Of a stretch of DNA of 64,000 nt, positions 1 through 64,000 are shown piece after piece. Made by a program: the position numbers and the translations under genes. The notes below the pieces were generated by a model. The model was not told the DNA's origin and ran no database searches. It saw only the letters and a program-made list of their open reading frames with translations. The DNA lies in NCBI GenBank assembly GCA_044356215.1, contig JBIKWQ010000002.1:25824-89823 (forward strand). Reading direction: 5' to 3'. How positions within the stretch are numbered: position 1 is the first letter of the stretch; each line of letters begins with the position of its first letter. Origin of the DNA: Bdellovibrionota bacterium (GTDB lineage Bacteria; Bdellovibrionota_C; UBA2361; OMII01).

Positions 1-114
1 ATTGATCTCGAGGGATTTGGGGCGTCAGGGGATTAAACGTATAGTTGACTCAGGCGGAGACGGTGATGCATTTTGGTTTAAAATCGCGACCAACCACTGA
101 ATAGTTACCCAGAT

Positions 115-510
115 TTAGCGAGTTCTAGACGGCATCGCCTGGGCGCGGCGCAAAGGACGCCCCGAGCTATTTATCGCTTGTTGGTGAGCTTGTTGGGATG
201 CAGTTGATCTCCCGCCTCTACCTAAGATGATTGACTTCATCATTTTGCGGCGCTCTTCGTAGGTAATTATATCATCCGAATCAGAGTTGTGTTGGCTGTA
301 ACCCAAGTCAGGGAGAACCGGACCATCTGTCGATCCAAATCGTTCGAGACTTGGCGATGGTCTGGAAGCTCTTCCCGCTCCCTGAACTGCGGGGGCGCCA
401 CACCCATAAGCTTCCGCGGCATCTCCGTAGCACTCCGCCTGAGCAAGATTAGCATCGGTAGAAATAAATAAGAGCGCAAAAAATGTGCTAAAAATAATTG
501 AGTGTTTCAT
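115..510 (-). CDS. Hypothetical secreted protein
   Basis: ORF 115..525, likely start MKHSIIFSTFF at 510. Signal-peptide-like N-terminus ending in AQA, followed by a Cys pair. No family recognised. Confidence 0.55.
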   Translation of the reverse strand: MKHSIIFSTFFALLFISTDANLAQAECYGDAAEAYGCGAPAVQGAGRASRPSPSLERFGSTDGPVLPDLGYSQHNSDSDDIITYEERRKMMKSIILGRGGRSTASQQAHQQAINSSGRPLRRAQAMPSRTR

Positions 511-604
511 AGAGTCATAATCCATAGAGTCACGCTTGCCGCGGGGTTTCTACTAATCATTATGGCACGTTTGCATGATCTTGTGACATTTTTGCTCAGG
601 AATC

Positions 605-767
605 TAGGGCGCCGCAGTTTTTTATCACCACAGAGGACGCAGAGGACACAGAGAACGGCCATTTTATAGGTAATTATGGGATTTTCTCTGTGTCCTCTGC
701 GTCCTCTGTGGTAAAAAATATTTTACGAATTATCCCAGCGGCTTACCAAAAACACTGCGACGCCCTG
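605..767. mobile_element. MITE family A, copy 1 (163 bp)
   Basis: TIRs TAGGGCGCCGCAGT ... ACTGCGACGCCCTG. Flanking 9-bp direct repeat TCAGGAATC (596-604, 768-776). Perfect internal 29-bp inverted repeat (627-655 / 684-712). Two more copies in the window. Confidence 0.9.
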
Positions 768-1013
768 TCAGGAATCAAATTTATCGTGAGAAGATGTGAC
801 CTATTTTCATTAGATTTACCTCCAAAAGAGCAAGTAATTCTGAGCAGATGAGCGATTAGATCGGGGGAGTACGAAAGGTAACGTAACTACTCACTGGATT
901 ATTTGGATCTTTGCAGTCATAACATCGCTAAAAGAGTAGCTAATCAATACCTGTATATCTTGTTGCGGGCCGCTGATCGGGTAAGAATGGGGCGTGATCT
1001 GCGAGTGTTTAAG

Positions 1014-2078
1014 ATGCGAGAAATACGATTTTATTCAGTGATGTTTTCTTTGTTGGGGCTTGTTTTAACAGCGAGCGCATGGCCCGCGCTCGCGGAGACA
1101 CGCCCGCCTCATGGCTTCAAGGCTGGAGTTGCTCGTAAGTCAACACCCCCTCCGGGTATGGTTTGGATCCCCGGAGGGAAATTCACCATGGGGAGCAAGG
1201 ACGATAGTAGTCGCTCAAATGAAGGTCCCCCGCATGCCGTTCACGTAGCCGGTTTCTGGATCGACCAGACCACGGTCACCAATGCGCAATTCGAGAAGTT
1301 TGTTAAAGCTACAGGCTACGTCACCACCGCCGAGAAGGTGCCTTCGTGGGATGAGTTGAGTAAGCAATTTCCTCCAGGTGCAGAGAAACCAACCGATCTG
1401 AAATTTGAGGCGGGGTCGCTGGTTTTTACCCCAACGAATGGGCCGGTCAATCGGAGAGATATGCGTAATTTTTGGCGCTGGGTTCCGGGCGCTAACTGGA
1501 GACATCCTGAAGGCCCAGGAAGTTCAATAGCGGACCGTATGGATCATCCGGTTGTCCAAGTGTCGTGGTTCGATGCGGAGGCTTATGCGAAGTGGGCAGG
1601 TAAACGACTTCCTACAGAGGCCGAGTGGGAGTTCGCGGCGCGCGGGGGGCTTGAGCAAAAGAAATTCCCGTGGGGCGATACAGATACAGTTGGCGGAAAA
1701 TTTATGGCGAACACCTGGCAGGGGGATTTTCCGTATCGTAATACTGCCGAGGATGGGTACGTTGGCACTGCGCCGGTGAGATCGTTCCCAGCTAATGGTT
1801 GCGGCCTCTTTGATATGGTCGGAAATGTTTGGCAGTGGTGTAGTGATTGGTATAGCGCTGATGCGTTTGTGCAGAGAGCACAAGAGCCGTCGTGTCACAA
1901 TCCTCAGGGGCCTGATAGCAGCCGGAATCAGCACAACCCAAATCAGGAACAGCGAGTTACCAAGGGTGGCTCCTTTCTCTGTCATGTAAGTTATTGCGAG
2001 AGCTACAGGCCTGCGGCGCGTCGCGGTACTCCGCCGGATACGGGGATGTCGCATATTGGGTTTCGGTGTGTGAGGTAG
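1014..2078 (+). CDS. Formylglycine-generating enzyme (SUMF1/FGE-sulfatase family), exported
   Basis: Motifs IPGGKFTMGS, RLPTEAEWEFAARGG, GGSFLCHVSYCESYRPAAR, HIGFRCV. Lies next to a sulfatase. Start uncertain (903/1014/1041). Confidence 0.93.
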   Translation: MREIRFYSVMFSLLGLVLTASAWPALAETRPPHGFKAGVARKSTPPPGMVWIPGGKFTMGSKDDSSRSNEGPPHAVHVAGFWIDQTTVTNAQFEKFVKATGYVTTAEKVPSWDELSKQFPPGAEKPTDLKFEAGSLVFTPTNGPVNRRDMRNFWRWVPGANWRHPEGPGSSIADRMDHPVVQVSWFDAEAYAKWAGKRLPTEAEWEFAARGGLEQKKFPWGDTDTVGGKFMANTWQGDFPYRNTAEDGYVGTAPVRSFPANGCGLFDMVGNVWQWCSDWYSADAFVQRAQEPSCHNPQGPDSSRNQHNPNQEQRVTKGGSFLCHVSYCESYRPAARRGTPPDTGMSHIGFRCVR

Positions 2079-2219
2079 TGAGTGGTCAATCCCTGAATAG
2101 GCTTCACGTGAGACATCTTCCCCCTTGTCTCCACCCCCCTAATTTGATTTAATACCGGCACTTCGCGTTATTCGTAGCGCTTGCAACTGTATTCTTTCCA
2201 TTTACATCCCGGAGGTAAT

Positions 2220-3785
2220 ATGAGCCTTAAAAGAGTATCAGCGTTAGCAACAGCGGTTGCCCTGGTCTTCGCCAGTTTTTGCATCACAACCGTCTCAGCT
2301 CAAACAAAGAGCAAGAAGCCTAATATTTTGGTAATCTGGGGCGACGACGTCGGAGTTTTTAACGTCGGTGCCTACAATATGGGCATGATGGGTTATAAAA
2401 CACCCAATATCGACAGAATCGCTAAAGAGGGGGCTCTCTTCACCGATTGGTACGGCCAACAGAGCTGCACCGCGGGTCGCGCGGCTTTTATTACTGGACA
2501 GTCCCCAATTAGAACTGGGTTAACAAAGGTCGGTCTTCCAGGCGCTCCAGAAGGGATGAAGAAAGAGGATCCAACTATTGCTACCCTTCTCAAGGCGCAA
2601 GGTTATGTGACCGGACAGTTTGGAAAGAATCACTTGGGAGATCGTGATGAGATGCTTCCAACTCAACACGGCTTTGATGAATTCTTCGGAAACCTCTACC
2701 ACCTGAACGCGGAAGAGGAGCCTGAGCATCCTGATTATCCAAAGAGTCCGGAGTTTAAGAAGCGGTTTGGCCCTCGTGGTGTTATGCATAGCTTCGCTGA
2801 TGGCCGAATTGAGGATACAGGCCCTCTGACAAAGAAGCGCATGGAGACGATCGATGAGGAGGTTAGCGCTAAGACCTTTGCGTTCATGGAGAAGGCGGTC
2901 AAAGATGACAAGCCGTTCTTTGTTTGGTGGAACTCAACGAAGATGCATATCTTCACGCACCTAAATGAAGGGGTTGCTGGAAAGACAGGGTTAGGAATCT
3001 ATGCCGATGGTATGGTTGAGCACGACAGACAGGTAGGCGAGCTGTTAGCTAAACTTAAGGAGCTTGGAGTAGAAGAGAACACTATAGTCATGTACTCCAC
3101 TGATAACGGAGCCGAGGCGTTCACTTGGCCAGATGGTGGAACAACTATGTTCCGTGGCGAGAAGAATACGCAGTGGGAGGGAGGCTACCGAGTTCCATGC
3201 GCGATTAAATGGCCTGGAGTTATTAAGGCTGGAACGATCGTTAATGATATAGGCGCGCATGAGGATATGATGCCAACGCTGCTCGCCGCCGCGGGGGATT
3301 TAAGTGCCAAAGACGAGTTGTTAAAGGGCCGCAAGAGTGGTGCTCGTTCTTACAAGGTGCACCTCGATGGATACAACCTCTTGCCAGCGTTACAAGGAAC
3401 AGAGGCTTGGCCGAGAAAAGACTTCATCTACTTTACAGATGATGGAGATGCGGCAGCTCTTCGTTATGACAACTGGAAGATTACTTTCTTACGTCAGAAC
3501 GCGCACGGAATGCACGTGTGGTTAGAGCCATTTGAGCAGTTACGTGCTCCGATGATCACCAATCTCCGCATGGATCCGTTTGAGTTGGCCCATGAGATCG
3601 GGATGGATTATCAACGTTGGTTCCTTGAGCACATGTTTGTTATAGCGCCAGCAGCTTCGTATGTGGGTCAGTGGCTTCAAAGCTTTAAGGAGTTCCCGCC
3701 ACGTCAAAAGCCAGGTAGCTTTAACCTGAATCGTGTGATGGATGCATTAACTCGTCCCGCTGGAAACGGCAACGGCACCAACTAA
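2220..3785 (+). CDS. Arylsulfatase (Cys-type), exported
   Basis: KPNILVIWGDD, SCTAGR FGly motif, GKNHLG, STDNG. GGAGG RBS precedes ATG 2220. Signal peptide present. Confidence 0.95.
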   Translation: MSLKRVSALATAVALVFASFCITTVSAQTKSKKPNILVIWGDDVGVFNVGAYNMGMMGYKTPNIDRIAKEGALFTDWYGQQSCTAGRAAFITGQSPIRTGLTKVGLPGAPEGMKKEDPTIATLLKAQGYVTGQFGKNHLGDRDEMLPTQHGFDEFFGNLYHLNAEEEPEHPDYPKSPEFKKRFGPRGVMHSFADGRIEDTGPLTKKRMETIDEEVSAKTFAFMEKAVKDDKPFFVWWNSTKMHIFTHLNEGVAGKTGLGIYADGMVEHDRQVGELLAKLKELGVEENTIVMYSTDNGAEAFTWPDGGTTMFRGEKNTQWEGGYRVPCAIKWPGVIKAGTIVNDIGAHEDMMPTLLAAAGDLSAKDELLKGRKSGARSYKVHLDGYNLLPALQGTEAWPRKDFIYFTDDGDAAALRYDNWKITFLRQNAHGMHVWLEPFEQLRAPMITNLRMDPFELAHEIGMDYQRWFLEHMFVIAPAASYVGQWLQSFKEFPPRQKPGSFNLNRVMDALTRPAGNGNGTN

Positions 3786-3806
3786 AGTTTTAATATGGAG
3801 TTTATC

Positions 3807-4490
3807 ATGAAGACTAAGAGTTCATTATCTTTTATAGCAATCGCTTTAACAGTATCCCTTGTAAGCGCTTCAACCGCCTTCGCTGGCCCGATTAAGGATG
3901 CGGTTACCGGTGCTGCTGGCTTTGTTGGAGACACTGTATCCGACACAGCCAAGGCTGTGGGTAAAACAGTAGGCGATGTTACTGACAGAGTAACAGGAGA
4001 CGTTAAGTATGGTGAAGTTCGCCGTGAGCTTGATGCAACCGCTGACGCTACTCTAAAGCGTTTATTCAAGACAGTTCCGCAGGCGAAGGAGCTGTTCGAT
4101 AGGTCTTTTGGCTACGCGGTTTTTGATAACCATAAGACGGCTTTCCTTTTAGCCGCTGGATCGGGTGCTGGAGTAGCTGTGCGCAAGGATTCAGGAGCTA
4201 GGACCTATATGCGCATGGGTTCCCTTGGAGCTAACCTTGGAGCAGGAGCGCAGTTTTATCACTCTGTATTCCTGTTTGAAACAGAGAGCGCTTACAGATC
4301 GTTTGTTGATTCAGGTTGGGAGGCAACAACAGCCGCAGACGCATCTTTTGGTAAGGCAGCGGCAGGGGTAGAGGTTAAGTTTAATGGCGGCATGGCCTTC
4401 TTTAATCTCGCGGATTCCGGAGCGCTCGTGGCTGTTAGTATTGCTGGAACCAAGTATTGGGTTTCAGAGGATCTGAATAAGAAGAACTAA
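3807..4490 (+). CDS. Ysc84/SYLF-like lipid-binding domain protein, exported
   Basis: Signal peptide. Pattern GYAVF...GSGAGVAV...YMRMGSLGANLGAGAQFY...SIAGTKYW is typical of bacterial Ysc84-like proteins. Confidence 0.7.
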   Translation: MKTKSSLSFIAIALTVSLVSASTAFAGPIKDAVTGAAGFVGDTVSDTAKAVGKTVGDVTDRVTGDVKYGEVRRELDATADATLKRLFKTVPQAKELFDRSFGYAVFDNHKTAFLLAAGSGAGVAVRKDSGARTYMRMGSLGANLGAGAQFYHSVFLFETESAYRSFVDSGWEATTAADASFGKAAAGVEVKFNGGMAFFNLADSGALVAVSIAGTKYWVSEDLNKKN

Positions 4491-4512
4491 ATCCTGACTA
4501 GCTGTTACCGCT

Positions 4513-5277
4513 GTGCATATGTTGAGACGTTTCACTGCTTCAATACTCGTGTCAGCGGTAGCGCTGCTACCTTCTTTTTCGGCAACGGCCCAGGACTGGG
4601 AATTTGTCGTGGCTCCTTATGTGCTAGTCCCAAGTATTACAGGGGATGCGTCGTTAGGCAGGATCGAAGGAGCTGACGTTGACGTGTCATCTTCCGATAT
4701 CCTTAAAAGCCTAGACCTTGGAGCGATGATCCAGGTTGAGGGTAGGCACTCAAGCAGCTATGGATTCGTTCTTAATTACGCGTTCATGGATCTTAGCAAC
4801 AAGGCCTCTGGTCCGTTGGGATTTGTTGATGTTGAGTCAAATGTATTTCAAGGCGTTCTTGAGGCTTTCGGAAGCCGACGTTTTTCGTACCAAGGTGGAA
4901 CAGTAGATCTGTACGGTGGTTTGCGTTGGTGGGATATTAATCTTGATGTTGAAGCAGAGACGCCACTTGGAAGTAGAAAATTTAGCAGGAACGAGGATTG
5001 GGTAGATCCGGTAATTGGAGCGCGTTGGATGCCTCGTGTCGCTGATTCGCTAAGACTGCTTATTCAGGGCGACGTAGGTGGATTCGGAGCTGCTTCAGAT
5101 TTCTCCTGGTGCGCTATGGGCGGATTGCTTTGGGATGTTACTCCAGAGACCACTGTAGCTTTGCTATATAAGGCTTTAGGTGTTGATTACCAAACGGGTA
5201 GTCGTGGTTCGCGCTCGTTTTTTGAATATGACACGATCACTCAGGGGCCGCTCCTTGGAGTGGCCGTTAAGTTTTAA
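4513..5277 (+). CDS. Outer-membrane beta-barrel protein
   Basis: Signal peptide, amphipathic strands, WEFVVAPY, WVDPVIGAR, C-terminal GPLLGVAVKF (terminal Phe). Confidence 0.75.
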   Translation: MHMLRRFTASILVSAVALLPSFSATAQDWEFVVAPYVLVPSITGDASLGRIEGADVDVSSSDILKSLDLGAMIQVEGRHSSSYGFVLNYAFMDLSNKASGPLGFVDVESNVFQGVLEAFGSRRFSYQGGTVDLYGGLRWWDINLDVEAETPLGSRKFSRNEDWVDPVIGARWMPRVADSLRLLIQGDVGGFGAASDFSWCAMGGLLWDVTPETTVALLYKALGVDYQTGSRGSRSFFEYDTITQGPLLGVAVKF

Positions 5278-5310
5278 CTGGTCCGTTTAGCTCTAATAGG
5301 AGATCTCAAG

Positions 5311-7548
5311 ATGTTAGCTTTTAAGCGCCGTTTCGGGCTCTCGCTCTTTCTCACTTTCGTTATTGCTGCGGGTGTTGAGCCAGCCGGCGCTGAGACGCCA
5401 GCGGCTCGTCGCCCAAAGACAGGTCTTGTGTTAGCCGGAGGCGGTGCCTTGGGAATGGCGCACGTTGGCGTTCTTAAAGTGCTCGAGGAGAATCGGATCC
5501 CGGTAGATTTCATCACTGGAACCTCGATGGGATCAATCGTTGGTGCGGCTTACGCTTCGGGCGCTACGGTAGAAGAGATGGAGAGGCTACTCTCGAAAAC
5601 CGATTGGGACGCTCTCTTCAATGAGTCTCTTGCCAGAGAGGATGTAAAGTACCGAGATAAGTATGGGCGTGCTGGGCAATTCACAGGTGACGCCAAGATC
5701 GGGCTAAAGGATTCAGGGCTAGTGAGATTTAGCGGGGTGGTGTCGGGACAGAATGTGCTTCCGCTTCTGCAGCGCCTCTACTACAGAGCGCCAGGTGAGG
5801 TTGATTTTAAAAAATTACCGATCCCTTTTACAGCAGTGGCTGCTGATATTGAGACGGGAAAGGCTGTGCCGCTAAGTTCAGGGCAGCTTGCAGTGGCGGC
5901 GCGCGCCAGTATGGCGGTGCCGGGATTTTTTACTCCGGTGGAGCTAGATGGTAAGGCCTTAGTTGACGGTGGAATCGCGAATAATCTGCCGGTTGATATA
6001 GCGCTTCAGATGGGCGCGGAGCGGTTGATAGTAGTGGATCTTCTCGCGGACCTAAAGAAGAAGGATGAACTTGGGGGGATTCTCGGAATCTCTGGGCAGA
6101 TTATATCGATCCTGTTGCAGCAGAACTCAGATCTGCAAAGAAAGAATATGCGCAAAGGAGATCTCCTGCTTGAGCCTAATCTAAAGGGCTACAGCGCTAC
6201 GGATTTCCAGAAGGCATCTGAGATATTCGCTCGAGGGGAAGAGGTCGCACGAAAGAACGTCGCGGCCCTAAAGAAGTTCTCTGTATCAGATGCTGAATAC
6301 CAGCGTTACAAAGAGGCTTTGCAACAGGAGCAAACTGAGGCTCCTATAATCACGGCTTTTAGGCTCGATAGTGATGTTCCGGCCCGCAATCAACAGATCG
6401 AGCAATCCTTTGCTTCCCAGATCGGTAAACCGTTAGACACCGCGCATATCGAGAATATCATAGCTGATGAGTATAAATATGGAGATCTAACCTCTCTTTC
6501 TTACAAGGTAGAGACTGATGAGGATGGGAAGAATACCATCGCGGTAACCGCTAGAAAGCCTAAATGGTACGATCAGTATCTACAGGTTGGGTTCTCTCTG
6601 CAGGATGATTTTCAGGGAGACGATGCCTATCAGTTGGCTCTAGCTGCTCGCTTTAACGAGTTAAATGCCGCTGGCGCATTTTTAGACACCAGGCTCGACA
6701 TCGGTTGGAGGCCTCTATTTGAGCTCGATTATTATCAACCCTTCGCGCAGAATAGCAGCTTCTTTGTTAATCCAATTTTGACCCTCGATCGTTATCAGTT
6801 ACCGGTTCGAGTTGGAGGTGAGGATATAGCTGAGTACGAGAGAAACAGGATTGTTGGTGGACTCGGAATTGGTAGCAAGCTTGGAAAGGGTGGTGAGATA
6901 CAGGGAGGGATAAGACGCGGTAACGGAGATTTCTCAAGGCATATCGGAGACCCCTCGCTACCTGAGGGGAGTTATCAGATAGGAAGTTATTTCGGCAGTG
7001 TCGCTTTCGATTCACGCGACACTCCGGATTTCCCAAAGAAGGGAACTCTATTCACCTATGATATCTCTTACAACACAGATCAACTGGGCTCCTCTGATAA
7101 CTTTACACAGATGTCGGGTGGATTCTCGAAACCCATCACTTTTGGCGCGAATACCATTCTACTAGGAACTGAATATGGAGTTACTCTAGATAGGATCCCG
7201 GCAGAGAGGGTATTTGTCTTAGGCGGCATGTTTGACCTATCGGGCTACAGGCCCGGAGGAATCTCCGCGTCTGATTTCGTTATCGGACGAATCGGGCTTT
7301 ATAGAGAGTTGCAGTCGCTAGGTGGGGCAATGGCCAAGCTTAACCTATTTGGTGGTGGTACTTTTGAGATGGCTTCTGTGCGTAGCGATCTACAGTCTAT
7401 AGATGATAACACTGGGATAGTGGCCGGCTCGTTGTTTTTAGGCGCTGATACGCCTATTTTGCCGGTCTATTTCGCGGCAGGCATGAATAACGACAATGAA
7501 GCCTCGCTTTATATCAACATAGGCCGGATATTTAAGCCCAGAAGATAA
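5311..7548 (+). CDS. Patatin-like phospholipase with POTRA-like region and Omp85-type barrel (PlpD/type Vd architecture)
   Basis: GGGALG oxyanion motif, GTSMG nucleophile, DGG. C-terminal barrel ending SLYINIGRIF. Confidence 0.88.
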   Translation: MLAFKRRFGLSLFLTFVIAAGVEPAGAETPAARRPKTGLVLAGGGALGMAHVGVLKVLEENRIPVDFITGTSMGSIVGAAYASGATVEEMERLLSKTDWDALFNESLAREDVKYRDKYGRAGQFTGDAKIGLKDSGLVRFSGVVSGQNVLPLLQRLYYRAPGEVDFKKLPIPFTAVAADIETGKAVPLSSGQLAVAARASMAVPGFFTPVELDGKALVDGGIANNLPVDIALQMGAERLIVVDLLADLKKKDELGGILGISGQIISILLQQNSDLQRKNMRKGDLLLEPNLKGYSATDFQKASEIFARGEEVARKNVAALKKFSVSDAEYQRYKEALQQEQTEAPIITAFRLDSDVPARNQQIEQSFASQIGKPLDTAHIENIIADEYKYGDLTSLSYKVETDEDGKNTIAVTARKPKWYDQYLQVGFSLQDDFQGDDAYQLALAARFNELNAAGAFLDTRLDIGWRPLFELDYYQPFAQNSSFFVNPILTLDRYQLPVRVGGEDIAEYERNRIVGGLGIGSKLGKGGEIQGGIRRGNGDFSRHIGDPSLPEGSYQIGSYFGSVAFDSRDTPDFPKKGTLFTYDISYNTDQLGSSDNFTQMSGGFSKPITFGANTILLGTEYGVTLDRIPAERVFVLGGMFDLSGYRPGGISASDFVIGRIGLYRELQSLGGAMAKLNLFGGGTFEMASVRSDLQSIDDNTGIVAGSLFLGADTPILPVYFAAGMNNDNEASLYINIGRIFKPRR

Positions 7549-7558
7549 GCTTCTTGCC

Positions 7559-7574
7559 TGGCAAGGCAATTGCA
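7559..7574 (+). promoter_or_regulatory. Putative sigma54 (-24/-12) promoter for flgE
   Basis: TGGCAA-GGCAA-TTGCA matches TGGCAC-N5-TTGCW with exact GG-N10-GC spacing, about 65 bp upstream of the flgE ATG. Confidence 0.65.
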
Positions 7575-7640
7575 TTGGTCCTCTTAGCGGCTACAGAACC
7601 GGCAAGGATTGCCGGGGCCGAACAGGGGCATCGCGCAATC

Positions 7641-8903
7641 ATGGGAATAGAGTCCGCTATGAGAACCAGTCGTGAGGGGCTTACCGCCTTGGCGGATGGG
7701 CTCTCCCGTATAGGTAACAATATCTCAAATGCAAACACCACTGGTTATAAAGGGCAGAGAACTGAATTCGTATCACTTCTTGGAGAGAAAGAGGATGATA
7801 GGGGGGCAACGGTTCCAGCCGGTGCCGGTGACGGTGTGGCAGTTGGTGACATAAGGACAGACTACAGTACTGGAACTACGAACCCCACTGGACGGCCGCT
7901 CGACGCTGCTCTAACTGGTCGGGGATTCTTTCTAGTAGGAGACGCTAAGAAACCTGGTCTTACCAGAGTTGGAAATTTTAGAGTTACCAACGAAGGTTTA
8001 CTCAGCACGACAGAGGGGCTTCCAGTTCTTGGTTTCTCCGGGCGCGATACAGAGGTGCTCGGGCCTATCAACATGAACAATCTAGATATAAAGTCTCTCC
8101 CGACAACGCAGATCGCGCTGTTTGGCAATATCGATGGCGGGGGGCGAATCAATGAGGCTCCGGTTAATCCGACATCGTTTAACGATCTCAGCACAAACGC
8201 GGCGTTCGTTTCAACTCAAACAGCTTATGACGCTTCTGGCGGTCGTCATGACATTCAACTTTTTTATTTTCGAACGGCGGCTAATCAGTGGAATGTGCAG
8301 GCTTATGTTAACGGTGATGATGTTGGTCAAACCGCCGATCAGCCGGTATTGCTTGGGCAGGTTAGCTTTGGGTTTAATAGTGTCGGGCAGATTCCGACTG
8401 AGCAGCAAGGTCAAGCTGTGCTCAATCTAAATCCAGCATGGGCTGGTGGCGCGGCGCAGACACCATTTACGATCTCATTAGGTAAGCTCACTCAGTACGC
8501 TGGTGGCTCCCGAATTACAAACGTTCAGATGGATGGGCAGGGGACGGGAGATGTGGTCTCTTTTGAGATCGATGGCGGAGGAAGAATCTTCGGAATTACT
8601 GCGAACGGCGACAAGCTTCAAGCCGGCACCTTGGCGCTTGGATTAGTTACTAATAATGACGGATTGCAACGACAAGCTGATTCATTATACGAGGTCACCC
8701 AGGATTCTGGAGCGCTTAGAGTTGGGTTGGCTACTCAAGGTGGTCGAGGCGGAGTTCAAGGGGGAGCGCTAGAATTATCAAATGTTGATATCCCGCAGCA
8801 GTTTGTTGAGATGATTGTTATGCAGCGCGGATACCAAGCGAATTCTCAGGTTCTATCAGCAGCGAGTGATCTGCTTAAGAATACTATAGCGATGATTAGG
8901 TAG
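7641..8903 (+). CDS. flgE: Flagellar hook protein FlgE
   Basis: IGNNISNANTTGYK, LDAALTGRGFF, LELSNVD...MIVMQRGYQANS. Length (~420 aa) and a central hook domain favour FlgE over FlgG. Confidence 0.88.
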   Translation: MGIESAMRTSREGLTALADGLSRIGNNISNANTTGYKGQRTEFVSLLGEKEDDRGATVPAGAGDGVAVGDIRTDYSTGTTNPTGRPLDAALTGRGFFLVGDAKKPGLTRVGNFRVTNEGLLSTTEGLPVLGFSGRDTEVLGPINMNNLDIKSLPTTQIALFGNIDGGGRINEAPVNPTSFNDLSTNAAFVSTQTAYDASGGRHDIQLFYFRTAANQWNVQAYVNGDDVGQTADQPVLLGQVSFGFNSVGQIPTEQQGQAVLNLNPAWAGGAAQTPFTISLGKLTQYAGGSRITNVQMDGQGTGDVVSFEIDGGGRIFGITANGDKLQAGTLALGLVTNNDGLQRQADSLYEVTQDSGALRVGLATQGGRGGVQGGALELSNVDIPQQFVEMIVMQRGYQANSQVLSAASDLLKNTIAMIR

Positions 8904-8916
8904 TGGTTGAAAAATT

Positions 8917-8997
8917 CAAAACCTCGCATTCGCGATGTTTTGTTAAAAACGGCGCCATGTGCCGTCACCGAGGAGAACCCCGCACAAGCGGGGGGTT
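8917..8997. repeat. Short multi-hairpin repeat (family C, copy 1), probable bidirectional terminator or REP-like element
   Basis: CAAAACCTCGC-ATTC-GCGATGTTTTG followed by AACGGCGC-CAT-GTGCCGT. A close homologue lies at 62949-63000. Third hairpin at 8976-8997. Sits between convergent genes. Confidence 0.65.
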
Positions 8998-9007
8998 GCT
9001 CGTGTCT

Positions 9008-10285
9008 TTAGCCCGCCAACCTTCGCGCTAACCCCTCAACCTCTCTCACTGCTTCCTCTGCGGAGCAGGGCGACCTGGCTGATTGTCTAACTAGATCAAA
9101 CAATTCATTTTTTAGATCTAGTATCTTTTGAAGCTCTGGATCTGCCACACCACCAAGAAGAATTATCTGTCGGTCTTTTAGAAATCGTGACATAGCTGAT
9201 GTGATTAGGCGCGCATGATTTAAGTATTCCCCCGAATGTAATCTACCAAAGAGTCGTGAGATGCTTTGAGTTACATCGATCGCTGGAAGGATCCCCAGTT
9301 CAGCGATCTCTTTGCGTAGGCATATATGCCCGTCTAAAAGGCTCTTTATCTCATCGGCTAGCGGATCGATATCATCATCTTGATTAGTCAGCACGGTGTA
9401 AAGAGCGGTAATAGATCCTCTGTGTGATACCCCAGCCCTCTCTACTAATTTAGGAAGCTGTGTATAGACCGAGTTGGTATATCCGTGTCTGACGGGAAGA
9501 TCTCCCGCGGAGATGCTGGTCTCACGAATGGCGCGCGCCATGCGGGTTAGAGAGTCGATAATCAGCAGAACGTCTTTGCCTTGATCTCTAAAGTGTTCTG
9601 CAATAGCTGTGGCGGTGTAGGGTGCCGTTTGGCGGGTTAAAGATGAATCATCGCTAGTCGCGACAACTATAACACTTCGCTTAAGCCCATCTGCTCCAAG
9701 AGTTTCATCGATAAATTCCTGAACCTCTCTTCCGCGTTCGCCAACTAACGCTACTACTATTACATCGATCTGAGCTTCTCGGGCAATCATCGCAAGTAAG
9801 GTTGATTTTCCGACACCAGCGGAAGCGAACACTCCAACTCGTTGTCCTTTGCCAATCGTGCAGAGTGAATCGATAGCTTTGACTCCTGTATTTAGCGGAG
9901 TGTCTATCGGCGGTCTGCCTGATGCCGGCGGAGGTTTCGAATTAATAGACCGATGCTGAGTTGCGCTGCTTGCGAGCTTCCCATCTAGTGGTATTCCAAG
10001 TGGAGAGATAACTCGGCCTAATAGTTCATCTCCTACAGGGATCTTTAGTTGAGTACCTTTAGTTTTAACACGCGCCCCCGGTATAATCCCATCCGGATCA
10101 TCGAATAGGGCCAAAGAAAATACATCCTCATTAAACGAGATGATCTGCGCTGCCAAGTCTCCGCGATCTCTGGTGGTGATCCAACAGAGATCTCCCACAG
10201 ATGCCTGAGGTAGTCTCGCGGTTAATGAGCTACCCTGCGCTGAAATAATCGAGCCAGTAATGGTAAAAGGTGAAAGTGCTTCCAT
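9008..10285 (-). CDS. fliI: FliI/SctN type III export ATPase
   Basis: Walker A ASAGVGKST, GERGREV, LLIIDSLTR, LDGHI, SISR. Start MEALSP at 10285. Confidence 0.9.
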   Translation of the reverse strand: MEALSPFTITGSIISAQGSSLTARLPQASVGDLCWITTRDRGDLAAQIISFNEDVFSLALFDDPDGIIPGARVKTKGTQLKIPVGDELLGRVISPLGIPLDGKLASSATQHRSINSKPPPASGRPPIDTPLNTGVKAIDSLCTIGKGQRVGVFASAGVGKSTLLAMIAREAQIDVIVVALVGERGREVQEFIDETLGADGLKRSVIVVATSDDSSLTRQTAPYTATAIAEHFRDQGKDVLLIIDSLTRMARAIRETSISAGDLPVRHGYTNSVYTQLPKLVERAGVSHRGSITALYTVLTNQDDDIDPLADEIKSLLDGHICLRKEIAELGILPAIDVTQSISRLFGRLHSGEYLNHARLITSAMSRFLKDRQIILLGGVADPELQKILDLKNELFDLVRQSARSPCSAEEAVREVEGLARRLAG

Positions 10286-10287
10286 TG

Positions 10288-10878
10288 TTAAGCGGCTCTG
10301 GAGAGCTTTAGCTCGGAGACTGATTGGACCGCAGACTGCCATGAAAATTCGATACCACCTCTTGATCCTTCGATAATAAAATCGGCCTCTGATAATTCGC
10401 GGTCGACGCGAATTGATACGCCGGAAGTTAAGAGCGGAGATATTTCGTTTATGATGTTTAGGTAGCGCTTATTTAGAGCGATATGAATTTCGCGCGAATC
10501 TTTAAGTAGCCCAAGGCCCTCTGAGATCCAAGCCATTAATGCTTCAGGTCTTGTTGTTAGAGTTGTGTCTATTATCTTCTGTGCAATAGACGTGGCTAGA
10601 GCTAGTGTATCGTTAGCCGCCGCGTTGATAGCATCCTCATAGCAGCCCCTTAACCCTTTAATTAAATCGATACATTCGTTCCTGCCTTGGGCTAGGCCCT
10701 CCTGGTAGCCTTGGCCAAAACCTCTGCGGCGAATATAGCGCGAGTATCTTGCGCTTTTGGCCCGGGATCGCTTGCGCTCTTGGGCGATGGTAGTTCGGCC
10801 CAGTTTGATAGTTTGTCTGAGCGCGCTAACTGACAAGTCCTGGATAATACCGGCAGGCATGAGCTTGGCTTTAAACAT
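10288..10878 (-). CDS. fliH: FliH/SctL-like stator protein
   Basis: GxxxG repeats (GFGQGYQEGLAQG), FliH-like C-terminus, immediately upstream of fliI. Confidence 0.7.
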   Translation of the reverse strand: MFKAKLMPAGIIQDLSVSALRQTIKLGRTTIAQERKRSRAKSARYSRYIRRRGFGQGYQEGLAQGRNECIDLIKGLRGCYEDAINAAANDTLALATSIAQKIIDTTLTTRPEALMAWISEGLGLLKDSREIHIALNKRYLNIINEISPLLTSGVSIRVDRELSEADFIIEGSRGGIEFSWQSAVQSVSELKLSRAA

Positions 10879-10960
10879 AGAAAAAGACCTATCCCTTTAT
10901 ACTAGTTACGTTACATCTTTATCGGGTAGACGAAGCGAAGAGTTGCTATGATCTCGAGTT

Positions 10961-10989
10961 TTGCCCGCAGGTTCTAAGTGTGCTACAAT
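10961..10989 (+). promoter_or_regulatory. Putative sigma70 promoter of pfkA
   Basis: TTGCCC-N17-TACAAT with extended TG. Confidence 0.55.
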
Positions 10990-11025
10990 ATTCATCTTTA
11001 GTTATCTAACATTCCATGGTGAATT

Positions 11026-12177
11026 ATGGCCTCAAGTGTCAATTCAGGAAGAAAGAATTTCGGCATCGTAGTGAGCGGTGGGCCGGCGCCTGGAATTAAC
11101 TCGGTTATCAGCGCCTGCGTTATAGAAGCTACTAATCGTGGCTACGGCGTTAAGGGTTTAGTAAACGGGTTCCATGACATAACGATGGGGGAGCTCGGAT
11201 CTGTTGTTGACCTGACTACAGATATGATCACAACTATCTACAACAAGGGAGGTTCGATTATCGGAACCTCAAGATTTAATCCGCTAAAAGACGAGAAGCT
11301 TTTGGGGCAGTTCCTCGCGGGCCTTGAGGCTAACAACATCGATAAGTTGATCGTAATAGGTGGAGAGGGATCGGCTTATCTAAGTCTTAAGCTCTCGCAG
11401 CTTCATAGTAATCTGTCGATTGTGCACGTTCCTAAGACGATTGATAATGATCTAGTTTTGCCGAGCAATCACCCAAGCTTTGGTTTTGAAACCGCGATGC
11501 ACGCTGGAACCAAGATAGTTGAGATCCTCAGAGAAGACGCCAAGACGTGTCGCCGCTGGTTTTTGGTTACGACTATGGGTCGTAAAGCTGGATTTCTCGC
11601 TCTAGGTATGGGTCTGGCCGCTGGTGCAACATCAACTTTAATACCTGAGGAGTTTGCGGGTGTGGCTCCATCACCCGATGATGTAGCTGCGATTATTTTA
11701 TCATCGATCCGCAAGCGGATATCGATGGGGAAGAACTATGGTGTGATCGTCCTAGCCGAAGGAATTATTGATTGCATCGACGCGAGCAAGAGCGAAGCAT
11801 TGCAGAGCTGTGTTAAAGATGACATGGGCCGTATCCGCTACTCTCAAGTGGAGCTAGGAGATGTGATTATTCCTCCCCTCAAGCGGATGCTTAAAGAGGT
11901 GAACATAGATGTGCATATGATCACCAAAAATATCGGATACGAGCTGCGGTGTTGTGATCCGATATCATTCGATGTCGAGTATTCAAAGTTTTTAGGCTAC
12001 GGAGCGGTGCAGCATATATTAGGTGGCAACAGCGGGATAATGGTCACGCGAGATTTCGATAGGCTCGGGTTTATCCCGCTTGAGTCGATGGCCGGAAGCA
12101 ACGGAGTTATCAAGTCCAGAGGCGTTGATCTGTCGTCGGATCTGTATCGCGTGGCGCGGAGTTTTATGATTCGGTAG
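11026..12177 (+). CDS. pfkA: 6-phosphofructokinase (PfkA family)
   Basis: SGGPAPGIN, GGSIIGTSR, IGGEGS, PKTIDND, MGRKAG, IGYELRC. Confidence 0.92.
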   Translation: MASSVNSGRKNFGIVVSGGPAPGINSVISACVIEATNRGYGVKGLVNGFHDITMGELGSVVDLTTDMITTIYNKGGSIIGTSRFNPLKDEKLLGQFLAGLEANNIDKLIVIGGEGSAYLSLKLSQLHSNLSIVHVPKTIDNDLVLPSNHPSFGFETAMHAGTKIVEILREDAKTCRRWFLVTTMGRKAGFLALGMGLAAGATSTLIPEEFAGVAPSPDDVAAIILSSIRKRISMGKNYGVIVLAEGIIDCIDASKSEALQSCVKDDMGRIRYSQVELGDVIIPPLKRMLKEVNIDVHMITKNIGYELRCCDPISFDVEYSKFLGYGAVQHILGGNSGIMVTRDFDRLGFIPLESMAGSNGVIKSRGVDLSSDLYRVARSFMIR

Positions 12178-12192
12178 GGGGGCGGGACATCG

Positions 12193-13299
12193 TTGAATTT
12201 ATACAGGTATTCCGGATCTCTTTTATCACTCTCTCTTGCCTTACTATTTATTAGTGTCCCGATCACCAATGGAGACGTTCCGGATAAGGAAGAAGTGAGA
12301 TTTGGAGCTACACTCTCCCTGTCAGGTGGCTCGGCTCAGTTTTCTGAATCTTGTAGGAACGCGATTGAGCTTGCCTCAGCAGATGTTAATAGTGGCGGTG
12401 GGATAAATGGAGCGAAGCTTCGTGTTCTGATCGAGGACTTTGGAGATTTGGATCTAAAGCGGGCTGCGTCGGCCGCTCATAAGTTAATCAATGCTGACCG
12501 CGTTTCAGCTATCTTACCTAATTGGTCAGAGGACACTGAGGTTATCGCCCCGATTGCCGATCGCGCCGGTATAGTGGCTATGACGCTAGGGGCAGGGGGC
12601 CCGGGAGCCGCTCGATATGCGCCATCTCTTTTTCGGGCGACAACTTCAGACGGTGAATTGGCCGCGGCCGCGGCTCGCGACTATCGCACGCAAGGAGCTA
12701 ATCGGGCGTGCGTTTTACACGCGAACACTAATTACTTTCAGGACATCGGAAAGAACCTAGTAGATACTTGGTCGTCTTTAGGTGGAGTGATTACGTTCCA
12801 CGAAGAGGTTGACTACAATGAGCACAATCTAAGCTCGCTTGTTACGCGAATGAATAGGCGTGGCTGTGACGTGATCTTTGTTTGGACCACTCCAGCGCAG
12901 ATCGCCAAGACGGTGCGAGAGCTGCGAAGGCAGCGCATCGGGACACCACGAGTATTGCCGTGGTTCGCTGATATGCCGGAGGTGCTCAATGAAACAAAAG
13001 GAGACGCCTCTTCGGCTGAGTTATATCGCTGGATTCTTAAAGACAAGAGCTTCATAGAGCGTTACAAAGTACGCTTTGGCATAGACGCGCGCAGACCAGC
13101 GGGAAATTGTTACGACGGTGTGATGCGTCTAGCGGCGGCTGCCCGCAAAGTTGGGATGACCCGTGATAAATTGATCCAAGAGCTTCTAGCTAGTGAGGAT
13201 TTCTCAGGTGTAACCGGACCCTTCAGGATCCTGCCAAATAGAGAACGCACCGGGGAGATCTATGAGCGTGCGCGGATTGTGGATGGGAAGGTTGGGTAG
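12193..13299 (+). CDS. ABC transporter substrate-binding protein (LivJ/LivK-like, type I periplasmic fold)
   Basis: GATLSLSG, VNSGGGING, FSGVTGPF. N-terminal hydrophobic segment. No permease nearby. Confidence 0.8.
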   Translation: MNLYRYSGSLLSLSLALLFISVPITNGDVPDKEEVRFGATLSLSGGSAQFSESCRNAIELASADVNSGGGINGAKLRVLIEDFGDLDLKRAASAAHKLINADRVSAILPNWSEDTEVIAPIADRAGIVAMTLGAGGPGAARYAPSLFRATTSDGELAAAAARDYRTQGANRACVLHANTNYFQDIGKNLVDTWSSLGGVITFHEEVDYNEHNLSSLVTRMNRRGCDVIFVWTTPAQIAKTVRELRRQRIGTPRVLPWFADMPEVLNETKGDASSAELYRWILKDKSFIERYKVRFGIDARRPAGNCYDGVMRLAAAARKVGMTRDKLIQELLASEDFSGVTGPFRILPNRERTGEIYERARIVDGKVG

Positions 13300-13630
13300 A
13301 TCGCTGGGAGTTTTTACGGATTCTAATTTAAGTGCGGACAAAAAGCTAAGTAGACAGCCCAAAAGTTGGAGTGTCATGTACCCTAGCGCGACATGGAGAG
13401 TCTCGCGACCTGATGATTTTTAGTACGTGACGTAAGCTTGATTGGGCCACTTTTTCTTAAGTGAAGTAGGGTGTTATGTCGCTTGAGAGGAGGGGCTTTG
13501 GATTTTTTCAGTATTTACGAGCATTAAGGCGCTGTTTTTTGGACTGGGGGGCTGGATCTCGTCGTAACCGATTCAGTAAAAGTAGATCCTGCAGCTTTGT
13601 TAGCGAGCCCGGCTCTGGTAATTTAGTAGA

Positions 13631-14215
13631 ATGACTGATCGTAGTTATAATCGAAAGTTTGTATCCGGGGATAAATCCGCCCCGCGCCCTGACTCTATCT
13701 TGAGCCAAGTTCAGCAGGCACTGACATGGAGAGGATTTAGTTTTAACGACTTGAGAGAGCAGATCCCCAAAACACAAGAGGGCCTGTATCACTGGGAGTC
13801 GTACCTTCTTGGCTCCGAAACCGATCCGGCTAACCTAGCGCTTATTTCACTTCCGTCCGGAGTCGCAACGACTCCGAGTCTATTTGTAGGGCCATCAGGT
13901 GATGAGCGAAGAGACTTCTCCTTCGCCGTTCACACACTGGCAGGGCATGGTGATTTGATAATAATGAAGCCTGGCGGCTCAATTGAAGTTCATGAGCTTT
14001 ACAGGGGAGGACCGGTATATCACGTTAGACCAGGTGATATATACGCTCTGCAAGCTGGTGATAGAGGGCTAGTAGTTGGAGATTATTGCGCCCCGCGTTT
14101 TAAGCCTGAATGGGAGGTGCCGGTTGATCCTAGTAAGCTTCCCAACCAGTTTATTAGGAAGCTCAATGGACAAGGCAGCCGCAGAAACCCCGAGTCTAAC
14201 AGCCAGTGTGGCTAG
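13631..14215 (+). CDS. Hypothetical protein, possible cupin-like fold
   Basis: Longest ORF at this locus. Beta-rich segment GHGDLII...YHVRPGDIYAL...CAPRF resembles cupin motif 2. Confidence 0.45.
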   Translation: MTDRSYNRKFVSGDKSAPRPDSILSQVQQALTWRGFSFNDLREQIPKTQEGLYHWESYLLGSETDPANLALISLPSGVATTPSLFVGPSGDERRDFSFAVHTLAGHGDLIIMKPGGSIEVHELYRGGPVYHVRPGDIYALQAGDRGLVVGDYCAPRFKPEWEVPVDPSKLPNQFIRKLNGQGSRRNPESNSQCG

Positions 14216-14792
14216 AGCTGTGGATCTGCTGGAGGCGAGTGCTCTCCGCGCTCTCTCCACCACTGACTTGCGCGGTGAAATAAAACTATTCCCGGCCCGA
14301 CGGAAGAACGCAGCAGCAATAGGCAGAGACTTCCAGAAAAAAGCATAAGTTTGGGATATTCATTAATCGATAACGAGCTGAAGTGTATCTGTGAGTAGAG
14401 ACTATAAGATAGTGCGCCAAACGCTCCTTGGATGATACCGAAAGCAGCAACATGCTTTGATTAGAATGCTGGCTAGCTCAGCGACTCACCTACTGCTCGT
14501 ATTTTGAGCGACTGTATCAAGCACGGTTGGTGCGCAAGCCGCCACGATAACAGTAGTGCATGGAATTAACGGCTAGCACCTTGACTTGGCCTTAAACCCC
14601 AGAAATACAACAAAGGCGACAAAAGCCAGCGTAAGTGTGGTTTTGCCGTTTTTACCAAGATTGGCCAATTGCCAGAGGTTATCAGGAGGCGATATCGTGG
14701 AGGAGCCTCGAGCCGATTTGGCAAAGCCAGCCAGGAGCTCTTGTGGCAAGAGGAAGATAGCCTTCGCGATTTACCTAATGTAAGGAGTCTCA

Positions 14793-15221
14793 GTGTTAAA
14801 GAGTATGCTCGATCTAGGCCCGCTAAAGAACGCGTTGTCTCAACTTGAGGATGGTCTGCGGCTAGCTGAGCAGCCTGGAGCAGCGGAGATAGTTAGAGAT
14901 GGCGTGATCCAGCGATTTGAATATACCTATGAGTTGTGCTGGAAGATGTTACGACGCTACCTTGAAATGACTGAAGACGATCCCCAGCGAGTGGACCAAC
15001 TTTCATTTGGGGATCTGACACGTCTAGGTTTTGAGCGAGGGCTGCTGCGCTCAAGTTACGATGTATGGGCTGGGTTTCGTCAAGCGAGAGGAACAACTAG
15101 TCACACCTATGACAGGTTAAAGGCTGAGCAGGTGTATAGCGTAATCCCAGCTTTTTATCTTGAAGCACGTTTTTTATTCGATCATCTGAGGCAAGCGATT
15201 TCTAGTCAGGTGGGTAAATGA
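14793..15221 (+). CDS. hepT: HEPN toxin / nucleotidyltransferase substrate-binding protein (HI0074 family)
   Basis: GVIQRFEYTYELCWKML and RX4HXY motif (RGTTSHTY). Overlaps the downstream MNT gene (ATGA). Confidence 0.9.
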   Translation: MLKSMLDLGPLKNALSQLEDGLRLAEQPGAAEIVRDGVIQRFEYTYELCWKMLRRYLEMTEDDPQRVDQLSFGDLTRLGFERGLLRSSYDVWAGFRQARGTTSHTYDRLKAEQVYSVIPAFYLEARFLFDHLRQAISSQVGK

Positions 15222-15511
15222 TAGGGGTAACCGCGAAGCAAAAATCGTTGCTCCGTGACCTCTTACTCCGGCACGTGCCCGACACAGAGGTCTGGGTTTT
15301 TGGCTCCAGGGTCCGAGGGCCGGTGAAAGATAGTTCGGACTTAGATTTAGCTCTGTATCCAAAAAAAACACTAAGTATGTCCGCGATGGGTCTGCTGCAA
15401 GAGGCCCTAAGTGAGGCCCTTCTGCCATTTAGGGTGGATTGTGTAGATACAACCTCGATAACTCCGGAATTTCGGGCTATTATCGATCAATCTCGGCAGA
15501 GATTTATTTGA
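15218..15511 (+). CDS. mntA: Minimal nucleotidyltransferase antitoxin (MNT)
   Basis: FGSRVRGPVKDSSDLD matches GSX10DXD. LPFRVD near the C-terminus. Confidence 0.9.
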   Translation: MIGVTAKQKSLLRDLLLRHVPDTEVWVFGSRVRGPVKDSSDLDLALYPKKTLSMSAMGLLQEALSEALLPFRVDCVDTTSITPEFRAIIDQSRQRFI

Positions 15512-15557
15512 CGGCATATATCCTTTAGGTTGGCCGTTATATGAATTAGGTGAATAA

Positions 15558-17210
15558 GTGCTACTTCGCGGAACAGCTATCGTTTCAGTTTTAACCCTAC
15601 TTAGTCGCCTTCTAGGTTTCGCCCGCGATCTCCTGGTTGCTCGGCTACTAGGCGCGTCACTTTTCGCTGACGCTTTCTTTGTGGCCTTTAGAATCCCTAA
15701 TCTCCTTAGAAGCTTTGTCGCCGAGGGGGCGCTGACTTCGGCATTTACACCGGTTTTCTCGAGCGCCTTAACTAAGGGCAAAGACGAGGCCCGCGAGACT
15801 GTACGTAGGATTATCGGATTTCTCTTATTAATTACGTTAACGCTAACTGCTCTGCTAGTCCTGTTTGCCCCGGCAATTATCGATTTAATGGCGCCTGGAT
15901 TCAGGGTGGAGGGGAGAAAGTTTGAATTGTGCGTAAAGTTAACGCGCATGATGGCGCCTTATATCGCTTGTGTCAGTTTGATAGCCCTTGTAAACGCCGC
16001 GTTAAATGCTCTTAACATCTTCGGAGCGTCAGCGTGGGCTCAGGTGGTGATGAATTTAGTGCTGATAGTGGGTGCCTTACTGGCCACGCCATTCGATCTT
16101 ACAACGGCTACCGTTGTACTAGCGTTGTCCGTCCTAATTGGTGGTGTCGTTCAGGTACTTGTTCAGGTTCCAGCTTGTCGTCGTAGTGGCCTATCGCTTA
16201 AGCCGTCTACACAATTATTCTCTCGTGATGTTAGAGATGTTGTGAAACTCATGATACCGGCGACGCTTGGTGCTTCGGTTTATCAGATAACGATCTTCAT
16301 GAGCACGATATTAGCTTCGTTGCTTCCATCTGGCAGCGTCTCTTGGCTCTTCTATGCTGACCGCGTGGCGCAATTTCCTATCGGTGTATTTTCGGTGGCA
16401 CTCGCGTCTGTACTGCTGCCGGCGCTTGCTAATGCTTCAGCAAAAAGTGATGATTCAGCGTTCACTCGAAACCTGTCTAATTCTCTGCGCTATACAAGTT
16501 TCTGCATTATTCCGATGTCTGTTGGTATCGCGGTGCTGGCCCTGCCGATTACAAAGATCTTATTCGAAAGGGGAGCATTTGATCAGGTATCGAGTTTAAA
16601 GACAGCTTTGGCGCTGCAGTCACTATGTTTTGGTTTATGGGCTTCTAGCTGCTATTCCATGCTGGCCCGAGCGTTTATCGCCAGAAAAGATACGCTAACC
16701 CCAAGCTTAATCGGCATGGCATCTTTGATGATTAATCTTGTTGTATCGCTGTCTCTGATGGGAGCTCTAAAAGTTGGTAGTGACTCCGGGTACATAACAG
16801 GTACCCTTAGAGCTCTTCAAATGGCAGTGACAGTGGCATTTCCTTTCTCATCAAATCTAGGTCATGTAGGCTTAGCAGCCGCTTCGTCTGTAGCCGCTTT
16901 GGCGAGTCTAGTTTTCGCGCTTTTGCTGTTTCGTTTTAAGTTAGGGGTATTTCCTTGGAGTGATTTTATCTCGGCTACTTGGAGGTCTCTATGTGCTTCG
17001 CTCTGTATGGCTGTGGTGGTAAAGCTAGTAATTGTGAATATTCAAAATCCTCTGTGGGCGTGCGTATTTGGCGCGTTTTTAGGGGCTGTTACCTTTATTG
17101 TTGCTTCGTTTCTGGTAAACTCACGGGAGCTTAAGGAGGCGCTGTTAGTGGCGAGGGCTAAGTTAAGGAAGCGAGGCAAAACCCCTCCCTGCTGCGAAAG
17201 CAGATCTTGA
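15558..17210 (+). CDS. murJ: Lipid II flippase MurJ (MviN)
   Basis: TLLSRLLGFARD, DAFFVAFRIPNLLR..AEGAL, LFYADR, LFERGAF. Confidence 0.96.
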   Translation: MLLRGTAIVSVLTLLSRLLGFARDLLVARLLGASLFADAFFVAFRIPNLLRSFVAEGALTSAFTPVFSSALTKGKDEARETVRRIIGFLLLITLTLTALLVLFAPAIIDLMAPGFRVEGRKFELCVKLTRMMAPYIACVSLIALVNAALNALNIFGASAWAQVVMNLVLIVGALLATPFDLTTATVVLALSVLIGGVVQVLVQVPACRRSGLSLKPSTQLFSRDVRDVVKLMIPATLGASVYQITIFMSTILASLLPSGSVSWLFYADRVAQFPIGVFSVALASVLLPALANASAKSDDSAFTRNLSNSLRYTSFCIIPMSVGIAVLALPITKILFERGAFDQVSSLKTALALQSLCFGLWASSCYSMLARAFIARKDTLTPSLIGMASLMINLVVSLSLMGALKVGSDSGYITGTLRALQMAVTVAFPFSSNLGHVGLAAASSVAALASLVFALLLFRFKLGVFPWSDFISATWRSLCASLCMAVVVKLVIVNIQNPLWACVFGAFLGAVTFIVASFLVNSRELKEALLVARAKLRKRGKTPPCCESRS

Positions 17211-17352
17211 GCTGCTCTTCGAATTTCGCGACGAGAAAAAATCCTCAATGTATCTCAGCGGATACATCTGCGGTTTTTTCTCATCACGAAACTCGAATAT
17301 CAACTCAACCTCCACTTTCTCGCTACGAGCAGGTTTTGCCTCACTTCCTTAA
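17163..17352. mobile_element. Palindromic element family B, copy 1 (190 bp), inserted in the 3' end of murJ
   Basis: TTAAGGAAG...CTTCCTTAA ends and nested hairpins. Colinear homologue at 25859-26049. Confidence 0.88.
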
Positions 17353-17423
17353 GGAAGCAAAAATAGCTGAAGTAGTGATGTACTAACGGCAATGATCTTA
17401 AATCTTGATGAGTAGTCGCGAGA

Positions 17424-18701
17424 ATGAAATCTGACGATTTGATAAGCCGAGATAAAGCTGTAATTTGGCATCCCTTCACTCAGAGCGCTCTTGAGCAAGA
17501 GATGTTGGATGTTGACCGAGCAGGCGGTGCTAGCCTGTTTCTTAAATCTGGAGAGGAGTTAATCGATGGTATCAGCTCGTGGTGGTGTAACCTTCACGGA
17601 CACGGGCACCCGGAGTTAGTTAAGGCTGCGACGGATCAATTTAAGAGATTAGATCACATTTTATTCGCCGGATGCACGCATGAGCCTGCGGTCGCTTTAG
17701 GTGAGGAGTTAGTGCGGGTCCTTCCAGGTGACATGGGGAAGGTTTTCTATTCCGACAATGGCTCTACCGCTGTTGAGGTAGCGCTTAAGATGGCTATTCA
17801 ATGGTGGCACAACCGTGGGGATAGTCGCGGCACTACAGTGGCATTGACTGGCAGTTATCACGGCGACACCTTTGGTGCTATGTCCGCTGGAGCGCGGGGA
17901 CTATTCACTAAGCCTTTTGACCAGATGCTTTTTCAAGTAGAGCATCTAGATGTCGATCAACCCGAGCAGGCTATCGCATCACTTGAGAGTTTGTGCGCGG
18001 CGGGGAAAGTGGCAGCGTTTATTTATGAGCCTCTTATTCAGGGGGCGGGTGGGATGCGCATCTATAGCCGCGATACTTTAGAGCGACTAATTGATATCTG
18101 TAAAAGCTATGGAGTTATCTGTATCGCTGATGAAGTAATGACAGGTTTTGGCAGAACAGGGCCGCTTTTCGCGTCTTCGAGTTTAAAGACCGCGCCTGAC
18201 ATCATCTGCATTTCAAAGGGGCTTACAAGTGGGTCTGTGCCTTTGTCGGCGACGGTGTGTTCAGAGGAGATCTTTCAAGGCTTCGTATCGCGGGAGATGA
18301 CGCATACATTTTTTCATGGCCACACATACACTGGTAATCCGATAGCAGCATCGATCGCCTTAGCGAGTCTTAAGCTTACAGAGTCAGATGAGTGCGCCTC
18401 GAATAGAGCCAGGATTCATGCGGCGCACGTTAAGTGTGCGCAGGAGTTAATCGCGCTTCCAACGGTTTCAAATGCCCGAGTTTTAGGTACGGTCATAGCG
18501 TTTGATCTGCTAGACCCTGAGGGTAAGGGGTACCTAAGCTCGGTAAAAGATGATGCGAGTAGATTTTTTAGGAGCCGCGGAGTTCTTTTGAGGCCTTTAG
18601 GAAACGTGGTGTACGCGTTGCCACCGTATTGCATAACTGACGAGCAGCTTGAGCGTCTTCACAGGAGCATGATTGATTTCGCGGCTGGGGGAAGGGGATA
18701 A
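17424..18701 (+). CDS. bioA: Adenosylmethionine-8-amino-7-oxononanoate aminotransferase
   Basis: IWHPFTQ, DGISSWW, SDNGSTAVEVALKMA, SYHGDT, DEVMTGFGRTG, SKGLT, LRPLGN. Confidence 0.96.
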   Translation: MKSDDLISRDKAVIWHPFTQSALEQEMLDVDRAGGASLFLKSGEELIDGISSWWCNLHGHGHPELVKAATDQFKRLDHILFAGCTHEPAVALGEELVRVLPGDMGKVFYSDNGSTAVEVALKMAIQWWHNRGDSRGTTVALTGSYHGDTFGAMSAGARGLFTKPFDQMLFQVEHLDVDQPEQAIASLESLCAAGKVAAFIYEPLIQGAGGMRIYSRDTLERLIDICKSYGVICIADEVMTGFGRTGPLFASSSLKTAPDIICISKGLTSGSVPLSATVCSEEIFQGFVSREMTHTFFHGHTYTGNPIAASIALASLKLTESDECASNRARIHAAHVKCAQELIALPTVSNARVLGTVIAFDLLDPEGKGYLSSVKDDASRFFRSRGVLLRPLGNVVYALPPYCITDEQLERLHRSMIDFAAGGRG

Positions 18702-18725
18702 GTTGGGAGCGCCTTTGACCTCCAT

Positions 18726-18738
18726 GTAGTCGGGCTAC
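18726..18738. repeat. GTAG-type short palindrome (REP-like), upstream of RAYT
   Basis: GTAGTCGGGCTAC. Its reverse complement matches GTAGCCCGGCTAC at 19952-19964 at 12/13 positions. Confidence 0.5.
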
Positions 18739-18835
18739 TCTTTATCGTCCTGCCTGAACTTTTTTGCCCAGCGCGCAACTTTGACAATCCAGCGCACGAT
18801 ATTTAGAGAGTCTTTTAACTAATAGAGGCTCTCTG

Positions 18836-19801
18836 ATGATAAAATATCACCAAAAAGGCAGTGTGCTATTTATTACCTTCTCTGTGGAGGAGGGGCTCCT
18901 TTTCCAAGCCAACCCGCTTTGTACGGCTATTATACAGAGCTGCCTTGTGGCGGCATCGAAGCTTTATCCCCTCAAGATATCTCACATTACTGCTGAGGCC
19001 ACACACTTTCACACTATTATTACTGTTTTAAACCCGGATCATGTGCAGGCTTTCCTCAGACATTTTAAAACCGAGTCGGCTCATGCGATTAACGCCGTCC
19101 TGGGAAGAAAAAAGAGAACCGTGTGGTGTGATGGATACGATAGCCCACGCGTTCTGACCCTATCTAAAGCGATAGCGCTCATATCTTATACCTACTGCAA
19201 CCCGGCTAAGGACAACCTTGTTTCATCAATCGAGGAGTACCCAGGATTCTCAACGTGGCAGATGTTTAGATCCGGTGAGACAACAAAGAGGTGGAAGAGA
19301 TTTAGACGCCCGCAGTACCGGTGCCTTGCTCCAGAGAGCCATAACTTAAGAGGCTATACAAAAGAGGCTCAGCGACTCCTTGATGGGTCTTCAGAGGTTG
19401 AGACATTTACCTTAGAGCCAAACGCGTGGATGGAGGCGTTTGGGATAACAGATCCTGAACAGCAGAAAAGAATTAACGATAGGATTGTTGAGCGCGTCTG
19501 CACCTTAGAGAAGCGCGCTGCTGAGAAGCGGATACGCGAAAATAAGACCGTCATTGGACGCAGACGACTAGAGGAGCAGAAGATCGATACATCTTATAGA
19601 CCGGACCGAAAGGGAAGGAAGACGTGGTGCCTCTCGGATAACCGCTCGTTAAGAATTCAGTATATAAAAAAGTTAAAGGGACTACGAAAGGAAGGTCAAG
19701 CGATTAGAGCCAAGTGGATTATGGGCGATAGAACCGCCGTGTATCCACCTGGACTGTACCCTCCGTCGTTTCCGAAGCTAGCCAATGTTGTAGGCTGCTA
19801 G
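18836..19801 (+). CDS. rayT: REP-associated tyrosine (Y1/HUH) transposase-like protein with C-terminal extension
   Basis: FITF near the N-terminus, HUH motif (THFHT), W.DGYDS, catalytic YTYCNPAKDNLV..IEEYPGFS (RAYT-type NP.K..LV...Y..SS). No tnpB. Confidence 0.82.
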   Translation: MIKYHQKGSVLFITFSVEEGLLFQANPLCTAIIQSCLVAASKLYPLKISHITAEATHFHTIITVLNPDHVQAFLRHFKTESAHAINAVLGRKKRTVWCDGYDSPRVLTLSKAIALISYTYCNPAKDNLVSSIEEYPGFSTWQMFRSGETTKRWKRFRRPQYRCLAPESHNLRGYTKEAQRLLDGSSEVETFTLEPNAWMEAFGITDPEQQKRINDRIVERVCTLEKRAAEKRIRENKTVIGRRRLEEQKIDTSYRPDRKGRKTWCLSDNRSLRIQYIKKLKGLRKEGQAIRAKWIMGDRTAVYPPGLYPPSFPKLANVVGC

Positions 19802-19948
19802 AGTCCTTTCCTATCCCATAGTGCGACTTCTGACTCGCAGCGCCGAGGTGTATCTACTGTTGGCGGTTGACTGGCTTGTTTCGACGCATTTCCTCGATTT
19901 ACAGAGTTTTAGTGATGCCTCGACGCTCTGATTATTACGCAGCCGCTT

Positions 19949-19991
19949 CCGGTAGCCCGGCTACAGGGACTCGGGGCCGGCTACCGGGACT
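19949..19991. repeat. REP-like palindrome cluster downstream of RAYT
   Basis: GTAGCCCGGCTAC (19952-19964). Tandem CCGGCTAC(A/C)GGGACT at 19957 and 19977. CCGGTAGCC...GGCTACCGG can form a stem. Confidence 0.55.
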
Positions 19992-20033
19992 GGGAAGGAC
20001 TCAAGCAGAGACTCGGAATCGCTCGCGGCGACC

Positions 20034-21557
20034 TCACCCCAACAACGACACCCCCGTCATCTCCTTGGGCTGCTCCAGCCCCATCATCGCCAGGATAGTT
20101 GGAGCAACGTCACAGAGCGCGCCGTCGGCCTTTAGGGTGACGCCAGGCTTATGGCCTACCAGTATAACCGGCACTGGGAATGTTGTGTGCGCGGTGTGTG
20201 GCGTGCCATCGGCATAATTGATCATCTGCTCGGCGTTTCCGTGGTCGGCTATAATTAGAGCCTGCCCTCTGACTTCTTCTAAGTTTTTTAGAATCTCTCC
20301 TAGGCATGAATCAACCGTCTCAACCGCCTTGATCCCCGCATCCACCACTCCAGTATGGCCCACCATATCGCAGTTGGCGAAGTTAACAACGACTAGGCCG
20401 TACTTTCCAGAACGCAATCCACCGGTTACTAATTCAGTTACACCGTGAGCGCTCATCTCAGGTTCTAGATCGTATGTTTTCACATCACGCGGAGAGGGGA
20501 CTAATTGGCGATCTTCTCCTGGATAGGGCTTCTCGATTCCGCCATTTAGGAAATAGGTCACATGTGGATATTTCTCGGTCTCAGCGACCCGGAGCTGGCC
20601 GATGCCGTTGTTGGCTACTACTTCGCCTAGGTGGTTCTTAATCTCTCTCTGCTCAAATAGAAATGGTAACCCTAAGGTGTGATCATAATCGGTAAAGCAG
20701 AGAACGTGCTGGCTCTCTGGTACTAGACCTTCTCTCTTGAATCCTTCAAAAGACGGCGAGCAGATAGAGGAAACTATTTCGCGCATGCGATCTTCACGGA
20801 AATTAAAGAAAATAACTGAGTCACCCCGCTCGAATCCCCGGTAGTTAATCGTAGCTGGCTCAAGGAACTCGTCGGTAACACCCTTCGCGTAAGAAGAGTT
20901 TATGTATTCCGCCGCTGAAGTAATCGCAGTCCCCTTTCCTAAGCAGATCGCGTTGTAAGCCGCCTGAACACGCTCCCACCGTTTGTCGCGGTCCATCGCG
21001 AAGAAACGTCCGCAAACTGTTGCTATTCGGCAGTTTGGAGTGTCCGCTATGAAATCACTTAGATCTTTTAGGTCGTTTTTAAAAGATGTCGGTGAGACGT
21101 CTCTGCCATCACTAATTGGATGAAGAGCGATATTCATTCCATTTAGATCGCTCTTTAGTCGCTTTAAGAGAAGCTTTAAATGCTCGCTGTGAGAGTGAAC
21201 ACCGCCAGAGCTAAGGAGTCCGATAATATGGACGGTTTTAGATTCTTTAGCTGTCTCTAAAAACTCCTGATAAGCCGCTGACGAATCAAGGAAGGACCCA
21301 GATAACGCGCGAGAGATCTTTAATAGCCACTGCTCAACTTCTCGGCCTGCGCCTATATTGAGATGTCCTACTTCAGAGTTTCCCATCTGGCCGGCCGGGA
21401 GCCCAACACGCTCACCAAAAGTGGTTAGAGTGGCGTGCGGATGTGATGACAAGAGTCCGTCGATTACCGGTTTCTTGGCCAAGGCTACCGCGTTACCAAC
21501 TGAGTTCGGATTAATTCCAAATCCATCTAAGATACAGAGAAGGGTTGGCTTAGTCAT
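20034..21557 (-). CDS. gpmI: 2,3-BPG-independent phosphoglycerate mutase
   Basis: LCILDGFG, GQMGNSEVGH, ETEKYPHVTYF, DMVGHTG, ADHGNAE. Confidence 0.97.
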   Translation of the reverse strand: MTKPTLLCILDGFGINPNSVGNAVALAKKPVIDGLLSSHPHATLTTFGERVGLPAGQMGNSEVGHLNIGAGREVEQWLLKISRALSGSFLDSSAAYQEFLETAKESKTVHIIGLLSSGGVHSHSEHLKLLLKRLKSDLNGMNIALHPISDGRDVSPTSFKNDLKDLSDFIADTPNCRIATVCGRFFAMDRDKRWERVQAAYNAICLGKGTAITSAAEYINSSYAKGVTDEFLEPATINYRGFERGDSVIFFNFREDRMREIVSSICSPSFEGFKREGLVPESQHVLCFTDYDHTLGLPFLFEQREIKNHLGEVVANNGIGQLRVAETEKYPHVTYFLNGGIEKPYPGEDRQLVPSPRDVKTYDLEPEMSAHGVTELVTGGLRSGKYGLVVVNFANCDMVGHTGVVDAGIKAVETVDSCLGEILKNLEEVRGQALIIADHGNAEQMINYADGTPHTAHTTFPVPVILVGHKPGVTLKADGALCDVAPTILAMMGLEQPKEMTGVSLLG

Positions 21558-21577
21558 ACTAGTTCCACAGATAAAAG

Positions 21578-22888
21578 TTACGGTGTAGATAGAGCTGGTG
21601 ATGGCTCGGATCTTCCGGATGCAGAAGAGATTTTTGTGCTCTGAGAAGTAGTGGGTCGACCTTTGCCGGTGGCTAGCTTCTCCCAGATAGGCGCGGTATC
21701 TCGAGCATTGCCCATTAGCGATATACAGTAGCCCTCGTGAATGTTTAGTCTCTGTGTCTGTTCTTCCGAAAGAGCGACCCCTTCCTTGTTTGACAAAGCA
21801 GTTACGCCAGTAATTAGACCCTCAGCGTCCTGGAATCTATTTGCAGATAGAAGGGTTTCAATAAGAAGAAACTCTGCCTCAATTCTGGAAACTCCTAGAG
21901 TATCTTTAGTGGCGCTCCTGGCTGCAGCGATGGCGCGATCTCCGCGTTGCTTCTGATCAATCGATTGATTGTTTAGCCAGAGGTCAACAACGGCGCGCCA
22001 CTTTGATACGTTGCCCTTGGATGCACGCGCGGCTTTAACTAGATACTCAGCCGCCGCGTCAGCGCGCCCGTGATGAAGTTCATCTTCGGCTAGCTTCTCT
22101 AGCGCGGCCGTAAAGGTAGGATTTCTTTTGGCTAGGGTAAGTAGTGATTCCCGTCGTGCATCATCGTTCTGCTCATTTGTTACTACTTGCTTAAACGAGA
22201 GTCTAGCGCGCGTCTCGACACTGTTCTCAGAGGCATATCCCATGCGCTCTAGCTCCTCGTGGTATTTCAGCGCCTGAGTAAAGTCACCGAGCTCTTCGCT
22301 GATTTGGCGCGCCATCTCTAGCGCATGTCGACAAGGATAATCCGCGATAACTAGTGCCAAGTTGTCACGTGCCGCGGTCTTATTATCCAGAGTGTGATTT
22401 AGCTTCGCGGCTCTAATCAAAACCTCAGCGTTCGAGCGGCTGCTAGCCCGTGTTGAATCAAGAACCTTTAGAGCCTCGCGAGGGTCGCCTAACTCCTCGA
22501 TGCATTTCGATAGCTCAACTCGGGCGACGATGTTGTCTGGGTCTTCACCTATGACGCTCTCCCAGAGGGCTCTAGCCGCCCCTAAATCTCCGCATGCCAT
22601 CAGGGTCCTGGCCTGTTCCTGAGATTTAAAGAAGCTCTGCCTAGCGCGCTCTAGCGAGCGGAGTCGCCGCTCTCTTAAGTAGCCTTTAAAGCCGAAGAAC
22701 AGAGCGACTATTGAGGCAGCGACGCAACCAGCGACGAATACCCCGATGTAAATAACGCCAGCATAGGTTGAGATAGTTAGCTTAGGTCCCAGCTTAAGGG
22801 TCGCAGTATCAGAGTTTGTTAGGGTGATATAGAGAGCCGCGGCGACGACTAAGGCGATGAATAGGAACCGATTGAATTGCTTGAGCAT
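21578..22888 (-). CDS. LapA-like membrane domain fused to TPR repeats (LapB/YciM-like, no rubredoxin motif seen)
   Basis: Two N-terminal TM segments in a DUF1049-like arrangement, followed by TPR-like helical repeats. Confidence 0.6.
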   Translation of the reverse strand: MLKQFNRFLFIALVVAAALYITLTNSDTATLKLGPKLTISTYAGVIYIGVFVAGCVAASIVALFFGFKGYLRERRLRSLERARQSFFKSQEQARTLMACGDLGAARALWESVIGEDPDNIVARVELSKCIEELGDPREALKVLDSTRASSRSNAEVLIRAAKLNHTLDNKTAARDNLALVIADYPCRHALEMARQISEELGDFTQALKYHEELERMGYASENSVETRARLSFKQVVTNEQNDDARRESLLTLAKRNPTFTAALEKLAEDELHHGRADAAAEYLVKAARASKGNVSKWRAVVDLWLNNQSIDQKQRGDRAIAAARSATKDTLGVSRIEAEFLLIETLLSANRFQDAEGLITGVTALSNKEGVALSEEQTQRLNIHEGYCISLMGNARDTAPIWEKLATGKGRPTTSQSTKISSASGRSEPSPALSTP

Positions 22889-23069
22889 GAGCTGATAACT
22901 CTAAAGAAAATAGTCAAAGTGAGTTTAGCTTGGAGAGGGGTAGGTGTACAGAGTTCTGAGAGTGGGGCGTAGGATTTGCGCATCCCGATATCACTCCCTC
23001 GTGAACGTGCTCGTAATACTGCACATGTCTTCTACGCGGCCTCTTTCTCCTGCACCTATCTCCTGCTCC

Positions 23070-23265
23070 TCCTCCTCTTGCTCCTTCCTTATCCTAATCC
23101 TGCACTTGCACCTATCTCCTCCTCTTCGTCTACAGATAGGTAGGTGAAATAGGCAAAATTAACTCTCCGTGACCCTAGGCGACCTCGATGTGGAGGATTA
23201 GGAGGAGGAAACCGGTGCAGGTGCAGGATAAGGATAAGGAGGAAATCATAGGAGCAAGAGGAGGA
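23070..23265. repeat. Imperfect long inverted repeat made of purine/pyrimidine-skewed hexamer-like units
   Basis: Left arm TCCTCCTCTTGCTCCT..TCCTTATCCTAATCCTGCACTTGCACC (23070-23123) is complementary to right arm GGTGCAGGTGCAGGATAAGGATAAGGA..AGGAGCAAGAGGAGGA (23200-23265). Confidence 0.75.
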
Positions 23266-23390
23266 TAAGGACGAGGAGGCAAAACCGGCAAGCCTATTTG
23301 TGGATTGACCACGAATGGACTGACCGTATCCTCTCGCCCCTTCAAGAACCCCGAAAACGGCGCCAGATTCATGTCAACGGCGGGACTTCC

Positions 23391-23711
23391 CTAAACATTC
23401 GAGGCAGCAGATTCCTCTACCACTGTATTAGCCGGTGTCCGGTTAAGCGAGCCAGCTCTTCTTACTATTACAGGCGAGTTAATGAGCAGCGTAGTAGTAT
23501 CAGCCATGCGGTGGTACTTGATATCAAAGCCGTCTTTGTCAATTACGAAGTACTTCTCGATGACCTTGACCATCTCCTCACGGAAGCCTGACATCTCGTC
23601 GTTTGTTAGGCCGGTCCTGTCTTGAACAAGAACGAAGTGCAGTCGGCTCTTGGCTACATCTTTGCTCTCATTATTTCCACCGAAGATTAAATTTTTAATG
23701 GCGGTTAACAC
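23391..23711 (-). CDS. minE: Cell division topological specificity factor MinE
   Basis: SKDVAKSRLHFVLVQDR, VIEKY. Follows minD. Confidence 0.92.
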   Translation of the reverse strand: MLTAIKNLIFGGNNESKDVAKSRLHFVLVQDRTGLTNDEMSGFREEMVKVIEKYFVIDKDGFDIKYHRMADTTTLLINSPVIVRRAGSLNRTPANTVVEESAASNV

Positions 23712-23790
23712 TTTTTTAACTCCCGTGACTATGCACTTACTACGTTTTTCGACTTTACCTAGAATGACACAATCCGACCATACTAAAACT

Positions 23791-24621
23791 TTACTGATTT
23801 ACCCCTAACCTGCGAGTGAGGCGATTCCATAACGAACCACTATCGAAGCTCGGTATCGGAATCTGCTCGCCGCATACACGGCCAGCGATACGATTAAATG
23901 CCTGGCCAGCCTTTGACTTAGGATTATAGGTTACTGGCTCGCCGCAGTTGGCGGCTACGATAATCTGCTCATCGCGCTCAATTACCCCAAGGATCTCAAT
24001 TCCTAGGATGTCCTGAACGTCCTTCACCGAAAGCATATCTCCGCGACGGACCATATCGAAATCGATGCGGTTAATTATTAGCCGCGCCTCGATACCCTTT
24101 GATGATAGAAGTCCGACCACTCGGTCGGCATCACGGATAGCTGATACCTCAGGGGTGGTTACGACGATAGCTGAGTCCGCTCCAGCGCATGCATTTCTGA
24201 AACCTTGCTCGATGCCCGCAGGAGAGTCGATTAGTATGTAGTGGAATTCACGCTTGAACTGCTCGAGAACGTACCTTACCTCAGCCTCATCGATTACGTC
24301 CTTGTCGTCGGTCTGTGAAGCCGGGAGGAGGTAGAGGTTGTTGGACTTCTTTGACTTGATAATCGCTTGTGAAGGTTTGCAGATCTTCTTGGCAACATCG
24401 ACGATATTGAAAACAATGCGGTTCTCAAGGCCAAGAATTACGTCTAGGTTTCTCAGGCCGATATCGGCATCGATCACAAGAACTCGCTGGCCCTTCAGGG
24501 CTAAGGCGGCCCCTAAGCTAGCTGTGGTTGTGGTTTTACCGACGCCACCTTTACCCGATGTAATGACGATAGCCTCGCCCACATCCTTCTTTCCACCGGC
24601 TCCCAAAGTTTTATTGCTCAT
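23791..24621 (-). CDS. minD: Septum site-determining ATPase MinD
   Basis: TSGKGGVGKTT, DIGLRNLD, DSPAGIEQGF, PEVSAIRDADR. Confidence 0.97.
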   Translation of the reverse strand: MSNKTLGAGGKKDVGEAIVITSGKGGVGKTTTTASLGAALALKGQRVLVIDADIGLRNLDVILGLENRIVFNIVDVAKKICKPSQAIIKSKKSNNLYLLPASQTDDKDVIDEAEVRYVLEQFKREFHYILIDSPAGIEQGFRNACAGADSAIVVTTPEVSAIRDADRVVGLLSSKGIEARLIINRIDFDMVRRGDMLSVKDVQDILGIEILGVIERDEQIIVAANCGEPVTYNPKSKAGQAFNRIAGRVCGEQIPIPSFDSGSLWNRLTRRLGVNQ

Positions 24622-24624
24622 CGA

Positions 24625-25581
24625 CTACTCCCTTCTACGTGCCCAGACAGTTCGCGATTGGTAAGGTTCAACTACGATCATATTTCCATCTACCCGAGCC
24701 ACCTCAGGTAGACCTCCACGCGGGGTGCTTTCGGCATCCTCAGCTCCAGATCCACGTGATATCACGAGCCCTATGCGTAGCTGAGTCGGTCTCAGATTGA
24801 GACTGAATATCACCCTTCCGCCACCACTCTCATCGTACGCTCCAGCGTGGGCTATTCCGCGGAGAGTCCCAAGGATTATAACGTCACCACCAGCTATAAC
24901 CTCAGCACCGGAATTAACATCTCCAAAGACTATAATCGAGTGCTCGCTCTCGATCTTCTGCCCCGAGCGCAGTGTTCCGTAAACGATTCTCGCGTCAGGC
25001 TCATCCCATGACATAGGATTGGCGGCGCCAACACGGCTCTCGTAAGAATCAATCCCATCAAACAAACTGACGCTACGCTCTGGAGTGGCTGCGGATTTCT
25101 TAACAGCACCGTTCTTGCCACCACCTACAACAGCGAATGGGGGCTCTTTGCTCTGTATCTCTTCCGTCACGGAGAGATTTTCTACCGGAGTGGATTTGGT
25201 AACTGTCACGCTTTTTTGCTTGGATGCGCGAACTGATACCGCGAAGTCTTTGCTTAGGATTTCGGTAAGGGTCTGAACGATTCCCTCATCCGGACGGCGT
25301 CCGATCCACTCAAAAGCGATATCGTTCCCTGATAGGAAGGAGCGCCTTGACTCAAGGAACTCTCGGACCGCAGATATGAGGTCCGAGCTCTCAACCCGGC
25401 CGTCGACGCGCAAAACCAGCCCCTCAGATGTCCCTCGCGCGGTGATTACACTACTGCGCTCCTCGGTCTTTCTAGCGGCTGGGATTTGATCGGCTGATTC
25501 CCTGTTAGGCGTATCGATGAGGCCGTTTGTTCCGGCTCCGCCTTCCTGAAATCCTTCTTCATCATTAAAGGGGTTGTTCAT
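24625..25581 (-). CDS. minC: Septum site-determining protein MinC
   Basis: TLRSGQ, GDVNSGAEVIAGGD, GTLRGIAHAGA, PTQLRIG. Confidence 0.93.
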   Translation of the reverse strand: MNNPFNDEEGFQEGGAGTNGLIDTPNRESADQIPAARKTEERSSVITARGTSEGLVLRVDGRVESSDLISAVREFLESRRSFLSGNDIAFEWIGRRPDEGIVQTLTEILSKDFAVSVRASKQKSVTVTKSTPVENLSVTEEIQSKEPPFAVVGGGKNGAVKKSAATPERSVSLFDGIDSYESRVGAANPMSWDEPDARIVYGTLRSGQKIESEHSIIVFGDVNSGAEVIAGGDVIILGTLRGIAHAGAYDESGGGRVIFSLNLRPTQLRIGLVISRGSGAEDAESTPRGGLPEVARVDGNMIVVEPYQSRTVWARRRE

Positions 25582-25705
25582 AATGGATGCTACATCTCTC
25601 TACGGCAAAACCGATTAAACCTGCTGGTCGCTCCGCGCTTTGTCGAGTAAAGTCGATCGTTTACTTGTACCAAAGATACTCGCGCTGAGTGATTACTTTA
25701 AGTGG

Positions 25706-25735
25706 CTTATAGCAAAGCCTTGATCTCGGCGTCAA
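25706..25735 (-). promoter_or_regulatory. Putative sigma70 promoter of minCDE
   Basis: Minus strand TTGACG-N18-TATAAG with TG extension. Confidence 0.45.
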
Positions 25736-25858
25736 CAAACAAGTGTTGAAAATAAAAATTATTTAGAGTGAAGATAAAGTTTGCCTATCTCTCGGCCGGT
25801 CGTATTGACTTTACTAGGAGCTTTGGCATAGCCCTAAGGATAGCCAAATTAGGCTGGG

Positions 25859-26049
25859 TTAAGGAAGGCCGGCAAAACCCCTCCCTACTGCGAAAGCGGA
25901 TCTTGAGCTGCTCTTCGAGTTTTCGAGATGGGAAAAAATCCTCAATGTATCACAGTGGATACACTTGCGGTTTTTCCCCATCTCGAAAATCGAATATCAA
26001 CTCAACCTCCACTTTCTCGCTACGGGTAGGTTTTTCCGGCCTTCCTTAA
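25859..26049. mobile_element. Palindromic element family B, copy 2 (191 bp), just upstream of pgpA
   Basis: Same TTAAGGAAG...CTTCCTTAA ends and core as 17163-17352. Confidence 0.88.
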
Positions 26050-26075
26050 AGAAGTTTAAGAAGGTATTTACCTTA

Positions 26076-26546
26076 ATGATTGACCTAATAGCTAAATGGA
26101 TCGCGAGTGGTTTTGGAAGTGGCTATGCGAATGTAGCGCCCGGCACATTTGGAAGTTTTGCGGCGCTGTTTTTTTGGTGGTTGCTCTTTCAGATTGGCGC
26201 ACTAGATGCGGCGAACGCCGCTGTTGTTCCTCTAGTGATTACAACTGCAGTCGGATTCTTAGCTGTCGCTTGGTGTGTACGAAATCTCGACGCAGGAGCT
26301 GATCCGCAGTGGATCGTGATCGATGAATGGGCGGGTCTATACATCGCTCTTCTAGGTTTGACTCCGGGTAGCTGGGGGCTAGTTTTAGCGGCATTTATTT
26401 TTTTTAGAGCTTTTGACGCGCTCAAAACAGGTCCTGTCGCGTGGGCGGAGTCGTTACCTAAGGCGTTCGGAATTATGGCAGATGATTTAGTAGCAGGAAT
26501 AATGGCCGCTATCGTAATCTGGGGATTAAGGTTAGCCATTTATTAG
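26076..26546 (+). CDS. pgpA: Phosphatidylglycerophosphatase A
   Basis: GFGSG..APGTFGS, DPQWIVIDEWAG, FRAFDALK, GIMADDLVAG. True start ATG 26076; the upstream ORF extension comes from the repeat. Confidence 0.93.
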   Translation: MIDLIAKWIASGFGSGYANVAPGTFGSFAALFFWWLLFQIGALDAANAAVVPLVITTAVGFLAVAWCVRNLDAGADPQWIVIDEWAGLYIALLGLTPGSWGLVLAAFIFFRAFDALKTGPVAWAESLPKAFGIMADDLVAGIMAAIVIWGLRLAIY

Positions 26547-26556
26547 TTATGAAACT

Positions 26557-27612
26557 GTGAAGATTATGAGTTTGTCGCGGAATCTTGGATTTGTATCTCT
26601 TTTGCTTTGTTTATCCGCGTGCTCTCCAGGATATGTCATGAGAGCGGCATATGAGCAGAGTAAGATCCTACTAGCTAGGAGACCGATCGATCAGGTGGTT
26701 CAGGATGTCGCCATAGTTGATGAGGACCGAAGAAAACTTGAGCTAGTCTTGGAGGCGCGTGCCTTCGCCGTTTCAATCGGTTTAGATCCGAAGGGTTCAT
26801 TCACGAAGTACGCTGATATCGGCAAAGACACATTGGCCTGGGTTGTTATGGGATCAAAAAAAGATTCCTTTGACATGTATACTTGGTGGTTTCCGATCGT
26901 TGGTACAGTGCCTTACAAAGGTTTCTTCTCTCAGGAGGCCGCGATAAGTCAGGCAAGCGAGCTAGAGCGAAAGGGCTATGAAACTAGCGTCAGAGGTACC
27001 GAGGCCTTTAGCACCCTTGGTTGGTTTAATGATCCGCTACTCTCGACGACTCTAATGAATCCGCCAGTACGGGTCGCTAATACTGTGATTCACGAGAGCG
27101 TGCACTCAACTGTTTGGATTAAAGATAACGTGCCGTTTAATGAGAGCTTGGCTAACTTTGTTGCCTCTCAGGCGACGGTAGAGTTTTTTAAAGCGCGCGC
27201 AAAAGATACTTGGTCAAACTCAGCTAAAGATACGGGAGAGTTGGTCGGTCTAGCGGAGAGAGAGCACCGATTTACCTTAGAGTATGCGGATCTAGTAACC
27301 ACATTGTACAAGGAGCTGGGTGATCTCTATCAGAGAGCGGACATCACAAAGGAACAGAAGATTGAGATGCGAGAAGGGGTATTTAAAGCGATCGTCGCGC
27401 CATTTAAAAAGCGTTATCCCGGCATCCGATCCTTGGCTCAGTTAAACAACGCGGAATTGCTGCAAACTACTATATACATGACCAAATTACGCTCTTTCGA
27501 GCGCCTGTTTAACCGCTCGTCGGGGTCTTGGGAGCGCTTCTTTGGGGAGATTAGAGCTATCTCTAGGCGTGTTTCCGAGGGAGATCTTGAGGACCCTTTT
27601 GCTGGTTTGTAG
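26557..27612 (+). CDS. Putative zinc aminopeptidase lipoprotein (DUF2265-like)
   Basis: Lipobox LSAC, WWFPIVGTVPYKGFF, STLGWFNDP, HESVH, FNESLA. Confidence 0.85.
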   Translation: MKIMSLSRNLGFVSLLLCLSACSPGYVMRAAYEQSKILLARRPIDQVVQDVAIVDEDRRKLELVLEARAFAVSIGLDPKGSFTKYADIGKDTLAWVVMGSKKDSFDMYTWWFPIVGTVPYKGFFSQEAAISQASELERKGYETSVRGTEAFSTLGWFNDPLLSTTLMNPPVRVANTVIHESVHSTVWIKDNVPFNESLANFVASQATVEFFKARAKDTWSNSAKDTGELVGLAEREHRFTLEYADLVTTLYKELGDLYQRADITKEQKIEMREGVFKAIVAPFKKRYPGIRSLAQLNNAELLQTTIYMTKLRSFERLFNRSSGSWERFFGEIRAISRRVSEGDLEDPFAGL

Positions 27613-27913
27613 GGTGTAAGAAAAAGGGATTTAGCCCTCCAATCTGTTGATTTAGCCACCCAAACAGCTTAAAAACTCTCGCCGGACAAGGGCGCGTTGT
27701 GGCCTAAAAAAGGACCCAATAGGGCGTTTTTAGGGGGATATCACGATTTGGCTCAAACGACCCATAACCCTAAAAGATAATACTAGTGGCAAGGTTAAGT
27801 TATTTTTGAAGCACTTGGCCGTTTGCCTCGGATTATAGGTTAACGCCGCGGTGTGTGGTGGTGGGTGTGTGTCCCTATGTGGCAGGCCCACGATTAAAAG
27901 AAAAGGTTAGATT

Positions 27914-30900
27914 ATGGCACCTAAGATATCTTTACCGATAACCTCGCAATTAGGGTTTTTAGCAAAGGTCCTGCGTTCCGCCCTTGGGATCCTTGTGGCG
28001 TTGATGAGTGTGATAGGAGTAGGGATGGAGGCATCCGCCACTACCCCTACTGCGAGTCCGACAGTTGGGTCGGGAAGCTCCAGAGATTGGCGAGTCTTCG
28101 TGAGTAGGACTGCCAAGCAGGGAAATTTCGGAGGCATCGCGGCAGCCGATAGCATCTGTCAACAGGAAGCGACGCAGGCAGGTCGTACAGGAACCTGGAT
28201 TTCCATTCTTTCTGATCAGAGCCAGAGCGCCAAAGACAGAATTATAGCCTTAAATGGCGGCGTCGATGTGGCGACTGAGATCCGCGATCTCTCTCCGGAG
28301 AGACGGCTCGTGGCGGTAGGAACAAGCGGAACCAAGGGTCTGTGGAGTGGTGGACTGATCAACCGAATTGAATTTCACGCTGATTCCGTGAATACCTTTA
28401 GCTCTTTGGTCTGGTCAGGAACTAATAAGGATGGTTCAAAAGATGGCCGAGAAACCGCTTGTAACAATTGGACAGCGATTAACCGCGGAGTAGAGAGCGG
28501 ACGCACAGATCGTATAGATGCCACCTGGATAGCCATATACAATGGTGAGGGATCTCCGGGAAACTCCTGTGCTAATTCCGGGCGGTTCTACTGTATCGGC
28601 AAGACAAATGACCCGATCAGCGCACCGGCGACCCCGACCTTTACCTATACACCTACGGTGCATCCGACGATCACCGCGACATCGACCTCAACTCCGACGC
28701 CGACCTTCACCGCCGTCAAGACATCAACTCCTACTTTTACGCCGACGTGGACATTCACTCCAACTAATACGGCAACCCCTACACCAGCGGCTGCTGGGCG
28801 CGTTTATTCAGGCAGCTCACTAATTATGGGGTATCTTGCTCAAGGCTCCTCTGCGCCTGTTGGAGAGTATACCAACTGTTATGCCGCAATCGGTAATTCC
28901 TTGTCTCTCGAGATCTCAAATACGGGGAGCATCTACCCTGAGCTTGATGTCAAGATCGCGAATGGTAATATCTCCATAGTTACAGATAATACCAGAAATC
29001 TCGCTGCCAACGCGGCATATGTCTGTATCAAGGGTGCTAACGGCACAGTGGTAGATGCTGATGTTAAGGCAGGCATGCAGTGGTGGGCAGGTGGAGTTCA
29101 AACAGGTTCGTTTAAGATCGCCGCTGGGCTACAGTGCGTACTAAGCGTGTCAGGTTTTGATAAGAGGCGTTCATCCTCCGGTGGTGGGATCGGAACGATG
29201 AGAGCCAGCTACGACTCAGCTAGCGGTAACGTTACTGTAACCGGCGAGTCTTATGGGTACGTTATCGGAGTTAGCTACATCTGCGTTGATCCTAAGTCGA
29301 CTAACAAGACACCAGTACACATCGGACAGTACGCGCGTGATGTTGCCGGAGCTAGCGCTTTGTTAGCAAAGGACCTGCAAGTTAGCCCTGGCATCAACTA
29401 TTTCTCAACTAACGGCTGCAGCAGTGACGCTATTGGACAGCATCAGTACAACAGAGATTCCGGAATGGCTTATAAGGGTGGAGCAACAGGTTGCGGCACT
29501 GGTGTGGCATCCTACAGCTACCTAGGAGTAGGCGGAACTATCGCAGGAACTCCAAGTTGCCGTGACGGCAAAGACAACGATGGCGACGGGCTAGTTGACT
29601 TCCCAGCCGACCCAGGTTGCTTAGACGTCAACGATGTCGACGAGTCTAACTCATTTGACCCAGGCGGAGCTCAGTGTAACGACGGGCTCGATAACGACAA
29701 CGATGGCTTAGTCGATGCCTACTCTGAATTAGCCCCAGATAACGGAGAGGTGCTGAATCTAGCTCCAACCGGTGATACCGCTCTAGAGTTCCGACGTGTC
29801 GTTGAGGCTACAGTTAAGGCCAAGAAATTCCCAGGAATGACAGCGCCGGGTAAGGTTCTAATCAACGGATCTCAAGAGGTGGAGGCTGGTATTCTGCGCT
29901 CTGTCTCCACAGGAGCCGACTTATGGGCCGATGCAGGCAGTGATAACTCTACCGACGGAATCATGACCGACTCTTTGAGTCAGGTTTGTCGGGTCCTCGG
30001 CTATAAGGATTATGTTTCGTCGACCTGCCGCGATGGCGAGCGTTCGTCTAGATATCCTAACGGTAAGTGTAACTTCCACGGTACCTCTGATAACCGTCAG
30101 TGGGCCTTTGAGAACGGCAACTTCATCGTGAAGACAGCTGATCCTAAGTACAAAAAGACGTGGGTCACCTCGATTCAGTGTAAGAACAAGCTCTCGGCTT
30201 GTAACGACGGCTGGGATAACGATGGCGATGGCAAAGTCGATTCGGCAGATGATGGTTGCGCTAACGCAAACGACAATAGTGAGGGCAAGCCAGATACCAA
30301 GTGCTCTAGCCCAACATCAACCACTGAGTTTGAGCAGTGCCGTGATGGTAAGGATAACGACGCCGATGGCTTGATCGATCAACAGGATCCGGCGTGCCGT
30401 ACGATCTTCGACAATCCGAATACTTACAATCCTAGCTTAGATAACGAGAGCGCTAACTTCGGTAAGGTAGAGCTCATCGGGCCAAATGGTACGGTGCGCG
30501 ATGGAAGACCAACTTATTCATGGAAGCCTTTAGCCGCTAGCGCGACTCGTTACCTAGTAGAGGTGTATCGTGGAGCTGAGCTGCAGTACTCATTCTACTT
30601 CGATGGTACAAGTGTAAGACCAGACCTACCGCTACAGTTCGGAGTTGAGCATAACTTCAGAGTAAGAGGGGTTGACGCTAACAACAATCCGATTAGCTTC
30701 TGGAGTGATCCAATGAAGTTTACTATCGCGCTAGCTGGTCCGGCCATGGTGCGTCCAAATGGAGCAATTAATGAGCGCAGGCCAACCTTCGAGTGGACAG
30801 CGATCCCGTTCGCTCTGCAATACGAGCTGCAGGTTTTCGATAAAGCGACAAAAACGCTGGTTCTGCAGGGCTTCTCGACAACCACCTCGCTAGTATCGAC

Positions 30901-32539
30901 TGTGGATCTGATACAGGGCAAAACCTACCAGTCGTTCGTGCGGGTTGTTAACACAAACAGATCTACTGCTGGAGACTGGAGCACGCCGCTAGATTTCTTA
31001 GTGGTTGAGCCAACGGCTACGCCGACAGCTACGGCCACAGAGACGCCTACGGCGACATTTACCGCGACCGCGACTTATACCGCCACGGCAACGCATACCG
31101 CTACAGCTACGGAAACTGCCACGGCGACCTACACCGCGACCGCAACAGTGACTCACACAGCTACGGCGACATCAACGGTAACGATAGCGCCTACTGATAC
31201 CGCCACGGCGACGCCGACGGCAAGGAGTACTAGTACGGCGACTAATACGCCAACAAACACGCCGACGGATACGCCGACGGACACGCCAACAAATACTCCG
31301 ACGAATACGCCGACGGTAACACCGACGAATACTCACACGGCGACACAAACGGCAACGTACACTGCTACAGCGACGTATACTGCTACAGCGACGTATACCG
31401 CTACAGCTACTTACACCGCTACTGCAACCGCTACGGCAACCGCGACGGAGACGGCAACCGCGACTCCGACTAACGAGCCGCCACTGTTAACTCTCGGAGT
31501 GGAGTGTGTGAGCAAAAACGTCGATGGAACGAGAACGGCATACTTCTCCTATAACAACCTTACAGGAGGGGATGTCACTGTGGCCAACAACACGGCCCTC
31601 GGAACTATCAACGAGTTCAAGGCGACTACAACGACTTCCGCTACGCCGCCTGCTACCTTCAAGTTAGGCCAGGCCAAGGGAGCGGTCGTAGTTCCATACT
31701 CCAGTGGCTCTGTGACCTGGACAGTTAAGGCTCCGAAGAGCTTGCGTTCGGAAGCTATAGCATCCGACTCAAGCCCAGAGTGTCCAGTGGTTCAACCTCT
31801 AGCCGACTGTCGCGGCTACGAGAGTGGAGTGCTCAAGGTTAAGCTTGGTTACAGTAATCCGGGCTCATTCGAGCAGAGTGTTCCTGTGGGTAAGCTAAAC
31901 AGCTTCACCTCTGGAAGCACAGATCGTGGCCAGCCCAATAGATTCTTCTCGGGATTAAACTCGTCGGTGTTCCAGATCGCTTTGTCTGATCCGAACGAGA
32001 AGGTAACATGGAGTGTAAACGGCAAATCCGTCGTTATCGATAACACCCTAAAGGTCTGCTCAGGACAGTGCGTTGACCTACCGGCCGGCACTATCAAGGG
32101 TAATCTGGATAGAATAGCTGGAGAGCTGTCGGGTGTGGTTAACCGCGCGGCGAGCCTCCTCGCGAGTGTCAAAGATAGGAACATGAATGGGCGTACATCG
32201 CCAAGAGATAGAACTGATGCGGGGCGAGCTAGAAAGAAAGCCACTTATTACGAGGGGCTTGCTAAATCGCTCACTATTCAGTTCCCAGCGGTAATCAAGA
32301 CGTGTCCAGAGGCGCCAGCATTCTGCTCGACGGTAGATCGTTTGGGAACGATAGAGACGCTCAAAGGACTCTACGCGAATCAGCGTAATACCGTGATGCG
32401 TGTGATCGCCCGTGTCCAGTTCAGATCTGGCACGACACCGACCCGCAGACAAAAGCTGATAGTACAAGCCAAGGAGCTAGAGCAGCAGGGATTAGCGGAG
32501 CTTGCTAAGTTACCGCGCTTCTCAACTGAGTGTAAGTAG
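27914..32539 (+). CDS. Large modular secreted/surface protein (DUF1554-like domain, CxDGxDNDxDG Ca-binding repeats, Fn3-like pair, Thr-rich stalks)
   Basis: [15 protein letters not shown]...FYC (DUF1554-like), four CxDGxDNDxDG repeats, RPTYSW and RPTFEW domains, TPT/TAT linkers, Cys-containing C-terminal domain. Confidence 0.85.
31010..31470 (+). repeat. Coding Thr/Ala/Pro tandem repeats, including an 18-bp unit
   Basis: ACTGCTACAGCGACGTAT twice exactly (31361-31396) plus degenerate copies encoding TATATY. Also 12-bp TNTP/TDTP units. Confidence 0.85.
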
Positions 32540-32561
32540 TTAACTACGGGTTCTTACAAAA

Positions 32562-32604
32562 GGGCGAGGCTTCGCTTAACAGGCGGGGCCTCGCCCCTCC
32601 CTTT
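32562..32604 (+). terminator. Probable intrinsic terminator after the large surface protein gene
   Basis: GGGCGAGGCTTCGC-loop-GCGGGGCCTCGCCC stem with a weak U-tract. Confidence 0.6.
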
Positions 32605-32699
32605 GTTAGCGATCCATTGGGGATGTTTTGCCTCGCTCGGCTATATAGTGTACGTTTTGGGGCTGTTCGCAACTGTGACTACCCGTGAAGAGGCGCTCC

Positions 32700-33626
32700 A
32701 TGAACACTTTCGCTGACAGAGTAGAGGCAACCATTAAAAAAACCGGAAGCTACCTAGTAGCCGGATTTGATCCAGTAATAGAGAAGCTCCCCACTTTTAT
32801 TTTAGAAGAGGCAGATAAAAACGCTGGCTCTGATAGTGACTATCTAGAGAGAGTGCTGTTTAGCTTCTCTGATGTTTTTCTCGCCGCGGTGGTTGGTCGC
32901 GTAGCCGCGATTAAACCGAACATCGCTTTCTTTGAGCAGTATGGGCTCCCAGGTGTCACAGCTTTCGCGCGCTTTAGCCAATCTGTCCGAGCAGCTGGGG
33001 TGCCATTAATTACCGACGCTAAACGTGGTGATATCGGCTCAACCGCCACAGCTTACAGCGCCGCGTTCCTCGGATCAGTAAATGTGAGGGGCCGCAAGAT
33101 CGAGAGCTTCGAGGCTGATGCTCTGACGGTTAATCCATTTATGGGGTTTGATACCCTAGAACCATTTATCAAGGATTGCCAAAACCATGGCCGAGGGATC
33201 TTTGTTTTAACGCAGACCTCTAATCCAGGAGCCGCGGCGATTCAGGGATTGGTCGCTGATGGTAAGCCGGTGCGGGAGCATATCGCTAACTGGCTGGCTG
33301 AAAAGGCTGAACTCTTAATGGGAGAGTGCGGATGGTCGGGACTTGGCGCAGTAGTAGGAGCGTCGTATCCGCAGGAAGCCAGAAGATTGAGGGAGCTTAT
33401 GCCAAGAAGCCTTTTCTTAATACCTGGACTAGGTGCGCAGGGCGCTCAAGCGGGTGATTCAGTAGCGGGATTTGGTTCAATCAACGGCGTCAAAGGGGGA
33501 GCGTTGATAAACGTTTCACGCGGACTCTTGGAAGGAGCAGCTAGTAGTACCGCTGAGTTTGCAGCACGAATTAGCGAGAATGTTGCGCGTTATAATTCTC
33601 AGATAGGGGCGGCGCTTCTGGCGTAG
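32700..33626 (+). CDS. pyrF: Orotidine-5'-phosphate decarboxylase (type 2)
   Basis: GFDP, KPNIAFFE, DAKRGDIGST, TSNP, LIPGLGAQG, NVSR. Upstream TTGCCT-N17-TACGTT (32628-32656). Confidence 0.95.
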   Translation: MNTFADRVEATIKKTGSYLVAGFDPVIEKLPTFILEEADKNAGSDSDYLERVLFSFSDVFLAAVVGRVAAIKPNIAFFEQYGLPGVTAFARFSQSVRAAGVPLITDAKRGDIGSTATAYSAAFLGSVNVRGRKIESFEADALTVNPFMGFDTLEPFIKDCQNHGRGIFVLTQTSNPGAAAIQGLVADGKPVREHIANWLAEKAELLMGECGWSGLGAVVGASYPQEARRLRELMPRSLFLIPGLGAQGAQAGDSVAGFGSINGVKGGALINVSRGLLEGAASSTAEFAARISENVARYNSQIGAALLA

Positions 33627-33673
33627 GTTCAATTGACTTTACTCCCAGCCTCTAGCACAGTAAGGGGCATCTC

Positions 33674-35761
33674 ATGTCACTAAAACCCCCATCATCATCA
33701 AAAGCAAGTGTGCCGCCAAGCGACTTAACAGTTGATTCATTCATCCACTACGACGATGAAGGGGATGTAATCCTCGGTGTGGTGGTTGGAATAAAGAAAG
33801 ACAAGTTAGCTGTATTAAATATCCGAGGCAGAGAGATCGACCTTCCGCGCGCTAGACTCTATCCTCTACCGGGTAAACTCACAGGAGCTTTCAAATCAAC
33901 AGGAGAGAAGGTCGCGGCACTTAAAGATCTAGCGGCGCGCATAGATGCTGAAGCCTCCTCTCTAGACGTAAAGGAGCTCTGGAGCTTTGTTCATGAAGAG
34001 GGGCGTTTATATTCAGTATCAGAGTTAAGTGCTCTCTATCTGGGGCGCGATGAGCTTATGGCTCACGCATCGCTTAGATTAGCTATAATCCGAGATCGCA
34101 CTCACTTTAAGCGCGATCGTGATCTCTTTGAGCCAAGAAGCGAGAATGTCGTAGCTGATCTAATTAGAGCCGAGGAGGCGAAGTCGAGAAAGAGAGCGGC
34201 GCAAGAGAATACGATCGCTCTCTTGGAAGCAAGAATAAAAGATCCTTCGGTGGTTATCCCTCCTGAATTGAAAGAGCCGATAAAATTAATAGAGGAGGTC
34301 GCTGCCTACATAGCGCACAGCGATCCGGCTCGGTATAAGGAGGCCCGTGAGTTTACCCACGCATGCGGTGAGCGGCTTGGCTTCCCAGAGAATATTCCGG
34401 TAGAGAAGCGCGCTTTTGAGATCCTGCGAAAGGCTGGGATATTTCACGAACACACCAATTTAAGTTTCATTAGGCACGATATACCTGTCAGGCATACGGC
34501 TGAGGTGGAGGAGGAGGCGACACGGATCTCTCTTCCGAGTGATTTATCAGGTTTTGGCCCAGAGGAGCGTGAGTTTAGGCTCGATCTAACACGCGCTTTC
34601 TCGTTCACCGTAGATGATATATCAACCCAAGATATGGATGACGCGCTCTCTTTAGAGCGAACGCCAGATGGATATATCTTGGGTATCCATATAACAGATC
34701 TAACAGGTGGGATAATTCCAGATTCGCGCATAGACCGTGCCGCAAAACGCAGAGCGACATCGATCTACTGCGCGGACCAAACGATAAACATGATACCGAA
34801 TCGTTTGTCAGAGGCGGTATTTAGTTTGCGTGCTGGCGAGGTGCGTCCATGCTTGTCGGCTTTAGTAACACTTAATGAGAATTTAGAGATTCAGAGTAGT
34901 GATGTCAGAGCAAGTTTTATTAAAGTAAGTAGGCGCTATACCTACGACGAAGTCGATGATCTGTTAGAGTCAGGAGACGACTTGTTATTGAAGGTTCACG
35001 ATATCGCTGCCGCATGCGAAGAGAAACGTATCCGTCACGGCGCCACTCGTGTTCACAAAAGAGAGGTTGCGCCTTCGTTTGTAGACGGAAGAGTAGTCCT
35101 GCAAGAGATCCATGAAGACAGTCCAGCGCGGTTGCTGGTGTCAGAGATGATGGTATTGGCGAATACGATTAAAGCTGAGTTCGCGGCGAGAAACGGCATC
35201 CCTGTTTTATTTAGGGGGCAGGAGCGCCCCGATGATCAGAATAATGATGCGGGAAAGAAGAAGGACGCGCCTGATGGCCCAGCTCGAGATTTCTCTGAGC
35301 GTAGACAGCTAAAGAAATCCTCGGTGTCGTTTGAGCCGATGCACCACGCGGGGCTGGGTGTTGACGCTTACATTCAAGCCACATCTCCTATCAGACGTTA
35401 TATGGATCTCTGCCATCAGAGACAGTTCGTTTCATTTTTAAGAAGTGGTAAACCGTGGATCGCCGCCGAAGAGTTTGAGCGGGTAGCTAGTGAGACCGAG
35501 GTTCCGCTTCAAGAGGCTGGCTTAGCGAGTCGCGAGACGAAACGCTATTGGTTGCTGCGGTATCTTGAGCAGCGAGAGCGTAATCTGCCGATTGAGGCTA
35601 CAGTAGTGAGAGTGGATTTAAAGACCCCACTTGTCGAGTTAGATGAAGTCTACATCACAGCGTCTGTGCGCTTTCAACAGCGAGTGAAGTTAGGCCAGCG
35701 AGTAACGCTTAAAGTAAACACAGTAGATGCGCACGGGGATTATTTGAGGCTTGGGGAGTGA
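33674..35761 (+). CDS. RNB-domain exoribonuclease (RNase II/R family)
   Basis: TVDDISTQDMDDALS catalytic motif, RATSIY, HAGLG..AY..ATSPIRRYMDL. Confidence 0.92.
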   Translation: MSLKPPSSSKASVPPSDLTVDSFIHYDDEGDVILGVVVGIKKDKLAVLNIRGREIDLPRARLYPLPGKLTGAFKSTGEKVAALKDLAARIDAEASSLDVKELWSFVHEEGRLYSVSELSALYLGRDELMAHASLRLAIIRDRTHFKRDRDLFEPRSENVVADLIRAEEAKSRKRAAQENTIALLEARIKDPSVVIPPELKEPIKLIEEVAAYIAHSDPARYKEAREFTHACGERLGFPENIPVEKRAFEILRKAGIFHEHTNLSFIRHDIPVRHTAEVEEEATRISLPSDLSGFGPEEREFRLDLTRAFSFTVDDISTQDMDDALSLERTPDGYILGIHITDLTGGIIPDSRIDRAAKRRATSIYCADQTINMIPNRLSEAVFSLRAGEVRPCLSALVTLNENLEIQSSDVRASFIKVSRRYTYDEVDDLLESGDDLLLKVHDIAAACEEKRIRHGATRVHKREVAPSFVDGRVVLQEIHEDSPARLLVSEMMVLANTIKAEFAARNGIPVLFRGQERPDDQNNDAGKKKDAPDGPARDFSERRQLKKSSVSFEPMHHAGLGVDAYIQATSPIRRYMDLCHQRQFVSFLRSGKPWIAAEEFERVASETEVPLQEAGLASRETKRYWLLRYLEQRERNLPIEATVVRVDLKTPLVELDEVYITASVRFQQRVKLGQRVTLKVNTVDAHGDYLRLGE

Positions 35762-35769
35762 TTCAGTCA

Positions 35770-36153
35770 CTACGCTAGGCATCTTTTGTAAAACTTAGCG
35801 ATTTCTTTATCGGCAGTGATTATTGTGGCGTCTAGGTCCTGGGCGAGTGCTACTATTACTCGGTCGGCTGGGTCTCTGTGTTCCCAGGGAAGCAAGATGC
35901 TTTTTGCCCACATTCGCGCGTCAACAGCCATCAACACGAAATCTGAGCAACTCGTTACTCTCGAGATATAGTCCTCGTAATTTGTCCCGAGATCGATCTT
36001 CCCACTTTTCCATTTCACTCCGACCTCCCAGACCGAGATGGAGCTTATCGTGAGATGGTCCGCCTCAGAGAGCGCTTTGTGCGCCCGCGGCGATAAGCTT
36101 GATGGATCTAGAGTTAGCCAGAGGAGGGCGCATGTGTCTAAAACTAGATTCAC
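35770..36153 (-). CDS. vapC: PIN-domain toxin VapC
   Basis: LVLDTCALLW, SSISVWE, HRDPADR, ITAD. GTG start overlaps the antitoxin stop. Confidence 0.92.
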   Translation of the reverse strand: MNLVLDTCALLWLTLDPSSLSPRAHKALSEADHLTISSISVWEVGVKWKSGKIDLGTNYEDYISRVTSCSDFVLMAVDARMWAKSILLPWEHRDPADRVIVALAQDLDATIITADKEIAKFYKRCLA

Positions 36154-36383
36154 AGCTCGTCCCATTCATCTTTGGTAGTCTCCAAGGCGGCATCTTTTGA
36201 TATCCGAGCTCGCTCTCTCAGGTTGCCAAACAATTCGTCGACGTTCTTTCCCTCTGTGCAGGGAATTATCTTCAGGACAGGTTTGCCGAAATCAGTGACT
36301 ATGAGCTCGCCCCCCTGTTCCTGGAGCTCCCGAAAGTACTCAAACATCTTGGCTTTTAGAACACTCTTACTCACCCGTTTCAT
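36150..36383 (-). CDS. Phd/YefM-family antitoxin
   Basis: VSKSVLKAKMFEYFR...GELIVTDFGKPV. Lies upstream of vapC. Confidence 0.88.
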   Translation of the reverse strand: MKRVSKSVLKAKMFEYFRELQEQGGELIVTDFGKPVLKIIPCTEGKNVDELFGNLRERARISKDAALETTKDEWDEL

Positions 36384-36451
36384 AAGGTAATCCTGGATCT
36401 TGATTGTGAGGAGATGCCTCTATTTTGGTTGGCAAGACCGCCTTTAGCACA

Positions 36452-36480
36452 AGTATAACTGGAGTTATGACTCTAGTCTA
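36452..36480 (-). promoter_or_regulatory. TA promoter with palindromic operator
   Basis: Minus strand TAGACT-N17-TATACT. Palindrome ATAACT-GG-AGTTAT (36455-36468) overlaps the -10 and spacer. Confidence 0.6.
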
Positions 36481-36487
36481 GGCCTGT

Positions 36488-36676
36488 CTAATTCACCAAA
36501 TTCTCCGGAATCTCCAGAGTCTCCGTCGCGATCTCGCGCTTTAGGTTTTCGCAGAGGTCACTAATCATATAGAAAGCGCGGGTAAGTGAATCCACCCCGT
36601 CAGAAGTGAGCTCGATAAGTTCAGTGGCTAGCTCTTCCTCTGTTAGCTCCATCTGGTCAGGTGTGATTTTGCGCAT
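36488..36676 (-). CDS. Small acidic hypothetical protein (62 aa)
   Basis: Helical, acidic ORF filling an intergenic gap, preceded by a sigma28-like promoter. Confidence 0.55.
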   Translation of the reverse strand: MRKITPDQMELTEEELATELIELTSDGVDSLTRAFYMISDLCENLKREIATETLEIPENLVN

Positions 36677-36729
36677 ATTCAGATCCGTGAATTTCGGTTC
36701 GACACAGGTACGTCCACTGACATATTAGG

Positions 36730-36758
36730 ATGTCGGCCGTGGCTCGGAGGATCTTTAG
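36730..36758 (-). promoter_or_regulatory. Putative sigma28 (FliA/SigD) promoter
   Basis: Minus strand CTAAA-N16-GCCGACAT, compared with consensus TAAA-N15/16-GCCGATA(A/T). Confidence 0.55.
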
Positions 36759-36817
36759 ATTTTGAGCGTAAAAAATTAACTTAGTTATACCAGGTAGTTA
36801 GGCGGGTGGCTCTCGAC

Positions 36818-37345
36818 TCACCGCGCCGCAGCCGCCTTAATAGCCAGTATTAACCCCTTATCTTCGGCGCACTCTGTCCCCGTCAATACCGACTCATCCG
36901 CGTCGAAGTGGATGCGGGTGTTTAAGATCTCACTGCCGTCTCTGTCACGCCAGTTAAGCCATAAGCCAGCTTTGTGATCGTCGGCGTAGATCGGCCTAAA
37001 GATCAAAGTATGCCCATTTGGAAGTTGCAACGAGTCGCGATGTTTAATCGCTAGGGTCTCTTCCTTGCTTGAGAGTAGCTGAAAGTTGTTAAACGGTAGT
37101 TGCGACAATCGTGTTTCAAGATCTTTAATTTCGCCGACTACATTTATCTTACGACCTTCTAGAGTAGCCTCGCTGTTTTCAGTTTTATGAGGCTCGCTTG
37201 CCTGGATCGCGCGGACTGAGATCTTAATCTCTGTATCCTCAGGGTTAGGTTGATCACACTGGGCGCTATCTACAAAGAAAGCGAATTGAGACAACGCCGC
37301 GAAGATGAGATTAAAGGACGCTCTAGAGATCTGACGAAACAACAT
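36818..37345 (-). CDS. Exported hypothetical protein in ECF sigma operon
   Basis: Signal-like N-terminus and beta-rich body. Third gene of the sigma/anti-sigma unit. Confidence 0.65.
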   Translation of the reverse strand: MLFRQISRASFNLIFAALSQFAFFVDSAQCDQPNPEDTEIKISVRAIQASEPHKTENSEATLEGRKINVVGEIKDLETRLSQLPFNNFQLLSSKEETLAIKHRDSLQLPNGHTLIFRPIYADDHKAGLWLNWRDRDGSEILNTRIHFDADESVLTGTECAEDKGLILAIKAAAAR

Positions 37346-37350
37346 GACGA

Positions 37351-38124
37351 CTATTTGGCTCCAGATCTAGTAGTTCCGTCAAGTCGATTTTGTTTGGAGG
37401 TCGCCGCGCCGCGGAATCCGCCAAGTGGAGTAGGAGAGAGTAATCTGTTTGGTCCATACTGCGATGGTTGCCGCCGGATCCAAATGATTGAAGAAGATCC
37501 GTTCGGGTCTGGTATTAATCTAAGAGATCCGTTCGCACGCATCCAATCAACTTGGAGTGGGTTACGCGAGGCGCGATTCTGAGTCAGATAGTTCGGGTGC
37601 TGAGTATTTGAGTTGGCGGCGCCGACACCCGCTTGGTGAATAATTCCAGAGCCAGATACGGGGCCAGCATGAGGCGCTGAGAATTTTACGATCTCACTAG
37701 GACGTGTTGTTAAGGTAATTAATAAAGCCGCCGCGATGGCAGCGCCTGAAGCTCCACCTAGTAAAGCTTGACGGAGATCAATACGCTCAAAGAGTGATGG
37801 TTTGCTCTCTTTTAATCTGCGCTGGCCAAGATAGAGTGCCGCGCGCTCCTCCTGTTCGATCCGAGTTTCTATCTTCCCCCAGAGATCTACCTTCATTTCG
37901 TCGCGAGAGCTAAACAGCTCTCCGCAGCTACTACGTAGCTCCTCTAACTCACTTAGTAGCTCGCGGGCTGAGTGATTCTTGGCTAGTAACCTCTTGGCTA
38001 GAAAATTTGATATGTATGAGCACTCGCCATCTGAGAAGCGGGAGATAAGGAGCTGTTGACGCTCTGATAGGGGCGATTGCTGTTGTTTGTCTGTCAGGCG
38101 CGTGTCCTTCGATCGAGTGTTCAT
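37351..38124 (-). CDS. Putative transmembrane anti-sigma factor
   Basis: LISRFSDGE anti-sigma-like N-terminus, DLWGKIE, single TM. Overlaps the sigma gene stop. Confidence 0.7.
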   Translation of the reverse strand: MNTRSKDTRLTDKQQQSPLSERQQLLISRFSDGECSYISNFLAKRLLAKNHSARELLSELEELRSSCGELFSSRDEMKVDLWGKIETRIEQEERAALYLGQRRLKESKPSLFERIDLRQALLGGASGAAIAAALLITLTTRPSEIVKFSAPHAGPVSGSGIIHQAGVGAANSNTQHPNYLTQNRASRNPLQVDWMRANGSLRLIPDPNGSSSIIWIRRQPSQYGPNRLLSPTPLGGFRGAATSKQNRLDGTTRSGAK

Positions 38125-38774
38125 TTGTGAGACTCCGGAGCTAGTTCCTTAAGCGCCTGTTGAAGGGCTTTGCGGGCATAAAACAATCTGCTCATAACTG
38201 TTCCCCTTGGTACACCGAGTGCCGCCGAAATATCTTCATAATCAAGTCCATCAACTTCACGCAAGATGATTACTGCTCGATGCTCATCCGAGAGTTGGGC
38301 CAGAACCTGTTCCAGCTTTCGTCCCATCTCTTTTCTTAGCAGCGCTTCCTGCGGACCCTCGACATTCTGCGAGAGGGGCGCGCCATCAGCGGGGCCTGAA
38401 TCGGAGCCATCAGCGCTTGATCTATTACTCAAGACGCCGAAATCCTCTTTATATTCAAAATGGTGGCCGCCACGGCGTTGGTTTTTTCTCTGCAGGTCCA
38501 CCGCCATATTAAAGGTGATGCGGTGCAGCCAAGTATAGAAGGAGGACTCGTTCTTAAACTTATCTAATGATAAGAACGCTTTAACAAAGCTTTCTTGAAC
38601 GATATCTTCGGCATCCTCGGTGTTCTTAACGATATCCAGCGCCATACGCATCAGGCGCGCCTGATAGCGCTCTACGAGAGTCCTGTAAGCTCCTCGGTCC
38701 CCGTTTAGGGTAGCGTTGACCAATTCCGCGTCTTGCGGACCGCTGGGGGTATTTCTCTCCTTGGAGTTGGTCAT
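38121..38774 (-). CDS. ECF sigma factor (RpoE-like)
   Basis: DAEDIVQESFVKAF, FYTWLHRITFN, LREVDGLDYEDIS..LGVPRGTVMSRLFYAR. Confidence 0.93.
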   Translation of the reverse strand: MTNSKERNTPSGPQDAELVNATLNGDRGAYRTLVERYQARLMRMALDIVKNTEDAEDIVQESFVKAFLSLDKFKNESSFYTWLHRITFNMAVDLQRKNQRRGGHHFEYKEDFGVLSNRSSADGSDSGPADGAPLSQNVEGPQEALLRKEMGRKLEQVLAQLSDEHRAVIILREVDGLDYEDISAALGVPRGTVMSRLFYARKALQQALKELAPESHK

Positions 38775-38899
38775 AGGGGCGTTAACAGTACAGGGACGGG
38801 GCGTCTTCAAGCAACCCCTGGCAAGCAGGATAAGCGTCATTCTATTGGTCTATAGGTGGATCGCGCTAATCTTATGCTATGCAGTTCTAAGGGTTTGGA

Positions 38900-39565
38900 A
38901 TGACCAGTTATAAAACATTCAGAGATCGACAGCAGGCAGGAGAGATGCTGGCTCGGGGCATGATCGCGATGCGGCTTAAGCCGCCCGTGCTTGTGCTGGG
39001 GCTTCCTAGGGGTGGAGTTCCGGTAGCCGCGGAGGTCGCTAATCTTTTAAGGGCTCCCCTTGATATCCTGACAGTGAGAAAGATAGGCGCTCCGGGTCAC
39101 GAGGAGCTCGCGTGCGGCGCGGTGGCGAGTGGGGGGATCGTCGTTTGGAATCGGGGCATCCTGAGATCTCTAGGAATAAGCGAGAGAGATCTTTCAGATA
39201 AAGTAGAGCTAGAGCGCGAAGAGTTAGAGAAGCGCGAGCGTTCGATTAGATCGCCAGAAACCCCACCGCACTCGATAAAGGGTCACACCGTTCTTATTAT
39301 CGATGATGGAGTCGCTACGGGAGCGACGATGCGGGCCGCGATTAAGGCTGTGCAGGCAGAGGGACCGAAAGAGATAGTCGTAGGATTACCAGTAGCGCCG
39401 CAGGACACCTGTCGTGATATCGCCAACGTCGAGGGGGTCAGGGTTGTATGTTTGCGAGAGATCCCCGGCGCGGATTTTGGAAGTGTCGGTCAGTGGTACG
39501 ATGACTTTTCGCAGGTAGAGACCGAAGAGTGCCGCGAAGCGCTGATTGCGGCGGCCAGGAGGTAG
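38900..39565 (+). CDS. Phosphoribosyltransferase-family protein
   Basis: FRDRQQAG, GLPRGGVPVA, RKIGAP, IIDDGVATGATM, VGQWYDDF. Confidence 0.9.
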   Translation: MTSYKTFRDRQQAGEMLARGMIAMRLKPPVLVLGLPRGGVPVAAEVANLLRAPLDILTVRKIGAPGHEELACGAVASGGIVVWNRGILRSLGISERDLSDKVELEREELEKRERSIRSPETPPHSIKGHTVLIIDDGVATGATMRAAIKAVQAEGPKEIVVGLPVAPQDTCRDIANVEGVRVVCLREIPGADFGSVGQWYDDFSQVETEECREALIAAARR

Positions 39566-39581
39566 GGTATCCCAATCCCCC

Positions 39582-42320
39582 CTACATCTGCGCCTCTTGC
39601 CAATCGCGCCCACTTCCGGCGTCGACCTTAAGCGGAACTTTAAGTTCAATCACGCCCTCCATCGCGGCTACGATATCATCTATCAGCCGCTGATTTTTCT
39701 CCGCGCCCAAATCAGGCGCTTCAACTAGCAACTCGTCGTGGATCTGCAGTACAAGCTTCGCATCTGGATAAGACTTCTTTAGTAACTCATCCACTCTAAT
39801 CATCGCTAACTTAATTATATCCGCCGCCGAGCCCTGAAGTGGGGCGTTTATCGCCGCACGCATGGCGAAGCCCTGATCGCGACCTGATGTATCGATCGAA
39901 CCGATTACACGTTTGCGACCATAGATTGTTTGTACTTCGCCTTGCGACATAACTTGATCTTCTAGCTTAGCGAAGTACTCCTTTACTTTCGGATATCGGC
40001 TGAAATAGCTGTTTATATAGTTGCTGGCCTGCGAGACCGGGATTCCTAATTCACGCCCTAAGCGAAAAGCCCCCATCCCATAGACTATTCCGAAGTTAAT
40101 CGTCTTACCGATCCGTCTAACGTCGCTGGTGACCTCCTCGTTAGCGGAAAGCCCCATAATCTCGCGCGCTGTTGCGGCGTGAATATCACGTCCCTCGGTA
40201 AATGAGCGAATCAAGTTCTCATCGCCACTTAAGTGAGCGAGGAGCCGCAATTCAATCTGCGAGTAATCAGCGGCGATGAAGAACGATCCTGCCTCAGGGA
40301 TAAACGCGGATCTAATCCGACGACCTTCCGCGCTCTGTACAGGGATGTTCTGTAAGTTAGGCTCTGAACTTGAGAGTCTTCCTGTTCCCGTTAAGGTCTG
40401 ATTTAAACGTGTATGCACCCGACCTGTTTTTGGGTTGATATCCTCAGCTAAGGCGTCGGTGTAGGTAGATTTTAATTTATGCAGCCCTCTGTATTTTAAA
40501 ATCAGAGCCGGCAGCGGGTGAGACTCAGCTAGCTTTTCTAATACTGAAGAATCAGTTGAGAAACCGGTCTTGGTCTTTTTAACACCCTTTGTTGAGATCC
40601 CTAACTTGTTAAAGAATAGATCCGCTAACTGCTTAGGTGAATTAATATTAAATTCGCCTCCGGCGTTCTCGAATATCTCGCCCTCTAGCTTTGCTAATTG
40701 CGCCGCGAACTCCGCTGACATCGCGCGTAGTTTTTCCGCGTCTACCTTAACTCCAGCACGTTCCATGCTCGCCAACACAGGGATTAGCGGCACCTCTAGC
40801 TGGCTAAAAACCTTTAGCAGCCCTTCAGCCTCGATCCTCTCGGCCAAGCGCTGCTTTAAGAGCCACGCATAGTGCGCGTCCTGACAGGCATATCTGGTCG
40901 CGTCCTCTATTGCAACCTCCGAGAAGTCTGCCTTGCCCTCTGTAATCTCTTCGTACTCAATAACTGGAAGCCTTAAATAATCGTGCGCTAGCGCGGTAAG
41001 ATTGAAATTTCTGCCATCAGGATTTAAGAGATAGGCGGCAACCATTGAGTCAAACGCCACACCCCGCACAGCGATCCCGTTAAGCTCAAGGATGCTGATG
41101 TCGTACTTAATATTCTGCCCACTTTTAAGAACCCGAGGATCAGCGAAGCGTTCGCCAGTAGCGGCAACAAAATCACACCAGCTTACCTGAGATTCGCTAT
41201 CTTTGTGTCCAAGCGGGATGTAAAAGCTATGTTTTTCATCCCAACAAAACGACGCTCCGACGATCTTGGCGGCGTGCGGGTCTAGAGAAGTGGTCTCTAG
41301 GTCAAAAGAAAAATCGCTCTGGCGTTTAAATTCAGCAGCCCAATTTTGGAACGTATCAGCGAGAACTGTTTCGTACTTGTAATCGCTCGATATAGTCGTG
41401 GCCTGACCGCTTGCTAGAACAGTTTTGAATTCCTTAAAGAGGGATTGAAACTCAAACTTATCGAAGAGCTCGGCTAGGTGAGTGGCGTCAACTTCGCGCT
41501 TTGATAGCAGTCCATCTAAGTCGTGATCGCCATCGGTGATCTTCTCCATCGGAACAGCGCGCTCAACTTCAACTAAGCGGCGCGCGAGTCTTAGGAGCTC
41601 GGTGTTGCTCTCGATACTCTCAGCGATCTTTTTGCGGTTGCGGATCTCTGAATCCTCTTTTAGCGCGCTAAGATTGGCGATAATGCTCTCTACATCACCG
41701 TATTTTTGCACAAGCTGGGTCGCTGTCTTTGGGCCAACTCCATCAACGCCTGGCACGTTATCTGATGAGTCGCCCATGAGCGCCAGGATCTCGGTAACTT
41801 TATCTGGGCCAACCCCAAATTTCTCAACGACCTGCGCTGGACCATAACGGGAATCCTTCATCGTATCCCAGATCTTTACATCCTCAGTCACGAGCTGCAT
41901 CAGATCCTTATCTCCAGAGACGATTACAACTGGTCTCTTAGCAGCGGAGAGCTTCTCTGTCAGAGTGGCGATTATATCATCGGCCTCGAATCCCGGACAT
42001 TCAAGCACCGGCAAGCCAAGAGCGCGTGAGAGCTCGCGGAAGTAGGGCATCTGCTCAGATAACTCTGGTGGGCACTCTGAGCGATTTGCTTTGTATTCTG
42101 GGTAAAGCTCGTTACGAAAAGTCTTTCGTCCAGCATCGAAGATAATGGCGACGCGGCTTGAGTTCGCCTCAGCCATCGTCTTTAGGATCATTCGCAAGAA
42201 TCCGTAGAGAGCGTTGGTTGGGAAGCCGTCTTTTGTGGAGAGTCGCTGTATGGCGTAAAAGGCCCTGAAGATATAACCAGAGCCGTCGATTAGATATGTT
42301 GTCTCGTGAGTTGTTTGCAT
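39582..42320 (-). CDS. polA: DNA polymerase I
   Basis: LIDGSGYIFRAFYA 5' nuclease, FDLETT 3'-5' exonuclease, ADYSQIELR, KTINFGIVYG, QIHDEL. Confidence 0.98.
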   Translation of the reverse strand: MQTTHETTYLIDGSGYIFRAFYAIQRLSTKDGFPTNALYGFLRMILKTMAEANSSRVAIIFDAGRKTFRNELYPEYKANRSECPPELSEQMPYFRELSRALGLPVLECPGFEADDIIATLTEKLSAAKRPVVIVSGDKDLMQLVTEDVKIWDTMKDSRYGPAQVVEKFGVGPDKVTEILALMGDSSDNVPGVDGVGPKTATQLVQKYGDVESIIANLSALKEDSEIRNRKKIAESIESNTELLRLARRLVEVERAVPMEKITDGDHDLDGLLSKREVDATHLAELFDKFEFQSLFKEFKTVLASGQATTISSDYKYETVLADTFQNWAAEFKRQSDFSFDLETTSLDPHAAKIVGASFCWDEKHSFYIPLGHKDSESQVSWCDFVAATGERFADPRVLKSGQNIKYDISILELNGIAVRGVAFDSMVAAYLLNPDGRNFNLTALAHDYLRLPVIEYEEITEGKADFSEVAIEDATRYACQDAHYAWLLKQRLAERIEAEGLLKVFSQLEVPLIPVLASMERAGVKVDAEKLRAMSAEFAAQLAKLEGEIFENAGGEFNINSPKQLADLFFNKLGISTKGVKKTKTGFSTDSSVLEKLAESHPLPALILKYRGLHKLKSTYTDALAEDINPKTGRVHTRLNQTLTGTGRLSSSEPNLQNIPVQSAEGRRIRSAFIPEAGSFFIAADYSQIELRLLAHLSGDENLIRSFTEGRDIHAATAREIMGLSANEEVTSDVRRIGKTINFGIVYGMGAFRLGRELGIPVSQASNYINSYFSRYPKVKEYFAKLEDQVMSQGEVQTIYGRKRVIGSIDTSGRDQGFAMRAAINAPLQGSAADIIKLAMIRVDELLKKSYPDAKLVLQIHDELLVEAPDLGAEKNQRLIDDIVAAMEGVIELKVPLKVDAGSGRDWQEAQM

Positions 42321-42355
42321 CCCGCGAGGTTACGAACCTACGCGGGATGCGTCAA
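42317..42355 (-). promoter_or_regulatory. Putative leaderless sigma70 promoter of polA, embedded in an inverted repeat
   Basis: Minus strand TTGACG-N17-TAACCT-N6-ATG with no SD. GCATCCCGCG / CGCGGGATGC inverted repeat at 42317-42350. Confidence 0.6.
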
Positions 42356-42382
42356 GAAAAAGTGGTCTTGTAGAGATGGTAG

Positions 42383-42688
42383 TTACGCGATGAACGGTAG
42401 GTTGATGTTGAGGCGCTCATTTAGAGCTTTGCGAAGACGGTTCTGGATATCTACTGGGAGCGGAGCCTCAGGCTCGCGGAGTTGAGCGGCGCTGGAAACT
42501 ACGTGTTTATAAGAAGCGAAGAAAGCGGCGCAATCTGGGCACTCATCTAAATGGTTCTCCATAGCGGCGCGCTTATGCTGCGGGAGTTCACGGTCTACGA
42601 AATCACCAAGGTGAGCTACGACGTTGTTGCAGTCGTGGAAGTTGAGGTAGCAGGCATCGGAGCTAACATTTAGATTCTTATCGTTCAT
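42383..42688 (-). CDS. zf-HC2 (ZAS) anti-sigma-like small protein
   Basis: C...DFVDREL...HLDECPDC (HxxxCxxC). No TM segment. Confidence 0.8.
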   Translation of the reverse strand: MNDKNLNVSSDACYLNFHDCNNVVAHLGDFVDRELPQHKRAAMENHLDECPDCAAFFASYKHVVSSAAQLREPEAPLPVDIQNRLRKALNERLNINLPFIA

Positions 42689-42957
42689 ATCGCAAATCCC
42701 CCAAATAGGTTTCAGTTGTTATAATTTTTACGGCACTCCAAGAGCTGTAACCAACTACCTGTACTTCAAACCAGCTTAATGTCCTACCAACTGATACCAC
42801 TACGGATACTGCGGAGAACTACCTAACCACTAAGTTAACCTAAGCCCTGGCATGTTATGCCAAACGTCTTTCAATCTTTGATTCCCCTAGAGGGGAAAAG
42901 GATGCAAATTTGGTACAATTTTTTCGAAAAAAAGTTACAATTGACCTAAGCTATTGA

Positions 42958-43647
42958 TTAGGCGACGAATTTATAGCCAACGCCGTGTACTGTTAAGATG
43001 TGGCGTGGCTCGTCTATGTTGGCTTCTATCTTTTGACGGAGGCGGGCGATATGGTTGTCGACCGTGCGAGTGGTTGGATATGAGTTGTAACCCCAAACCT
43101 CATCGAGTAGCTCATCGCGGGTGACCACGTTGCCCTGTTTGGATATTAGGTAACGTAATAGCCTGTATTCTCTCGCTGAGAGGTCTATTGGGTCGTCGTT
43201 TCGGTGTGCCTTGTAAGCCTTGAAATCAACTACCACATCGGCGAACTGCACCTGGTCGACGTTTGAGGTTCTCTGTACGCGCCTTAGCAGGGCCTTAACA
43301 CGGGCTATTAGTTCAAGCATCCCAAAGGGCTTGCCGAGGTAGTCGTCCGCTCCAAGGTCCAACCCGAGAACCTTATCAACCTCGCTGCTGCGAGCAGTTA
43401 GCAATATAAGAGGAGTGGATATTCCTGAGATCCTGAGTTCGCGGCACGCCTGTAACCCGTCCTTTTTGGGCATCATCACATCCATGATGATAAGGTCTGG
43501 TTTTTGTTGGTTAACTAAAGCAACCCCAGCCTCTCCATCAGAGGCTGTAATGACCTTAAAACCCTCTAATTCTAGGTTCATTACGAGGCTCTTGCGGATT
43601 AAATCCTCGTCTTCTATCACCGCTACGGTAAAACTGTCCCCGCGCAT
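42958..43647 (-). CDS. OmpR/PhoB-family response regulator (orphan)
   Basis: VIEDE, DLIIMDVMMP, LLTA, GADDYLGKPF, TRTVDNHIARLRQKIE, TVHGVGYKF. Confidence 0.95.
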   Translation of the reverse strand: MRGDSFTVAVIEDEDLIRKSLVMNLELEGFKVITASDGEAGVALVNQQKPDLIIMDVMMPKKDGLQACRELRISGISTPLILLTARSSEVDKVLGLDLGADDYLGKPFGMLELIARVKALLRRVQRTSNVDQVQFADVVVDFKAYKAHRNDDPIDLSAREYRLLRYLISKQGNVVTRDELLDEVWGYNSYPTTRTVDNHIARLRQKIEANIDEPRHILTVHGVGYKFVA

Positions 43648-43758
43648 CTCGTCCCTGAAAAGTACTGCTGAAAGTTTAACTCGACTGGGGGTGATTAGAA
43701 TCACCCCCTAGAAAATGAGTATAACCGCAAAGAAGTACTAATCATATAGGTCATCTCC

Positions 43759-43787
43759 TTGCTTTTCGTGAAACTTCCCGGTATCTT
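43759..43787 (+). promoter_or_regulatory. Putative sigma70 promoter of rplU-rpmA
   Basis: TTGCTT-N17-TATCTT. Confidence 0.5.
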
Positions 43788-43831
43788 TGGTCCTCTAGAT
43801 TTTCAATTCTAGTACTTTCAGGTAGTTATCT

Positions 43832-44239
43832 ATGCAGACAGAAGCAGGCGAAACAAAGCAGGTCGACACAAATAAGAAGGGCGCGAAAAACGAGGTTAAG
43901 AGCGCGGAGCCACAGGCTTTCGCGATCGTTCGTACGTGCGGTAAGCAGTACAGAGTTACTGTAGGAACTAAGATCTCAATAGACGAGCAAGAGGGTAATC
44001 CTGGTGACACGATCACCTTCTCTGACGTTTTGATGGCTGGAAAGACCGGTGGCAGCGATGTCAAGGTTCTCACAGCAGATCAAAAGACCCTTGGAGTTAC
44101 CGTAACTGGCCGTCTTGTGCGACACAAGAAGGACAAGAAGGTAATTATCTTCAAGAAGCGTCGTCGTGGTGGTTACACCAAGAAGCAGGGACACCGTCAA
44201 GGCAAGAGCGAGATCGTAATTGAGGCGGTAGCTCTGTAG
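43832..44239 (+). CDS. rplU: 50S ribosomal protein L21
   Basis: FAIVRTCGKQYRV, KVIIFKKRRRGGY.KKQGHRQ. N-terminal extension of about 27 aa. Confidence 0.95.
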   Translation: MQTEAGETKQVDTNKKGAKNEVKSAEPQAFAIVRTCGKQYRVTVGTKISIDEQEGNPGDTITFSDVLMAGKTGGSDVKVLTADQKTLGVTVTGRLVRHKKDKKVIIFKKRRRGGYTKKQGHRQGKSEIVIEAVAL

Positions 44240-44313
44240 TTTTGCTGGTTGGCTAGGTTGCGAACGCGAGCGAGCCATCAAGAGATTTTAAAGATTCAGT
44301 GTGAGGTGACACA

Positions 44314-44565
44314 ATGGCACATAAGAAAGCGGTAGGAAGTACCAGAAACGGACGAGATAGCCGTGGAAAGCGTCTCGGAGTTAAGAAGTTTGGTGGCGAA
44401 GTAGTTCGCGCTGGAAATATCCTCGTTCGTCAACGTGGTAGCACATACCATGCTGGAGATAACGTAGGAACCGGACGTGACTTTACGCTATTCGCGTTAG
44501 TTGATGGCGTAGTAGAGTTCAAGCAGGGACTCCGCCAATACATTACGGTTAAGCCGGCGGCATAA
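44314..44565 (+). CDS. rpmA: 50S ribosomal protein L27
   Basis: [31 protein letters not shown]. Confidence 0.98.
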
Positions 44566-44597
44566 GCTGCTAACGATTCGCCTCGGCGGATGTAGAG

Positions 44598-44635
44598 AGG
44601 GAGCGCGGTGAGATTTACCGGCTCCCTTTTTTTTT
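44598..44635 (+). terminator. Intrinsic terminator between rpmA and obgE
   Basis: GGGAGC(G)CGGT-loop-ACCGGCTCCC followed by 9 T. Confidence 0.85.
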
Positions 44636-44670
44636 GATGACGTCAGCGTAAGGGGCAGAAGGAAATTGCT

Positions 44671-45693
44671 ATGAAGTTTATAGATGAGGCAGCCATAGAG
44701 GTGAAAGCGGGCAAGGGTGGCGCCGGCTCGCGTAGCTTTCGCCGCGAGAAATTCGTGCCATTAGGTGGCCCCGATGGGGGAAACGGTGGTCGCGGCGGAT
44801 CTATCATCCTTAAAGCTGATCAGAGTGTGCATACGCTGCTAGATTTTAAGTTTCAGGCCGTTTGGCAGGCTAAGGGCGGAGAGTCCGGATCGGGAGCAAG
44901 AAAGGATGGTAAGGCCGGTGATGATGTAGTTATTAAGCTACCTGTAGGCACGCAGGTCTTCTCTTACAACGCCGAGACTAAAGATGTGGGCGATCTAGTT
45001 GTCGATCTAGACGCCCCAGACCGCGAGTTTATCCTCGCTAAAGGTGGTCGCGGAGGAAAGGGGAACTCATTCTTCAAGACCTCGACTAATCAGGCCCCAG
45101 AGTACGCGCAGCCAGGGGAAGAAGGTGAGGGAGGATCTTATCTTCTTTCATTAAAGTTAGTGGCTGATGTAGGTCTGGTAGGTTTGCCTAACGCTGGAAA
45201 GTCTACGCTGATCTCTAGAATATCCGCCGCTCGACCGAAGATCGCTGACTATCCGTTTACAACACTCGTTCCTAATCTGGGGGTAGTTCAGGCTAAGGGT
45301 GGGAGGAGCTTTGTTGTAGCTGATATCCCGGGACTAATACCTGGAGCCAGCGAGGGGAAAGGGCTTGGAATTCAATTCTTAAAGCACGTAGAGAGAACCA
45401 AGATCATCGCGCACCTTCTTGACCTGACTCAGATCCGTGAAGATGGAAGCGAAGCCGATCTCCTTGAGGTGTTTACCTGTATCAACCAGGAGCTTAGGAA
45501 TTTCTCACCAGAGGTTGCTGAGAGAAGACAGATAGTTGTTTTAACCAAAGCTGACGCGGTTTCAGAGACAGATAAGATTGAGCACTACAAGGGAGTGTTT
45601 CAAGAACGCGGATACGAGGTCGCTGTGATCTCAAGTGTTGCTGGGCTCGGGATTGACGACCTGATTGAGAGGTTCGCTCGAGTTCTGAGCTAA
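44671..45693 (+). CDS. obgE: GTPase ObgE/CgtA
   Basis: FRREKFVPLGGPDGG, GLPNAGKST, YPFTTL, DIPGLI, TKAD. Confidence 0.97.
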   Translation: MKFIDEAAIEVKAGKGGAGSRSFRREKFVPLGGPDGGNGGRGGSIILKADQSVHTLLDFKFQAVWQAKGGESGSGARKDGKAGDDVVIKLPVGTQVFSYNAETKDVGDLVVDLDAPDREFILAKGGRGGKGNSFFKTSTNQAPEYAQPGEEGEGGSYLLSLKLVADVGLVGLPNAGKSTLISRISAARPKIADYPFTTLVPNLGVVQAKGGRSFVVADIPGLIPGASEGKGLGIQFLKHVERTKIIAHLLDLTQIREDGSEADLLEVFTCINQELRNFSPEVAERRQIVVLTKADAVSETDKIEHYKGVFQERGYEVAVISSVAGLGIDDLIERFARVLS

Positions 45694-47718
45694 TCTCTCG
45701 ATAAATAACCACTTTGGCTTAGTGGACCATGGCGCGTTGGGATCTAGTATTGATCCTAATAGCTTGCCGTAGGTCGGTTGTCCTTCGCAGATCTCCTTTA
45801 GTTCATTTCCCTCAGAGAGGCTAGTTGGACATGTGGCTACGAGCACATCTCCCTCCGGAATCTTCGCATAAACCTCTGAGGTCTTTGTTTGCGGAGAGTC
45901 GATTACCTCAAGTGAAGGAAGCATTTTACGCATCTCCGCTGAATTAAGCGCCACTGATGAGCATGTTCTTAAGTGTGGCGGAAAATCCTGGCTGTTTATA
46001 ACAAAGTGTAGGTTGCGAGTCCTTACCTGCTCAAAAACTGGATCGTTCACAAGCTTTCGAGCATTAAAGAAATCGTGGCACGCCACGCAGAGCTGAGTGT
46101 GTAGCGAGTTGTCGATCAGATAGCGAAACTCGATCGGAGCCTTGGCTATACAGAAACCCAAGAATAAAAGAGGCGATATAATTGAGAGCGCGCCACGACG
46201 TTGCTGGAAGGCGAAGATTGATAGCACTAATATCATTAGTAGCAGATCTGTCGATACCGCGCGCCTAAACGCCGATACATCTTGAGCCAACAGAAACGGC
46301 GAGAAAGCTCCAAAAAGCATCAGCGCTGATACGATAGTAAAGTTTCTCTTAAGCGCGTTAGAGCTGCAGATTCCGATGATAATCGCGAGGCAAGCGCAGA
46401 CAACTAAGTATGGAGCGATCGGAGAGAGGATCCCTAGCTGCCCAAAGAACCAATCGACTTTTTCGAGGATCTCCCCAGGTGTCCTGCGCCAATAAACAGA
46501 GGCGTTAACTCCTTCAGGTCGGCCAGTCCCCCACCAGATCGGCATGTCGACATCGTGTATCGAATTTACCTTTGTTGGATAGTCGTTAACGTTTTTAATG
46601 ATCTGCTCAGGCCGTGGAGAGATAAGGATCTGTGCCTTAAAGCGCGTCGTGTCTCCAGCAAAAACAAAGTAGAGCAGCGAAGCGAGCACCAAAACAGAAG
46701 GCACGATGCTTGTGGCGATGCGTGCAAGTGATGAGGCTCTAATAGGAAACGCCCCGCGCGAAAGTAAGATAACTCCAGCGATACATGAGCCGATTACCCA
46801 CGGGATGCGTGCCGCGGAATATGAGTACAAATTATAGAACACGCTTATCGCGTTAAATATCCCTAGGAACACGGCCTCTTTGCCCGACAGAGGAGCTGAT
46901 CTTCTAGTCAGCGCCCATATACACAGGAAAAAGATCGAGCCCGTTGAGAGTATCGGCATTCCAACAACGGACGACGCGATAGCTCCTGAAAGCAGCCAGC
47001 GATCGCTCCAGCAGGCGAGTAGAAGTGCCCAACCCCATACTGCGCCAAGTGTCCACTGAGCCGCCAATGCGGCGAATGCTAGGCCAAAAGATACCAGTAG
47101 CATTGAGATAAGCCCCGTGGCATTGAGGCTTGGATAATCAAAGAATGAGTTGATAAATGAGCGCAGGAGCACCATCACCATACTCATGTCTGAGTGAACA
47201 GAGCCGTAATAGAAAAACGCCATCGAAGGCGCGGGGTTGGTTGAATCCTGAACGTAAGATGGCGGGTATGAGGTGAAAGGGCTAATAAGGAAAAAGAAAT
47301 TGAGAGAAGCTAGTGTGTAAAGAAAGAACGAGCTAAATGGACTTGATTGCTTGGGTTCAATCTCGGTTTCTTTGATCGAAAAGGCTAGCAGCCCTAAAGC
47401 CGCCGCGACCGCGACAAAAATAATAGTCGATGGGAACATCGCTCCAAAGCTCTGAATCGGCCACAGGCGCCACAGAAACGCAGCGATAGATGCGGGTAGC
47501 AAAAGTAGAGGGAGCACTTTAAAGCGGGTTGTTTTGCTGATTAGAAGCGCTAGCGCCGCGCCCAGGGTTATGCCGAGGATCGCCGAAGATAGCTCACGTT
47601 CAGAGAGGAGGTTAGTGACCTTTGTAACCGGTAGTTCGCTCCAGCGGCTTAAAAAGAGTCGCAGGTTAGCGAATGTAAGAAGGAGTAGGGCGCCCCAGAT
47701 AATTAGCTTCTTTTTCAT
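45631..47718 (-). CDS. Polytopic membrane protein, possibly GT-C/ArnT-like glycosyltransferase
   Basis: Many TM segments plus a soluble Cys-containing C-terminal domain. Family assignment is a guess from architecture. Confidence 0.6.
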   Translation of the reverse strand: MKKKLIIWGALLLLTFANLRLFLSRWSELPVTKVTNLLSERELSSAILGITLGAALALLISKTTRFKVLPLLLLPASIAAFLWRLWPIQSFGAMFPSTIIFVAVAAALGLLAFSIKETEIEPKQSSPFSSFFLYTLASLNFFFLISPFTSYPPSYVQDSTNPAPSMAFFYYGSVHSDMSMVMVLLRSFINSFFDYPSLNATGLISMLLVSFGLAFAALAAQWTLGAVWGWALLLACWSDRWLLSGAIASSVVGMPILSTGSIFFLCIWALTRRSAPLSGKEAVFLGIFNAISVFYNLYSYSAARIPWVIGSCIAGVILLSRGAFPIRASSLARIATSIVPSVLVLASLLYFVFAGDTTRFKAQILISPRPEQIIKNVNDYPTKVNSIHDVDMPIWWGTGRPEGVNASVYWRRTPGEILEKVDWFFGQLGILSPIAPYLVVCACLAIIIGICSSNALKRNFTIVSALMLFGAFSPFLLAQDVSAFRRAVSTDLLLMILVLSIFAFQQRRGALSIISPLLFLGFCIAKAPIEFRYLIDNSLHTQLCVACHDFFNARKLVNDPVFEQVRTRNLHFVINSQDFPPHLRTCSSVALNSAEMRKMLPSLEVIDSPQTKTSEVYAKIPEGDVLVATCPTSLSEGNELKEICEGQPTYGKLLGSILDPNAPWSTKPKWLFIERLAQNSSEPLNQVVNPEPSNT

Positions 47719-47865
47719 TCATTTCTCCGTGTCGCTAGCGAACCGGATCAGTATCACTAACTATCTGTATCTTCACAAGATAGTTTGGGATGGCTTGGTT
47801 AACCCTGAGAAGCTTTTTCACAAAGAGACCAGTGATTACAGCGAGGGAGGGTATAAGCTGCGCCG

Positions 47866-50178
47866 TCAGTATCCCCCCCCAACCGCTAAGATCCGCAGCA
47901 ACCCCTCCAGATCCGTAAACTGCCGGGCCGAGTCAAACATTACGCTCTTATCTGTTGACGCGCCCTCTGGGCCGCACATTAAGGCGAATTGAACGCGTCT
48001 CTCACGGGCTACTAAGATCGCGTCCCTGACAAAAGTGCCACCGCCGATAAATACGATCATACCGTTACGATCCGCCACGTAATCCACTAATTGATGCGGC
48101 ACCGTAAAGAGACCTCCCTCAAGAGGGATCACATGCGTCAGCCCAGGTGTAAAAGATTGAGTTGTTTGGTCGGCCTGTACCGTTGCGCTAATCAGGGCCA
48201 GTCGATTATCCCTTAAGAATTTGGAGTTGCGCTCCTGCACCGCATGCGAGAGCGCGGTTGTGATCCCCGCATTCTTTGGGCGGCCGATCATCATATATGT
48301 TGTTTCAGGATCGATCGCCTCGACTAAACCGTTAATCAGATCTCGTATCACGCTCTGTTGCAGTCGTGATATTCGGTCCCACCACCTGGCGCCCGACGCG
48401 CCTAGAATTAAAAGCGGCCTCTTACCGCTCGTAGCCGCAGCTATGCTCTCTGATGAGTAATTAATACCCTGAGCTCTTAAGTGCTGTTCAAAGTTTCTCC
48501 GAGCTGAATCATCTCGCGCATGATCCTCTAAAACCAGCGGGGGGAGCGCGGATATTTTTGAGCCCACTAGCTCAATGAAATTAGCCTTTAATTTATTTAA
48601 CTTGCGAGCGAACCTAGCCGCCTCTCGATCTGTATGCGCCACTTCGTGCCGAACGATCGTCTCGAAATGGTGCTCTTTTAGTCCCGCGAATGAAGCTGTG
48701 TCATCGAGCTGCCAGATGTCGGTTTGAAAGAGACCTCCACCGTCCGAGCAAACCACAAAGGGGATGTCGAGATTTAAGCATTTTACCATCTCGAGCTCTT
48801 CCGCCGTGTCGATATTATTAAGAGCTAAGTTAGAGTCGGGATTAAATTCGATCATCACCAGATCGCGTTTAGCCAGATCGCTCGCTACTCTTAACGCCTC
48901 ATCGTCTAATCCGTGAGCGGCGTGTCCGATCCTGACCCGCATATTGTATTTCTGAGCTAGCAGGAGCGACTCTCTGACGTTACTAAAGTTTTTGCGATTC
49001 TCGCCCGCATGAATACGAAGAGTAAATTCAGGATCGTTGTCTGCCGCCCATGAGGCGATCTCTTTTATATGTGGTTCTAAGTCACCTATCTTGTTGTCCT
49101 CAAAACCTAGGAAATCAACACCAACAATGTAAGGGCTTGCGCCAATAATTTTAAGCTTCTCAACCTCACGGGCTAAAAGCGCGGGTGGAAGATTCCTTGG
49201 AAGACCGGCTAAAAAACGCAGCCTTACACCAGTGTCTCGCTCAATCGCTGGGAGTGACTGATGTAGCAGCTTGATGTAATCCGCTGTGAGAAGCCCCCCT
49301 GAGGTTGCTGTGATCTCGGCGTATTGAACTCCTTGATGCGCGTACTCCTCGGCATATTTTAGAAGTAGCTCATAAGCTATCTTAGGCGATTTAGTGATCG
49401 GTGTTCTAAAGCGATAAACAGAAACTTCAAGATCGCCAAAGGTTACTTGCCGATCGGGTGGGATAGACATAGCCGCAGCCAAGATCTTTCTGCTCTTAGT
49501 TGATAGACTATCGAGCGGCACAGCATCTTCCTCCTTTGGAATTCGCCCGATCTCTGGGCCGTCTGTCGGAGGATAGAAAAATCGCGGGGTTCTCTCGATA
49601 CGCGCGGTATCATAGGGGATCTTTAAAACATCTAGCAGCCGTGTTGGATAGGGAACCTTGGCGTGCAAAGCGATCGCCATTAGCCCCTTGGCTGACACCT
49701 GACCCGAGCTGTGGGTGTGGAGGTCTGTGCGCAGGACTGGCGGCTTAAGAGCCGGTCTGGGGTAGGGGAGCCATCTGTGAAGTTTCTCGTTGGCTAACAT
49801 GCGGGTCTCAAAAACCGTTAGCTTCTGAAAAACTTCACCGTATTCGACACCGCGCGCCGTGACTCGGTACTTACCAAATAGCTGGCCATCTCTATCGCGC
49901 GAGCCGCCCAAGAATATCTCTATCTCAAAGAGCGCTCCAGCGCTTGGAGGTAAGGTTAAGGAGATTGCTGGTGTCGAATCAGCTCTTCTAGAGAATTTAG
50001 CGGGGACTCCCGCTATTTTAAAATTGATAAGGGTAACCAAGTGGTGCTCTACACGGCCAGTTGTGTTTACTGGGCCGACTATACGGGCTGAAAGGTGGCG
50101 CGACCCAGGTTTATATACGAAGAGGATCTGATAATGGTACCCCCAGTCTAGGGGGTGCTGGATGGAAACTAGGGGCAT
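47866..50178 (-). CDS. Adenosine/AMP deaminase-family amidohydrolase fused to a C-terminal SLOG-like domain
   Basis: DLHTH, GVQYAEI, VGVDFLGFE, RIHAGE, RIGH, EFNPDSNLAL, CSD. C-terminal LLILGAS...IVFIGGGTF...GPEGAS pattern. Confidence 0.8.
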   Translation of the reverse strand: MPLVSIQHPLDWGYHYQILFVYKPGSRHLSARIVGPVNTTGRVEHHLVTLINFKIAGVPAKFSRRADSTPAISLTLPPSAGALFEIEIFLGGSRDRDGQLFGKYRVTARGVEYGEVFQKLTVFETRMLANEKLHRWLPYPRPALKPPVLRTDLHTHSSGQVSAKGLMAIALHAKVPYPTRLLDVLKIPYDTARIERTPRFFYPPTDGPEIGRIPKEEDAVPLDSLSTKSRKILAAAMSIPPDRQVTFGDLEVSVYRFRTPITKSPKIAYELLLKYAEEYAHQGVQYAEITATSGGLLTADYIKLLHQSLPAIERDTGVRLRFLAGLPRNLPPALLAREVEKLKIIGASPYIVGVDFLGFEDNKIGDLEPHIKEIASWAADNDPEFTLRIHAGENRKNFSNVRESLLLAQKYNMRVRIGHAAHGLDDEALRVASDLAKRDLVMIEFNPDSNLALNNIDTAEELEMVKCLNLDIPFVVCSDGGGLFQTDIWQLDDTASFAGLKEHHFETIVRHEVAHTDREAARFARKLNKLKANFIELVGSKISALPPLVLEDHARDDSARRNFEQHLRAQGINYSSESIAAATSGKRPLLILGASGARWWDRISRLQQSVIRDLINGLVEAIDPETTYMMIGRPKNAGITTALSHAVQERNSKFLRDNRLALISATVQADQTTQSFTPGLTHVIPLEGGLFTVPHQLVDYVADRNGMIVFIGGGTFVRDAILVARERRVQFALMCGPEGASTDKSVMFDSARQFTDLEGLLRILAVGGGY

Positions 50179-50183
50179 GAGTT

Positions 50184-50212
50184 AGTTTATATCGAATTCG
50201 GACGTAGTTCAA
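50184..50212 (-). promoter_or_regulatory. Putative (near-)leaderless sigma70 promoter of the deaminase gene
   Basis: Minus strand TTGAAC-N17-TAAACT-N5-ATG with no SD. Confidence 0.55.
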
Positions 50213-50276
50213 ACCGAAAAATGGATAGGCGCTTTTGTGTAGATATTCACGCGCTTAAGATTATGTTATTTAGCCG

Positions 50277-53200
50277 CTACTTAGGCAAAAGAGCATCAAA
50301 TTGCGCCTTAGTGATATCCGGAAAGGAGTCACGTCTTAGGGAGCTCAACCTAACCAGATCCTTAGTAAAAAAAACACCTCCACTGGTAAGCTGCAAGATG
50401 ACATCAGGGTCACCCGCGGCAATATTAGAGATGAAGCCTTCCGTGGAACGCAACCTAGGCATTTCAAAATTCTCAAGCCAATCGTAGATAGGCGCCGCAG
50501 TTGGGCAGTCCGAGTGCCCCAGAGTGGTCAGAACTTGCAATAATTTAGGTTTGATTTGGGACGGTTTAGACGAAAACGGTCTTCCAGAATAGAGGCCCTC
50601 ATCTTTAGCGGTCGGAAAGTAAGTTGTCGCTATCTGTTTGTACTTATCGGGAATAACGGAGATCCAGTGGTTATAAAGCTTACTCACGTATTGTTCATCT
50701 AAACCGCCTCGCTCTAACAGCGCGGACATAAGGATCTTAGCGCGAGTCGGAGTCGGAAGCTGACTCAGATTAGATCTTGTTATCTCCGATGTCTCGTAGG
50801 TCTTCATTTTTTTTGCCAGCGTTAAATTCCGCTCTGATAGGCTTTTTTTAATAATATTTAAATGACTGGGGAGTAATTCGAGTTCATTTGGCGAGTAGAG
50901 CTTAAGTTGCGAGATCGTGAATATTCCATATCTAAGCAACTTGAATACTACTTCTTTGTCCTCTACAATTTCGGATACGTAACTGTGTTCTTTTAATGAG
51001 GCAGCTTGTTCCTCAGCAGTCCAGTCACTTAACTTCCTTATGTATCCATATGCAGGATTACTGTCCTGTGAAATCAGACCAAGAGAGGAGTTCACCGTCT
51101 GCCTAATTGCTTCCTTGGTTACCTCTCTAGCCTTAGCTATTTCTTCTAAAGTTTGCCCTACTAGGAAGCGACATTCGCATATCTCCCGACGGCCGTTTGG
51201 TAAAGCTCTAAACCACTCCTTTAGTAAAACCTGCACCGTTTGGAGGTTTTTATATCGCGTATCACTATGTTGTTGAGGTACCTGATCAAGGAGCGAGTAA
51301 TCAGAATCGTTACCACGTGGCGCGTTTAAGGATATTGGCCCTTTAATGGACCGTTTCGCTCTGTATTCACGGATCAGTCGTTGTGCCGTGGTCGAGTCCT
51401 GATATGTTTTCGCCAATACGCTTTCTCGCTCCTCAGTGGTCAAGCTGCGTTGTTCTTTTTGCACTTCTCGAGCTATTGCCTCGGCGAATTGTCTCTGCCT
51501 TTTAACAGATTCTGATCCCGCTTCGTCCCGTTGTAACTTGCTTTTAATCCATTTGAACGCGTAGGTGCTAAAAGCGCCGCGAGTGCCGTCATAAAGCTCG
51601 ACGGCTCGCAAAAGTCCCTGAAATCCAGCCCCTTTTGCCTGTTTAAGCCTTTGCTTGCTGTTCTCATCAACGTTTGTGCTCATCTGACTAATAGCCTTTC
51701 CTATTAGGTTCTTGTTCTTGCGAGCGATACTTCTCCGAAGCAACTCAGAGTGTTGATACAGCCTAACGAGGTGCCTTTTAAGCGCTGATAAATCATCCTT
51801 ATCCTCCGGGATAAGATCCATCAACCGGTTATACTCGCCCTGGCGATAATCGTACGGCATGCGAAGTTTTTCGAGATACTCGCGGGTGATAGACATCTGC
51901 GCGTACAAAGCTTTAAGCGCCTCGTTTCTCTGGCCATTGGCCTCGGTTGACTCGGCCACCTTATTTATCAACAAATTAGTCTGGGATAATAACTTTTTGC
52001 AGTCGTCTTTAAGAGGGCCCCAGAGATTTGAAGCATGATTTATTGCAGTAACCTCGGTACCGTTGTTACTTACTTGATGAGGTAGAGATTTAAGGTGTTC
52101 ATAAAAGTTTTGAGATTCTGAAGTGATTAGCTTGAGCAGCTCAAGTTGCACTGGCCAGAGAGATAGTAGCGACCTCCATAGGCTGGCTTCAGCATTATAG
52201 AATCCTTCCCAAAGTTCAGGGTTTCTGAGACTCTCGATTGATTTAAAGTCAGGTTTTTTTTGAAGCAGCGCGTTGAGTGCTTTGTCTTCAGGCCACACAG
52301 GAGTAAAAGGTTTCAAGGCATCTGGAGGGGGGAGCGCAGCGCTCTCCGTTCCAAAGATCGAGAATAGCTCATTTGTAACGGGTGCTTGGGCGGTGACTAC
52401 CTCACCCTGCTCCTCTGAGTTAAACGAATTCGTAAAGTCGCGAAAAATCCATTGGACTGGTGAAGCTGGGCCCGATCCTTCTTTAGTTTCCTGAGAGTCG
52501 CAGCGGAATAGGTTGAGCTGCAGTGTCATTGGCAGGACATGTGAACTGTCGGTACCTCTGTAGCGTGCTAAATCGCATCCTCGGACTTCTTTTTGGTGGG
52601 GGATCGAGTCGTTTCGCACTTCGAACAAGCGTCCATAATACTCCAGATCCGCAAACGCTTTCAGAGTCTGCGCGTCTGATACTATTGGGGCAATAATATC
52701 TAACCTTAGTTCGCTCGTTTCTAATTTAAAGCCATGATCTAAAAGTGACTTGTTTATGGTGTTAAGAGTCTCGTTGGCCGCCGGACTGCGGCCAACGCCG
52801 AAGATATAACTCGGCAAAACCATGACACCGCCTGGTGCGATCAAGTGAGAGATAAGAGGAATATGAATCGTTGATAGATCGACGTCGTTCCAAAGACCAA
52901 TGTGAGGTAGGAGGGCTAGATGATAAACTCCTCGTCGGCCGCTGAGGTATTTGCTAGCTTCAGATAAAGAGAGATTCGCGTAATCTATTCGGGGGTCTGG
53001 TTTGTCACCGTAAATCAAGTTCACGCTGCGCGCTAGCGCTGCAAATTTCGCTGGCGCCTTGTCCAGTAAAGTGGCCGCGCGGGCATGGGCGAGCAGAGGC
53101 AAGATTGTGTCGCCCCCATTTGATTCAAAACTCAAGACCGCGGCTGCCTTTTGCTCCTTCAATAAACCTGATAGCGCGGGTCCTAGCAGGATCGATTCCA

Positions 53201-53699
53201 TTAATTGCCGAGGTAGGGATGGATCCAGTAACACCCGGTCTGTGTTGATGTCCGGACTTATGTCATCGTCTCGCAGGGAGAGGCTGTGCCTAAGTATCCG
53301 TAAGCTCTCGACAGGCTTTGATTCTATCTGCTGAAAAAACGCGTAGATAAGTGATTCGTCAAACTTAAAGTTTTGTAGGTGTGTGACCAGGTCTTGTTTA
53401 AGTGGCTCACGTAATGGGCTGCTCAAATCAGAGGTATTAAGCTGCGAGACTAAGTATGTAGGGAGAAGGTGAGCTGCTAATTCGAAAGCTCTCACCGCTC
53501 CAGTAGTGACATCTTCAAGGCGCCGCTTGTTGTTCTCAATTAGAGCTGAAAGACACTGGTGGAGATCTAATTGAATTGAAGTAGTGGCTATTCTCTGTTT
53601 ACAGAGCGAGTCCAGACCACCGCCGCATGAGGTATAAGCTACTCCGAAACTGTTAGTCTCTGTAATCAACACAGCTAATCCTGATTCCCCGGTTAGCAC
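50277..53699 (-). CDS. Giant multidomain sigma70-family-like protein (1140 aa)
   Basis: Region 2 GFQGLLRAVELYDGTRGAFSTYAFKWIK, region 3.2 PISLNAP..DYSLLD, region 4 QTLEEIAKAREVTKEAIRQ. Long unexplained N- and C-terminal regions. Confidence 0.8.
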   Translation of the reverse strand: MLTGESGLAVLITETNSFGVAYTSCGGGLDSLCKQRIATTSIQLDLHQCLSALIENNKRRLEDVTTGAVRAFELAAHLLPTYLVSQLNTSDLSSPLREPLKQDLVTHLQNFKFDESLIYAFFQQIESKPVESLRILRHSLSLRDDDISPDINTDRVLLDPSLPRQLMESILLGPALSGLLKEQKAAAVLSFESNGGDTILPLLAHARAATLLDKAPAKFAALARSVNLIYGDKPDPRIDYANLSLSEASKYLSGRRGVYHLALLPHIGLWNDVDLSTIHIPLISHLIAPGGVMVLPSYIFGVGRSPAANETLNTINKSLLDHGFKLETSELRLDIIAPIVSDAQTLKAFADLEYYGRLFEVRNDSIPHQKEVRGCDLARYRGTDSSHVLPMTLQLNLFRCDSQETKEGSGPASPVQWIFRDFTNSFNSEEQGEVVTAQAPVTNELFSIFGTESAALPPPDALKPFTPVWPEDKALNALLQKKPDFKSIESLRNPELWEGFYNAEASLWRSLLSLWPVQLELLKLITSESQNFYEHLKSLPHQVSNNGTEVTAINHASNLWGPLKDDCKKLLSQTNLLINKVAESTEANGQRNEALKALYAQMSITREYLEKLRMPYDYRQGEYNRLMDLIPEDKDDLSALKRHLVRLYQHSELLRRSIARKNKNLIGKAISQMSTNVDENSKQRLKQAKGAGFQGLLRAVELYDGTRGAFSTYAFKWIKSKLQRDEAGSESVKRQRQFAEAIAREVQKEQRSLTTEERESVLAKTYQDSTTAQRLIREYRAKRSIKGPISLNAPRGNDSDYSLLDQVPQQHSDTRYKNLQTVQVLLKEWFRALPNGRREICECRFLVGQTLEEIAKAREVTKEAIRQTVNSSLGLISQDSNPAYGYIRKLSDWTAEEQAASLKEHSYVSEIVEDKEVVFKLLRYGIFTISQLKLYSPNELELLPSHLNIIKKSLSERNLTLAKKMKTYETSEITRSNLSQLPTPTRAKILMSALLERGGLDEQYVSKLYNHWISVIPDKYKQIATTYFPTAKDEGLYSGRPFSSKPSQIKPKLLQVLTTLGHSDCPTAAPIYDWLENFEMPRLRSTEGFISNIAAGDPDVILQLTSGGVFFTKDLVRLSSLRRDSFPDITKAQFDALLPK

Positions 53700-53806
53700 T
53701 CACTCTTATCACGTGGCAGAGCTTGAGTAAAATTCAGGATAGCGGTGAGTGCTGTCGCTTTTGGTTCGTAATAGCGACCATCAGAGGGCATTGGGCTAAT
53801 CCAGAC

Positions 53807-54862
53807 TCATAACCCCGCCGCCTCAACAAAATAAGGCGCAAGCAGCGACCCTAATATTTTATGCCGAATCTCGCTCGGATGCGGGTCGAACGACAGGGTC
53901 AGTGATTCTTCGGAGATATTGCTGCGGGTGATATACTCTAGAAGCCCATCACGTAGCGGAATAACTTCAACCCCAGCCCTGTTTTTTATAGACCCTAACT
54001 GGGCTAGATCTCTGCGCCACGATTTTCTTGGATTGATCGTTACAAACATCTTTATCCCGCGAGCGGATGTTAATTTCGCTAATTTATCAAGCGCCCTGTT
54101 TGGATCTATGCCAACCGCGGATATCTGCTTATTTAGCTCATCAGGCGCCAGCAATCGTTTTCCCATCTGAACAAATTTCACGGAGGAGAAGAGGCCTCCC
54201 GACCCTGACACATCTCGGATAAAGAAAGGCATACCGAAATCGTTCTGAACAAAGTATACCAGCACCGCGTCGGGCTCAAAATCTAATCCGCGCTCCTCAA
54301 AAAGAGCCACCTCTTGAAAAGTTGAGTAACCTGGCACTCCGAAATTTAACACTTCAAATCGGCGCTTGCCATCAGCCACTCGGTTTAAAGAATCTTCGAG
54401 TTTCTGAGCGAACGATGCCTGCTGATCGACTCCCCAGCCAAAAGCGAAGGAGTCGCCAAGCAGCGCTATTCGATAGACACCAGCGGGCTTTGCCACGGGA
54501 CGTTCCGGTGAGCGCATGCCGCATGAGTTGGTTATCACTCGCGCGCGCATAAATGTTAGGTCTAAATTTGGCCTTAAGGTGTAGAGAATAGAGTCGTCAG
54601 GGTGCGGGTGGATTATAGCGCGTAGGGACGGAGAGTTCTCGCTGGAATCGCCAACAGATGAGGCAGCGTTACCGTCGGGAGAGCTCATAGCGCGACGGAG
54701 ATCCTCAATTGAGTCAAACTCGGTGCCTTTAGGGGAGAGAGAGACAAATTGAAGCGCGACTACGCTAACAATCAGGGCGAAGATAACCCCACCCAGGATT
54801 AATCCTACTTTGACTCGCAAGCTAAGCGGATTTGAGCTGGTGGATAGACTTACTTGAGGCAT
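53807..54862 (-). CDS. SGNH/GDSL hydrolase-family protein, membrane anchored
   Basis: RIALLGDSFAFG, NFGVPGY, VQND, DPHP. Confidence 0.88.
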   Translation of the reverse strand: MPQVSLSTSSNPLSLRVKVGLILGGVIFALIVSVVALQFVSLSPKGTEFDSIEDLRRAMSSPDGNAASSVGDSSENSPSLRAIIHPHPDDSILYTLRPNLDLTFMRARVITNSCGMRSPERPVAKPAGVYRIALLGDSFAFGWGVDQQASFAQKLEDSLNRVADGKRRFEVLNFGVPGYSTFQEVALFEERGLDFEPDAVLVYFVQNDFGMPFFIRDVSGSGGLFSSVKFVQMGKRLLAPDELNKQISAVGIDPNRALDKLAKLTSARGIKMFVTINPRKSWRRDLAQLGSIKNRAGVEVIPLRDGLLEYITRSNISEESLTLSFDPHPSEIRHKILGSLLAPYFVEAAGL

Positions 54863-54889
54863 GGACTGCTAGCCTTCTTGAACTTGAGA

Positions 54890-55357
54890 TTAACTTCCGA
54901 TTGCGCGACGAAACGTCGCTGGATTGCCAGCATATATTCCGGGCTTCGTAATGTCTTTAGTTACAACCGCCCCAGCACCGATAACGGCCCCATCACAGAT
55001 CTTTACGGGGAGTATAGTCGCGCCTGAGCCGATTGAGACCTTTGAGCCGATCGAAGTTCCCTTCCAGTCCTTTGGATCGCGCGAGGGCGCGCCGGCCTTA
55101 AACAGATCATTAACAAACATAACTCCGTGAGCGATAAAGCAATCGCTGCCTATCTCAACACCCTCGCAGATAAAGGTGTGAGATTGAACGCGTGTTCGTT
55201 GGCCGATCTTGACGCCCCTCTGGATCTCTACAAAAGGTCCAACAAAAACATCATCGCTTAACTCACATCCATAGACGTTGCTTGGCTCGATGATCGTTAC
55301 GCGCTCACCGCACTTAATATCCTTAATAGCGGCTTTTAGTATTCGTGGCTCACCCAT
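54890..55357 (-). CDS. Hexapeptide-repeat acyltransferase (sugar N-acetyltransferase-like)
   Basis: VGPFVEIQ, VQSHTFICEGV, HGVMFVND, IGAGAVVTKD, AGNPA. Confidence 0.9.
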   Translation of the reverse strand: MGEPRILKAAIKDIKCGERVTIIEPSNVYGCELSDDVFVGPFVEIQRGVKIGQRTRVQSHTFICEGVEIGSDCFIAHGVMFVNDLFKAGAPSRDPKDWKGTSIGSKVSIGSGATILPVKICDGAVIGAGAVVTKDITKPGIYAGNPATFRRAIGS

Positions 55358-55368
55358 CTTTAATTCCT

Positions 55369-56094
55369 TTACTTGTTGAATACCTTTCGATCGAATCTAG
55401 CTATAACCCAAGGCTTTAACATCTGGTACCACCCTTTGAAAGGTTTAATCTTCGAGTACGGAGCTTTGCCCCCGGGGTAGCGCATGGTAATCGGCACCTC
55501 AACACTGCGAATCGATCTGTCACGTAAGATCTTACCGTAAAGGTAATACTCGAATCCGTAAGTGTCTAAAGATGAGGATCTCCAATCAAAGGTAGCGCGC
55601 TTAAAGAGCTCTAGTTTGTAGGCTTTATAGCCACAGGTTGCATCAGTTAGCTTAACACCGTAGAGCAGCCAGACAAATAGGTTTACCATTGGGATACTCA
55701 GGCGTCGAAAAGCTGGAGCATTTGGGAATTCCCCACCGGGTAGGAAGCGGCTACCTGTGACGTAGTCGGCTTTCCCAGAACTTATTGGTTCTAAGACTCT
55801 GTGCAGCTCTGATGGTAGCATCTTGCCATTACTCGCTATCACAGCAAACGTGTCGTACCCACGCTCAAGTGCCCAATCAGTGGCTTTGATAAAGCTGTGA
55901 CCAACACCGAGATTTTTAGGCAGATCGATATATTCGTAACCACTCTGGCGAACAAGAGTCTCAGAGCCATCACTCGAGCCGTTGTTAACTAAGAGAACCG
56001 TATCGCACGGAAGAGTCGTCGCGCGAAGCTCCTCAAGCACCTTCGGAAACTCTCTAATCTGGTTGAATACTGGGATAAACAGAACTGTTTTCAT
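55369..56094 (-). CDS. Glycosyltransferase family 2 (DPM1-like)
   Basis: IPVFNQ, VNNGSSDGS, DYVTGSRF, TDATCGYKAY, EVPI. ATG overlaps the ald stop. Confidence 0.88.
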   Translation of the reverse strand: MKTVLFIPVFNQIREFPKVLEELRATTLPCDTVLLVNNGSSDGSETLVRQSGYEYIDLPKNLGVGHSFIKATDWALERGYDTFAVIASNGKMLPSELHRVLEPISSGKADYVTGSRFLPGGEFPNAPAFRRLSIPMVNLFVWLLYGVKLTDATCGYKAYKLELFKRATFDWRSSSLDTYGFEYYLYGKILRDRSIRSVEVPITMRYPGGKAPYSKIKPFKGWYQMLKPWVIARFDRKVFNK

Positions 56095-57176
56095 TTGACC
56101 GATAGCGCCTGCGCGGTTAAATCGTTTGTCAGGCGACCATCTAAACATGTTAACGCCGCTTTCATCTCTTGTGACTCGCAAGCCTTCGCGGCCCCTTCAT
56201 TCGCGAGTTTAAGGATGTAAGGTAGAGTCGCTGACGCCAGAGCGATCGTTGATGTTCGCGGCGTTTGTGCAGGCATATTGCAGACCCCGTAGTGAATAAC
56301 GCCATCAACCTCATAGACCGGAGCATCCAGGTTAGTTGGGCGACTGGTCTCAGCGCATCCCCCCTGATCGATACTGATATCAATAAACACAGATCCTTTT
56401 GGCATCGAGCGGATCATCTCGCGTGTGATAACGCGCGGGGTCGCTGCGCCAGGAACAAGTACGGCGCCGATCAGTAGATCCGCTGAACGGCATGATTCTT
56501 TCAGGGACTCGTCTGAGGAGTGAATCGTGTTAATCTTGTCTCCGAACTCACTCTTTAGAGAAGCTAGCTTGCTCTGATTGATATCGAGCACCGACACCTT
56601 GGCCCCCATACCCGCCGCGGTGAAGCATGCGGCGTGTCCGGCGATCCCCGCTCCGATAATTACTACGTGAGCCGCTGGGGCACGACCCGCGCCACCTAAG
56701 AGAACACCGCGGCCGCCGTTTTGAGAGAGTAGGTAGTACGAACCATTTAGTATGGACAACTTTCCAGCGACCTCGCTCATCGGCTCGAGGAGTGGGAGTC
56801 GTCCGTCGCTTGTACGGAGAGTCTCGTAAGCGAATGCTGTTACCTTCGCCGCAAGAAGCGCCTTAGCTACCTCTGGTAAGCTGGCTAGGTGCAAATAATC
56901 AAAAAGAATGAGATCTGGCCTAAAGAACTGAAACTCACTTTGGTCCGGTTCCTTAACTTTTACTAACAACTCGGCCTTGGTCCAAACCTCCGCCAAAGTT
57001 GAAGCGATATGACACCCAGCGCTCTTGTAGTCATCATCAGAGAACGATGACCCGGCTCCCGCGCCTGATTCGATCAGAACCGTGTGGCCACTAGCGACTA
57101 GTTGCCTAGCCCCTTCTGGGGTGACCGCGACGCGCTTTTCCAGGGTCTTCCGCTCTCTTGGTATTCCGATACGCAT
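56091..57176 (-). CDS. ald: Alanine dehydrogenase
   Basis: MRIGIPRE, KVKEP, YLHLA, PMSEVAG, GAVLVPGA, IDQGGCAET, NMPA..PRTST. AAGGAG RBS. Confidence 0.95.
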   Translation of the reverse strand: MRIGIPRERKTLEKRVAVTPEGARQLVASGHTVLIESGAGAGSSFSDDDYKSAGCHIASTLAEVWTKAELLVKVKEPDQSEFQFFRPDLILFDYLHLASLPEVAKALLAAKVTAFAYETLRTSDGRLPLLEPMSEVAGKLSILNGSYYLLSQNGGRGVLLGGAGRAPAAHVVIIGAGIAGHAACFTAAGMGAKVSVLDINQSKLASLKSEFGDKINTIHSSDESLKESCRSADLLIGAVLVPGAATPRVITREMIRSMPKGSVFIDISIDQGGCAETSRPTNLDAPVYEVDGVIHYGVCNMPAQTPRTSTIALASATLPYILKLANEGAAKACESQEMKAALTCLDGRLTNDLTAQALSVK

Positions 57177-57389
57177 CAGGCTCTCCTTAAATTCTTTATA
57201 ACTACTCAGCAGGGTTTTTTGATCGTGGCCGTCACTAATATTACTGAATAGGCTGATTTCGCCAATCTTCTTTCTTGACACCCCCTGGTCGGGGGTGCCT
57301 TTTTCTGGTGAGTAGTCGCGATTTACTTAATCACCGGTATTTACTATAACATCCAGGTAATCCTAGCGCCTTAAAAAACACCGATTCGA

Positions 57390-57551
57390 TAGGGAGCCGC
57401 AGTGTTTTTGGTAAGCTGCTGGGATAATTGGTGAAACATTTTTACCACAGAGGACGCAGAGGACACAGAGAAAACCCATAATTGCCAATAAAATGGCCTA
57501 TTCTCTGTGTCCTCTGCGTCCTCTGTGGTGATAAAAAACTGCGACGACCTA
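57390..57551. mobile_element. MITE family A, copy 2 (162 bp, opposite orientation to copy 1)
   Basis: TIRs TAGGGAGCCGCAGT ... ACTGCGACGACCTA. Direct repeat CCGATTCGA at 57381-57389 and 57552-57560. 29-bp hairpin arms at 57444-57472 / 57501-57529. Confidence 0.9.
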
Positions 57552-57561
57552 CCGATTCGAT

Positions 57562-58479
57562 ATGGTTAACGATCCGAAAATTTTGGATGGTAAGAAGCTC
57601 TCGCAGGCCGTATCTCGTACCCTCTCAGAGGCGATATCCAACTTCACACCGAAGATAGGGCGCGGACCAGGTCTTGCGGTTATTTTAGTAGGCGCAGACC
57701 CAGCCTCAAAAACCTATGTGGCTTCAAAGCATCGCTTCGCCAAAGAGTGCGGGATTCGCACTTTTGATTCCACGTTGCCTGCGGATATCTCCGAGGCAGA
57801 GCTCGCCAATGTTATTCATGGATACAATCAGCAGGAGGATGTAGACGGTATTCTGTTACAGCTTCCGCTGCCTAAGCCGCTCGATGGGGCGCATTTTACC
57901 CGTATGATCGCCCCAGAAAAGGATGCTGATGGGCTGCATCCGTTGAACCAAGGTTTGTTGCTTCAGGGATTGCCAGCTCCGAGAGCATGCACGCCACTTG
58001 GGGCGATGACGATGATCGATCTAGCTCTCTCAGGAGTTGAGTTAAGTGATTCAACAACGCTACGTGATATCCCTAAAGCCTCACTCGCTGGCAAGAGAGC
58101 TGTGGTGATTGGAAGATCTCAATTAGTCGGTAAGCCGGTAGGTGTCTTGTTACTTGAGCGTAATGCCACCGTAACTTTCGCCCATTCAAAGACGAGCGAT
58201 ATCGCCGCCGTGTGCAGAGAAGCTGATATAGTAGTTGCCGCTGTTGGTGTTCCTGAGCTGGTAAAAGACGATTGGGTCCGACCAGGCGCGATAGTAATAG
58301 ATGTTGGAATTAATCGTTTAGCTAATAAGCGCCTCGTTGGAGATGTCGCCTATCAAGAGGTCGCCCCTAAAGCCGCGGCTATCACCCCAGTTCCGGGTGG
58401 TGTCGGTCCGATGACGGTGGCGATGTTAATGTCAAATACAGTCACTAACTGGCTAAGAAGGAGTGGCGAGAAGGCCTGA
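57562..58479 (+). CDS. folD: Methylenetetrahydrofolate dehydrogenase/cyclohydrolase
   Basis: GLAVILVG.DPAS..YV..K, GILLQLPLP, KDADG, CTP, GRSQLVGKP, TPVPGGVGPMTV. Confidence 0.97.
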   Translation: MVNDPKILDGKKLSQAVSRTLSEAISNFTPKIGRGPGLAVILVGADPASKTYVASKHRFAKECGIRTFDSTLPADISEAELANVIHGYNQQEDVDGILLQLPLPKPLDGAHFTRMIAPEKDADGLHPLNQGLLLQGLPAPRACTPLGAMTMIDLALSGVELSDSTTLRDIPKASLAGKRAVVIGRSQLVGKPVGVLLLERNATVTFAHSKTSDIAAVCREADIVVAAVGVPELVKDDWVRPGAIVIDVGINRLANKRLVGDVAYQEVAPKAAAITPVPGGVGPMTVAMLMSNTVTNWLRRSGEKA

Positions 58480-58484
58480 AGTTT

Positions 58485-59576
58485 ATGAAGCGAACACCCC
58501 TATACCAAGAGCACCTCCGTTTAAATGGCAAGATGGTTGAATTCGCCGGTTGGGAGATGCCGGTGCAATACAGCGGAGTAGTAGCTGAGCACGTCGCGGT
58601 GCGTGAGAGGGTGGGACTCTTCGATGTTAGCCACATGGGGGAGATCTGGGTCACTGGGGCAGATGCTGAGAAAGCCCTTGAGCAGCTAACCTGCAACCGG
58701 GTCTCAGCGTTGTATGATGGGAAGGCACAGTACAGTGCGTTACTAAATGACCAAGGTGGAGTGATCGATGATATTATCGTTTATCGCTTTTCGAGTGATC
58801 GTTATCTGCTTTGCGTGAATGCATCTAACGCTGACCGGGATTTTGAGTGGCTCGTTTCTCGCAATACTACCGAGGCTGTGATTACTAATGTCAGCGCGGA
58901 GTACGGCCAGATTGCTGTGCAGGGACCGAAGGCGATTGAGCTCTTAGCACCATTGGTCATGAGCTGCGATCTGACACAGGTGAAGAGCTTTCACTTTGTT
59001 GAGGCGGAGCTTTTAAACACCAAGGTAATCATCGCGCGTACAGGTTATACCGGAGAGGATGGAGTTGAGATCTTCGTCAAAGCCGAGAAGGTAGCGGATC
59101 TCTGGCGGCTGCTTCTTGAGCACGGAGAAAGTTATGGGGTAATCCCTTGTGGTCTTGGAGCTCGTGATTCGCTCCGTCTCGAGGCGGCGCTGCCATTACA
59201 TGGACACGAGCTTGCTCCAGATGTTTCTGCTCTTGAGAGTGGTCTTGGATGGATCGTGAAATTTGATAAGGGTGATTTTATCGGTAGAGACGCGCTTATT
59301 AAGGAGCGCGACGCTGGTCTAAAAAGGAAGCTCGTTGGCTTTTTTCTTGCAGAGGCTGGGATCGCTAGGCAGGGTGATTTGGTGGCGGCTGAAAACGGAG
59401 CTCAGATCGGCGTGGTTACTAGCGGTACAAAGACCCCTACGGTGCAAAAGTCGCTTGGATTGGCATTGGTAGACAGTCGGTACACGGGTGCCGATACGAA
59501 GATATCTTGTGTAGTGCGGGGTAGGGCGATAGCGGCGCATGTTGTTTCGCTGCCGTTTTATCGCAGACCCAGATAG
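58485..59576 (+). CDS. gcvT: Glycine cleavage aminomethyltransferase T
   Basis: FAGWEMPVQY, FDVSHMG, RTGYTGEDG, GLGARDSLRLEA. Confidence 0.97.
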   Translation: MKRTPLYQEHLRLNGKMVEFAGWEMPVQYSGVVAEHVAVRERVGLFDVSHMGEIWVTGADAEKALEQLTCNRVSALYDGKAQYSALLNDQGGVIDDIIVYRFSSDRYLLCVNASNADRDFEWLVSRNTTEAVITNVSAEYGQIAVQGPKAIELLAPLVMSCDLTQVKSFHFVEAELLNTKVIIARTGYTGEDGVEIFVKAEKVADLWRLLLEHGESYGVIPCGLGARDSLRLEAALPLHGHELAPDVSALESGLGWIVKFDKGDFIGRDALIKERDAGLKRKLVGFFLAEAGIARQGDLVAAENGAQIGVVTSGTKTPTVQKSLGLALVDSRYTGADTKISCVVRGRAIAAHVVSLPFYRRPR

Positions 59577-59626
59577 GTTTAAAAATCGTTAGGTTTAACA
59601 AACAGTATAGTAACAAGGAGATAGAA

Positions 59627-60007
59627 ATGGATTTTCCAGCAGAGTATAAATACACAAAGGAGCACGAGTGGGTTCGCATGGAGGGAGATGTAGCCGTGGT
59701 TGGGATTACTGAGTTCGCCCAATCCGAGCTAGGAGATCTCGTCTTCGTTGACCTTCCAAAGGTAGGCGCTGGCGTAAAAGCACACGGGACGATGTGTGTA
59801 GTAGAGTCAACAAAGGCCGCTTCTGATGTTTATTCACCACTTACAGGAACTGTAGCGGCGGTGAATGAGGGTCTTAACGGAGATCCAGGATTGATTAACA
59901 GAGACCCTTACAAAGAGGGTTGGATAGTCAGGATATCAGGGGTATCAGCTAGTGAGGTGGCAGGGCTTATGTCCGCCGCGGAGTATAAGCAGTTGCTTGG
60001 AAAGTAG
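59627..60007 (+). CDS. gcvH: Glycine cleavage H protein
   Basis: YTKEHEW, GITEFAQ..LGD, VESTKAASD lipoyl-Lys motif. Confidence 0.97.
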   Translation: MDFPAEYKYTKEHEWVRMEGDVAVVGITEFAQSELGDLVFVDLPKVGAGVKAHGTMCVVESTKAASDVYSPLTGTVAAVNEGLNGDPGLINRDPYKEGWIVRISGVSASEVAGLMSAAEYKQLLGK

Positions 60008-60022
60008 GGGGTCTTAATCGCG

Positions 60023-62938
60023 ATGAACGTAGCCGAGAAGGTAAATCAAGAGGGAACAGAGATGAATGCGCGGAGTGGTTTTGGAGTTTCAAGGTTCGCT
60101 GAGCGTCACATAGGTCCTCGTCAATCCGACGTTGACCAGATGGTTTCTTATCTCGGCAAGCGTTCGCTCGCGGAGGTAATCGATGCCGTAATCCCTCCAG
60201 CGGTAAGAAGCGCAAAGCCTCTTAGGTTATCAGCGTTCCCACGCGCGCTCTCTGAGCACGAGGCTCTTTTACGAATCAAGGCGATGGCGGCAAAGAATGT
60301 GGTGGCGCGCTCGTTTATCGGTATGGGGTATTATGACTGCGTAACTCCTCCGGTGATTCTGCGTAATATCCTTGAGAATCCTGGCTGGTATACTCAATAC
60401 ACTCCGTACCAAGCCGAAATAGCGCAAGGTCGTCTAGAGGCGTTGTTGAATTATCAAACATTAGTCGCTGACCTAACTGGGCTACCGATCGCTAACGCGT
60501 CGCTACTTGATGAGGGAACCGCGGCGGCAGAGGCGATGGCGATGTCTTTGACGGTCTCCGCTAAAGCAGGAGCAAACGAAAGCGCGCGTGAGTTCGTTGT
60601 TGTTGACACCACTCATCCGCAAACGATCGGTGTTGTTCGCACTCGCGCGGAGGCCTTAGGGCTCTCTGTAAGGGTAGCTCCGCTAACTGCGTTAGAGTTC
60701 TCTGATAAGACCTTTGGTTGTCTCGTTCAGTACCCTGATACGAATGGAGCGATAGTTGATATCAAGCCTGTAATCGAGAAGGCGCAAGCCGCCGGAGCGA
60801 TCGTTACAGTAGCGAGTGATCTCTTAGCACTATGTGCTCTAGAGGCGCCTGGCGCGCTAGGAGCGGATATCGTAGTTGGATCAGCGCAGCGCTTCGGTGT
60901 TCCGTTTGGATACGGTGGCCCACACGCGGCATTCTTCGCCACTAAAGACGAGTATAAGCGCAGCATGCCTGGTCGTATCGTTGGAGTTTCAAAGGACTCA
61001 AGCGGCAAGCCAGCGCTCCGTTTGGCTCTGCAGACTCGTGAGCAACACATAAGAAGAGAGAAGGCTACAAGTAATATCTGTACCGCTCAGGTGCTCCTAG
61101 CGGTGATGGCGGGTATGTACGCTGTGTATCACGGTCCTAAGGGGCTTCAAGCGATCGCTTCACGCGTTCACAGTTTGGCGTCAGCTTTCGCTCGTTTAGT
61201 AACAAAGAGCGGCGCGAAGGTTGTTAACACCGAGTTCTTTGATACTATTACCCTTGATGTTGGCGCGAAGAACGCAGCTAAGGTCGCTGCGGCCGGTGAG
61301 AGCGCGAGTGTGCTTGTGCGAGTAGTATCTGACTCGCGAGTTGGAGTTAGCTTCGATGAGGCTAAGGGGATAGATGATCTCGTGGCGCTTCTTGAGGTAT
61401 TTGGAGTGCAAGCCAGCGCGTCGGATGTAGAGGCCGCGGTAGCGTCAGCAGAGGTAGTAATCCCACAAGCTAGGCGCAGAAACGGAGAGATTTTAAGACA
61501 CAAGGTATTTAACTCGTATCACTCAGAGACTGAGTTCCTCCGTTATGTCAGAAAGCTTGAGGCGCGAGATCTCTCGCTTGGATTCTCTATGATTCCGTTA
61601 GGTTCGTGCACGATGAAGCTTAACGCCACCAGTGAGATGATCCCGGTGACGTGGAGTGAGTTCGGTGGGATCCATCCTTTCGCTCCAAAGAGTCACACTG
61701 CTGGATATCAGGAGCTCTTTAGTGAGTTAGAGAGTTCTCTCTGTGAGATCACTGGATTTGATGGTTGCTCGTTGCAACCAAACGCTGGGTCGCAGGGAGA
61801 GTACGCTGGTCTCGTTGTAATTAAGGCGTATCACCAGAGTAGAAACGATCATCAGCGACGTATCTGCCTCATTCCTAAGTCAGCTCACGGAACAAATCCA
61901 GCGAGCGCCGTGATGGTCGGAATGGAGGTTGTGGTTGTCGCTTGTGATAAGTTTGGTAACGTAGACCTGGAGGATCTAGAGCGTAAGGCGAGCGAGCACA
62001 GCAAAGAGCTCGCTGCGTTGATGGTTACTTACCCATCAACTCACGGCGTGTTTGAGGAGGGGATCCGCAAGGCGTGTGAGATCGTTCACCGTCACGGTGG
62101 TCAGGTCTACATGGATGGCGCGAACCTAAACGCGTTAGTAGGGGTAGTTCGTCCAGCGGAGTTTGGGGCCGATGTTTGCCACATCAATCTCCACAAGACA
62201 TTCTGCATTCCTCACGGTGGCGGTGGACCAGGAATGGGACCGATCTGCTGCGGAAAGCACTTGGCGCCGTTTTTACCAAATCATCCTGTAGTTGATATCG
62301 GGCACGCTAGCGGAGTTGGCCCGATCTCAGCGGCTCCATGGGGTTCGGCGAGCATCTTGCCGATCTCGTGGATGTATATGGCGATGATGGCGGGAGAGGG
62401 GCTGACATACGCGACAGAGGTAGCGATCCTCTCAGCTAACTATGTGTCCAAGCGTCTTGAGAACGATTATCCGACATTCTACCGCGGCTCTAATGGGCTC
62501 GTAGCGCATGAGTGTATCTTAAACCTTCAACACCTTAAGACAGAGGCCGGAATTGAGGTTGAGGATGTCGCTAAGCGATTGATGGATTATGGCTTCCACG
62601 CCCCGACTGTTTCGTGGCCGGTAGCTGGTACCTTGATGGTGGAGCCAACTGAGAGCGAATCGAAAGAGGAGCTCGATCGTTTCTGCGATGCGATGGCGAT
62701 GATCCGTCAAGAGGTGAGGGATATCGCGGCCGGTAAAGCCGACCGCGCTAACAATCCACTAAAGCAGTCACCTCATACCGCGCATGTTGTCACAGCGGAT
62801 AGCTGGGATAGGCCGTACTCACGAGAGACAGCGGCGTTTCCAGCTCCGTGGACGAAGGAGAGCAAGTTCTGGCCAGCAGTCGGTCGTATCGACGGCGTGT
62901 ATGGTGACAGGAATCTTTTCTGTTCGTGTGAGTCGTAG
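60023..62938 (+). CDS. gcvP: Glycine dehydrogenase (decarboxylating), single-chain P protein
   Basis: [54 protein letters not shown]. Start may be 60062. Confidence 0.98.
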
Positions 62939-62948
62939 GGAGATAGGG

Positions 62949-63073
62949 CAAAACTTCGCTGACGCGATGTTTTGTTAGAAACGGCGCGTTCGCGCCGTTT
63001 AGGTAGATGCTGCACTTACCAGAAGCTGAAAGAGCTTATACGTAGTAAAACTCGCGTTAGCGAGTTTTACTAC
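62949..63073. repeat. Short multi-hairpin repeat (family C, copy 2) plus a GTAG-bounded perfect palindrome
   Basis: 62949-63000 is homologous to 8917-8965. GTAGTAAAACTCGC-GTTA-GCGAGTTTTACTAC is a perfect 14-bp stem at 63042-63073. Confidence 0.7.
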
Positions 63074-63079
63074 ATTCTC

Positions 63080-63523
63080 CTACCCCACCAACTCCACCCG
63101 AACATCCTCCACCTCGCTGGCGCCGCGGATGGCGTCGAACTCGATCTCGATGACTAGCCTTGGGTCGACTAGCTTTGCCACCTGCACGATACTCGATGCG
63201 GGGCGTACCAGTCCAAACACCTCTTGGTGCGCTCTGGCGTAGTCATCCCACTCAACTATGTTGGTGACAAAGAGTCTGGTGCGTACCACGTCAGCGATGC
63301 TAAAGCCGCGCTGCGTTAGGAGGTTGCGCACGGCCGTAAAGATCTCTTTAGTCTGTTTGTAGGCGTTACCAGGGTGTGCGACATCGCCCTGAGGCGACAT
63401 AGCCGTTGTTCCTGAGATAAACAGGTGATTCCCAATTTGAACGGCGCGGGAGAACCCACGAAGTGGCTCAAAAGGGGAGCCTGAGGCGATATTTGTACGG
63501 ATCAGTTCGTTACTCACGGGCAA
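63080..63523 (-). CDS. RidA/YjgF/UK114-family protein
   Basis: GFSRAV, ISGTTA, DVVRTRLFVT, RPASS, IEIE. Confidence 0.9.
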   Translation of the reverse strand: MPVSNELIRTNIASGSPFEPLRGFSRAVQIGNHLFISGTTAMSPQGDVAHPGNAYKQTKEIFTAVRNLLTQRGFSIADVVRTRLFVTNIVEWDDYARAHQEVFGLVRPASSIVQVAKLVDPRLVIEIEFDAIRGASEVEDVRVELVG

Positions 63524-63776
63524 AACATTGGCACAGCAGGGGTTCCGCCGTAAAGGGGGAGTTTCGCTAATAAACTAAAATTGGAACTCGCAATCTGTAT
63601 CGGCTATTCGCGTTTTCAAGGGGGTGAATGACCACGATATTATGACACAAACGCCTGTTATTACACGTTCACGCGGCTGTTGCATGTAAAGCTTATTTAG
63701 GGATTGGCCATTGCCCACTCATTTCTACGAAGGACCTCTATATTTATGCTTACTGGGCGAAATAGACTTTTTCTGT

Positions 63777-63937
63777 TAGGGAGTAGAAGTGTTTTTGGTA
63801 AGCCACTGGGATAATTAGTGAAATTTTTTACCACAGAGGACGCAGAGGACACAGAGAAAACCCCATAATTGCCAATAAAATGGCCGTTCTCTGTGTCCTC
63901 TGCGTCCTCTGTGGTGATAAAGAACTGCGATGCCCTA
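63777..63937. mobile_element. MITE family A, copy 3 (161 bp, degenerate left TIR, no target duplication seen)
   Basis: Colinear with 57390-57551. Hairpin arms at 63830-63858 / 63887-63915. Right end ACTGCGATGCCCTA. Confidence 0.85.
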
Positions 63938-64000
63938 AAAAGTTAGCCGGAGGGTTTAGTAGGGGCTGAGGGGGTGGTAGAATTGGGGGATGACTAGCCT

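Follow-up and report, generated by a model that had tools for sequence, protein, structure and literature searches.

An adenosine-deaminase-fold barrel joined to a SLOG domain in a chromosomally encoded bacterial protein family

The SLOG domain of the TRPM2 ion channel binds ADP-ribose, as the titles of PDB entries also indicate, and in type I Thoeris the protein ThsA combines SLOG with a SIR2 (or TM/Macro) effector and is encoded next to the TIR gene ThsB. Ligand-gated enzymes built on the adenosine deaminase (ADA) fold have so far come from CRISPR systems, as Cad1/CAAD, and from RADAR. Published work on Cad1 describes ligand binding as activating the conversion of ATP to ITP, and RdrB of RADAR, a large ADA-fold protein of ~800 aa, is reported to deaminate ATP and dATP. 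Here we describe a bacterial protein in which an ADA barrel is followed by a SLOG domain. Literature searches found no publication on an ADA-SLOG fusion, and an earlier description in the SLOG classification of Burroughs et al. (2015) is possible.

The ADA-SLOG gene is set in the core chromosome of a Bdellovibrionota bacterium, within a stretch of 64 kb that was analysed as a whole and is referred to as the window. It occupies 47866..50178 on the minus strand, as do all features given below, and the ORF list and translation show a protein of 770 aa with an ATG start and a stop codon at 47866-47868, exactly where a sequence-only reading of this DNA had placed it. At E≤1e-3, 267 full-length homologues were found. 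The protein has three domains, an all-beta N-terminal domain, an ADA barrel and a C-terminal SLOG domain, and its full-length AF2 model is of high confidence (pLDDT 90.2, pTM 0.89). The N-terminal domain (residues 1-116; 49831..50178) comprises ~9 strands and one helix in the model and accounts for most of the ~140 residues ahead of the ADA motifs that had been called unexplained; these ~116-140 aa still have no family, with no Pfam match for the domain at E≤10 and no usable match in the ESM Atlas. This domain is kept at E<1e-30 in 23 of 79 homologue ORFs, from the closest clades only. The (beta/alpha)8 barrel (residues ~117-530; 48589..49830) is connected by a helical linker (residues 531-584; 48427..48588; model helices 534-543, 558-569 and 576-583), in which pLDDT falls to 65 near residues 551-560, to the SLOG-fold domain (residues 585-770; 47869..48426). 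A consensus scan marked a promoter-like TTGCCT-17-CATAAT at 50260..50288 (98-bp gap upstream of the gene), which is weak evidence because shuffled versions of the region contain more sites of this kind (mean 10.1) than the region itself (7).

The barrel belongs to the adenosine/AMP deaminase superfamily by Pfam profile, by fold and by its metal-binding and catalytic residues. Residues 254-511 score 72 bits with Pfam A_deaminase (PF00962; E 6e-20), for which the cut-off is 27, and Foldseek matches the barrel at E 1.9e-12. With VIA-align, the best structural match is human ADAL (8qch; Z 31.6, RMSD 3.0, 312 aligned residues), followed by Plasmodium ADA (Z 30.2), bacterial ADA (6n91; Z 29.7), Cad1 (Z 29.4, RMSD 2.9, 317 aligned) and adenine deaminase (3rys; Z 28.9). 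This ranking is uninformative on the substrate, because ADAL, ADA, adenine deaminase, Cad1, ADA2 and AMP deaminase all tie at Z 27-32.

The catalytic set of ADA is intact in the 770-aa protein. All 40 homologues compared, which reach down to 29% identity, have H154, H156, H390, E393, H419 and D479, and the motifs that contain these residues lie where the sequence-only reading had put them. FETRM (49798-49812) forms the conserved entry helix of the barrel. The HTH motif (49711..49719) provides the metal-binding pair H154 and H156 of the HxH signature and aligns with HRHLDG of ADA, while HAGE (49000..49011), with metal ligand H390 and catalytic E393, aligns with the HAGE of ADA structures. In RIGH (48922..48933), which aligns with the same motif of ADA, G418 is invariant along with the catalytic H419. 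The NPDSN motif was verified at 48829-48843, and SD (48742..48747) supplies the metal ligand D479, followed by G480 in at least 90% of the 40 homologues.

Two classical substrate contacts of ADA are altered. HTHSSG stands in place of HxHLDG, so that the Asp of the classical substrate contact is replaced in the alignment with ADA, and the residue after D479 is Gly, its SDG being aligned to the (S/T)DD of classical ADA; loss of this second active-site Asp could lower activity. With the NCBIfam adenosine-deaminase equivalog TIGR01430 the protein reaches 64.5 bits where 216.55 are required, and by this score and the altered contacts it does not class as a canonical Add. A family-specific basic motif, YRFRTPITK (49390..49416), in which R258, P260 and K263 are invariant, falls, as judged relative to Pfam profile position 56, in the region equivalent to the substrate lid of ADA, and this motif may bind phosphate. 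Taken with HTHSSG and SDG, R258 and K263 would be in keeping with a substrate that is not plain adenosine.

The C-terminal domain was modelled separately (AF2, residues 570-770, pLDDT 92.3) and compared by VIA-align with 48,161 chains in an unbiased search. SLOG proteins fill the top 26 rows (Z 16.6-10.3), and the next folds, GT-B and others, reach at most 9.3, assigning residues 585-770 to the SLOG fold on the basis of the model. These matches include 1rcu (Z 16.6), MCP (15.6), TRPM5 (15.4), TRPM2 (15.0, 193 aligned), DprA (14.0), LOG (13.8), the SLOG domain of ThsA (12.6; 7uxt, 7uxs), YpsA (11.5) and ShosA (10.3). Foldseek retrieves TRPM8, TRPM2, TRPM5 and TRPM4 at E 3e-5 to 1e-3, among 34 matches at E≤1e-3. 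The pattern picked out earlier from the letters is real and conserved, and its SLOG character is confirmed by the fold and by weak LSDAT matches in relatives, although Pfam finds no match at E≤10 for the domain of the 770-aa protein itself.

An alignment of 37 sequences from several phyla (A2; 22-30% overall identity) shows G593, W600, G638, G713 and G739 to be invariant, and G632, G706, G712, D719, A740 and S741 to be present in at least 90% of members. The GASG loop after strand 1 (48391..48402) contains G593 and is followed by W600. After strand 2, the GRPKNAG loop (48265..48285) contains G632 and G638, and its equivalent in other clades reads GGT-NxG, as in LSDAT/TRPM. The GGGTFVRD loop (48022..48045), with G712, G713 (A2 position 144) and the acidic D719, is what we take to be the counterpart of the GGxGTxxE loop in other SLOG proteins, and the GAS loop (47956..47964), which follows the final core strand, contains G739, A740 and S741. 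The retention across phyla of these glycine-rich pocket loops, at the C-terminal ends of core strands, points to a conserved ligand site. Of the LSDAT/TRPM-type clade models (PF18171, PF18139), LSDAT_prok matches 13 of the 37 A2 members (best E 1.1e-4) and LSDAT_euk 7 of the 37. In full-length scans these matches stay below the cut-off of 25.4 bits, which P0149 (32.7 bits) and P0241 (27.1 bits), two further members of this SLOG clade, exceed, and the A2 profile found nothing among PDB sequences. By sequence, the nearest clade appears to be the LSDAT/TRPM type, and the domain does not group with the LOG/PpnN phosphoribohydrolases (PF03641), which are marked by GGGxxGLM and PGGxGTxxE motifs and a catalytic Arg.

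Nearly all of the 369 representative matches of this SLOG clade among 1.84 billion proteins (clusters at 50% identity) have the ADA-SLOG layout. The hosts of the family are lake Bdellovibrionota-like bacteria, Alphaproteobacteria, Myxococcota, Planctomycetota, Saccharibacteria and gut Clostridia; among public sequencing runs, those found to carry this DNA are lake-water metagenomes, with no RNA run among them. Of 58 full-length relatives, 8 have an extra C-terminal NUDIX domain with an intact REx2EE box; these 8 come from Planctomycetota, Actinomycetota, Myxococcota, Rhodoferax and Clostridia. The best matches of this domain are of ADPR type (the NrtR-like 3i9x and 2fml; the NUDT9H of a TRPM2 chanzyme, 5.8e-5; NUDT9, 7e-4), and NCBIfam NtrR and NadM-Nudix are also matched, below cut-off. 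The NUDIX-bearing relatives are distant, with 24-30% identity in the SLOG domain, and the 770-aa protein itself ends after SLOG, without a NUDIX domain. Other partners of the clade include zeta-toxin-like kinases (2 of 37 odd-length matches scanned), an added nucleoside 2-deoxyribosyltransferase-like domain in one relative, and a single protein of 4275 aa that combines ADA, SLOG, PGDYG and Fic. Judged by these architectures, the SLOG clade behaves as a portable module, and because it is joined to other enzyme heads, a sensor-plus-enzyme logic is reasonable.

We propose, with a probability of about one half, that the protein is a stand-alone adenine-nucleotide deaminase of ordinary metabolism, controlled by ADP-ribose or a related nucleotide via its SLOG domain; its substrate, ligand and regulation are what we infer from the features above. 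A chromosomally inherited enzyme acting on its own would couple an ADA-fold zinc deaminase to a C-terminal SLOG domain. The substrate would most likely be a phosphorylated adenine compound, either AMP, ADP or ATP, or else ADP-ribose and its breakdown product AMP. The ligand of SLOG would be derived from a nucleotide, with ADP-ribose or a close relative that stems from NAD as the most plausible candidate, and SLOG would tune the deaminase. The reaction would yield inosine nucleotides, through which NAD/ADP-ribose turnover or adenylate status could feed into purine balance. ADP-ribose is suggested as the ligand by the distant NUDIX-fused relatives and by analogy with TRPM2. A fused NUDIX domain does not by itself imply ADP-ribose, because the Nudix enzyme paired with Cad1/CAAD systems is described as mitigating metabolic toxicity.

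The sequence-only reading had favoured an immune sensor-effector. In such a system a phage-triggered messenger (a cyclic ADPR isomer, or ADPR from NAD+ breakdown) would act through SLOG to start deamination of ATP and dATP, deplete adenylates and abort infection, as for Cad1 or RdrB. The intact ADA barrel and the SLOG fold bear out the architecture behind this proposal: the SLOG domain of ThsA is among the structural matches at Z 12.6, Cad1 fits the barrel as well as any ADA (Z 29.4), and a sensor domain plus ADA parallels the architecture described for Cad1. The gene is also patchy, being present in 16 of 24 genomes of the genus, and occupies at least five different neighbourhoods there, a pattern that an accessory or mobile gene would show as well; with this query it was not found in 16 genomes from other families of the order. 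One subclade is tied to Fic, through the 4275-aa fusion and through a neighbour at locus L046 (PDC-S04/SoFic, E 1.8e-114), and the fusion of the same SLOG clade to zeta-toxin-like kinases is again compatible with conflict. Further conflict-type neighbours are few, namely a reverse transcriptase (L073) and a PDC-S01 gene (L021).

The surroundings of the gene nevertheless make an immune role unlikely. The window contains no TIR, cyclase, Cas10 or other signal synthase, confirming the earlier observation, and none lies beside any of 81 homologue loci. PADLOC returns no match for the 770-aa protein at E≤0.1, and searches of 50,697 phage and 72,556 plasmid records brought up no homologue. The 98 neighbour families carry Pfam assignments such as TGT, PBP, RadA, PheT, PGK, RNR, NAPRTase, Rho and Spo0A, most of them core genes, and 11 of 150 neighbours match PADLOC, mostly via generic domains. 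There is no conserved neighbour, the largest cluster being an ABC ATPase at 14 of the 81 loci. Synteny is kept within lineages, as for vertical inheritance, and in several genomes this is the sole ADA-family gene. A survey of homologue neighbourhoods for TIR, cyclase or defence genes, as the sequence-only reading had suggested, recovered almost only housekeeping contexts, which that reading had itself counted as evidence against its immune proposal; the immune part lacks support on this account. The genes that flank the locus in the window, one sigma-like (1140 aa) and one encoding a membrane protein (695 aa), were rejected as partners: neither is found beside any of 89 homologue loci (0/89), where the sole flank match is one weak sigma-region match.

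Housekeeping contexts would also suit a constitutive purine deaminase acting on adenosine, adenine or AMP, in which the SLOG and N-terminal domains serve only assembly or stability and no signal is bound. The gene is the only PF00962 gene in the source genome and in five other genomes of the genus, and it is partly complementary to another ADA-family gene (~400 aa) found in six of the eight genus genomes that lack it. We nonetheless consider such an enzyme unlikely, since the glycine-rich SLOG loops vary little or not at all between phyla at an overall identity of 22-30%, other enzymes are joined to this SLOG clade too, the adenosine-deaminase equivalog stays far under its cut-off and two classical substrate contacts are altered. 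A bifunctional two-step enzyme, in which a catalytic SLOG (a LOG/PpnN-type N-glycosidase or an ADPR-processing domain) feeds the deaminase, for example from AMP to adenine to hypoxanthine, had been raised earlier as a LOG-type phosphoribohydrolase plus deaminase and is very improbable: LOG, PpnN/YgdH and TM1055 are strong fold matches (Z 12-16.6), D719 is kept in the GGG loop, adenine deaminase fits the barrel and one relative carries the deoxyribosyltransferase-like domain, but a PF03641 search of the source genome finds a separate canonical LOG gene only, hhalign of A2 against a LOG alignment gives a probability of 0.6%, no conserved Arg/Lys motif follows strand 3 or 4 in A2, and LSDAT, the type found in the ligand-binding domains of TRPM, appears to be the closest clade in sequence.

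If a SLOG-regulated adenine-nucleotide deaminase is the correct reading, ligand gating of ADA enzymes would extend to a SLOG sensor, in a family that spans many phyla and whose genes lie at ordinary chromosomal sites. Under the control of ADP-ribose or another nucleotide, a bacterial nucleotide deaminase would provide a further point of regulation linking NAD+ turnover to purine pools, and such enzymes could supply ligand-controlled deaminases. That SLOG and NUDT9 are also paired in proteins other than ion channels is relevant to how the sensing module of TRPM2 arose. More speculatively, and with low probability, the family might be a soluble bacterial counterpart of the TRPM2 ADP-ribose module, an LSDAT-type SLOG that some members combine with a NUDT9-type NUDIX domain, with a deaminase in place of the channel. 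ADP-ribose or a related product of NAD+ loss, under stress or through phage-triggered NADases, would then act through SLOG to trigger deamination of ATP, ADP or AMP and a collapse of adenylates, making a one-gene dormancy or abortive-infection switch that works without a dedicated synthase.

Among described systems, the protein shares the fold and the catalytic His, Glu and Asp set of canonical Add (TIGR01430) and ADAL/MAPDA, but is longer by ~115 residues at the N terminus and ~240 at the C terminus. It is a large ADA-fold protein like RdrB, yet RdrB is absent from the PDB sequence matches and from the top 50 fold matches of the barrel; RADAR was rejected on finding no adjacent RdrA ATPase, no conserved ATPase neighbour and no PADLOC RdrB match at E≤0.1. 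With ThsA of type I Thoeris (SIR2-SLOG) it shares a SLOG sensor fused to a nucleotide-degrading enzyme (Z 12.6), but the effector here is ADA instead of SIR2 and ThsA is not the nearest SLOG clade; the protein has no SIR2 domain, neither the neighbours at any locus nor the window include a ThsB/TIR gene, and PADLOC gives no ThsA match.

Closer in their SLOG domain, by Foldseek, VIA-align and the LSDAT matches of relatives, are the TRPM2-type channels, with an N-terminal LSDAT/MHR1-2 SLOG and a C-terminal NUDT9-homology domain. The NUDT9/NrtR-like NUDIX domain in 8 of 58 relatives repeats this pairing of SLOG and NUDT9, which is absent from the 770-aa protein, and the ADA-SLOG protein is soluble, with a deaminase in place of the ion channel. 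Cad1/CAAD (PDB 9c67, 8z3k, 9mmw) is likewise a nucleotide-sensing Rossmann-like domain fused to an ADA-fold barrel, and a Nudix hydrolase is reported to accompany some Cad1 genes, as some ADA-SLOG relatives are fused to one. Its sensor, however, is an N-terminal CARF domain, compared with a C-terminal SLOG here, the two resemble each other only weakly in sequence (profile E 1.5e-3 to 0.07), and ADA-SLOG genes stand in a housekeeping context with no CRISPR locus or Cas10 nearby. Membership of Cad1/CAAD was rejected on the all-beta N-terminal domain, which has no CARF match, and on finding no cas genes in the window or the homologue neighbourhoods. The combination of a sensor domain with ADA is of a known kind, as in Cad1, and here the putative sensor is SLOG.

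We read ADA-SLOG as a stand-alone, ligand-regulated adenine-nucleotide deaminase acting in nucleotide or NAD-ADPR metabolism, the most likely interpretation at a probability of about 0.5. The gene (47866–50178, minus strand) starts with ATG and encodes 770 residues. An AlphaFold2 model built from a 40-sequence alignment (pLDDT 90.2, pTM 0.89) comprises an all-beta N-terminal domain (residues 1–116), a deaminase barrel (about 117–530) with a conserved FETRM helix at its entry, a helical linker, and a C-terminal alpha/beta domain (585–770). Translation places every barrel motif listed in the sequence-only reading where that reading had put it, all on the minus strand: HTH (49711–49719), HAGE (49000–49011), RIGH (48922–48933), NPDSN (48829–48843) and SD (48742–48747). 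Residues 254–511 match Pfam A_deaminase (E 6e-20, 72 bits against a cut-off of 27), and the catalytic and metal residues H154, H156, H390, E393, H419 and D479 are invariant among 40 homologues down to 29% identity, which is far beyond chance.

The barrel aligns very strongly to ADA-family structures (Z 31.6 for human ADAL, 8qch; 30.2 for Plasmodium ADA; 29.7 for bacterial ADA; 29.4 for Cad1; 29.1 for MAPDA; 28.9 for adenine deaminase; 28.0 for ADA2; 27.8 for snail AMP deaminase), and because these subtype scores tie, the fold does not tell the substrate. HMM alignments show two classical-ADA substrate-contact positions changed family-wide, with HTH(S/L)(S/A)G in place of HxHLDG and SDG in place of (S/T)DD, while the lid region carries a basic motif, R258..P260..K263, invariant in the 40-homologue alignment. 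Because of these changes, the basic motif, and a score of only 64.5 bits for the NCBIfam adenosine-deaminase equivalog, whose cut-off is 216.55, the protein is placed by its sequence in the ADA superfamily but outside canonical Add. We infer, reasonably, that its substrate may be a phosphorylated compound.

The family has many members and a stable protein length; a 90%-clustered protein collection contains 267 matches, and contigs taken from one genome per species contain 507 confirmed relatives. Relatives at 70–75% identity are freshwater Bdellovibrionota or 'Proteobacteria' MAGs, and others belong to Alphaproteobacteria/Rickettsiales MAGs, Myxococcota, Planctomycetota, Saccharibacteria, Ignavibacteriales and many gut Clostridia. 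The gut Clostridia clade (loci L066–L090) encodes 825–860-aa proteins with a longer N-terminal region, ADA from near residue 315, and a C-terminal domain divergent from that of the window by BLAST (E 0.005 or worse). The literature searched, which did not extend to the 2015 SLOG classification, where an earlier mention is possible, yielded no description of the fusion.

The gene is carried by 16 of the 24 genomes of the window's genus; the window query did not find it in 16 genomes that belong to the same order but to other families. ADA-SLOG is the sole PF00962 gene in G000 (the window's genome) and in genus genomes G002, G009, G015, G016 and G022. Of the eight genus genomes without it, six have another gene of the ADA family, about 400 aa long, and the two with neither are 82–87% complete. 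This second gene is divergent and covers only Pfam positions of about 90–316 (for example on contigs G006:C174, G018:C38 and G024:C65); every genus genome that is at least 90% complete and lacks ADA-SLOG has it, as do about half of the genomes with ADA-SLOG. The two genes are thus partly complementary, which is suggestive only, because related genomes are not independent. One genus genome also holds a second, distant ADA-SLOG-type paralogue (G017:C7:2-1210), which shows 30% identity over residues 355–760 and lies in an open frame of 722 aa where a contig ends.

In the window, ADA-SLOG lies between genes for a sigma-70-like protein of 1140 aa and a polytopic membrane protein of 695 aa; no homologue has either of them as a neighbour. 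The former, soluble and directly upstream (50277–53699, minus strand), has a sigma-70 region 2–4 segment (residues 692–873) between large N- and C-terminal regions without a family, and is weakly MzaA-like (NCBIfam NF041931, E 7.9e-12, with 44.8 bits where the cut-off is 800; PADLOC MzaA, 2e-4). The latter, directly downstream (45631–47718, minus strand), matches no family, contains 10 or more hydrophobic segments, and is probably an envelope-glycan membrane enzyme because GT2, hexapeptide-transferase and GDSL genes lie close by. The window belongs to the core chromosome: it encodes flagellar genes, MinCDE, PolA, Obg, the glycine cleavage system and FolD, and includes a 1541-aa ORF (27914–32536, plus strand) for which Pfam gives no match at E ≤ 1e-6. 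Just two genes of conflict type were seen in it, both probable toxin–antitoxin components, a PIN-domain gene (35773–36165, minus strand) and a nucleotidyltransferase-substrate-binding (HEPN-like) gene (14793–15218, plus strand).

Gene order around ADA-SLOG is conserved in close lineages only, and the largest neighbour family across 81 loci, an ABC ATPase, occurs in 14. Pfam, run on 98 distinct immediate-neighbour families, gives a housekeeping mix (among them DUF72, TGT, PBP, PrkA, RadA, PheT, PGK, Rpe, RNR, NAPRTase, Rho, RNase J and Spo0A) with no TIR, cyclase or Cas10. PADLOC models matched 11 of 150 neighbours at E ≤ 1e-8, mostly through generic ATPase, helicase or methylase domains; plausible conflict neighbours are Fic (L046), a reverse transcriptase (L073), PDC-S01 (L021) and a restriction-enzyme piece (L049). 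The ADA-SLOG protein itself matched no PADLOC model and, by tblastn, none of 50,697 phage and 72,556 plasmid records. An immune effector, as the sequence-only reading proposed, is therefore unlikely: the supporting gene context by which such systems are defined is missing, and homologues lie in the housekeeping contexts that the proposal itself had named as counting against it. A Fic-linked subclade may represent a conflict-system branch within the family; at L046:559-4668, ADA-SLOG with a weak PGDYG is followed by a Fic gene matching PADLOC PDC-S04/SoFic (E 1.8e-114), and P0199 (4275 aa) joins ADA, SLOG, PGDYG and Fic in a single chain.

The C-terminal domain has no Pfam match at E ≤ 10, and its profile found none among PDB sequences. 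An alignment of the domain alone, comprising 37 sequences from homologue loci in several phyla, retains the loops GASG..W, G(R/G)xKxxG, GGGxFxRD and GxEGAS, with G593, W600, G638, G713 and G739 invariant, so the pattern originally noticed there is real. Folded alone from this alignment (pLDDT 92.3, pTM 0.90) and aligned without prefilter to 48,161 PDB representatives, the domain has SLOG proteins as all 26 of its best matches (Z 16.6 for TM1055, 15.6 for Moco carrier protein, 15.4 for TRPM5, 15.0 for TRPM2, 14.0 for DprA, 13.8 for LOG, 12.6 for ThsA SLOG, 12.1 for PpnN/YgdH, 11.5 for YpsA and 10.3 for ShosA), followed by GT-B-like folds at Z 9.3 or less. Foldseek ranks the TRPM8/2/5/4 N-terminal domains first (E 3e-5 to 1e-3). 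The SLOG assignment made from sequence thus holds by fold search and, for the window's own domain, not by Pfam. Scanned singly, 13 of the 37 members match Pfam LSDAT_prok ('SLOG in TRPM, prokaryote'; best E 1.1e-4) and seven match LSDAT_euk, and two remoter carriers of the same clade exceed the Pfam LSDAT cut-off.

Searched against 1.84 billion representative proteins, the SLOG-domain profile gave 369 matches at E ≤ 1e-3, nearly all in the ADA-SLOG layout (750–900 aa, domain at about 550–800). Among 37 matches of unusual length scanned for families, ADA was present in 18, NUDIX in six and a zeta-toxin-like P-loop kinase with SLOG in two; one was the 4275-aa chain with ADA, SLOG, PGDYG and Fic, and 12 had no family at E ≤ 1e-4. 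The kinase proteins, P0149 and P0190 (about 1024–1111 aa), carry the kinase N-terminally, and the LSDAT_prok match of P0149 exceeds Pfam's cut-off. Found on different enzymes, this sensor-like clade therefore looks like a regulatory module; a constitutive enzyme seems doubtful. Very improbable is a bifunctional enzyme with LOG-type phosphoribohydrolase activity, the alternative first offered: the SLOG domain is ruled out by sequence as a LOG enzyme, since the one gene in G000 that the LOG model matches is a canonical LOG at another place in the genome, not ADA-SLOG, and profile–profile comparison with an alignment of LOGs gives a probability of 0.6%.

A clue to the ligand of the putative regulated deaminase comes from 8 of 58 full-length relatives scanned, which bear an extra C-terminal NUDIX domain (L044, L047, L052, L053, L062, L065, L070 and L081); one of the 58 has a nucleoside-2-deoxyribosyltransferase-like domain. 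The NUDIX domain keeps its REx2EE box and is nearest by sequence to ADP-ribose-type members, including the NrtR-like structures 3i9x, 2fml and 3gz5; it matches the NUDT9-homology domain of the TRPM2 chanzyme at 5.8e-5 and human NUDT9 at 7e-4, and falls below the cut-offs of the NCBIfam ADPR-responsive repressor and NadM-Nudix ADPR pyrophosphatase models. Two loci have neighbours from NAD salvage; in L065 this is NAPRTase, and in L047 it is a cytidylyltransferase-like plus NAD-kinase protein. According to the published account, Cad1/CAAD genes, which encode a CARF-fused ADA, likewise have a Nudix hydrolase as partner, which is reported to lessen metabolic toxicity, and the NUDIX domain could therefore target a deaminated nucleotide rather than ADP-ribose. 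On either substrate, the fusion suggests chemistry on nucleotides and not on nucleosides. The NUDIX-bearing relatives share with the channel TRPM2 the pairing of an LSDAT-type SLOG with a NUDT9-type NUDIX, and the SLOG part of TRPM2 is presumably one of its ADPR sites; PDB entry titles show complexes of TRPM2 with ADPR.

Follow-up and report, generated by a model that had tools for sequence, protein, structure and literature searches.

The window analysed here, a stretch of 64,000 nucleotides, is ordinary chromosome with flagellar, MinCD, PolA and glycine-cleavage genes, and it carries on its minus strand a very long open reading frame at 50277–53699 (1140 codons from the first GTG, with the stop codon at 50277–50279). 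The real gene is this single open reading frame. Its start codon is likely the GTG at codon 10 (53672), giving a coding sequence at 50280–53672 and a product of 1131 aa, because AGGA lies 8 nt 5' of that GTG and because variant strains (n=2) show, within codons 1–9 of the long frame, a stop at codon 6 and a GTG to GTA change at codon 1. The length of 1131 aa is also found in public gene calls from two sources, and one gene caller takes M167 as the start, which gives 974 aa. All 37 windows of the frame, those over codons 1–166 included, give a positive in-frame coding signal. Neither a signal peptide nor a membrane segment was found in the protein (maximum 19-residue hydropathy 1.56, with 0 windows above 1.6, compared with 78 such windows in a neighbouring membrane protein on the same measure), and the 1131-aa product is most likely a soluble cytoplasmic member of the sigma-70 family, as judged from its sequence.

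The neighbouring proteins are an ADA-like protein, a membrane protein and a GDSL-like protein. A search of 24 further genomes of the genus found the downstream adenosine-deaminase-like gene in 16; a link to it was rejected, since there it adjoins unrelated housekeeping genes. No conserved gene partner was found, no flanking repeats of at least 14 bp surround the gene, and among the families that Pfam scans assigned to the open reading frames of the window none is of phage or mobile-element type. Across the genus, gene order is too scrambled for the borders of an insertion to be set.

The stretch at aa ~590–880 (51060–51932, minus strand) is a true sigma-70 module, though a very divergent one, and comprises regions 2, 3.2 and 4, as profiles and matches to the sequences of solved structures show. 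Region 2 corresponds to aa ~641–727 (51519–51779), regions 3 and 3.2 to aa ~728–812 (51264–51518) and region 4 to aa ~813–878 (51066–51263), all on the minus strand. The sigma motifs pointed out in the preliminary description are present and colinear at the places it gave: GFQGLLRAVELYDGTRGAFSTYAFKWIK at aa 692–719 (~51546–51632), the region 3.2 motif PISLNAPRGNDSDYSLLD at aa 788–805, and the region 4 segment at aa 830–868 (~51096–51212). Their likeness to sigma factors goes beyond chance in four comparisons, namely the NCBIfam model RpoD_Cterm (E 2.5e-16 over aa 692–873, 60 bits), the superfamily model TIGR02937 (44.1 bits against a cut-off of 42.9, in region 2), PHROG 351 "RNA polymerase sigma factor" (E 1.4e-23 over aa 590–928) and the sequences of solved RpoD/SigA structures (26 matched, best E 6e-9 over aa 690–882); sigma HMM matches thus exist. 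The Pfam scan proposed earlier was confirmatory only in part: Sigma70_r2 and Sigma70_r4 matched the protein below their own cut-offs (21.3 bits against 24 in hmmscan, and 20.5 bits, E 3.4e-4, against 24.1, respectively), and region 3 was not detected, nor did the models of regions 1.1 and 1.2 match the protein. In a six-frame search of the genome Sigma70_r2 scored 25.2 bits against the same cut-off of 24, and the recognition of region 2 by family profiles may be called borderline but consistent across libraries. Region 4 falls within the full-length alignments to RpoD_Cterm and to the solved RpoD/SigA chains. The protein is also, as first remarked, far larger than ordinary sigmas of groups 1–3.

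The residues of the core were compared with a sigma consensus of 64 columns, those conserved in 70% or more of a set of 149 sigmas (the sigma matches among the best 150 of 1377 phmmer hits). The protein keeps 36 of the 64 columns and differs in 28. The kept positions include, in region 2, G692, G695, L696, A699, E701, D704, F710–A714, W717 and R724, and, in regions 3.2 and 4, S790, L791, P794, G796, L833, R844, T850–E853, T861, E863, R866 and Q867; the importance of such residues lies solely in touching RNA polymerase or promoter DNA. The D-L-x-Q-E of region 2.2, with which sigma factors chiefly touch the beta' clamp helices, is lost: Q687, A688, G690 and A691 replace the D, L, Q and E found in 76–94% of the set, and the G692 that follows is retained. 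W716, Q720 (W716K, Q720S) and the I-R-x-P-x-H motif of region 3.0 are lost as well. The KW in place of the WW dyad, already noticed in the preliminary description, is borne out, with K716 where 75% of the 149 sigmas have W, and W717 kept. The motifs of regions 3.2 and 4.2 and the FSTYA-x-W melting block are retained.

These losses (D-L-x-Q-E, W716, Q720 and I-R-x-P-x-H) favour an alternative in which the protein derives from a sigma factor and no longer initiates transcription, acting as a DNA-binding regulator through the helix-turn-helix of region 4 and the C-terminus, or as a sigma decoy or mimic that sits on RNA polymerase or promoters to no productive effect. We consider this rather unlikely; it is opposed by the retention of the region 3.2 linker motif and of the FSTYA-x-W block, which make sense mainly inside the holoenzyme. 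In its favour, no end branch of the sigma tree is longer than the one that carries the module. In the careful tree the module sits in the non-ECF part on an end branch with a length of 2.83 changes per column (median 0.59), and in the quick tree it is split from the ECF sigmas of the same genome by starred branches (99* on each side). All 61 of the nearest sigma hits examined match models of RpoD/RpoS type at 1e-20 or better, and the core stands nearest to the RpoD/RpoS type, not among the ECF sigmas.

The likeness to group 1/2 sigmas (RpoD, RpoS, SigA), which provide the best family and structure matches of the protein, consists in the colinear regions 2.1–2.4, 3.2 and 4.2, and in the -35-reading residues E863, R866 and Q867. 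The protein differs from them in the absence of D-L-x-Q-E, W716 and region 3.0 and in the addition of orphan extensions of ~580 aa and ~260 aa; its scores stay far from those of the RpoD and RpoS equivalogs (RpoD_Cterm 60 against 354 bits, RpoS 47 against 394, cyanobacterial RpoD 50.4 against 384.5), and the RpoD-like sigmas of its own genome share only 27% identity with it. From group 4 (ECF) it differs in having region 3/3.2, with the motif at aa 788–805, and in lying outside the ECF clade. A stand-alone sigma of 280 aa from the representative library (P0044) is the sister of the core in the careful tree, with support of 99/96, and matches it by BLASTP at E 7e-16 (24% identity over aa 646–879, with A691 and S720 in common). 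It differs in lacking the extensions. Of the 33 departures of the giant protein from the consensus it has only 4, a number not above that of other hits, and long branches or odd composition in both rows may have produced the pairing artificially.

Fused regulatory extensions are known in at least 26 ECF groups (PMC8999054), with examples such as ECF41 with SnoaL, ECF238 CorE and ECF42 with TPR. As described there, these extended ECF sigmas resemble the present protein in joining a sigma module to a built-in extra domain, with no evident separate anti-sigma partner (PMC8999054). The likeness lies in the way of working and not in membership, and the extensions of the present protein are far longer, two-sided and outside known domain families.

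MzaA, from the MZA anti-phage system, likewise combines large size, a sigma-70 module and long stretches outside it; its NCBIfam model NF041931 (E 7.9e-12) and its PADLOC model (E 2e-4, 17.7 bits) match the present protein weakly. These matches invite a reading of the protein as a component of biological conflict, that is, an anti-phage sigma like MzaA or a factor directed against a foreign polymerase, and its N-terminal two thirds would then be diversifying. The matches differ from true membership in being confined to the shared sigma part (aa 692–871), with 44.8 bits against a cut-off of 800 for NF041931 (aa 692–870), and a PADLOC scan of three neighbours, the ADA-like, the membrane and the GDSL-like protein, matched no model. 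Membership in the MzaA family was rejected on these grounds: no full-length match and no PADLOC model in the scanned neighbours. The literature search found no relevant paper on sigma proteins of MzaA type. That the host genus belongs to Bdellovibrionota, a predatory phylum, is in keeping with a role in conflict; against it stand the ordinary chromosomal window, the absence of a signal peptide and of flanking repeats, and the phage records, in which the relatives amount to three generic sigma hits only. We consider such a role quite unlikely.

The sigma module takes up approximately the middle quarter of the protein. Ahead of it, the segment at aa 10–166 (53202–53672, minus strand) is an orphan with no family match in Pfam and is the most variable part between strains. 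It is followed by a second orphan segment at aa 167–400 (52500–53201, minus strand), with no Pfam or PDB match, and by an acidic, Pro-, Ser- and Glu-rich stretch at aa 401–487 (52239–52499, minus strand; net charge -8 over aa 401–480), which probably serves as a flexible linker; aa 361–487 has no secondary structure in a low-confidence model. The same kind of model predicts a helical region at aa 488–589 (51933–52238, minus strand), with helices at 494–537 and 549–581, and a few sigma hits align from aa 568–593 onward. The single-sequence models obtained with AlphaFold2 are unusable (mean pLDDT 33.9 for aa 150–420 and 34.8 for the whole protein).

The segment at aa 167–400 had been read as resembling a degenerate class I SAM-methyltransferase, and this reading was not confirmed: no profile supports it, whether from Pfam, from PF13649 and PF08241 or through hhalign. 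Pfam searches with pieces of the protein gave no methyltransferase or other N-terminal match even at E≤10, and a scan of the whole genome with PF13649 and PF08241 at the same limit of E≤10 marked 42 and 37 places, respectively, none of them in the frame. The alignment by hhalign to a profile of the 22 class I methyltransferases of the genome covered 19 columns, at LISHLIAPGGVMVL, with P 0.016 and a probability of 2.8% (best of 8 shuffles 0.089), and only the "L-x-P-G-G" stretch was aligned. Methyltransferase leads from a protein-atlas feature search were sub-threshold only (0.80–0.81). At the profile level the fold is thus unsupported, with no family profile matching the N-terminus.

Behind the module, the C-terminal extension (aa 881–1140, 50280–51059, minus strand) is an orphan with no amino-acid change between strains and the lowest G+C in the gene (0.438). 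A search of aa 876–1140 against shorter proteins returned only its own fragments among 929 candidates. The C-terminal domain of T4 MotA gave one weak signal twice, with E-values of 0.07 (PDB) and 0.27 (Pfam), and with these values only the lead was not borne out. A weak lead at 0.75–0.77 to "RNA polymerase alpha CTD" clusters was dropped, as a genome-wide search with the profile of that domain at E≤10 misses the frame. An internal similarity between aa 906–975 and aa 1061–1140 is weak (z 3.0).

No relatives of the flanks came to light in the collections searched. A phmmer search against 1.84 billion representative proteins gave 1377 hits at E≤1e-3, and the best 150 of them comprise one fragment of the protein itself and 149 matches to the sigma core, all within aa 568–962, so that no relative of the flanks outside the core appears among these best 150. 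Two hits with a central sigma module (1029 and 1070 aa) have nothing in common with it outside the core. A word-indexed search with the whole protein found only itself among 7999 candidates scored, aa 1–640 found nothing among 8000 candidates of shorter proteins, and the metagenome and genome contig collections gave 0 confirmed relatives. In the 124 genomes of the class the N-terminus was found in its own genome only; in the 124 genomes of the phylum the sigma core met generic sigmas only, at 42.6 bits or less, the best being an ordinary sigma of ~300 aa. An orthologue is absent from the 34 other genomes of the genus and from the 124 of the phylum; the function cannot be old or general. The host is an uncultured lake bacterium of the Bdellovibrionota, and the gene is known from one species.

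Within that species the gene is maintained, as indicated by its intactness in lake metagenomes, a variant, its presence in many sequencing runs and the coding signal over its full length. The variant is a second full-length form of 1131 aa with 97.5% identity, and neither an insertion nor a deletion interrupts the frame in any strain sampled, those in the independent lake metagenomes included. The concern that the frame could be an assembly chimera is answered by these lake metagenomes and by the full-length variant, which bridge all domain borders; as for a split version in relatives, no relative was found in which splitting could show. Sequencing runs dated 2018 to 2025 contain the gene: it is present in 24 of them, drawn from 23 studies, and 11 of these show half or more of the words sampled. 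A contig of 175 nt at 53370–53544 in one RNA library is a weak sign of transcription and may be DNA carry-over.

Between strains, selection is sharply uneven along the protein. Over aa 10–797, 24 nonsynonymous stand against 3 synonymous changed codons (omega ~2.4), a value that rejects 0.3 (p 2e-5) and is not different from neutrality (p 0.095); none of the 27 amino-acid changes falls in aa 798–1140 (P 5.8e-5 if evenly spread), where synonymous change is present. In the variant of run X5, aa 798–1140 has dN 0 and dS 0.0043 and aa 10–797 has dN 0.013 (Fisher p 2e-4); in its segment aa 10–166, 9 nonsynonymous stand against 1 synonymous changed codons. This segment contains a patch of 8 SNPs at 53407–53427, with 5 changed codons at aa 91–98. 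Six changes lie within the core: R642K, H650N, R656I, K689R, Q694R and N797D. Region 4 and the C-terminal extension are under purifying selection.

These data bear on each of the alternatives. Strong selection on region 4 and the C-terminus only, with changes gathering in regions 2 and 3, adds to the case for a sigma-derived protein that no longer initiates. The rapid change of the N-terminal two thirds, including the 5 codons at aa 91–98, would suit a part in conflict, against which it weighs that omega above 1 is not significant. A special form of the latter has the degenerate core of a fast-evolving sigma mimic engage RNA polymerase, its own under phage attack or a foreign one, non-productively or so as to re-aim it, with the N-terminal two thirds as a diversifying recognition surface and the invariant region 4 and C-terminus as the working end; this is very improbable. 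The lost D-L-x-Q-E and an omega of ~1 or more in the N-terminal two thirds bear on the idea of a mimic without deciding it. A further alternative is a young, chimeric and species-specific gene that is only loosely constrained, has hardly any function today or none, and is heading for loss. An omega of ~1 or more over aa 10–797 agrees with this, as do the flanking 75% of the protein without relatives in the searches made, the absence from the 34 other genomes of the genus, the lack of a conserved gene partner and a G+C of 0.469, at the 5.8th percentile among the long open reading frames of the genome. The 1131-codon frame without insertions or deletions in all sampled strains, the normal coding signal over its full length, the ordinary codon use (24th percentile), the last 343 residues unchanged despite synonymous change and the presence in runs from 2018 to 2025 argue the other way, and a gene on its way out seems doubtful.

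The reading that we prefer, at a probability of roughly 45%, is that of a species-restricted, maintained alternative sigma factor (sigma2-sigma3-sigma4) with built-in orphan extensions. It would follow from the colinear sigma regions, the kept contact residues, the maintenance of the gene, the purifying selection and the soluble nature of the protein, and from the fact that fused regulatory extensions are a known design of sigma factors (PMC8999054). Several observations count against a working sigma: the lost D-L-x-Q-E, the 28 of 64 differing columns, the Pfam scores below cut-off and the long branch; the omega of ~2.4 over aa 10–797, the six changes in the core and the missing orthologues; and an expression trace limited to the 175-nt contig of one RNA library.

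As such a sigma factor, the protein would dock on core RNA polymerase with three elements: the second half of region 2.2, which is kept as G-L-x-x-A-V-E-x-Y-D, the linker of region 3.2, with the motif P-I-S-L-x-x-P-x-G-x-D, and region 4. Its nearly canonical region 4.2 helix (T-K-E-x-I-R-Q) would read a -35-like element. Its promoter specificity would differ from that of the housekeeping sigma, because the determinants of -10 recognition and melting are altered (W716K, Q720S, region 3.0 lost). The extensions might act as region 1.1 or the fused ECF extensions do elsewhere, with the N-terminal part gating activity and the conserved C-terminal part adding a contact to DNA or protein. The data directly show the gene itself, its sigma homology and residue pattern, its want of relatives and the uneven selection along it; that the protein binds polymerase and reads promoters, and what the two extensions do, we infer from these features.

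The value of the case is limited by its occurrence in one uncultured species and by the relative-less 75% of the protein, which blocks structure prediction. On the comparisons made, the protein is an unusual, one-species form of the known sigma-70 kind, with flanks that resemble nothing known. It shows the capture of a sigma module into a new species-specific gene, with sharply uneven selection. Furthermore, if it is a working sigma, it would be a non-ECF sigma-70 factor with very large, two-sided extensions, and the idea of a "one-component sigma" would reach beyond the ECF group.

The giant ORF (window positions 50277-53699, minus strand) is a single open frame of 1140 codons, numbered here from its first GTG, in which a central sigma core (aa 590-880) lies between an N-terminal part (aa 1-589) and a C-terminal tail (aa 881-1140). 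A codon model trained on the long ORFs of the same genome (n=1324) favoured the annotated frame in every 60-codon window across the ORF (37 of 37), with a mean score of 9.1 vs 11.5 ± 4.7 for true genes; the ORF is coding-like over its full length. Codon use is ordinary and the G+C content is 0.469 (5.8th percentile among long ORFs), that of the tail being 0.438 (0.4th percentile). The true start is probably the GTG of codon 10, at 53672, with an AGGA 8 nt upstream; in two other strains codon 6 is a stop and codon 1 is GTA, gene calls from two public sources give a product of 1131 aa, and one gene caller places the start at M167 (974 aa). By a hydropathy scan, the product has neither a membrane segment nor a signal-peptide-like start (19-residue maximum of 1.56 and no window above 1.6, vs 78 such windows in the neighbouring membrane protein).

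The same stretch was found in 24 public sequencing runs from 23 studies (2018-2025), nearly all lake or freshwater metagenomes, two of which may be the source of the window DNA itself; in 11 of the 24, half or more of the sampled words are present. In three other runs, contigs cover the whole gene at 95-100% likeness, without insertion or deletion. Among the runs whose contigs carry the gene, the border between N-terminus and sigma core is spanned in X3 (record 3, 51471-52777) and X5 (record 12, 51522-52706), and that between sigma core and C-terminus in X3 (record 2, 50000-51209), X5 (record 10) and X7 (record 17). Moreover, P0157, a full-length variant of 1131 aa from an independent assembly, is 97.5% identical. 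With both domain borders spanned in X3 and X5 and a full-length variant at hand, the assembly chimera that the preliminary description had allowed for is discarded, and the giant ORF is not an artefact.

The sigma core, as judged from its profile matches, is genuine but degenerate. RpoD_Cterm (NCBIfam) matches aa 692-873 (E 2.5e-16), PHROG 351 'RNA polymerase sigma factor' matches aa 590-928 (E 1.4e-23), and the core also matches 26 distinct RpoD/SigA sequences of solved structure (best E 6e-9, aa 690-882), in agreement with the sigma-70 core proposed in the preliminary description. The profile scan that it had suggested gave 44.1 bits for the superfamily model TIGR02937, above the cut-off of 42.9, together with sub-threshold Pfam scores for Sigma70_r2 (21.3 bits vs 24) and Sigma70_r4 (20.5 vs 24.1) and no Pfam match to Sigma70_r3. 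Of the 12 Sigma70_r2 matches in the genome translated in six frames, the giant ORF ranks 10th, with 25.2 bits.

The residue pattern was compared with 149 sigma matches, over the 64 columns with a conservation of 70% or more among them; the protein retains 36 of these columns. Retained are the second half of region 2.2 (G692, G695, L696, A699, E701, D704), the melting block F-S-T-Y-A-x-x-W (710-717) with R724, the region 3.2 linker motif (S790, L791, P794, G796) and most of region 4.2 (T850-E853, T861, E863, R866, Q867). The D-L-x-Q-E of region 2.2, which is the chief contact with the beta' clamp helices, is gone, with Q687, A688, G690 and A691 in its place. The first W of the WW dyad is replaced by K716, just as had been noticed earlier, and the Q720 position is occupied by S; the I-R-x-P-x-H motif of region 3.0 is lost (K733, R736, F738) apart from R734, as are the R-E of region 4.1 and R864. 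It is on these losses, and on the retained melting block and linker motif, that a sigma-derived regulator or decoy which has given up initiation has to be judged, and we hold it to be unlikely.

All 61 of the nearest sigma matches aligned fit RpoD/RpoS-type models at E of 1e-20 or lower. In a careful maximum-likelihood tree of 71 rows (those 61 matches, nine sigmas of the same genome and the sigma core), the core falls outside the ECF clade, the bootstrap being not settled and the supports rough, and it forms the longest end branch, with 2.83 vs a median of 0.59 changes per column. Its sister is P0044, a stand-alone sigma of 280 aa from the representative library (support 99/96, rough; 24% identity). 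P0044 and the protein have in common 4 of 33 departures from the consensus, not more than other matches do, and the pairing is not trusted. The RpoD-like sigmas of the same genome are only 27% identical to the core, which is not a recent duplicate.

No relative was found for aa 1-589 nor for aa 881-1140 in any of the following searches. A word-indexed search of 5.8 billion proteins returned only the protein itself (7999 candidates scored); for aa 1-640, none of the 8000 shorter candidates matched, and for aa 876-1140 the 929 candidates gave only its own fragments. Searching 1.84 billion representatives, phmmer gave 1377 matches at E<=1e-3, the best 150 of which comprise one own fragment and 149 matches confined to aa 568-962. 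Two central-sigma proteins of 1029 and 1070 aa among the matches are 46% identical to each other and have nothing in common with the giant ORF product beyond the core. Scans of metagenome and genome contigs yielded no confirmed relative, the other 123 genomes of the class no match to the N-terminus, the 124 genomes of the phylum only ordinary sigmas for the core (at most 42.6 bits), and 40 relatives only parts of RpoD-like sigmas for the whole protein.

The N-terminus had been described as methyltransferase-like, and by eye aa 185-295 can be lined up with class I motifs, but no profile agrees. Four pieces of the protein gave no Pfam match at E<=10, the PDB sequences none for the N-terminus, and the 42 and 37 places found genome-wide at E<=10 by Methyltransf_25 and Methyltransf_11 all lie outside the giant ORF. 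Against a profile of 22 methyltransferases of the same genome, the hhalign alignment is limited to 19 columns around L-I-S-H-L-I-A-P-G-G-V-M-V-L (probability 2.8%, P 0.016 vs 0.089 for the best of eight shuffles). Methyltransferase clusters came up at 0.80-0.81 in a feature search of the protein atlas, a level that by the search's own calibration shuffled proteins attain one third of the time, and AlphaFold2 single-sequence models were unusable (mean pLDDT 34.8 for the whole protein, 33.9 for aa 150-420). The preliminary description is borne out in part, both as observation and as interpretation; its sigma core stands and its methyltransferase-like N-terminus finds no support in any profile. 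For the C-terminus, the T4 MotA C-terminal domain (E 0.07 in PDB and 0.27 in Pfam, a single signal twice), atlas clusters labelled 'RNA polymerase alpha CTD-containing' or Sigma70_r4 + RNA_pol_A_CTD (0.75-0.77) and a weak internal similarity of aa 906-975 to aa 1061-1140 (z 3.0) are only leads; the alpha-CTD profile has no match in the giant ORF at E<=10.

Strain differences are distributed unevenly. All 27 residue differences of P0157 lie between aa 40 and aa 797, and aa 798-1140 have none (P 5.8e-5 under an even spread). In X5, the changed codons of aa 10-797 are 24 nonsynonymous vs 3 synonymous (omega ~2.4) and those of aa 798-1140 are 0 and 1 (dN difference, Fisher p 2e-4), counting the differences listed and leaving aside two further ones; for aa 10-797, omega 0.3 is rejected (p 2e-5) and neutrality is not (p 0.095). 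The flanking genes have few differences (3 synonymous, 2 nonsynonymous). Since amino-acid changes are confined to aa 10-797, sigma4 and the tail are constrained, and the N-terminal two thirds, sigma2 and sigma3 included, are either relaxed or diversifying. Eight single-base differences between X5 and the window crowd into 21 bp at 53407-53427 (aa 91-98), far denser than in the rest of the gene; recombination of a tract, or else a hypervariable patch, could account for them. A young, functionless gene adrift, to be weighed between the neutrality allowed for aa 10-797 and the constraint on sigma4 and tail, seems to us improbable.

In gene content the window is ordinary chromosome, with genes for flagella, MinCD, PolA, L21, Obg and glycine cleavage. 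Upstream of the giant ORF lie a GDSL-like esterase, a hexapeptide transferase and a GT2 glycosyltransferase, and downstream a 770-aa adenosine-deaminase-domain protein (47866-50178, minus strand) and a multi-pass membrane protein of 695 aa. The deaminase domain covers aa 254-511 (E 6e-20); about 150 aa at the N-terminus and about 250 aa at the C-terminus are unassigned, the latter with a glycine-rich end, F-I-G-G-G-T. Of the 24 other genomes of the genus that were searched, 16 have this gene (~70-75% identity), and the protein also occurs in two MAGs labelled Alphaproteobacteria (55-56%). Elsewhere in the genus it adjoins unrelated housekeeping genes that vary by genome, and therefore no functional link to the giant ORF is seen. 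No PADLOC model matches any of the three neighbouring proteins scanned, no repeats flank the giant ORF, and synteny across the genus is too broken up for an insertion to be delimited; a part in a conflict system, for which the possibly diversifying N-terminal part might speak, is very improbable. Orthologues of the flanking genes in the other species of the genus (L021-L024, L035-L038) lie in entirely different neighbourhoods; at 64-75% protein identity, no gene order at all is conserved around them. Elsewhere in the window, a second giant ORF (27914-32539, plus strand, 1541 aa) is without a Pfam family at E<=1e-5, its sole match being a weak one to PHROG 15511, of unknown function (E 6.7e-10, aa 1105-1326). 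Within 36818-38840 (minus strand), two ORFs to which Pfam assigns no family come after an ordinary ECF sigma (38121-38840), and separately a zf-HC2 anti-sigma-like ORF (42383-42688) stands beside an OmpR-type response regulator (together 42383-43704, minus strand).

According to PMC8999054, at least 26 ECF groups have fused extensions; the giant ORF product is analogous to these sigmas in design and is not a member. Binding to RNA polymerase, putative here, is the hinge of every reading, the rivals included. The best-supported one, to which we give a probability of about 0.45, is that the product is a lineage-specific alternative sigma, whose N- and C-terminal extensions would have regulatory and accessory binding roles.
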